Of a stretch of DNA of 32,000 bases, positions 1 to 32,000 are shown piece after piece (position 1 is the first letter of the stretch; every line of letters starts with the position of its first letter). The notes under the pieces are model-generated. The model had not been told where the DNA came from, made no database searches, and saw only the letters and a program-made list of their open reading frames with translations. A program made the translations under genes and the position numbers. This DNA is from an uncultured archaeon (GTDB lineage: Archaea; Asgardarchaeota; Thorarchaeia; Thorarchaeales; Thorarchaeaceae): contig CAYHAA010000008.1 in assembly GCA_964354495.1 (NCBI GenBank), forward strand, positions 30,001-62,000, written 5' to 3'.

Positions 1-2
1 TA

Positions 3-3000
3 AACATAGGTGAAAACGCATCTGGAATGGTCGTCACAGCTGTCTATGACTACGACTCCACTCCCTATGATGGCACACTCACCCTCAACAATACAGTATT
101 CACCTATGCTGTCGTGGGCAGACAGGGGTACACAGCCGCGAGTGCAGCTGGTAATGACGCCTATGGGATCACCGTCATACGCGTCAACGACCAGACGTGG
201 TGTATATGGGACCAGGTCGTGGTCGTTTCCTATTCCTCAGGTGACTCACGTATCAATGTGGGCGCATCCAGTTCGTGCCATGTCATACTGCATTATGACT
301 ATGACGAAGCAATCGTGGTTGATGGCACTGTAACTGTCAATGGTGTTGGTGCGACCTATTCAGGTTCGAATGGAGTGTGGGACTTCAGTGAGATCAAGGT
401 AGCAGTCCAGCTCTTTACTTATGACAGTGTTCTAGCGTCAGGTAATACGTATGGCATAGATACGACTGACCAGAATGGGCGGAGTCTCGGCCAGATCTGG
501 GACAGGGCGCAAGTGCAGTCATATACTGTGACGGATTCTCGCGTTAACGTGGGTGATAACGTAAACATTGACGTGATCTTGCGCTACGACTATGATGACT
601 CATTTGTGACTGATGGAAGTGTGACCATCAATGGTCTGGCAGCCACATATCAAGGGTTAGGGGTCTGGAGAGCTGTCGATTCTGAATCATCAGTTGTGTC
701 GAACACCTACAACTTGGTAGTGGTGTCAGGCAATTCTAACGGTATCTCTGTTGTAGATCAGAACAGCCAGTCGCAACAGGTCGTCTGGGACCGCATCATC
801 GTGAGAGGATTCACTGTCGTCGATGCAAGAGTCAACTTGAATGACATAGTCAACATTGATGTTGAACTCGAATACGAATACGACAGCACTGACCTTATGG
901 ATGGTTCCGTGAGTGTGAGCGGTGTTTCCGCCACCTATCAGGGACTTGGCATATGGCGAATAACAGTTGCAGAGGCCGCTGTGACTGGAAGCACATACAA
1001 CTCTGTTAGTTGCACAGGGAACGGCCAAGGGATCACTGCCGTATACCAGAACGGGCAGACCCAGCTTGTCGTGTGGGACCAGGTGGCCGTGAGAGGCTAT
1101 TCGGTTGCAGACAGCAGAGTGAATCTGGGCACCGGTGTCAACGTTGAAGTAGCGCTGGAATACGAGTACGATGACAGTCCCGTGACTGATGGTGCAGTCA
1201 CGATAAATGGATTGAGTGCAAGCCACATAGGATCTGGTGTCTGGCGAGTAACAGACACAGAGATCATTGTGATTTCCAACGTATACAACGCAGTGGTGTG
1301 CTCTGGCAATTCATATGGCATAACGAATGTGAACCAGAACGGGCAGATACAGGAGGTCATATGGGACCAAGTGACCGTGAGGGGCTATTCTGCCTCGGAT
1401 ACCCGTGATAATGTAGGGGACTCAATCATAGTCTACGTTGTGCTGGAATACGAGTACGACGACTCTGATGTGACCAATGGCATAGTCGTAGTAGATGGCG
1501 TTACATTCACCTACACGGGCTCTAATGGCCAGTGGTCCGCCACTAGGATTCAAGCCGCTGTCACCTCGGAAACCTATGATTCTGTGACAGTATCTGGAAA
1601 CACTCATGGAATCACTTCTGTGAACCAGAATGCGCAAGCTATCATAATCATATGGGACAGGGTTCAGGTCCAATCGTATCTTGTATCGGATCCCCGTGTC
1701 AATGTCGGCGATGGTGTGATCGTTGATGTGACACTCTACTATGACTTTGATAACTCACCACTGATTGATGGCACAGTGACCATCAACGGAATCCTTGCCG
1801 CGAATCAAGGGTCCGGCATCTGGAGAATCACCGACTCCGAGGTATCTGTGGGAGATAACACCTACAACAATGTTGCAGTATCCGGGAATACTTTAGGAAT
1901 TACTGTTGTTGACCAGAGTTCGCAGTCCACGACTATCATCTGGGACCGGATAATTGTGATTGCACTCTATTCGGACGATACCCGCATCAATGTTGGCACA
2001 GCATGTTCCGGTCATGTGGTTCTTCAATACACCTATGATAGCACATACGTAGTGAATGGGGCAATTACTGTAAACGGCGTAGTCGCAACGTATTCAGGTT
2101 CAAACGGTATCTGGAACTTTGCTGAGGCAAGAGGAGCAGTTCAGCTCTTTACATACAACAGTGTTGTAGCATCTGGAAACACCCATGGAATAACCTCCGT
2201 CAACCAGAACGGGCAGAGTGAGAGCCAGATATGGGACCAACTGAGAGTGATCAGTTATTCAGTCACTGATTCTCGGTGTGATGTAGGTTCTATTCAGAAT
2301 GTTACAGCGATAGTAGTGTACGAGTATGACTCCACCCTCTTTTCGGGTGCAAGAGGGACGGTGTACCTCAATGGTTCCGCCATGGTCTGGGATGGAGTTG
2401 CATATCGATGGAGCCAAGAGAGAACCTCCTCCGTGGTGGGACGCCTCGTGTTCGGTGTGTCGGCAATCACTGACACATATCATGGCATTAGTGTCTTTCA
2501 GACCACAGCCCGCCCCGCCATCATATGGGATGCGTTAACTATCAGTATCGCAATTGTAGACAATCGAATAAACATCAATCAAGTTGCCTCTATTCAGGCA
2601 AGTGCCACTTATGCCTATGATGGGACTAATTACGAGGGGTCCCTGACTCTCAACAACACTCAGTTCAGCTATCCAACTGCGCAGATACAGTGGTACACCG
2701 TATCGAGTGCCGCAGGCGATTTCATCTATGGCATCACAGTGATTGGCACCAATGATATTGAGTCATGCATCTGGGATAGCCTGACCATCCTGATAACGGG
2801 GCCAAGTGACCAGCGGATCAACATCTACACGAATGCATCAGGAATTACAGTGTCAGCCACGTACGATTATGATGGCACACTATACACTGGCACATTAGTA
2901 CTCAATAATAATGTCTTCCAATACAGTGTTGCGCAGAGGAAAGACTATACTGTCAGTGCGGCTCTAGGTAATGATGCATATGGAATAACTGCGATCTCAT

Positions 3001-6000
3001 CCAATGATGTGACTTTCTGTATATGGGACTCTCTGACAATCTACATCAGCAATCCCGTAGATCAACGGATTAACATCAACACGAATGCGTCCGGGATAGT
3101 AGTGTCCGCCATGTATGACTACGATTCGTCAACATTCGATGGTGTTCTTTTGTTGAATGATACCACATTCAACCACGTAATTGTGGGCAGATATGGATAT
3201 TCTGTGGCGTCCACGTCTGGAGGCATATATGGCATATCGGCCATTAGCACAAATGCTGAAACCTATTGTGTATTCGATAGGCTGATAGTCACCATCGGAG
3301 TTGACGACGCCACACCCTACAATGACCACCAGGCGAACTTCACATTGACTGTTGAGTTCGCTTATGATTCTACTCAATGCTCAACATACCAGGTCATGAT
3401 AAGTAGGAATGGAACTCACTGGAGGTCGTTCATAGATGCAAACAAGTCACTCTTCGTGGATACACATATCGATACTACGTATCAGTACACCAGTACTGCT
3501 GTCACGGCTGAGTCGCTATATGGAATCACTGCATTCACCACGAATACTCTGCAGGTCACATGGTCAATTGCACCGAATGAAATCCCAACAAACGACTCGG
3601 CGCCACAGATCACAAACGCAGACGATACTGACAATCTTTATGCAAGGTATCAGTTCTATATTGTGACCTCCAGCGTGACTGACCTAGATGGTTCTGCAGA
3701 CATCGATTTCGTTGACTTGTCCCTATATGATAACACAAGGTCACTCTTGGTATGGACCATTCGCTACACTGTCTTGACCGGTTCATTCTCCATCGCACAG
3801 GGCTCAGAGTATGTGGCCTTGGGAGGCTGGGCATCTGCATCAAGTCGGTCAACTGGATTTGATATAACTTGGGTCATTAAGATTGATTGGGACCACCCAG
3901 ATTTACTGAACATCGATGTCAGGCAGTACGTGACAGACGGTTCAGATAGCGACGAGGACTTCTATGAAGTCGACTGGGATACTGAGACACGACTCAACTA
4001 CGCTTCCGCCCCATCTCTCTCGGACCATCGGGGTGACATTTCAACTTCGAACTTGTGGGCAAGTTCCACACTCATTTACTATGGTTCCTCGAACCTCCAT
4101 CCTCTTGACAATGAGACCGATGTGTGGGTGATACACGATGTTTCCGGAGCGTGGTCTGCTGATGTTGACGGAAGCGGTCAATTCACAGTGACTAACATAG
4201 GCTCATCCAGCTTGGTAAGACTGAACCTCTACACGTTCAAGGTCGTGTCAGAAGGTGCAGGAGCCCGTGGTATAGACCTCTACTTCGCGACTTCACGCAC
4301 GGACACATTTGTCACGGACAGGATTGAGCTGTATGTCTCAGGAGTAGACGACTCGAGAATCAATGTCAATACACAGGGGCGTGTATACTGGAGTGCTCGC
4401 TACGACTACGATGACGTGGCAATCTCTTCAGGTCTGGTTGTATCACTAAATGGTTCTAAAGCCCTGTCATGGAACGGTTCTCATTGGACATATGCTGAGG
4501 TGCAAAGCTCAGTCAAGAGTGTGGGGTACGCTATAGCACTGGCATTCGATAGCATATATGGACTGAATTCATGGATTCAGACCGCTCCTGATGTTTCCAT
4601 TGTCTGGGACCGTATTGTCGTGCGTACTACGACAGCTAGTGATAGTAGGGTGGGTGTCAGCGAAGCTGTCGAGGTGAGGGTCACCCTCTGGCTGGAGTAT
4701 GACCACACATTCCTCGGTCTTGGGGACTCTGTTACCTTTAACGGTCTGAGCATGACATGGGACACTGCTAACTCGTGGTTTGAACTGAGCCGGAGTCAGT
4801 CAGAAGTAGGTCGATGGATATACTATGTGAACGCTTCAGCTCAGTCGGTTCATGGGATAACAGCGCTAAGTCTTGATGGACGCAGCGTCAATATCATCTG
4901 GGATAGAGTCGTGGTTTCTGCGATTTCAGTGAGCGATGGAAGGGTCAGCACTGGGAGTTCTGTGGAGATACGTGTCAGACTATGGCTGGAGTATGATCAG
5001 TCGAGTCTAGGATCGGGCGATGGTGTTACTCTGGATGGCGTCCTAATGGCATGGGACCCCGGCAGCTTTTGGTTCGAACTTGCAAGGACCCAGTCCTCCG
5101 TTGGCAAATGGTCCTACTTTGTCAATGCTTCGACGGAGACCACTTATGGCATCAGCGCTCTCAATCTCAACGGCATGGTCATCCAGTGTATTTGGGACCA
5201 AGTCCTGGTAACATCATATACTTCTGATGACCAACGTATCAATATCGGAACAGCTTGTTTGTGTCATGTCATGCTGCAGTTCAGCTACGATGGTACCTAC
5301 GTGACTAATGGCATAGTGGCTGTAAACGGTGTAACGGCCGTCTATTCCGGAGCCAGCGGAATCTGGGACTTTAGCGAACTGAGGACAAGTGTACAGTCAT
5401 CCACCTATAACACAGTGATTGCTTCTGGCAACACTCATGGTATCGACTCAGTCAACCAGAATGGTCAGTCTCTATATCAGGTCTGGGACAGAATCATTGT
5501 CGAATCCTATTCCGTCACAGATTCACGAGTCAATATGGGTGACATTGTGACAATCGAGATAGCTCTTATCTACGACTTCGACAACGCACCTATGGTAGAT
5601 GGCTCGGTAACAGTGAACACGATAGGGGCCACTCACGTAGGATCTGGACTATGGCAAATCTCCCATAGCGAGTCGAGTATTATCAGTCGCGTCTACAACA
5701 GTGTGACCGTCTCAGGCAATTCCTTTGGCATCTTACAGATCAGTCAGAATGGGCAATCACAGACTGTAGTATGGGACCAGATAACTGTCAGAGGATACTC
5801 GGTCACGGATGGTCGAGCAAATCTAAACGATGTCGTCTATATCTATGTCAATCTTGAGTATGAGTATGATGATACAGATGTGTTAGATGGTTTGGTGAGT
5901 ATCAATGGAGCTCCGGCGACGTACACTGGACTTGGCATTTGGAGGATTACCGCCTCGGAATCAATAGTCACATCCAATACTTATGATCTAGTAGTCTGTA

Positions 6001-8834
6001 CCGACAATCAATATGGAATAACAAGCGCAAACCAGAACCTTCAATCACAATTCGTTGTATGGGACAGAATCAGAGTCATTATGTACGAATCGGGCGACCC
6101 TAGGAACAACATCGGGTCGTATACCTGGATTAGAGTCACTCTCCACTATGAATTCGATGACTCGCCAGTGACAGACGGTACAGTCAGTGTCAATGGCTAT
6201 GGCTTTGCCCACCTTGAAGCGGGCATCTGGCAGCATAATCGGACTGAGTTGTCAGCCATTGGAAGACTCTTTGATTCTGTTGCCTGTGGAAACAATGAGT
6301 ATCTTATCACAGCGGTCAACCAGAACTCTCAATGGATGAACATCATATGGGACTCCATAGCTGTGAGCCTGACAATTCTGGACCACAGGATTGATGTTGG
6401 AGATAACGCTTCAATCTATATGACTGCTGTCTACGATTATGATGGAGCACTCTATGATGGGTTCCTTGTTCTCAATGATACAACATACATGCATGATGAA
6501 GTCGGTCGATGGTCGTACACAATCGCTACCGCTGCCGGTGACTCTTATGGCATTGATGTGATATCCGTCAATGATGAGGACTATGTCATTTGGGATCGAC
6601 TTCACGTGTTGCCGTATGCAGTTTCAGACGAACGCTGCGACGTAGGAACAACTCAATCCATCTATGTGACCGTAGAATATGAATACGACTCGACAATTTT
6701 CACAGGGTCGCTCGGAACCGTCTATTTAAACGGTACAAGCATGATTTGGAATCAGTCGCTCATGAACTGGTATCAGAACAGAGTATACATGGTAACCGGA
6801 CGATGGCTGTTCGGAGTAACGGGAATCACTGACGACCTTCATGAACTTACTGTGATAAACCATCAGGCCACCCCAGCTTCTATAATCTGGGATAAGATTG
6901 AAGTCTTGTTGAGTGCTGATGCGCTCATTGTCAATTGGCATACACGGGTGAACTTCACGCTCACTGCCACTAGGGACTATGATGGCAGTCGAGTTCAACT
7001 GCTCACAACTTCGGTGAACCGAAACGGATCGTTCCTTGTGATCGGCAATTTCTCTGATATGTGGGATGGCCCAGTTGATGTCATCTGGATCTACACCGTG
7101 ATTAGCGCGAACGATGATCAATATGGACTGCAATCTTTCAGTGCGAATCTCTTGACAGTCACATGGACTGAGCGTCCTGTGGTTGTCATTGACATGGCCT
7201 TCGCAAGTGATGTGGATGGAAGAACGAATATTGGTAGTGAAGTGACTGTCTTCTTCCACTGCAAATGGTCGACAAATGGAAGCACTCCTAGCATGGGGCT
7301 GATCCTCGTCAACATGACGCCCCATGGAATCAATGGCAGTGGCTGGGTCTATTTCACTTGGGCAAGTGCAAGTGTCATTCGCCTCGTCTGGAGCGTCACA
7401 GGAGTCGATGTGAATGGGATAACGCAATACGATCAGCGTGTCATATCGCCATCGATGATATGGGATAGTCTAAGAGTATCGCTCGTCATTGCTGATAACC
7501 GGATTAACGTTGGAGAGAACGCAACGATTTTGGTTTCAGCCATCTATGCCTTCGATGGCACTCCCTATGATGGAGTCATCACACTGAATAACACAGTCTA
7601 TCAGTACGGCACAGTAGGTCGTCGTGGGTACACCGCTTCAGTCGGCTCAGGTGGAATTCACGGCATCACAGTGATCGTATATAGTGATGAAGAATACATC
7701 ATCTGGGACTCACTTCGAGTATATGTCCTGAATAATAGTGTGCATATCAATGTCGGTCGAAATGCCTCTATCCAGGTCTATGCGCTCTATGACTATGATG
7801 GTAAGACGTATGACGGAGTGATAACTCTGAATGACACAGTGTACATCCTTTACTCTGTTGGAAGAAAGGGTTACACATGTGCGTCAGTCAGTGGTGACAC
7901 CTACAATATTACACGGATTCGGTTGAGTGGACGCATCTATGTCACTTGGGACTCAATCACAGTGAGAGTAATAGTTGATGACGACTACATCACCATTGGA
8001 ACCAATGCATCCATCTCGGTCCGTGGAACGTTTGACTACGACGGTTCACCATACACAGGAGTACTGAGGCTCAACGACACTACCTATCAGTATGACACTG
8101 TGGGCCGCAGAGCATACATGTGCACCTCAGCCACCCCACAAGGTCATGGTGTTACTCTCATCAGTAGCACCGATGTTGAGTATATCATCTGGGATCAGCT
8201 TGAGGTGTTTTGGAGCGAATCTCAGCGGATTCGTGCCGACCTTAGTCAACAAGTCGATGTTATGTTCCGCATACGAAGATCCTATGATGGCTCGCCGTTC
8301 ACAGATAGTGATGGAGAGATATATATCGATGGCGTAGAGGCTACGTTCCTCTCGACAGAGGGTTACTGGTATATCACTGTGACCTCAAGTGAGGTCAACA
8401 ATCATAGCTATAGTGTCACAGGGCACCTAGATCTGGTTGGGGGCATAGTGGCAATAGATGGGGCGACTGAGTTCACATGCACAACCACCTGGGATTTGAT
8501 TTACGTATCACGCGCAGGAGTTTGGGGCAGTGCCCCAGCTTTTGACCCAGAAATTGATTCACCAGCGGGACGGGTACTGCAATGCGAGTTGGACTGGGCA
8601 GTCACAGTCTACTTCTACCTGAATTATATGTCAGATGGTGCAGCACTCTCGGATCCCGACACAACTGTGATTGTCAATGGACAAAACGCAGTCTTTGTCG
8701 TGGAGAGGCAGAGATGGGAACTCATCGTAACATCACAAGGGCTTGGAACTAAGCAATACATGATAGAGGAGATCATGGACTCGTATGGTCTGACCCAAGT
8801 GGATCACCGAGGGTTATATCCGATTATCAATTGG
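3..8834 (+). repeat. Tandem array of about 29 diverged protein-domain repeats (mostly 81-84 aa and 96-100 aa classes), probably Ig-like beta-sandwiches
   Basis: Terminal W(D) anchor codons (F at 3273) at 207, 498, 786, 1074, 1362, 1653, 1941, 2232, 2526, 2772, 3024, 3273, 3561, then after the module 4605, 4899, 5193, 5484, 5772, 6060, 6348, 6591, 6888, 7164, 7461, 7704, 7947, 8190, 8490, 8832. Consensus D-x-R-I/V-N-V-G ... Y-D/E-Y-D ... G-x-V-T-x-N ... Y/H-G-I ... I-W-D. The Ig-like fold is inferred from the alternating beta pattern and repeat length. Confidence 0.85.
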
Positions 8835-9257
8835 TTCCCTGTGCGCACTGCAATGGGAATCGCGACGTTTGGAGTGATAGGACTAATCGGAGTCGGAGCC
8901 GCACTATTCATCAGGCGCACAAGGAGGAGAGTTGCGGCTCTTGAGAAGGCATTAGGTCCTGAACGAGTGATGTCAATGGAGGAGGCAGAACTCCCCGTGA
9001 AGGTACGGGAGGAGATTCTCGCAAGTCTTGATTGGCTGAGAGAACTTCAAGAACAGATTCCTGCAATGGACACGAAGGTACTCCTCTCAGTGAAAGAAGA
9101 GCTGCGAAATGCGTATGGTTTGTATGTCAAGGCATTCGGCGAAGCTATATATGAGGAATATCTTACCGACCCTGGACTGAAGCTAAAGCAGGCTCTAGTC
9201 AAGCGGATTGAAGTTCTGGTTCAGATTGTGAATAGGGAGTTGAACGCAAGAGCATAA
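3..9257 (+). CDS. Giant repeat-rich cell-surface/adhesin-like type I membrane protein, 5'-truncated (>3080 aa)
   Basis: The frame is open from nt 3 (NIGENASG-MVVTAVYDYD, which matches the internal repeat consensus RINVGENAT...YDYD), so ATG27 is not the true start. About 29 beta-rich repeats, a ~245-aa non-repeat module (3585-4319), one TM helix (MGIATFGVIGLIGVGAALFI, 8853-8912) followed by RRTRRR, and a 114-aa helical tail. Confidence 0.9.
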   Translation, partial: NIGENASGMVVTAVYDYDSTPYDGTLTLNNTVFTYAVVGRQGYTAASAAGNDAYGITVIRVNDQTWCIWDQVVVVSYSSGDSRINVGASSSCHVILHYDYDEAIVVDGTVTVNGVGATYSGSNGVWDFSEIKVAVQLFTYDSVLASGNTYGIDTTDQNGRSLGQIWDRAQVQSYTVTDSRVNVGDNVNIDVILRYDYDDSFVTDGSVTINGLAATYQGLGVWRAVDSESSVVSNTYNLVVVSGNSNGISVVDQNSQSQQVVWDRIIVRGFTVVDARVNLNDIVNIDVELEYEYDSTDLMDGSVSVSGVSATYQGLGIWRITVAEAAVTGSTYNSVSCTGNGQGITAVYQNGQTQLVVWDQVAVRGYSVADSRVNLGTGVNVEVALEYEYDDSPVTDGAVTINGLSASHIGSGVWRVTDTEIIVISNVYNAVVCSGNSYGITNVNQNGQIQEVIWDQVTVRGYSASDTRDNVGDSIIVYVVLEYEYDDSDVTNGIVVVDGVTFTYTGSNGQWSATRIQAAVTSETYDSVTVSGNTHGITSVNQNAQAIIIIWDRVQVQSYLVSDPRVNVGDGVIVDVTLYYDFDNSPLIDGTVTINGILAANQGSGIWRITDSEVSVGDNTYNNVAVSGNTLGITVVDQSSQSTTIIWDRIIVIALYSDDTRINVGTACSGHVVLQYTYDSTYVVNGAITVNGVVATYSGSNGIWNFAEARGAVQLFTYNSVVASGNTHGITSVNQNGQSESQIWDQLRVISYSVTDSRCDVGSIQNVTAIVVYEYDSTLFSGARGTVYLNGSAMVWDGVAYRWSQERTSSVVGRLVFGVSAITDTYHGISVFQTTARPAIIWDALTISIAIVDNRININQVASIQASATYAYDGTNYEGSLTLNNTQFSYPTAQIQWYTVSSAAGDFIYGITVIGTNDIESCIWDSLTILITGPSDQRINIYTNASGITVSATYDYDGTLYTGTLVLNNNVFQYSVAQRKDYTVSAALGNDAYGITAISSNDVTFCIWDSLTIYISNPVDQRININTNASGIVVSAMYDYDSSTFDGVLLLNDTTFNHVIVGRYGYSVASTSGGIYGISAISTNAETYCVFDRLIVTIGVDDATPYNDHQANFTLTVEFAYDSTQCSTYQVMISRNGTHWRSFIDANKSLFVDTHIDTTYQYTSTAVTAESLYGITAFTTNTLQVTWSIAPNEIPTNDSAPQITNADDTDNLYARYQFYIVTSSVTDLDGSADIDFVDLSLYDNTRSLLVWTIRYTVLTGSFSIAQGSEYVALGGWASASSRSTGFDITWVIKIDWDHPDLLNIDVRQYVTDGSDSDEDFYEVDWDTETRLNYASAPSLSDHRGDISTSNLWASSTLIYYGSSNLHPLDNETDVWVIHDVSGAWSADVDGSGQFTVTNIGSSSLVRLNLYTFKVVSEGAGARGIDLYFATSRTDTFVTDRIELYVSGVDDSRINVNTQGRVYWSARYDYDDVAISSGLVVSLNGSKALSWNGSHWTYAEVQSSVKSVGYAIALAFDSIYGLNSWIQTAPDVSIVWDRIVVRTTTASDSRVGVSEAVEVRVTLWLEYDHTFLGLGDSVTFNGLSMTWDTANSWFELSRSQSEVGRWIYYVNASAQSVHGITALSLDGRSVNIIWDRVVVSAISVSDGRVSTGSSVEIRVRLWLEYDQSSLGSGDGVTLDGVLMAWDPGSFWFELARTQSSVGKWSYFVNASTETTYGISALNLNGMVIQCIWDQVLVTSYTSDDQRINIGTACLCHVMLQFSYDGTYVTNGIVAVNGVTAVYSGASGIWDFSELRTSVQSSTYNTVIASGNTHGIDSVNQNGQSLYQVWDRIIVESYSVTDSRVNMGDIVTIEIALIYDFDNAPMVDGSVTVNTIGATHVGSGLWQISHSESSIISRVYNSVTVSGNSFGILQISQNGQSQTVVWDQITVRGYSVTDGRANLNDVVYIYVNLEYEYDDTDVLDGLVSINGAPATYTGLGIWRITASESIVTSNTYDLVVCTDNQYGITSANQNLQSQFVVWDRIRVIMYESGDPRNNIGSYTWIRVTLHYEFDDSPVTDGTVSVNGYGFAHLEAGIWQHNRTELSAIGRLFDSVACGNNEYLITAVNQNSQWMNIIWDSIAVSLTILDHRIDVGDNASIYMTAVYDYDGALYDGFLVLNDTTYMHDEVGRWSYTIATAAGDSYGIDVISVNDEDYVIWDRLHVLPYAVSDERCDVGTTQSIYVTVEYEYDSTIFTGSLGTVYLNGTSMIWNQSLMNWYQNRVYMVTGRWLFGVTGITDDLHELTVINHQATPASIIWDKIEVLLSADALIVNWHTRVNFTLTATRDYDGSRVQLLTTSVNRNGSFLVIGNFSDMWDGPVDVIWIYTVISANDDQYGLQSFSANLLTVTWTERPVVVIDMAFASDVDGRTNIGSEVTVFFHCKWSTNGSTPSMGLILVNMTPHGINGSGWVYFTWASASVIRLVWSVTGVDVNGITQYDQRVISPSMIWDSLRVSLVIADNRINVGENATILVSAIYAFDGTPYDGVITLNNTVYQYGTVGRRGYTASVGSGGIHGITVIVYSDEEYIIWDSLRVYVLNNSVHINVGRNASIQVYALYDYDGKTYDGVITLNDTVYILYSVGRKGYTCASVSGDTYNITRIRLSGRIYVTWDSITVRVIVDDDYITIGTNASISVRGTFDYDGSPYTGVLRLNDTTYQYDTVGRRAYMCTSATPQGHGVTLISSTDVEYIIWDQLEVFWSESQRIRADLSQQVDVMFRIRRSYDGSPFTDSDGEIYIDGVEATFLSTEGYWYITVTSSEVNNHSYSVTGHLDLVGGIVAIDGATEFTCTTTWDLIYVSRAGVWGSAPAFDPEIDSPAGRVLQCELDWAVTVYFYLNYMSDGAALSDPDTTVIVNGQNAVFVVERQRWELIVTSQGLGTKQYMIEEIMDSYGLTQVDHRGLYPIINWFPVRTAMGIATFGVIGLIGVGAALFIRRTRRRVAALEKALGPERVMSMEEAELPVKVREEILASLDWLRELQEQIPAMDTKVLLSVKEELRNAYGLYVKAFGEAIYEEYLTDPGLKLKQALVKRIEVLVQIVNRELNARA

Positions 9258-9351
9258 CGACATCGGCCGCAGGAGCATCACTAAATGAGAGATTGTTCTT
9301 GGAGGCTCATTAGAAACGGTAAGGGCGACTCATTCCAGATTCAGCAGTAGG

Positions 9352-10824
9352 TCAAAGATACACTTTGAAGATTCTACGCAACATCTCGTCAGCGGCAAAG
9401 CGATACTCTTCAGTGATTACCTCTCCAAAATGCATTTCAGGAAGTAAGCGAAGAGCCTCTCTTAGGAACTTCTGCAGGGACTGACGCGCCCTGAAATCCT
9501 CACAGCTAGCAAAGAGAGCTCCCATATACGCCTCCCTATGTTCCATCATGACCGTGCTACCTTCATAGGAGATTGACCTTATCATACCAGGTCTATCCAT
9601 GACTTCGGATGATAGGTGAGATAATGCTGACAGAAAGCCGTATACAAGATCACCCTTTTCATCTCGATGCCCATCGAAGCTATAGGTGTAAAGAGGGAGT
9701 CCAGATGCCAGATTCATGATGATCAAACGACTTAGCTCGACGGAGATCTCAAGTGACTCTCGAGAAACCTTAAGCTTCAACGACTCGTCGAAGATTGCTG
9801 GTATTACCTCGAGCGCGTCATTCACCACTGAGTCACCATTACTATCCTCGTCTTGGTGTTTCTTTCTGCTTGCTCTAGCAGAAAGCCGCCGTACTTCCTG
9901 CAGCTCATGTTCTATGAGCGCTTCTATTGACTCATTGCCTGTACTCCTAGCCATGGCTCTAGCCTGATTCAAATCGTCACGAGCCCCGTTTACATCTCTT
10001 GCAATCTTTCGAAGGATGGCTCTGAGGAGCAACGCTTCAGTCCAGAGCTCATCAAGCTCTAGCTCTTTGGAAATTTGAATCAGATTCTCCGAGTAGTGAA
10101 GAGAAGAATAGTAGTCTCTCTCGCTGCCATGGATCTGATAACGTTTTAGACAGATAGATGCCAATTGAATCTGTGACTTCACGACATAGTCGAATAGGTC
10201 CATTTCTACAGCAAGTTCTAGACTCTGTCTGAGATACCGAATTGCGTCATCTAGGTTCATGCTCTCATGACATAGAAGTCCCCTCAAGTAGTACAGACCA
10301 ACAGTTCCACCAACATAGGCTTCTGCCTCTCCCTTGTCTGACTTTGATACATCGGTTTCGTCCCTGTGTCGCGCAGGCATGACTTTGACATCAATATCCT
10401 CATCTGGCTCATCTGACTCGACCTTTGTATCCAGATCTGCATCACTGGACTCCTCCAGTCCTCCAAGGACATCAGAAGGCATGTATTTGTCACTCTCTGT
10501 AGTATCGAGCTTTTCTGCCTCCGGCTCCTCGAGTTGCCCATCAAACCAGATCTCATCTTCATCCGATGTTGACAATATGTCAATGCTTGTTTTGCTTCTG
10601 TCCCTATTCGGTTCTGAACTACGCAGAGTGCTGAGAGCCTCGTCGGTCCTGTCCTCAGGACCCGCCTTCACGGCCCTGGTTCCGGACTCATCAGGCTTTG
10701 CGTTATCTCGTGTAGAGGGTTTCCTTTCACCTTCCACTTCCTCTTTTTGTGCTGGATCTGCTTCGGGCTCATCATCAGAAACACTACTGTCCGCATGACT
10801 TTTGATGATTGGCATCCGAGGCAC
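9352..10824 (-). CDS. Acidic disordered N-terminus + TPR-like helical repeats + C-terminal longin/roadblock-like domain (Asgard eukaryotic-signature-type protein)
   Basis: About 165 aa D/E/S-rich low-complexity N-terminus. TPR-like helices (GLYYLRGLLCHESMNLDDAIRYLRQSLELAVE; ALLLRAILRKIARDVNGARDDLNQARAMA). The C-terminal LIIMNLASGLPLYTYSF...DLVYGFLSALSHLSSEV...IRSISYEGSTVMME matches the pattern I recall for Asgard longin-like domains. SD-like GAGGTG upstream of the ATG. Confidence 0.7.
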   Translation of the reverse strand: MPRMPIIKSHADSSVSDDEPEADPAQKEEVEGERKPSTRDNAKPDESGTRAVKAGPEDRTDEALSTLRSSEPNRDRSKTSIDILSTSDEDEIWFDGQLEEPEAEKLDTTESDKYMPSDVLGGLEESSDADLDTKVESDEPDEDIDVKVMPARHRDETDVSKSDKGEAEAYVGGTVGLYYLRGLLCHESMNLDDAIRYLRQSLELAVEMDLFDYVVKSQIQLASICLKRYQIHGSERDYYSSLHYSENLIQISKELELDELWTEALLLRAILRKIARDVNGARDDLNQARAMARSTGNESIEALIEHELQEVRRLSARASRKKHQDEDSNGDSVVNDALEVIPAIFDESLKLKVSRESLEISVELSRLIIMNLASGLPLYTYSFDGHRDEKGDLVYGFLSALSHLSSEVMDRPGMIRSISYEGSTVMMEHREAYMGALFASCEDFRARQSLQKFLREALRLLPEMHFGEVITEEYRFAADEMLRRIFKVYL

Positions 10825-11124
10825 CTCTCTACATTGTCTGGAGTCAGATCCATTTCTACATATGCTAATTGCAGAGGAGAGTAGAAGTAGTTAATGCTGA
10901 TATACTGACTGCTTCCAAATTGTCTACACTCGCTAGGAGGAGCCATTCTATCCAGTTCCTCAATCTATAGCGGCCGAAACAAGTATCTGGGTCGATGTGA
11001 CAATACATCATCCTCCCGATAGACTAGCATTTGGCCTCATTCGCTTGATAAGAGAATCCAAGAATATCAAGGAAAAACAATGGAGGCCCGAGCAATCTAG
11101 GGTTACCGACACAGTCTGTTTCAG

Positions 11125-14100
11125 TCATCTCGTAGGCAATACAGTCTTGGGCTCGTAGCTACTGGGACCTTCTCTTGCCTGCGTCTTATTTCGAGCCTTC
11201 CGCTTTGCTCTGCGTCGTCGTAATGATCCAAGTGCTACTACACCACCTAGCACTATCATGAAGCCCAGGACAAATCCGTGCGGAGCCTCCTCAAGGAGAA
11301 AGAGAGAAGCGGAGTAGAACTCATGAGCGGCTGTGTCAACCACTGCAGCCACAAACAGAACAACATTCATCAGACCATCAAAGAGAGTGCTGGCAAAGTA
11401 GTATATCTCAGCGATTGCAGTCGCAGGAGAAATACTGGACCCATCTTCAAAGATATTCAGCGCATCTTCCGCACTGAGAACCAAGGCGGATGCATGGCGG
11501 AGAGTAACGAGGCCATGCCCATTCTCAACGACTGAAACGATGGAGTAGGTATTATCGTTCTCAGTATCTCTCACATCCGAGAATGAATCAGAAGTCACAA
11601 CCTGCCAGGGTTCTCCATTCTTGTGTATTTCCGCCGAGTAGTCGGTCGCAGGAGCCCCATCATATGCATATGTTAGACTGAGTGCGAACACTATGGTAGC
11701 AGTGGTGCATGCTGCGCGGATGGGCGTGATTGCTGCATCAATAGCATCTGCAATATAGTTGGCACTCTTCGCGAGCCCCAAAAGGTTTGTTCCTGCTACA
11801 GCGTCACCTTTGTTGATAATACGAACACTGTAGGTGTCCGCGCCTACCGAATCATCAGCATAGACATATAGAGTGAATTCTCCCGAAGATTCGTCATAGT
11901 TCGCTGCTATCCAAGGACTTGATGCAACTTGAGGTGAAACAATGAAGATGTCCACCTCAGATGCAGGGGGATGAAGTGTACTGCCAAAGAAGGTGACGGT
12001 TCCAGTTGCTTGAATCTCTCCATTAATGTCACCCCGATTGAGAGTGCCAAAGCCATCAGAGAGAGCAAGTCCGGTTGGCATATCAAGCCTAGTTTCGACA
12101 CTCCAACCTGTTGAATAGTAGTCCCTATCAGAGTAGAGCTCATCGTCAACAACCACGCACTTGAAGTTCACATTTACAAGATCGGGATGATTCCAGTTGA
12201 TAGTCAAGAAGAATGTTATACTGCTCGTGTTCCCAGAAATGAAGCGACTGCTATCGACTGTATTCAGTGCGATTAGGTCCCCCGAATCAGATTGCTCAGA
12301 GAACAAGTCACGGTCTGCATCATAATGGGCAGTCCAGTACTCTCTAATATGGTCATCCGAAACAAGCGACAGTTCCATGTATGTGATGTCCTCACAACCA
12401 TCAGAATCAGACACGAATGTCGTTATTTGGTAGTCCTTTGTCCTTGCATAGAGGTGTGAGGAGTCGTCGAGATTGGAGATTGTAGGTGTCTGCACATTTG
12501 TGGGTGCGCTCCCTGGTCCCCGCGGTAGACTGCCGAATTCTATCGAGTTGATTTTCCCCGCATTTGATAGCCGAAACTTGAAACCAGACATTGTTCCAGC
12601 ATACAGATGATATAGCATCTCTTCATCCCAGGCTGACCATGAGTCAAGGTGATATGTCAGATCCAAATTGAAATGGCTGAAATTAGACTGGTCGATTTGA
12701 GCCCATTGATACTCCTCTGTGTTCAGGTTCATGGCGGGTTCATATTCCAGTTCAATCCAGTTCACGAAATCCTCTGAACTTACGAGGGCGCCATCAGAGT
12801 CGACATAGAGGTAGGCATCTGTGTGTCCACCTGAATATGTGATACTGAAATTCGAAATTGAGTACATCTTGAGAAAGTCGATCCTGATGGTTTCTGATGA
12901 TCTCACAATGAATCTAAAATGCATGATAGTCGTGTCTAGGTCCCGAAGATAGTAACGTCCGTCTACTGCGTTCTTGCTATTGACAAGAGTACCATAGCTG
13001 GAACCGTCATAAGATTGCAGTGTGTAGATGTCATTGGCATCTTCCGGGTGAAATCTGACACACAGAAATGGGTAGGCATCTGCACTCATGGGAGTTGCAG
13101 TGCTTGTAGTGTCCACAGCGATGTCAAAAGTTGACCCATCAGTATCTGACGTCAGCGAAATGTAATCTCCATCACTTGATATCGAACCCCCACCGCTGGC
13201 TGTTATGCCGAATGTTGTGCTTCCATCATGTTGCCAACCCGTTTGACTTGTGATTCGGAGATAATCGAATTGGAAGCCGGTTGTAGTGCTTGTAGCAATG
13301 CAAGAGATTCCAATGGACTCTATATTGTGTGATGCCCGAAATCCTGCCCTGTAGGTTCCCCACGAAGTCGAGGGATATGTTGAATCTATTATCAGTGTGA
13401 GCATGCCACCCGCATCATCTTCCTCGTATGATCTCAGCTTGAAGTAGGATGTTCCAGCCACGTTTGCTCGAAATCTCAGCTCAATGTAGTAGTACCCAGA
13501 AGGCAAGCTAGCAGAGTTAGTGATCAGATTGTCATAGGAGGCATCGCCCGGTACAGTGACTGTGCATACATCACCATTGGTGACAGGCAGGCTGCCAGTT
13601 GAAGTCCAGTCGTTGACCACTGCAAAGGACTCAGCAAAACCAGAACCAGCTGTTTCACTGTCAGTGTATAGCAGCACATTGTCCGGGGCAGTTTCTGAGA
13701 ATCGTGTAATGCTATGGCTACTAGTATCAAAAACACAGAGGGATTCAACTGAGCCCCAGACGCCATGCACAGGAGAAGGATAAGTAGGGACTGCAAAGCT
13801 CTTGCTTGAACTGATTGCTGACGCTCGACCATAGTATACGTAGATTTTCTGATCTTGTTCGCTCAGATTTCCCGGGCACTTCACCCAGAATCTAGCACCG
13901 GTAATCTCATGTCTTTGGACGATGCCTTCTGCACCCCATGCATAACCTTTGGTGTGTTTGCCACCAGCAGGTATGTGCTCGGTGAAGACAATCTGTATCT
14001 CTGGATTATTTGAGCCAGTCCATTTGGCTCCGACAGGTACAGTAGCATATGTCAGGTAGTTGCCACCAGAGTCTTGGGACCTGTAGCAGTATTCAACAAA

Positions 14101-16074
14101 GGCCCATGAACTCCCGTCCCACGTCCAATGTGTTATGTCGCTACCAGTTGTGACGAATGCGGAGATGTTTGACGATGAGTAGATGATAATGTCACTAGCA
14201 CCGTTTGTTGTCGTTGTACTGATATTCTTCATACCTGACCATTCGGACCCTGTCCAATAGACCATCGTGCTTGTTCTTGCGCCGGTGCCAGCTCGGCTCA
14301 CGACATTGAACACAAGATAAGGTGTGGGGCTGTCGCGGGGGACCTTCATGTTCGGGCCAGTGACATGGCATCCTCCGGTATAAAGTGCTAACATGTTAGG
14401 CCACTCATCCACCGTTACAGTCGATCCTTGACTATGACCAGTGACATTGTAGACCAGACCTGCATCGATACTGAAGTAGCCATAATAGGCATTTGTATAG
14501 ACCTGCCCATATGGAGCGCTCGAGTTGTACAGTGCCCAAGTGAAGTGAATCTTATTGTGATCTAAGTTGTCTAATCCACCAACGCACTTGTAGACAAAGC
14601 ACCCGGGAGTGACTGTGACAAGCACTTTAGGGCTACTCCATGTCTGGCCATTGTCTGAAGACGGCATATATTCCAGGTTGCAGATACCATCTCCGGGGAA
14701 TCTACGGTACCATAAGTGGACGATGTCATTCTCGCTATCATAGGCAATATTCGGGTACGTGCTTGACCCCGTGCCCAAGCTTGGCAACATCTCGAACCTG
14801 TCTATTCGCTCAGGTTGAGCAGACTTTGCATGCATGAACGGGTCGTTGTGAGCGCCATAGACAACATGTATGTAGCCCTCGTTGTCAACCCACAGTGCAG
14901 GAGCTCCGTGGTCATCATTGCTGAGCTGACTTTCTCCGACATAGTATCTTGGTGACCAAGTCTTGTTCTCATGGTCATAGTAGGTTATGTAAGCATAAAA
15001 TCCATCGCCCTGATATGTACAATATGTTCGGTCGTTGTAATAGAACACGCTAGGATAACAGTAGTAGTACCATCCGAATACCGCACCATCGTCTACAAAG
15101 TAGTCTTTGCCAATCGGGTCTCTGTAGTAATCTTCTAGCCAATAATCGATTGGTTCATTATTCTCATCAGTGAACCGTACGTCATCCAAGCCGGGCCTGG
15201 CATTTTGGTCAAGAAAGACCGTATTCGCCATATCAATTCCGGAGCCTAGGTAAACATCGATTGGCACTGCATAATTCATGCCTGTGTTTGGCGTCTGAAG
15301 GATGTCATGCGACTTTCTATAGGACCACTCGTTCAGCCACGACACTGGTTGGGGAGAAGGTTCAGTATATGATATATTCAGGAAAGCCACGGGATTTGAA
15401 GAGTCAAGAGATTGGTAGTCATTCCATCGGTGCATTCCTGTGCCAGAGTAGCTCGGAAAGGTGAACCTGATGCCGATGTGGTAACCACTCTGCCAATTGG
15501 CAAGGTCGACTTGAGCCTGTATCAGTTCCGTGATATCTGCCGATCCTATTTGATCGTCAAGACCGTTCCAGGAATAGTAACTCACAGGCTTAGCGGCAAT
15601 GTTTGGGATTGTATCATCAGCTTCTAAAGGTCCAACGTTCGTTTCATCAATCCGCTGTATCATGCACTGCCCTACACGAGCGTCCTCGTCCTCATATGCG
15701 CTGAAGTATGCAGAGCTTATGGTTGCGCCTTTAGGTATGTTGAGCATGAATCGGAATTGTCCTGTATATTGCACACCTGTCTCATAGTGCACATAGACAT
15801 GGTCATTTGATAACCAGTGTTCCCAGCTGGCTACATTCCAGCTCCACCAGTCGTCATCAGAATCAGCCAAGACTTGTGTGTTGTATACTACGGAGGCTAT
15901 GTGTTCAATCCGAAGAGGATCGTGTGTGAGGTCTTCGTCCTCTGTGCTTGTTGTGGGGATTAGTTCAACTTGGCCTAGAGTAATTGGAGAGTTCATCATC
16001 AGCATAAGAATGCTCATGCTAACAACTAGGAGCGTGCGTCCTGTGCTGAGCGTTCCACCGCTCTGTTTCTTCAT
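11125..16074 (-). CDS. Large secreted, C-terminally membrane-anchored modular surface protein (DNRLRE/CBM96-like, split DUF2341-like, BNR_4-like propeller, beta-sandwiches, shared module)
   Basis: Signal peptide (MKKQ...RTLLVVSMSILMLMM). FRFMLNIPKGATISSAY...DITELIQ (DNRLRE-like). WSYRKSHDI...DDVRFTDENNEPIDYWLE and RFWVKCP...IYVYYG (DUF2341 halves). NDDHGAPALWVDNEGYIHVVYGAH (BNR_4-like). C-terminal TM GFVLGFMIVLGGVVALGSL followed by RRRRAKRK. SD AAGGAG at 16084-16089. Confidence 0.85.
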   Translation of the reverse strand: MKKQSGGTLSTGRTLLVVSMSILMLMMNSPITLGQVELIPTTSTEDEDLTHDPLRIEHIASVVYNTQVLADSDDDWWSWNVASWEHWLSNDHVYVHYETGVQYTGQFRFMLNIPKGATISSAYFSAYEDEDARVGQCMIQRIDETNVGPLEADDTIPNIAAKPVSYYSWNGLDDQIGSADITELIQAQVDLANWQSGYHIGIRFTFPSYSGTGMHRWNDYQSLDSSNPVAFLNISYTEPSPQPVSWLNEWSYRKSHDILQTPNTGMNYAVPIDVYLGSGIDMANTVFLDQNARPGLDDVRFTDENNEPIDYWLEDYYRDPIGKDYFVDDGAVFGWYYYCYPSVFYYNDRTYCTYQGDGFYAYITYYDHENKTWSPRYYVGESQLSNDDHGAPALWVDNEGYIHVVYGAHNDPFMHAKSAQPERIDRFEMLPSLGTGSSTYPNIAYDSENDIVHLWYRRFPGDGICNLEYMPSSDNGQTWSSPKVLVTVTPGCFVYKCVGGLDNLDHNKIHFTWALYNSSAPYGQVYTNAYYGYFSIDAGLVYNVTGHSQGSTVTVDEWPNMLALYTGGCHVTGPNMKVPRDSPTPYLVFNVVSRAGTGARTSTMVYWTGSEWSGMKNISTTTTNGASDIIIYSSSNISAFVTTGSDITHWTWDGSSWAFVEYCYRSQDSGGNYLTYATVPVGAKWTGSNNPEIQIVFTEHIPAGGKHTKGYAWGAEGIVQRHEITGARFWVKCPGNLSEQDQKIYVYYGRASAISSSKSFAVPTYPSPVHGVWGSVESLCVFDTSSHSITRFSETAPDNVLLYTDSETAGSGFAESFAVVNDWTSTGSLPVTNGDVCTVTVPGDASYDNLITNSASLPSGYYYIELRFRANVAGTSYFKLRSYEEDDAGGMLTLIIDSTYPSTSWGTYRAGFRASHNIESIGISCIATSTTTGFQFDYLRITSQTGWQHDGSTTFGITASGGGSISSDGDYISLTSDTDGSTFDIAVDTTSTATPMSADAYPFLCVRFHPEDANDIYTLQSYDGSSYGTLVNSKNAVDGRYYLRDLDTTIMHFRFIVRSSETIRIDFLKMYSISNFSITYSGGHTDAYLYVDSDGALVSSEDFVNWIELEYEPAMNLNTEEYQWAQIDQSNFSHFNLDLTYHLDSWSAWDEEMLYHLYAGTMSGFKFRLSNAGKINSIEFGSLPRGPGSAPTNVQTPTISNLDDSSHLYARTKDYQITTFVSDSDGCEDITYMELSLVSDDHIREYWTAHYDADRDLFSEQSDSGDLIALNTVDSSRFISGNTSSITFFLTINWNHPDLVNVNFKCVVVDDELYSDRDYYSTGWSVETRLDMPTGLALSDGFGTLNRGDINGEIQATGTVTFFGSTLHPPASEVDIFIVSPQVASSPWIAANYDESSGEFTLYVYADDSVGADTYSVRIINKGDAVAGTNLLGLAKSANYIADAIDAAITPIRAACTTATIVFALSLTYAYDGAPATDYSAEIHKNGEPWQVVTSDSFSDVRDTENDNTYSIVSVVENGHGLVTLRHASALVLSAEDALNIFEDGSSISPATAIAEIYYFASTLFDGLMNVVLFVAAVVDTAAHEFYSASLFLLEEAPHGFVLGFMIVLGGVVALGSLRRRRAKRKARNKTQAREGPSSYEPKTVLPTR

Positions 16075-16083
16075 CCTATCAGT

Positions 16084-16089
16084 CTCCTT
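16084..16089 (-). promoter_or_regulatory. Shine-Dalgarno-like site for the 1649-aa surface protein
   Basis: AAGGAG on the minus strand, 9 nt upstream of ATG 16074. Confidence 0.55.
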
Positions 16090-16741
16090 GAAACCCTCTC
16101 AAGAGGGTATCACCTTCCCGGCAAATGCGTAGCAAGCCTCACAGACAGCTGAACTTCAAGCGCAACAGGTACAAGATTCCATGCCACCATACAGTAAGAA
16201 GCTTCTAGGAAGATTCCTCAGCCACTGCATCATGCAGACCTCCACCTTCCTCTCCCCAATCCCCAAGGGAATGTCCCATGATGTTGTGGCACACTCTGTG
16301 CGCGGCAGACCCAATCATGCAAGAGCCTGATCGGGTGGTGAACATGGTTCAATTGCGTGACCCCATGCTGTTCTTTGGTATTGTATTATCTTCAAGTCTA
16401 TGTAGACATAATGTAATATAAACAAAGATATTGTATATCCCCTGTCCAGAGGATTCTGGGGTGTGCTTCTCATCGGTTCCTGCAGTCATGGCCACAAGTA
16501 CCATCTCTTGGCGCCGCAAAATGCTGATAAGTAAACCTTTCTGGTAGCGGCACAACTTTACAAATGGCCACATTTCCTGAGCAGTATTGGCTTCAGCGAT
16601 AGATAACTTCAGTCTACTAGAACCTTTCTAGACTACTGATAGATCGAATATAGATCTAGAAGGAGCCGGCTTTCATTGGAAACGATTAAGAACCGCTGAG
16701 CAATGCAATGATGTGCCGTCAGGAGAGATGAGAAGGAGCAC

Positions 16742-17833
16742 ATGGAGAACAGGTCACTCACAATACTTGTCGTTGCAAAGCTTGCAGACAGGACTCTTGA
16801 CAGCTACTTGCTACCAATAATCAGTGTTGAGGGAGTCAGCGCACTTGTTGTAAGAACTACTCCCGGGATAGCGAGGAAAGGCATTACCTATATCAGTCCA
16901 CCTCTTGTGCTGCGAAGGAACGAATTGCTTTCTCTTCTCTGGAAGTTGCTTATTTCCATCCGGTTGGGATTGGAATCGAAGTTCTCATGTGTCTATGCTA
17001 TCTTTGCACATCCGCACTTGTACCTAGCTTCCCTGATTGCATTCTTATCAAGAAAGCCTCTCTACTACAGCATTATTGCATCTGACTACGAGTTGGCCGG
17101 AAGAGGGTTGGTAGTTCAGAAGTTGACAATGAGACTGGCTCGAAGAGCACGCAGTATTCTAGCGCCTGGCGATAAGGTGATTCGGTTTCTTATCGAGCAA
17201 GGGATTCCACAAACAAAGATTGTCGAGTATCAAATAACGGGTTTAGTAGATTTGAATGATTTCTTTCCGGCTGAAACAGAAAAGCCTGTAGATCTTATCG
17301 TCGTTTCAAGACTTGCGAAAGATAAGAACATACATGTCTTTGTGGATATTGTAGACTCAGTTAGAGAGTCGAAACCGGATGTCAAAGCGGCTATAGTCGG
17401 CGATGGGCCTCTGATGGAAGACTTGGTGGAATACGTACGAGGTAAGGGGCTTTCAGAGAACATCGATTTTCGTGGATGGTTGTCTGACGCGAGAGCAATA
17501 AACCAAGTTCTAAACTCTGCGAAGATATTCGTACTGAATTCAAGTCATGAAGGAGGGCCGTTTGCTGTGCCTGAAGCGATGGCTGCAGGGCTCTGTGTTG
17601 TTGCAAGTGATGTTGGAGAAGTCAGGAAGTTGATTGACCAAGGACAGAATGGATTCATTGTTGAGAGATACGATGACAGAAACGCATATGTTGGCATTAT
17701 TATGAAGCTGCTCGAAGATCCAAGGCAACTCATCAAGATTCAGAAGAAGGCTGCAGAGATAAAAGAGAAGGAAGCGAAGAGTGACTTGAGAAGGTTCTGG
17801 AGAAACACTGCCGAATACCTACGACAGTATTGA
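16742..17833 (+). CDS. GT4-family (GT-B, Glycos_transf_1) glycosyltransferase
   Basis: VSRLAKDKN, AIVGDGPL, IFVLNSSHEGGPFAVPEAMAAGLCVVASDVG (E-x7-E motif), NGFIV. AGGAG immediately upstream. Confidence 0.92.
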   Translation: MENRSLTILVVAKLADRTLDSYLLPIISVEGVSALVVRTTPGIARKGITYISPPLVLRRNELLSLLWKLLISIRLGLESKFSCVYAIFAHPHLYLASLIAFLSRKPLYYSIIASDYELAGRGLVVQKLTMRLARRARSILAPGDKVIRFLIEQGIPQTKIVEYQITGLVDLNDFFPAETEKPVDLIVVSRLAKDKNIHVFVDIVDSVRESKPDVKAAIVGDGPLMEDLVEYVRGKGLSENIDFRGWLSDARAINQVLNSAKIFVLNSSHEGGPFAVPEAMAAGLCVVASDVGEVRKLIDQGQNGFIVERYDDRNAYVGIIMKLLEDPRQLIKIQKKAAEIKEKEAKSDLRRFWRNTAEYLRQY

Positions 17834-17908
17834 TTGTATGCAGTTTGATTCGAATCCAGTGTAAGACCCCCGGCAAATCTATGAAACGCTATGGTCTTCA
17901 GAAGATAC

Positions 17909-19423
17909 TTACACTTTGGATTCTGTGGGCTTTTTGAAATGATTCCCTCTTGAGAAAAGCAAAGACAGTATCAGTCTTGCCCTTTGAATATTCAGGAAAC
18001 CACTCACACCATTGAGAGCAAGGTATGCAGCCAACGAAATAAATGCAGATACTGCGTCTGGAATCCCCCAAGAAATAAGCACTTCGAATATGACAATCAA
18101 GATCATACTTGCCAAGAACCAGACTAGCCAGAACTTTCGTTTCTGGCTAATAGGTAGAGCTGCGTTCCCAAGAATGCAGAGCGCGATTGTAATGAATCCA
18201 GATTGTACGACCATAGCTATTCCAACACCAACAAGTCCAACCACTGGAACCAATAGAACTGATGTAACAGCCAAAACAATTGCAGAAACGGCATATGTGA
18301 TACCTGTAAGTCGAGGTTTCTCTATAAGGTCCAGTTGTATCTTCCAGAAATATGAGAACGCGATTAATACAGCATCGACTACAGTGTAAGGGATTAATAG
18401 AGTAGCATCGGAATATTGCTGAGTAGAGACTAGGAGTATTAGTAATGGAGAGAGAGTAATCATTAGGAAGGCAATAGGTGTAGCGAGAAACGCAAAAATC
18501 TGAATCACAAGGGTAGCCATTTCGTTTGCCTTCTTGTAGTTGCCAGTTTCAAACGCATTCACAATATAGGCTTGATAAGCTGTCTGTGGCGGTCCAACCA
18601 CGAATGAGAAGATGCTCGCGAGGAGGATGGCTATTGATAATGTCGCGACTGCCTGAAGACCAATCCATACTCCGACGATTAGACTGGTCAGGAACGGGAC
18701 AAGAGCCTTCACAGATCCCACTAGAATGCTGGGTCCTCCAAAGCTAATTGACTTCCTAAGATCAGATTCTCTCGGCGCAACAAGTCCATACTGTCTAATC
18801 TTGATTACTAGAGATACTACTATTGGAATGGTGTATCCTATGCCCAGTCCAATCAATACAATATGAACGTCAGCAAAGATCCATCCGACAAGACATGCAA
18901 CTACTGTAGCTGATGAACTGTAAGCCAGATTGAAGATGAGAATCTCGCGTGGATTCTGCTCAGATCCCGAGACAACAAGGATGAGTTCCTTAAGACCATA
19001 GAGAATGGCTAATAGCCCCACAATGGCTAACGTCATGGCATAGAGCGAATCGTCAACTATCCTAATTCCACTCAGACTCAGTATCCAGAAGAGCACCACA
19101 GTTACCAGAATGATTGATGTGCTTCCTGACACTGCAGTCATGAAAAGGGCAGATGCACTCTCTTTTGTTTCTGAGCTCCTTCGATGAGGCATGAATCTCC
19201 AAATCGTAGCACTGAACGCACTTGTAGAGAAGGTGGACACAAGAACAATGAAGGTCATCCAGATAGAGTATGCACCATAATCAGGTTTGGGGAGTATCGA
19301 CGTTAGAACCTTTACTAGGACTAAAGCCATGACTTTGGCTAAGATAGCACTTGAAAGTGCTGCTGTTGTATGCTTGCCAAATCGGTTCAGCAATACTCCC
19401 GAGTCCACTTGTTCTGGTTCCAC
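17909..19423 (-). CDS. Wzx/MATE-type oligosaccharide flippase (polysaccharide biosynthesis protein)
   Basis: 504 aa with about 12-14 hydrophobic segments. LTSILPKPDYGAYS in the first loop and a typical Wzx C-terminal half (LLVPVVGLVGVGIA). GTG start with GAGG upstream. Confidence 0.85.
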   Translation of the reverse strand: MEPEQVDSGVLLNRFGKHTTAALSSAILAKVMALVLVKVLTSILPKPDYGAYSIWMTFIVLVSTFSTSAFSATIWRFMPHRRSSETKESASALFMTAVSGSTSIILVTVVLFWILSLSGIRIVDDSLYAMTLAIVGLLAILYGLKELILVVSGSEQNPREILIFNLAYSSSATVVACLVGWIFADVHIVLIGLGIGYTIPIVVSLVIKIRQYGLVAPRESDLRKSISFGGPSILVGSVKALVPFLTSLIVGVWIGLQAVATLSIAILLASIFSFVVGPPQTAYQAYIVNAFETGNYKKANEMATLVIQIFAFLATPIAFLMITLSPLLILLVSTQQYSDATLLIPYTVVDAVLIAFSYFWKIQLDLIEKPRLTGITYAVSAIVLAVTSVLLVPVVGLVGVGIAMVVQSGFITIALCILGNAALPISQKRKFWLVWFLASMILIVIFEVLISWGIPDAVSAFISLAAYLALNGVSGFLNIQRARLILSLLFSRGNHFKKPTESKV

Positions 19424-19595
19424 TACTGAATCCTCATTTCACTGACAGCTAATTCGACTACCTTTGGCCCATTTCTAGATTTTGGCTGGCTGATAATAAT
19501 CGCCTTGAGTCAAATCCTGTTCCTTTGAGCTCTGGAAGGCAATGTATGCAACCCAATACGAAAAGCTAATTTCGCTTCCATCAAAAAGATACAAT

Positions 19596-20942
19596 CTATC
19601 TGAGTTTCACTTTGCTCTCTATGTAGATTGATTTGCCCGATTTCGTCTTTGGGATGCTCTCCACAATATGGAAGTTCAGAATCCAGTCGCTACACGTGTA
19701 GTTCACTAATTCGCGGATTCTCTCGATGGTATGCTCACCAAAATCAGAACCGGGTACAATGTCAATCTCTATCCGATCCTTGGTTTCTTGCACAACCCGA
19801 TACTTTCTCACCTGTTCTCCGACACGAAAGAAGACATGCTGGAAGAACCATCCATGGACGCGCGAACCATCAGGCATAACAAGTATCGAGACAGTTCTAC
19901 CTATCACTTCCTTGAGCAGAGGTGACCCTCTTCCACAATTGCAGAATTCATCAGATGCAATCACTTGGTCGCCCATGTCATAACGAATAACCGGCATTGC
20001 ATAATTAACAAGACTCGTAGCGAGAACATGTCCTTCTCCACTGGCAACTTGCCTGTCACTCTCATCGACAACCTCCAAGATGCTTCGTTCAGTATCAATG
20101 TGCATATTTCCACATTCATATTCGTATGCACCAATCCCTCCGTCATTAGCGCCATAGCCATCGAAAACTCTTGTTTTGAAGACCCGCTGTAGGGTTTCTC
20201 TGACATCCGGATAGAGCTTCTCAGAGGTCACCAATATCGCCGATACTTCAGGAATCGACAGATTGTGGCCCTCAATGAATCGGGCGAATTCATAGAGAGC
20301 TGAAGGATAGCCTCTAAGAAAAGACGGTTTCCATGAGTTCATCATGTTCACATACTTGAGAAGGTTTCTTGAACTCATCTTAAATGCAGAGGCAAACCGG
20401 ATGTTTCTGGCCAGTTCCGTCAATCTCATCCTAGTCGTAGACTTGATATCTTCAATCAATGAAGAGCCAGCGAGAGTTAGAAGGCGATCCCCAAGTCTAT
20501 ACCCGCTTCCAGACCAACCACGATATAGAAGAGCCCCTGAAAGAAAGCGGTCTTCACGAGATATCCTGTAAGTGAGGGGATTCCCAGTTGTACCACCAGT
20601 CGTACGAACATAATGCCTGACATTAACGCCATGGGGGAAAGTAGATTCCTTATTCCTAAGTAAGTCATCCTTGGTCGTAGGAGGAACCTTCTCGAGGTCT
20701 TTCACTGTCCGTATATCGGATGGGGTCAGACTGTTTTCCTTGAATCGTTGCTTGTAGAACGGAACATGATTGTAGCAGAAGGCAATCATTCTCCTTAGCT
20801 GTCTGTTCTGATCATGCTGAAGAGCCTCTCGAGGCCTCCACTGATTCTTGACTAGAGATTGATATATACCTGTGAAGCCAGGTCTCTGCATCTCATGTGC
20901 AGCTATGAAGATTGCCCGTTCGATGAGACTCATAGAAAACAT
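19596..20942 (-). CDS. CapK-like / phenylacetate-CoA ligase family adenylate-forming (ANL) enzyme
   Basis: YNHVPFYK, LEKVPPTTKDDL, P-loop TTGGTTGNP, FLRGYPSAL, VFDGYG, ATSLVNYAMPVIRYDMGD, VIGR, YRVVQE, IPKTKSGK. Confidence 0.88.
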   Translation of the reverse strand: MFSMSLIERAIFIAAHEMQRPGFTGIYQSLVKNQWRPREALQHDQNRQLRRMIAFCYNHVPFYKQRFKENSLTPSDIRTVKDLEKVPPTTKDDLLRNKESTFPHGVNVRHYVRTTGGTTGNPLTYRISREDRFLSGALLYRGWSGSGYRLGDRLLTLAGSSLIEDIKSTTRMRLTELARNIRFASAFKMSSRNLLKYVNMMNSWKPSFLRGYPSALYEFARFIEGHNLSIPEVSAILVTSEKLYPDVRETLQRVFKTRVFDGYGANDGGIGAYEYECGNMHIDTERSILEVVDESDRQVASGEGHVLATSLVNYAMPVIRYDMGDQVIASDEFCNCGRGSPLLKEVIGRTVSILVMPDGSRVHGWFFQHVFFRVGEQVRKYRVVQETKDRIEIDIVPGSDFGEHTIERIRELVNYTCSDWILNFHIVESIPKTKSGKSIYIESKVKLR

Positions 20943-21064
20943 GACTCTCAGTCAACGCTTAAGAATTCATCTTCACGAGAGCTGAAGTTCATCAATCCAT
21001 GCTTTGTGAGTTGGTTGCTTGATACTCAGCGACACTCATTCCTTCATGGGGGCTAGACACTATA

Positions 21065-22096
21065 CTAAGTCGAATGGGACTGCCAGCCCTCCTTATCACG
21101 AAAGATGACTGATACAATTACCCACAATAGCCCAATCCCAGCGCATGCCAACAGTACTGAAACAGCGATATCATTCAAGCCTCCGTTGCTGCCTGTGATT
21201 CCAGTGCTTCCATTATCTATTGGTGTTGTTGAAGTGCCTGTGCCTGAAAGGAGAAGGTCGGACACTCTATAGAAGACAAGATTCATTGTTTGTGCAGCTT
21301 CTAGAATCGATACTAGTTTCTCCACCGGAGTACCATAGTCGGGAGAGCCATATATAGGAGTGTGTCCATATAAAATAATGACCTCATCAGAGTCATGGGC
21401 TCGCTCCAGTCCTTGGATTATTTCATCAATTGTATTTCCATACTCACTATCAATCCCAACTCCGCGAATCAATGCTTCATTCTGCCACTTGTAGTAGACC
21501 GAATCCAAATCCACTATACGAGTTGTGTTTGATGTATATGCTGTTGACCTGAGGCGTTGAAAATACTTGAGCAGTTCGGTATCAATTAAGGAGTTGCGAG
21601 AACCAAATGGATATGCAAAGGACTTTGGAGGGAGTTCATTCTCAGTCATGAGCTCGATGGCTGGAGCAATTTCCTCATCAATGTAGACTTGGAGAGAGTT
21701 ATTGCTAACAAACTCCACAGCATTCACATATCGGAGCCCTGATACTGCAACTTCGTGTCCCGCATTCTTCATCACTCTGAGTTTTTCAAACTCGCTACTA
21801 GTCAAGTTATTAATGTTGCCAAGGAAAAAAGTTACCTTTGCACTATAGTTGCTCAGTAGGCTCATGATACTATACCATTCATCTACTGCCCAGCCATTGA
21901 AAGTAATAGCAATTCCAGGCAGTCCTGGGGTGACCAGAGCAGTTGATCCATAACAATCGAAAGGCACTCCCGAACAAGTTACGGACTGAGATGGAGAAAC
22001 AACAATCCGGTCTTTACTCCCAAGAAGACCCATTGATATTGAGAGGATCAGGAAAAGAACCATGGCTCCAACAAGAGCATCCTTGTGCATCGACAT
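21065..22096 (-). CDS. Membrane-anchored (N- and C-terminal TM) CE4/NodB polysaccharide-deacetylase homologue, probably catalytically inactive
   Basis: NodB scaffold motifs are recognisable (AKVTFF, GHEV, SFAYPFG, IILYGH). Motif 1 reads TFNG instead of TFDD and motif 2 reads SGLRY instead of H-x3-H. There is a TM helix at each end and a G/T/S-rich linker. Confidence 0.8.
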   Translation of the reverse strand: MSMHKDALVGAMVLFLILSISMGLLGSKDRIVVSPSQSVTCSGVPFDCYGSTALVTPGLPGIAITFNGWAVDEWYSIMSLLSNYSAKVTFFLGNINNLTSSEFEKLRVMKNAGHEVAVSGLRYVNAVEFVSNNSLQVYIDEEIAPAIELMTENELPPKSFAYPFGSRNSLIDTELLKYFQRLRSTAYTSNTTRIVDLDSVYYKWQNEALIRGVGIDSEYGNTIDEIIQGLERAHDSDEVIILYGHTPIYGSPDYGTPVEKLVSILEAAQTMNLVFYRVSDLLLSGTGTSTTPIDNGSTGITGSNGGLNDIAVSVLLACAGIGLLWVIVSVIFRDKEGWQSHST

Positions 22097-22320
22097 TTAC
22101 TTCAGTCCATACCAATTTTGCAGATACACTTTGGGCGCCTTCGTATTTAATGATTTGTCAGAAAACAGTCTGTTGGTATCCTAGTATGTCTTGATGCGGA
22201 TGATCCACGTATATCCAATGGGATGCGAGCTCCGGATTTGTAATAGTAACACGACATCTTTATCTATTCAAGCACTTAACGCAACCATTAGACCTATCGG
22301 AAAAAGGGGCACTTGACACG

Positions 22321-24375
22321 ATGGCAGTGTATACTCCCCTCGATCATCCAACCCGGAGGGGTACTATTCGGAAATCCATCATAACGAGAAAAGAGCTCAT
22401 AGTACTTGTTTTGCTGAGTATAATGTTGAGAATACCCCGAGTTACTGGCATAATTGGAGATGACGCGTTTGTTATTTTGTGGATGGGACGAATACTGAGT
22501 GAAGGGTATTTCGAGAACTATACTCTTTCTCCTTTTTCTCTATTAGGTCTCTATCCCTTTGCTTCCTACCCCCTGGGCATTCCACTAGTAGTTGCCATCA
22601 TGCTAAGACTAGGACTCTCTTTTGAGGTCATCGTTTCTGTGGTTTCAATAACTGCAGGAGTAGTTGGAACAGCGGGTGCGTACGTACTTGGAAGAGAGAT
22701 CTGCGGGACCAATCAAAGACCCTTATTCTTCGCGACCTTCTATTCCTTCAGTTCTGTATTTGTTAATTTCACTTACTTCACGATTACTGCCAGAGGGTCA
22801 TTCCTTGCAGTCCTACCTTGGTTCCTTTTCTATAGTGTCAGATTCATGAGGGGACGAAATGTCAGATACTGGAAACTGACCGATGGTGGACTTATGCTCG
22901 TTCCTGCAGCAACGTTGAGGGATTTAGTAATTGCATCCATACTTCTTGCTGCACTTTTTTTCATTCATGGGCTGGCCGTGTTCATTTCAATCTATATTGC
23001 TGTGTTTATTGGCTACTATATTATAAGAGAAATGCAGAACACTAGGATTGTATGTTGGCTGACTAGAACCCTTGGCGATGTACGTCTTGCTATTTCTGCC
23101 AGTGGGTCTTCCACCATCTCAGATGGTAGACATTCCAGTTTCAGTACTTCTACAGGTTTAGGGCAGAGAGTAAAGAAAAGAATACCCAGCGACTGGCCGT
23201 CATGGTTAATATATATCCTACTTCTCTGCGGAGCCCTTGTCCTCGGAATCATTTTCGTCCCCATAGATCCTTCAAAGACTGCTCCATTTCTCTTCTCAAA
23301 TAGCACGCTCTTCGGTAGGAGCTGGAATCTGATAGTTGACTATGGGATTCTGCTCGGATTTCTGAGCTTATTCCTCCCAATTGGAATTCTTGGTGCTTTT
23401 CAGGAGGACAAAGGAAGTAACAGGAGATTGATACATGTCATTCTGGTTCCGCTGGTCTTGTTCATTCTGCCAATGAGCGTCTATACATCGGTACTCTTTC
23501 TCCCTGTTTTCGGATACTACTCAATTGTAGGATTTGATAAAGTCCGAACCTCCTTCAAGGATAGGTGGCTTGGCCTACTCTCCGTGGTTTTTGTGGCAGT
23601 CTATGTGACGATCTATATGCAGTTTGCAGCAATCCTACCACCCTGGTCACTCGGATTTGTGATGGCAACTATTGTCATTGCGCTTTTGGTTCCAATACTT
23701 GCTTTGCGAAGGTGGAGTATGTATCGCACTACCGTCGGGCATCAGTTAAGAAGGTGGAGAACGTCAGTTGGTCAAGGACCAGTGAATTTCCTTGATTTGC
23801 AAGGAATACGCGTATTCTTCATCTCAGTCATCATCATCTCACTGATAACTTCTGAGGGAATACTCCTCCAAGGCGACTTCAAGTATGTCACTAATGATGA
23901 ACGCTTGATATACGAGTACCTCGGTGAACAGCCTAAACCAGGGATTATCTTCGTGCCAACACCGCCTCTGGGAAGACGATTGGAGGCTTATGGTTTTGAG
24001 GCGGTTCTCTCGTTTAACGGTGACGCCGCGCTCTACTTCGGATGGATTGAACCTTCCAACATAACAGCTAACTCCCGCATGAGTGTATCAAATCTCGTTC
24101 TGCGTGGACGGCTTTTTGTCTATGACGGACCAGATGTTGAGAGACAATTATGGATTCAGCTCTTCAGTCTCGACCTGACCTCACCAGAAGGTCGAGAATC
24201 AGCAGTAGCACTCAGGTTGGAATATGTGATTGTCGAAAAGACTCCAACTGGTTATAGTGATACATTCTACTCAATCTACGGGGACTACTACTCGCAGCTT
24301 CTCTATTCAACTCCTCTGGCATGTAATCGGGTTTTGGACGGAGAGAAGCTGAGTCTATTCCAGATTCCCTCTTGA
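22321..24375 (+). CDS. Polytopic membrane protein, GT-C-like (ArnT/PMT/STT3-fold) putative glycosyltransferase or ligase
   Basis: 684 aa with about 13-15 TM segments. Acidic G-D-D motif (D47,D48) right after TM1, YPFASYPLG in the first external loop, and a ~170-aa soluble C-terminal domain (ERLIYEYL...LEYVIVEK). No WWDYG motif. Confidence 0.6.
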   Translation: MAVYTPLDHPTRRGTIRKSIITRKELIVLVLLSIMLRIPRVTGIIGDDAFVILWMGRILSEGYFENYTLSPFSLLGLYPFASYPLGIPLVVAIMLRLGLSFEVIVSVVSITAGVVGTAGAYVLGREICGTNQRPLFFATFYSFSSVFVNFTYFTITARGSFLAVLPWFLFYSVRFMRGRNVRYWKLTDGGLMLVPAATLRDLVIASILLAALFFIHGLAVFISIYIAVFIGYYIIREMQNTRIVCWLTRTLGDVRLAISASGSSTISDGRHSSFSTSTGLGQRVKKRIPSDWPSWLIYILLLCGALVLGIIFVPIDPSKTAPFLFSNSTLFGRSWNLIVDYGILLGFLSLFLPIGILGAFQEDKGSNRRLIHVILVPLVLFILPMSVYTSVLFLPVFGYYSIVGFDKVRTSFKDRWLGLLSVVFVAVYVTIYMQFAAILPPWSLGFVMATIVIALLVPILALRRWSMYRTTVGHQLRRWRTSVGQGPVNFLDLQGIRVFFISVIIISLITSEGILLQGDFKYVTNDERLIYEYLGEQPKPGIIFVPTPPLGRRLEAYGFEAVLSFNGDAALYFGWIEPSNITANSRMSVSNLVLRGRLFVYDGPDVERQLWIQLFSLDLTSPEGRESAVALRLEYVIVEKTPTGYSDTFYSIYGDYYSQLLYSTPLACNRVLDGEKLSLFQIPS

Positions 24376-24416
24376 TGTCTACTAAGTAGAGATAGTGCTG
24401 ATTGTCATTCTTCTGT

Positions 24417-25484
24417 CTACTGGTACTTTCTCTTTACCGAATCTAGCAGTTCCCTGAAAATGAACTCAACGACGTCAATTTTGCCAGAAAGGAATTTCCT
24501 GCTCCGCTCTCTGAACTGCTCATGCTGAGTCGCCATAATCTCATCTATGGCCCTTCGGATTTGGCCCTCCATCTTCTCTGATGGTATAATATGATAGAGT
24601 AGTCCAGCCGCCTCCTCGGCATCTATAGTACCTGCCATTTGCGTATTCAAGTAGATGGAGGGAGTACCCAGACATGCACACTCTGAGGCCATTGTGGCAC
24701 CTTCTCCGACGTATGCTCTCGCATATGCAAGCATCGAATGCATATCCTCAGGCGCTATCGTCAATGTGTGATACTTAAGATCCGAGCTCACGCCTGATTC
24801 CATAGACAAGACAACCTTGCCATATTTCTGGAGATGCTGAACCAAACCAGGAAGGTCAGCAATCCCTCTCTGACCCCAATCATGAGTAGCTTTCCAAGAT
24901 ACAACTCGCACTACAAAAAAGGTGTCTTCCTCTGTGAGTCCATATTTAGAGAGGACTTTCACATCAGGCTTGAAATACTTGGGCGAGAGATACGCCATCT
25001 TCTGGGATCCATTGTAGCGTATGTGTTTCTTACCGAGGTTTCTTCGGAATACTTCTGGCGTGTAAACCATGCTAGAAAAGAACCTGATAACATACCCTTG
25101 AATGATACTCGCCTCGGTGTCGTCAAAGGTCATACATACTCTGTTTAGAATGCGAGCTACAGGGGCAGCATGGACAGAACCACAACTCAAGAAGGCATGG
25201 GGATTGAATTCCTGTGCTATTCTTAGTAACCTGTGGGTTGTCTTGACCAAGCTCATGGCTCTATCTAGGAGATTCGAGTATTGACCCACTATACGATAGC
25301 CAAACCCATAGGCATCAAGAAGGTCGGTGGCGACATCCTTCTTGCGAGTTGTTATACAGACCTTACCTCCGAATTCTTCTATCCGCCATATGACGTGTTT
25401 CAGCACATGGACGTGTGCTGGATGGCCAATGTCGACAAGAACCCTAAGCGTCATACTCTCATTCCTAGTTATCACTTGTTTCAT
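24417..25484 (-). CDS. DUF354-family protein (GT-B-like putative glycosyltransferase)
   Basis: LVDIGHPAHVH, ITTRKKDVATDLLDAYG, FDDTE, YNGSQKMAYLSPKYFKPD, VRVVSWKATHD, YVGEGATMASECACLGTPSIY. The start may be the second ATG (25454). ATG 25484 overlaps the upstream ORF by 20 nt. Confidence 0.88.
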   Translation of the reverse strand: MKQVITRNESMTLRVLVDIGHPAHVHVLKHVIWRIEEFGGKVCITTRKKDVATDLLDAYGFGYRIVGQYSNLLDRAMSLVKTTHRLLRIAQEFNPHAFLSCGSVHAAPVARILNRVCMTFDDTEASIIQGYVIRFFSSMVYTPEVFRRNLGKKHIRYNGSQKMAYLSPKYFKPDVKVLSKYGLTEEDTFFVVRVVSWKATHDWGQRGIADLPGLVQHLQKYGKVVLSMESGVSSDLKYHTLTIAPEDMHSMLAYARAYVGEGATMASECACLGTPSIYLNTQMAGTIDAEEAAGLLYHIIPSEKMEGQIRRAIDEIMATQHEQFRERSRKFLSGKIDVVEFIFRELLDSVKRKYQ

Positions 25485-26106
25485 TCATAGGTCCGGATAC
25501 CGGTTTCAGCCAATCTTCTCTCCAGAAACAGAAACAAGATCTATCACAATCTCCGTGGGCTTCCCCTGAGCAGAAAGCACCTTCGAGGAGAAACGTCGGC
25601 AATCGTATTCTTCGTAGTTCTCCAGTGGTTTCTAAGACTATCTTCTCAAGTTTCCTAAAGACCTTGAATCTTCGCCCACAATGCTGTTTCATCTCTTTCA
25701 TGAAAGCTAACCCTCGAAGCTTTCCTTCCTCATCTAATGTGTTGAAGATTTCTTCGAATGACTTGACCTCGACCCAGTCCCCAGAACCTATTCTCAGTTC
25801 ACTCTTGCCACTCCCACTACTGCCGTGTTTCGGTTCTTTCCCTCTAAGAGCTCTACTTGCTTTCGTTGGTAGAAGGGCGCTCGATTGGTAGTCTGATGGA
25901 CCAAAGACTCCGAATCTCCATGCGTGCTTCGCCAGAGTGAACCATGGCTCATTAGAGCCCAACTTCTTAGACATGAATCGAAGAGGACCTAAGACTGCAG
26001 TGTGCCAAATCAGGCTTTTCAACTTCCGCCAGAAACTCAAGGTCGTATCTGGTCTTGAAATCCCCAACAAGTTATCGTAGACAAACTGACAGTGGCCTAA
26101 TCCCAT
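25465..26106 (-). CDS. Conserved hypothetical protein with GDWVEVKS...RGL-x-FM domain and Cys/His cluster
   Basis: GDWVEVKSFEEIFNTLDEEGKLRGLAFMKEMKQHCGRRFKV...LEGAFCSGEAHGDCDRSCFCFWREDWL resembles an unnamed family I recall from bacterial exopolysaccharide loci. It is co-directional with and overlaps DUF354. The start codon is uncertain. Confidence 0.7.
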   Translation of the reverse strand: MGLGHCQFVYDNLLGISRPDTTLSFWRKLKSLIWHTAVLGPLRFMSKKLGSNEPWFTLAKHAWRFGVFGPSDYQSSALLPTKASRALRGKEPKHGSSGSGKSELRIGSGDWVEVKSFEEIFNTLDEEGKLRGLAFMKEMKQHCGRRFKVFRKLEKIVLETTGELRRIRLPTFLLEGAFCSGEAHGDCDRSCFCFWREDWLKPVSGPMNETSDN

Positions 26107-26534
26107 TTGATCGCCCTTGCCTTACACAGAACTGACACCTTAGAGGTATCCATAACTCCTAAAATTGATTCTGGTTATCCAATTGTCAATTCTGAGACAT
26201 AGTCCATTGACGAATATCGTATGTTCTTTGCTATATGCATATGTAGAAACACCCAAGGAAATGAAGCAGCTACAGGAAACTGAATGAACTTGAATGATTA
26301 CCATAATGAGCAGTTACACGCAATACAGGAAAGAAACGGAAGAGCGCGTGCCTAACGTAGTCTTCCCTCATTGATTGCTAGGATGTGTTAAAGCATATCT
26401 TGGAGAGATTTGCTATGTCCATATGTAAACACCAATTGTCACTCCACCGAACAAAGGACATATCATTGGGCGTGCAATAGAGGCATCGAGAGATGGCAGG
26501 CTGAGCCAATACTGAATCTGGAGGGTATTGAATA

Positions 26535-27545
26535 ATGAACGAAACTGAGGCTCGAGAAACATCCGAACGACGTAGGCGCCTCAGAAGTGCACCTGTCCGA
26601 TATGCATTTGAAGAGATGAAGTTTCTTAGGTCCTTCAAAGACCTGCGCAATTTTTATGAAAAGGTTAGGATTGTATTTCCGCGCGTCACCAGGACTTTTG
26701 ATAGGTTTCACATGGCGCCACCTGTTCTGCAGATTGAGCCCACCAACTACTGCAATGCCAACTGCATTTGTTGTCCTACTGCCAGGAGTTCGAGAAAGAG
26801 AGGATACATGGACTCTGACCTGTTCTGCAAAATCATTGATGATGCTTCCATGATTGGAGTGAGGGCTGTCTTCTTGTTCCTTCATGGCGAACCAATGCTT
26901 CACCCAGGGATAGTAGAGATGATACGCTACATCAAGCTGAAAGGACTGGCGTATCATATGACAACTAATGGTGTTCCGTTTGACGAGAAGAAAATCAGGG
27001 GAATCCTTGGCTCTGGAACTAACAATGCAGATCACATATCATTTTCGATACTAGGAGCATCAAAAGAAGTTCATGAAAAGATAGTCAGGCCGGTGAGTCA
27101 TGAGAAAGTAGTGGAGAATCTTCACATGCTTCTGAACATGAGGAAAAGCATGAGGGTAAATGGCCCTGTGATTGAAGTCATCTTTCACACGATGCCTGAG
27201 AACAGACATGAGGAGGATGAATTCATCAGGAAATGGCGAGGGGTTCTGGATCATGTAAGGATGAGCGGTGATATATCACAGTCATTTTCAGAGTACAAGA
27301 GAGAGCGTCCATTTCCTGTGGTCAGAACCAGAAAATGCCTGAACCTCTGGCAGAAGATGACGATCCTCTGGAATGGGGACGTCACATTATGCTGCGAAGA
27401 TGTGGATGGAGATTGGATTTTCGGTAACTTGAATGAACAGACAATCAGCGAAGTCTGGAACGACAAGAAGTTGTTGGCCATAAAGAGTATCCATAAGAAG
27501 AGGCAATTTGACAAGATTCCCTTTTGCTATTCATGTGACATGTGA
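26535..27545 (+). CDS. Radical SAM enzyme with C-terminal SPASM/Twitch domain
   Basis: IEPTNYCNANCICCP (C73-x3-C77-x2-C80), LHGEPMLHP, MTTNG. C-terminal C(27336)...CCED(27390)...FGNLNEQTISEVWN...CYSC(27525-27536). SD GGAGGGT at 26520-26526. Confidence 0.93.
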   Translation: MNETEARETSERRRRLRSAPVRYAFEEMKFLRSFKDLRNFYEKVRIVFPRVTRTFDRFHMAPPVLQIEPTNYCNANCICCPTARSSRKRGYMDSDLFCKIIDDASMIGVRAVFLFLHGEPMLHPGIVEMIRYIKLKGLAYHMTTNGVPFDEKKIRGILGSGTNNADHISFSILGASKEVHEKIVRPVSHEKVVENLHMLLNMRKSMRVNGPVIEVIFHTMPENRHEEDEFIRKWRGVLDHVRMSGDISQSFSEYKRERPFPVVRTRKCLNLWQKMTILWNGDVTLCCEDVDGDWIFGNLNEQTISEVWNDKKLLAIKSIHKKRQFDKIPFCYSCDM

Positions 27546-27630
27546 TAGCAGGGGACAACACACCAAAGGTTGTTCTCGAGATGATGAGCCTGTTTCGGCA
27601 AACATACGTACAGATACTTTTTCTAATTCA

Positions 27631-28728
27631 TCATTGTGAGGCGTTACTAGCAGATGAGCGGATTTGCTGCTTCTCTATTTCAGGAGTGAATTGTCTGACC
27701 CGTTTGACTGCTCTCCACACCTTATATCCTACTTGGGCAACAAGTGCTTTCAACCGATTGTGTGTGCAAACTAGCCTTCCAAGCTCTATTTGATGGCCGC
27801 CCATGCTCTTCTTGAACTCCCTTACTCCGTACTCCTGCCCATGTCGCCCTGCTCCCCCGAAATCGAATAGTCTAAATCCATTTGCCACAGCCCATTCAAT
27901 GGCAGACCAGAAGCTGTACTCCCCGATACCAAGATCAGAATGCTGCATATCAGCCGAGTTGTACCATAGATAGATGACTTCCTTGAATGTCAAGAAGACT
28001 CCGACACCCACCAACGCTCCTTGGAGTCTGACACCCACCAATCGTGCAAGACTCTTTTCTTGAAGTACTGTTATCACTGACTCAAAAAGCGACTTCGGCG
28101 GCATAGGGACTCTGATCCGTTCGTAGGTTTGCTTCACAAGAGAATACAAATCGTCAAGACTGTCAATTGTCACGACAACAGATGATAACTCTGATTTGAG
28201 AGCCTTCCGAATACCTCTCTGTCTGTTCTTGTGAAGGCCCTCCCATAGTCTGTCCATGCCGACTGTGAGATCAATATGGATGTTAAGATGGTCGATATAC
28301 CCGTATCCAGCTGATTCAGCCAGATGGTTTATGTCTGCTCTTTGGGTGAGATTTCTGATTTCAGTGAAGACCGCTCTCTTACCAGCTTCCTTATTGTGCG
28401 CCTTGAGTATCTTTTCAACCAGAAAAGTTTTGTCGTTTCGATTTGAAATCAGAGGGCCGCCATACACCACTACCCTGCTTGAGAACCTGCTTGCTAATCG
28501 ACCGGGTTCTTCAATGCGAACACCTAGCATCAGGGCGATAAGGTCTCCATTCTCATCTAGGATTGCTGTGAAAACCGGCACGTATCGTTCAGTAGTGAGA
28601 TAGGCCCTATACATCTCTGGCGTCTGGAAAACGTTCCCGTCATCATTCTCTGTCACAAATCGACTCCATGCTAGCTCGTCTATCTCCCTAGGGTCGTGGA
28701 CAATGCGATAGTTATCCTTGGGATTCAT
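27631..28728 (-). CDS. FemABX-like (FemX-type, tandem GNAT) transferase, paralogue A
   Basis: W-x-x-FV...GNVFQTPEM, YGGP, IDLT...LHKNRQRGIRKALK, YLWYNS, FDFGGAG...GVREFKKSMGG. Confidence 0.85.
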   Translation of the reverse strand: MNPKDNYRIVHDPREIDELAWSRFVTENDDGNVFQTPEMYRAYLTTERYVPVFTAILDENGDLIALMLGVRIEEPGRLASRFSSRVVVYGGPLISNRNDKTFLVEKILKAHNKEAGKRAVFTEIRNLTQRADINHLAESAGYGYIDHLNIHIDLTVGMDRLWEGLHKNRQRGIRKALKSELSSVVVTIDSLDDLYSLVKQTYERIRVPMPPKSLFESVITVLQEKSLARLVGVRLQGALVGVGVFLTFKEVIYLWYNSADMQHSDLGIGEYSFWSAIEWAVANGFRLFDFGGAGRHGQEYGVREFKKSMGGHQIELGRLVCTHNRLKALVAQVGYKVWRAVKRVRQFTPEIEKQQIRSSASNASQ

Positions 28729-28759
28729 AGGTGTTGCTCCAGGAACTTCCTTGTCAGTT

Positions 28760-29788
28760 TCAACGAATAGCCCTCCAGATTCTAAAGCCCAGAGTCGCCA
28801 ATTTGTGTTTCAAATGGTTGTGCACACATTCGTATTTTCCAGTCTCTCGTGTCATGCCACCCAAGCGTTCTTTGAAGACTCTCACTCCACTTTCTTCTTC
28901 TAGCGGACCACCGCCACCAAAGTCAAACAGTGTAAAGCCGTTTTCCGCTCCCCATTCAAAGGTACTCCAAAACGCCAGTTCGTTGCAGTGGAATCGTGCG
29001 TACTCCATGCTTCCGGCGCAATACCAAGCATAGATTATGTCCTTGTACAACAAATTCACGACTACTGCTACAAGCTTTTCTTCATGTTTGACTCCTACAA
29101 ATCGTGCAAGACTCTTGCTCTGAAGAATGGACAAGACTGACTCGAAAAGCGACTTGCGGGGGACGGGGAATGCAATCCGCTGATATGTTTCCTCGAATAG
29201 AGCGTAAAGATCGTCTAAGTCTTCCATAGACACAACACATGCTGTCAGACCTTCCTTCATAGCTTTTCTTATTTGTTGTCTTCTCTTTGAAGCAAGATTG
29301 TTCCAGAGCTGCTCAATTCCAGGGGTCAGGTCAAGATACGTGCTAGCATGAGGAATGAAGTTGTACCCTGCAGCTTCAAAAAAGGGATGTAGATCAGCTG
29401 ACGGTGATAGGTTCCGCACTTCAGTGAACATTGCCTTACCATTCACATGCTTTGTATGTGCTCTCAATATCATCTCATGCAGAGCAGCTCTCCCATCTTC
29501 ATCAGATACTATGGGCCCGCCAGCCACAAGAACTCTGCTAGAGAATCTTCTCACGAATGATCCCATTTCCTCCTTGCGAGCTCCTAGCATCGTAGCAGCA
29601 ATATCTCCGCTCTTGTCCAAGATAGCAGTGAAGACTGGTTCGTATCCCTCGGTACTGAGATACACCTTGTACATCTCAGGAGCCTGGAAGATATTCCCTC
29701 TTGTGTTTGCTAACACGAAACTACTCCAAGCATCTTGATCCAGTTCGGTGGGTTCATGTACAATAGTAAATCCGCTTAAGGACTCCAC
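28760..29788 (-). CDS. FemABX-like (FemX-type, tandem GNAT) transferase, paralogue B
   Basis: WSSFV...GNIFQAPEM, AGGP, LDLT...LASKRRQQIRKAMKEG, YAWYCAG, FDFGGGG...GVRVFKERLGG. GTG start with AAGGTGGTG (29798-29806) 9 nt upstream. Confidence 0.85.
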   Translation of the reverse strand: MESLSGFTIVHEPTELDQDAWSSFVLANTRGNIFQAPEMYKVYLSTEGYEPVFTAILDKSGDIAATMLGARKEEMGSFVRRFSSRVLVAGGPIVSDEDGRAALHEMILRAHTKHVNGKAMFTEVRNLSPSADLHPFFEAAGYNFIPHASTYLDLTPGIEQLWNNLASKRRQQIRKAMKEGLTACVVSMEDLDDLYALFEETYQRIAFPVPRKSLFESVLSILQSKSLARFVGVKHEEKLVAVVVNLLYKDIIYAWYCAGSMEYARFHCNELAFWSTFEWGAENGFTLFDFGGGGPLEEESGVRVFKERLGGMTRETGKYECVHNHLKHKLATLGFRIWRAIR

Positions 29789-30206
29789 TCGGTATTACAC
29801 CACCTTGATTGGCGAAACTAGTCTAGAGCAACTTTGAAGCAATAATCTACTCCTTGTTAACGATGTTCAGACATGTGATAGGTTTACCTTCACCACGCCA
29901 CAATGATTGATATCCTTGGTGCGATTTAAGCCTTCTCGGAAATGAGTCTGCACTGTTGTTTTGCCATGAAGATGACTTATCAAAGCATTAGACTAGCTGC
30001 TCTGGATTTACGACAATCCTTTTGTATAGGAGCATGATGGCAAAGACATCCCGTGACTCTGCATACTGAAAATCAGCACCAGTACAAGAGGGGTAGAAAT
30101 CGAGCTGTAAGGAGGCTCTCCAACCGAATCAGAATGTGGATGAAATCTGACTCAGAACTGCTGCAAAACCAGGTCACGGGTAGGTCAGGTAGCCGTAGGT
30201 GTTGCC

Positions 30207-31559
30207 TTGGTGTCGACAAAAGATAGGATCTGCTTAACCTCATCAGACTCAAGAAGCCAAACACATTCAGCTGTTGTGGGAGAGGAGATTCTAAACAACC
30301 TCGGAGTGGTTGATGGGATGAGTCATATCTCATACCCGAGCACTGGGGCTTGGAGAATCGACACTCTGTCCTTTCAAGAGAGTAGGATGACGAAACTGAT
30401 TCTCAAACGACCCGAGACTTCTGTTTTTCCCATCTCTGCAAGATTCAGCAACGAACATCTAACAGGTGAAGCAATTTGCGAATTGTCAGATGGCACTCCA
30501 GCAATCACCCTTGAGGATCAGACACTCAAGTTCGGATTTGATCCCTTTGCAATGTATATTGCATCTTTGCAAGAGGGATTTCGGAGTAGTAGGATTAGTG
30601 CGCTCAAGCAGTCAGCGCTCATGATATACTGGTATATGCCACCAGTTGTGAGGAGAGGAGTGAGCAAGTTTTCAAGGAGCCATGAAACATCTCATGTGCG
30701 CTGTCTGAAAGACATAGGTGTACTCGGAATATGCAACAATGTGATAGTGCACCTGATAGAGCAGCATATGCTTGAGATTGGATTGTTGAAAAGACACACA
30801 GAGTCCTCTTTTGCCGTTATCACGCATGATATTGACACAGATTTCTGTCAGAAAGAGGGCAGGGAGCTAATCGCATCAATAGAAGAGAAGGAGAATGTTA
30901 AGGCCACATGGTTTTTCGTCCCCAGGTCTGTTCAATATTCTTTGGATACAAGAGGAGTACAGTGTTTAACAGAAGAAGGACATGAGATTGGGATGCATGG
31001 CTATTCTCACAGTGGAAAACTTGCACTCTACAATGCCAAAAACCTTGCCAAGCAACTACGAAAGGGCAAGAGAATCTTGGAGTCTACTGGAGCCGATGTG
31101 CAGTCTTTCCGGAGCCCGTATACCCTACGGTCACCACTCCTCCTCCCGACATTGGTAGATGAGGGGTTCGAGATCGATTCAAGCTATATGGACGCGAAAA
31201 CGTTTGGCGTGGCAGGTGGACTCAAGGGCTTGTCGTATAATAGACCCTTCAGGCCACCAAGTTATCAAAACAAATCACTCTCTAAGTTTCTACCACTCTG
31301 GGAAGTACCAATCGCATGCCCTCAAGATGTTCATCTCATAGAGAGCCTTAGGTTCACAAATGAGCAGGTGCTCAAGATGTGGAGCTATAAGGCAGACTTC
31401 TGTATGGATTTTGGAGGTGTTCTTGTCCTTTTGACTCATCCAGTTCACATAGTCAAGCGCATTGATGCCTTTGTTCAACTACTCAAGAACCTAAAAGCGA
31501 AGGGATTCCGAATCGTGCCTCTGAAGGACTTGCCGCATTCCACGGGGAAAGAGTGTTAA
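30207..31559 (+). CDS. CE4/NodB polysaccharide deacetylase with ~200-aa N-terminal extension, catalytic motifs intact
   Basis: ITHDID (motif 1), KATWFFV, GHEIGMHGYSH (motif 2), FRSPY (motif 3), DSSY, LWEVP, LLTHP (motif 5). TTG start with AGGTG upstream. No signal peptide or TM seen. Confidence 0.85.
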   Translation: MVSTKDRICLTSSDSRSQTHSAVVGEEILNNLGVVDGMSHISYPSTGAWRIDTLSFQESRMTKLILKRPETSVFPISARFSNEHLTGEAICELSDGTPAITLEDQTLKFGFDPFAMYIASLQEGFRSSRISALKQSALMIYWYMPPVVRRGVSKFSRSHETSHVRCLKDIGVLGICNNVIVHLIEQHMLEIGLLKRHTESSFAVITHDIDTDFCQKEGRELIASIEEKENVKATWFFVPRSVQYSLDTRGVQCLTEEGHEIGMHGYSHSGKLALYNAKNLAKQLRKGKRILESTGADVQSFRSPYTLRSPLLLPTLVDEGFEIDSSYMDAKTFGVAGGLKGLSYNRPFRPPSYQNKSLSKFLPLWEVPIACPQDVHLIESLRFTNEQVLKMWSYKADFCMDFGGVLVLLTHPVHIVKRIDAFVQLLKNLKAKGFRIVPLKDLPHSTGKEC

Positions 31560-32000
31560 AAGAACCAGCAAGAAAAAAAGCAGAGCTCGTCGAATAACCA
31601 GTATGGAGTCAAATCAGGAGGTGTCTGAAATCACAACAAGCATCGCGTTCATAGGGATTGAGATACAGGATACTGACTCAATTGTGTGTTATTGGTACCG
31701 ATTTTCTGACGAGACTGTCCTTCTTTGAGAAGTATCTTCTATCTTACTGTCTGATTAGTGTGAAATTGATATCGATTTTCTGGAAAGTATGTCCCTATTT
31801 GAGAGAATCGTACAAATTAAGGGGCGGAGAATTTTCCTAGAACACTTTATTATAGGTTACAGCTGCGTTCTCTGAGCCGGGTAACCTCGCAAATTGGAGA
31901 GAGATGCCCGCGGTATCGCACATATCGCGTGGAAGGGATGCGACTTACAGGAGAGACAGCGGCAGTCTAAGTGAGTGTGAGAGCTCACTAGTAATGGCAC

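Follow-up and report, generated by a model that had tools for sequence, protein, structure and literature searches.

How a single-pass surface protein of several thousand residues, with a folded domain on its cytosolic side, might serve an archaeal cell is the question raised by a giant gene of an uncultured Asgard archaeon (Thorarchaeaceae). The stretch of DNA analyzed (the window; 32,000 nt, C8:30001-62000, C8 being contig CAYHAA010000008.1) holds the 3′ part of this gene, and an earlier note on the window had likened the product to eukaryotic cadherin and Ig-superfamily (IgSF) receptors. Close contact with partner organisms characterizes the Asgard archaea brought into culture to date. From the domain architecture, the predicted folds, the conservation of the tail, the strict co-occurrence and adjacency of tail and neighboring gene, their co-divergence, and a binding prediction that passed its controls, we propose, at a probability of about 0.6, that the locus encodes a surface adhesin or contact sensor, a giant type I protein of a Thor-group Asgard archaeon, together with a cytoplasmic adaptor.

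Gene and Architecture of the Giant Protein

Window positions 3-9257 (+) form a single open frame, 3,084 codons long and still open at the 5′ edge, as the earlier note had described, and correspond to the 3′ two-thirds of the gene (residues 1575-4658 plus stop; full gene C8:25281-39257, or L009:5281-19257). The size given in that note, more than 3080 aa, was right in that the frame continues upstream and fell well short of the true length. Recovery of the upstream contig revealed that the frame opens at C8:25257 and that its first start codon, a GTG at C8:25281, sits 4,722 nt upstream of the window, in agreement with the annotated start of an orthologue 94% identical. The intact 13,977-nt frame encodes 4,658 aa, with the signal peptide, the head, and repeats 1-11 all encoded before the window begins. 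An assembly artefact or pseudogene was rejected, given the intact frame, repeats diverged at the DNA level, and orthologues of the same build on independent assemblies; repeat-to-repeat DNA identity is only 66-75%, which makes repeat collapse during assembly unlikely.

From the N- to the C-terminus, the protein comprises a signal peptide (residues 1-24, with the n-region KRPR ahead of a hydrophobic h-region), a head of ~320 aa, two 255-aa modules, 37-40 repeats, a transmembrane (TM) helix, the motif RRTRRR, and a 114-aa tail. A hydropathy scan found only two hydrophobic stretches, starting at residue 6 and at residues 4524-4527. The second is the single TM helix, whose limits were set from the sequence (residues 4524-4544; window 8850-8912, +), directly followed by RRTRRR (8913-8930, +), so that the signal peptide, the one C-proximal helix, and the positive charges on its cytosolic side together describe the type I single-pass topology already read from the window. 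No PGF-CTERM or other anchor signal was detected (NCBIfam, whole protein: zero families). The ectodomain is strongly acidic, with a nearly lysine-free stalk and 57 N-glycosylation sequons.

The 255-aa module, here called module X, occurs first at residues ~340-603, upstream of the window; direct sequence comparison revealed its resemblance to the second copy (residues 2757-3012; window 3549-4316, +), a non-repeat segment that appears as a gap in the repeat HMM matches. Within the head, a sub-domain (residues ~245-345) is 41-49% identical to its counterpart in Bathy-, Thor-, and Heimdallarchaeota surface proteins that carry LamG, DUF2341, and BNR_4. Residues 25-610 gave no PDB sequence match at E ≤ 10, and no known ligand-binding family was found in the head (Pfam on the whole protein; PDB sequence search). 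As regards a toxin-delivery reading, Pfam showed neither a toxin nor an enzyme domain at the two ends of the protein. Beside the giant gene lie an island of surface-glycan genes and the gene for a further type I surface protein.

Repeats and Their Predicted Fold

HMMs built for the two repeat types, A (83 aa) and B (96-97 aa), delineated 39-40 units across residues 604-4511, or 37 by a stricter count. As the earlier note had estimated, 29 units in sub-types start inside or straddle the window, in two blocks: 13 Ig-like units of both types, the last degenerate (residues 1575-2756; window 3-3548, +), and 16 units, several of them degenerate near the membrane (residues 3013-4511; window 4317-8813, +). 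An A-B pair modeled with AlphaFold2 (AF2) is all beta and folds into linker-less beta-sandwiches (pLDDT 96.2, pTM 0.85), bearing out the beta-sandwich character proposed for the repeats. The repeats also carry conserved acidic motifs (WD, DxRxN, and YDYD), which might form metal sites between domains. Foldseek placed the pair nearest to Ig-like adhesins of bacteria and to S-layer domains, with the S-layer proteins EA1, Sap, SbsC, and SlpX among the top matches, and the predicted repeats superpose on solved Ig-like adhesin domains, the bacterial Ig-like (Big) fold. Cadherin-23, desmoglein, and protocadherin appear mid-list as generic matches (E ~1.4e-2).

The sole Pfam match of the giant protein is DUF7738 (PF24880; 67.8 bits, E 1.3e-18, cut-off 24.6), with individual repeats scoring 21-24 bits, at or under the 24.6-bit cut-off; judged by these profile scores, the protein is a distant member of DUF7738. 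This uncharacterized family, precomputed on many of the homologues and not mentioned in the literature searched, is the nearest thing to an existing annotation of the repeats, and no Big_*, Cadherin, or Ig match was obtained from Pfam even at E ≤ 1 across all 4,658 aa.

Cytosolic Tail

The helical intracellular region of 114 aa noted earlier (window 8913-9254, +) was examined by alignment of orthologues and AF2, which predicts a three-helix bundle at residues 4573-4657 (window 8997-9251) with pLDDT 86-91. The tail is conserved as well as folded in prediction: identity among 10 orthologues ranges from 34 to 92%, with 22 invariant columns, and the domain is placed at the extreme C-terminus in every instance. 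No specific structural relative of the tail was found. It is rare, with 28 matching clusters among 1.84 billion representatives, all confined to one Asgard family; within that family it was detected in 16 of 76 other genomes, and 224 other genomes of the phylum yielded 0 significant matches.

Neighboring Adaptor Candidate

Convergent with the giant gene and 94 nt downstream lies the gene for P0003 (9352-10824, −), a 490-aa protein with no TM segment, assigned to the cytosol. Its N-terminal extension (residues 1-150) is acidic and precedes a TPR-like helical half (~165-310) and a C-half without an assigned family (340-490). The TPR match of this copy, at 16.9 bits, is below the 27.8-bit Pfam cut-off; weak TPR_12/TPR_1 matches recur in 12/12 adaptor orthologues, and the 680-aa paralogues, which score ~150 bits against the adaptor profile, are themselves strong TPR proteins (TPR_12, 84.5 bits). 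A PDB profile search with the adaptor gave weak PPR/TPR matches only, and a word-based homologue search retrieved close relatives only, all without Pfam domains.

The C-half contains a stretch (residues 363-440; window 9505-9738, −) that aligns in register with the beta-beta-alpha-beta-beta-beta core of Roadblock/LC7. When compared by hhalign with 11 Roadblock proteins of the same genome, the C-half gave a marginal P = 0.0086 over 73 columns, against P 0.16-0.61 for controls; the Atlas lead for this half stood at 0.84. Roadblock/LC7 itself (PF03259) was not matched by Pfam in the adaptor. On these alignments, the N-half appears TPR-like and the C-half is probably Roadblock-like. The Roadblock fold elsewhere dimerizes and regulates small GTPases; a GTPase gene is absent from the locus.

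Family-Wide Pattern and an Envelope Role

The nearest named homologues belong to Ca. Thorarchaeota, in keeping with the Asgard host suspected from the window, with single ones labeled Hermod-, Prometh-, and Sifarchaeia. The 32 homologues range from 2,640 to 7,254 aa and, wherever a C-terminal TM segment was detected, end in a single helix followed by a cytosolic tail of 106-456 aa; six of the 32 had none detected, several of these being labeled partial. Long cytosolic tails across such a family are unusual for archaeal surface proteins. Individual genomes hold several giant paralogues that differ in their tails. The long class-2 and class-3 tails have zero Pfam matches, and giants with class-2 tails lie among thiolase and acyl-CoA dehydrogenase genes, where no candidate partner was found. 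The repeats were located in 46 of the family's 76 other genomes, with weak matches in two further Asgard families.

Because the fold matches include S-layer proteins, the predicted ectodomain fits a structural envelope role equally well. Under this alternative, the protein would form an envelope or glycocalyx (an S-layer-like or mucin-like coat), and the tail and its partner would serve only in producing so long a secretory protein, keeping it in the membrane, or checking its quality. Besides the Foldseek ranking, the strongly acidic ectodomain with its sequons and the adjoining surface-glycan genes and type I surface protein speak for it, and giant archaeal proteins such as halomucin have been tied to protection and cell shape (PMC11573180). 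For a core envelope protein, however, the distribution of both repeats and tail is patchy, near-identical relatives differ by ~2,000 aa in repeat number, and genomes carry several differently tailed paralogues, a combination typical of variable adhesins rather than of a lattice protein. We therefore regard a purely structural coat as rather unlikely, if the strongest competitor to the adhesin or contact sensor.

Proposed Tail-Adaptor Pairing

The adaptor gene adjoins the tail gene in 12/12 complete loci spanning three genera. Strong adaptor orthologues were found in 17 genomes, tails in 18, and both in 15, where they are adjacent in all 15 (as judged from fetched loci plus search-match coordinates). 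Of the five mismatched genomes, four have the gene at a contig end and one carries only a mini-gene composed of the TM segment and tail. In the genome described here (G000), a single tail is accompanied by a single adaptor, and the paralogous giant, which ends in another tail, is without an adaptor. In genome G004, two cognate pairs of different types coexist, one with 76% (tail) and 81% (adaptor) identity to the G000 pair and the other with 35% and 44%; by these identities, tail and adaptor have co-diverged into two types.

Complex prediction yielded an ipSAE of 0.70 for tail and adaptor, compared with 0.00 for the best control and for all three controls; under the mark used, 58 of 80 solved complexes pass, as do 2 of 110 mismatched pairs, a calibration that holds only roughly for predictions which, like these, use custom alignments. 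Runs agreed on at least 73% of contacts, with a partner pLDDT of at least 73. In the predicted complex, the tail docks through residues 4575-4618 (window 9003-9134) onto the first TPR-like helix of the adaptor (residues 167-187; window 10264-10326, −), which overlaps the weak TPR match. Residues of the predicted interface include W4585, L4586, and Y4615 in the tail and G173, Y179, and R181 in the adaptor.

Close relatives can inherit synteny and co-divergence irrespective of function, and inherited gene order might by itself link the tail to its neighbor, with the tail acting in self-association or as a stop-transfer element (such as a helical bundle through which fibers oligomerize) and the binding prediction being a false positive. 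Consistent with this, the predicted interface is not clearly more conserved than the remainder (0.72 versus 0.65 elsewhere in the tail, 0.83 versus 0.77 in the adaptor), all loci come from one family and could share synteny by descent, two mismatched pairs passed in calibration, and TM-plus-tail mini-genes occur without an adjoining adaptor, their neighbors being an unrelated polysaccharide deacetylase, endonuclease dU, and HD protein. Against it, conservation extends to the downstream tail-adaptor pair and not, in a second locus compared, to the genes preceding the giant gene; in loci with both members, the pairing is kept with open frames that range from 263 to 5,171 aa (several cut by contig ends); G004 retains two diverged cognate pairs; and all three binding controls were negative. 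Gene order alone is thus an improbable explanation.

Proposed Mechanism and Significance

For the adhesin or contact sensor with its adaptor, the following course of events can be envisaged. A Sec-type signal peptide would export ~4,500 residues, presenting a distal head, which contains a module common to many archaeal surface proteins, on a stalk of ~40 linker-less Ig-like beta-sandwich domains that, if extended, might measure on the order of 150 nm (our estimate, at ~4 nm per domain). One helix would hold the giant protein in the membrane, and the three-helix-bundle tail would dock the first TPR-like helix of the dedicated cytosolic protein encoded next door. The ectodomain would engage a surface or a partner cell, and through the tail-adaptor contact the fiber could be coupled to cytoplasmic machinery, possibly via the Roadblock-like half of the adaptor. 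Adhesion, a receptor or signaling function, the direction of any signaling, and coupling to a GTPase or the cytoskeleton are what we infer from this arrangement.

A bolder extension holds that, independently of eukaryotes, one Asgard lineage evolved a transmembrane adhesion receptor, in which a contact-sensing Ig-like fiber recruits through its tail an alpha-solenoid-plus-Roadblock adaptor that switches a small GTPase or the cytoskeleton, so that a contact-dependent prokaryote would possess a functional counterpart of cadherin-catenin or integrin-talin coupling. We put this forward tentatively, as a doubtful but arguable idea. Were the pair to bind and the Roadblock-like half to engage a GTPase, outside-to-inside coupling via single-pass adhesion proteins would have arisen in archaea without homology to the animal systems; were the pair not to bind, the locus would still define giant type I surface proteins with long cytosolic tails as a family specific to this lineage. 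As a concrete candidate for how Asgard archaea hold partners or relay contact, it offers a 114-aa tail, a 340-aa cytosolic partner region, a predicted interface, and natural cognate and non-cognate pairs in one genome.

Comparison with Known Systems

A true evolutionary relationship to eukaryotic cadherin or IgSF adhesion receptors is highly improbable: the layout is shared (repeat ectodomain, one TM helix, and a cytosolic tail bound, here by prediction, by an alpha-solenoid protein) and cadherin structures do occur in the Foldseek list, yet Cadherin and Ig Pfam matches are lacking at E ≤ 1, bacterial adhesins and S-layer domains come ahead of those structures, no specific structural relative turned up for the tail, and the family is restricted to one Asgard family plus weak matches in two others. 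What stands of the receptor layout proposed earlier is the type I topology, the sizeable cytosolic domain, and a conserved partner predicted to bind it; the specific cadherin/IgSF link does not. The logic resembles that of cadherin-catenin and integrin-talin in animals, with predicted binding here, but no homology was detected to the cadherin-catenin system in repeats, tail, or adaptor. The alpha-solenoid is of ARM repeats in catenins and TPR-like in the Asgard adaptor, and the cadherin tail is disordered until bound, whereas the Asgard tail is a predicted folded three-helix bundle.

Bacterial giant Ig-like adhesins (FdeC, the Big domains of intimin/invasin, SiiE, LigA, and RTX adhesins) show no sequence-family match to the protein (no Big_* Pfam). 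They are anchored in the outer membrane or cell wall or retained via a secretion channel, whereas the Asgard protein is type I, with a cytosolic tail predicted to fold and a candidate partner of its own in the cytosol. A type I adhesin with a cytoplasmic tail is not exclusively eukaryotic, since wall-less bacteria have such a layout: in the Mycoplasma cytadhesins (P1, P140/P110), cytoplasmic C-terminal tails connect to internal structures. Their ectodomains are unrelated to the Asgard giant and are not Ig-repeat arrays, they belong to another domain of life, and we know of no TPR/Roadblock partner for them.

With Roadblock/LC7-MglB GTPase-regulator modules, the adaptor C-half shares the marginal in-register alignment to the Roadblock core, without a GTPase in the locus. 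Asgard roadblock proteins are covered in PMC10933270; in the literature on TPR-Roadblock proteins, nothing was found describing a Roadblock fusion whose TPR-like half docks the tail of a surface protein, nor, in that on Asgard and Thorarchaeota giant adhesins, a receptor-plus-adaptor layout in archaea. Archaeal S-layer glycoproteins and giants (halomucin; LamG-headed giants, PMC11573180) are likewise secreted, acidic, glycosylated surface proteins, glycosylation being indicated in the Asgard protein by sequons only; the latter differs in lacking PGF-CTERM, in being far longer than a lattice protein, and in belonging to a family with tails of 106-456 aa.

Extent and Architecture of the Giant Gene

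The stretch at window positions 3-9257 (+) is one open frame of 3,084 codons, free of stops up to the window edge, in a genome of 3.3 Mb (51 contigs, 97.7% complete). Recovery of the upstream contig supplied the full length and the signal peptide: on contig CAYHAA010000008.1 (C8), of which the window takes up positions 30001-62000, the frame opens at C8:25257, and its first start codon, a GTG at C8:25281 that agrees with the start called for an orthologue of 94% identity, gives a 4,658-aa protein with a typical signal peptide (KRPR n-region, then a hydrophobic stretch). Hydropathy reveals only this signal peptide and a single TM helix (residues 4524-4544), followed by RRTRRR and a 114-aa tail (residues 4545-4658), the C-terminal layout that the earlier note had read from the sequence. 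HMMs built per unit length and anchored on a recurrent I-W-D motif delineate 39-40 repeat units in residues 604-4511, with 29 of them in the window, matching the approximate count in the earlier note. The units are of an A type (83 aa) and a B type (96-97 aa), which belong to one family, as the HMM of each also matches the other (E 1e-5 to 1e-11). At residues 2757-3012 the array is broken by a 255-aa non-repeat module similar to residues ~340-603. Since DNA identity among the repeats is just 66-75%, assembly collapse of the gene is unlikely.

A Conserved Cytosolic Tail

The locus is best accounted for by a type I surface fibre, giant and variable, with a tail predicted to dock a dedicated cytosolic TPR/Roadblock-like adaptor. 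The tail might have proved unstructured and poorly conserved; instead, ten aligned tails (alignment A1) share 22 invariant columns at 34-92% identity, and AlphaFold2 models a three-helix bundle (pLDDT 86-91) after the TM helix. Fold searches returned generic helical bundles only. Against 1.84 billion representative proteins the tail gave 28 matches, 20 at E<=1e-10; it forms the extreme C-terminus in all strong matches but one, and the larger tail-bearing matches all carry the repeats of the giant protein. Within the genus, 7 of 27 genomes hold an orthologue by the tail profile, and within the family 16 of 76 do; a further 224 genomes from the phylum gave no significant match.

The tail also occurs in mini-proteins of 140-151 aa consisting of TM plus tail (L024:1162-1596 (-) and L034:1489-1911 (-), on fetched loci; P0036, with two tail domains in tandem; P0041; P0048). 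Their gene neighbours are unrelated to the adaptor, and the mini-proteins may serve as decoys or regulators or be remnants. Two metagenome proteins (P0052/P0057 entries) carry tail-like sequence: residues 237-349 of a 793-aa protein in which PMT_2 (mannosyltransferase) also matches below threshold, and, as the C-terminal half only, a 199-aa protein in which it follows a weak response-regulator receiver domain.

A Linked Candidate Adaptor Gene

The adaptor gene (window 9352-10824 (-)) is convergent with the giant gene, ends 94 nt from its stop and encodes a TM-free protein of 490 aa. In this protein an acidic N-extension precedes a helical half, where TPR matches stay below threshold, and the C-half has no assigned family. 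The C-half likely adopts a Roadblock-like fold, judging from profile comparison: an adaptor alignment enriched with 20 paralogues and compared by hhalign with 11 Roadblock/LC7 proteins of the same genome gave P=0.0086 for a 73-column alignment whose register follows the beta-beta-alpha-beta-beta-beta core, versus P 0.16-0.61 over 1-17 columns in eight control comparisons. A protein-language-model search placed the Roadblock/LAMTOR2 cluster at 0.84, which serves as a lead only. Given what Roadblock domains do elsewhere, the adaptor may couple the fibre to GTPases or the cytoskeleton.

In each of the 12 complete loci examined, from three genera, an adaptor orthologue sits next to the gene that encodes the tail, while the genes upstream of the giant gene are not conserved in another locus. 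Across 86 family genomes the adaptor profile splits its matches into strong orthologues, which score 384 bits or more and occur in 17 genomes, and a widespread class of 680-aa TPR paralogues at ~150 bits. Fifteen genomes are common to the 18 with a tail and the 17 with a strong adaptor, and in these the genes lie side by side, as placed from fetched loci or profile-search coordinates; four of the five mismatched genomes have the gene at a contig end and the fifth has a mini-tail only. The genome of the window holds exactly one tail and one adaptor, and no adaptor accompanies its second giant protein, which is of another tail class. The tail and the adaptor each fall into two types that diverged in parallel, and genome G004 has one cognate pair per type.

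Upstream of the adaptor, 300 nt away on the same strand, lies a gene (window 11125-16074 (-)) that could be co-transcribed with it; its 1,649-aa product is a type I surface protein with a signal peptide, a BNR_4 propeller and DUF2341, and its short basic tail follows a TM helix at residue 1597. The 680-aa TPR paralogues share the adaptor's C-domain (loci L068-L073, from genomes G013, G001, G074, G248, G103 and G040). In six of six loci a type I membrane protein of ~1,060 aa is encoded near them; the one that was scanned is a subtilase. Two further genes, of ~560 and ~570 aa, are present in five of these loci, and where scanned the ~560-aa product is an EF-Tu-like GTPase; in four of six a gene pair of ~470-520 aa (TldD/PmbA where scanned) stands between the two. 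The link of these loci to a GTPase gene is possibly worth attention.

Predicted Tail-Adaptor Binding

Complex prediction of tail and adaptor gave a median ipSAE of 0.70 (best of three controls, 0.00), with contact agreement of at least 73% and partner pLDDT of at least 73 across runs. In calibration, 58 of 80 solved complexes reached this ipSAE mark, as did 2 of 110 mismatched pairs; these counts are only a rough guide here since the inputs were our own alignments (A3 for the adaptor, A1 for the cytosolic part of the tail). The predicted interface is formed on the adaptor by its first TPR-like helix (residues 167-187) and on the tail by bundle helices 1 and 2 (residues 4575-4618), and includes invariant residues on both sides (tail W4585, L4586, Y4615 and A4618; adaptor A169, G173, Y179 and R181). 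These models support a putative binding of the adaptor by the tail. One rival is synteny inherited without binding, with which the constant adjacency would agree and to which the conservation of the predicted interface, overall not clearly higher than that of the remainder, also lends itself; the complex prediction and its controls argue for a docked pair.

Fold and Composition of the Ectodomain

DUF7738, mentioned in no paper found by our literature search, is the sole Pfam match on the giant protein (summed score 67.8 bits; single repeats 21-24 bits, cut-off 24.6), and no NCBIfam family matched. An A-B repeat pair, modelled by AlphaFold2 with an alignment of 56 consecutive unit pairs from the giant protein and its paralogue (A2), is all beta and linker-less (pLDDT 96.2, pTM 0.85), in keeping with the beta-sandwich-like repeats first proposed. 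Its top Foldseek matches are S-layer EA1 (E 2e-4), FdeC, Sap, LigA, SbsC, intimin and SiiE. The repeats thus model as generic Ig-like beta-sandwiches, with adhesin and S-layer domains of bacteria as their nearest matches; from this architecture and these bacterial analogues the fibre would act in adhesion. An envelope or coat protein, with the adaptor serving biogenesis, is a rival that draws on the same S-layer matches. True homology to cadherins or IgSF, to whose receptor layout the earlier note had likened the protein, is disfavoured, because adhesin and S-layer domains come first and cadherins appear only at about 1.4e-2, leaving no specific tie at the repeat level.

The ectodomain, whose part within the window spans positions 3-8849, is strongly acidic (net charge -345, 8.8% Asp) and almost lysine-free (0.3% Lys), with 57 N-glycosylation sequons at a mean of 1.9 per A unit versus 0.4 per B unit. 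Its conserved acidic motifs (WD, DxRxN, YDYD) might be inter-domain metal sites.

Distribution, Paralogues and the Head Domain

We found 32 homologues of 2,640-7,254 aa, all annotated hypothetical, the named organisms being mostly Ca. Thorarchaeota. Our literature search turned up no account of this family, of its tail domain or of the pairing of tail and adaptor, and database entries are hypothetical proteins only. A giant Ig-like repeat surface adhesin is of a known kind; the conserved cytosolic tail with a dedicated predicted partner is unprecedented. The HMM survey of archaeal genomes proposed earlier, carried out on 301 genomes of the phylum, detected the repeats in three families: in that of the window, 46 of the 76 other genomes matched the profile, and two more families had matches in 8 of 21 and 1 of 4 genomes. 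None of the ~200 remaining genomes matched. Every homologue with a detected C-terminal TM helix has that single helix and then a cytosolic tail of 106-456 aa; the helix was undetected in six, several of them labelled partial.

Homologues carry 4 to 61 repeat units. Repeat number changes fast, since the nearest relatives (on contig C55 of genome G012, and protein P0004), 92-94% identical at both ends, are 6,612-6,620 aa long with 56 units, versus 4,658 aa and, by the same count, 37 units here, which points to rapid gain or loss of ~20 repeats. The family has at least two tail classes, the helical class of this gene and an acidic Pro/Glu-rich linker class. The latter is found in a paralogue in the same genome (contig C10, 67727-77797 (-); locus L036), a 3,357-aa open frame with the same head and 23-24 repeats, whose ~250-aa tail runs through a long acidic linker rich in Pro and Glu to a conserved ~45-aa helical motif at its end (...LPxDxKxTxSPxELKRLSKKELISLLESF), sometimes duplicated and common to many homologues. 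Pfam does not match this motif, and no obvious partner gene goes with it.

The head gave no match in Pfam or PDB sequence searches. Its C-terminal part, a sub-domain of ~105 aa (residues ~245-345, LDLECAWT...IDAVLIHTW; L009:6010-6315, upstream of the window), for which Pfam has no family, recurs at 41-49% identity in surface proteins containing LamG, DUF2341 and BNR_4 from Thor-, Bathy-, Heimdall- and Woesearchaeota, sometimes in tandem with up to three copies.
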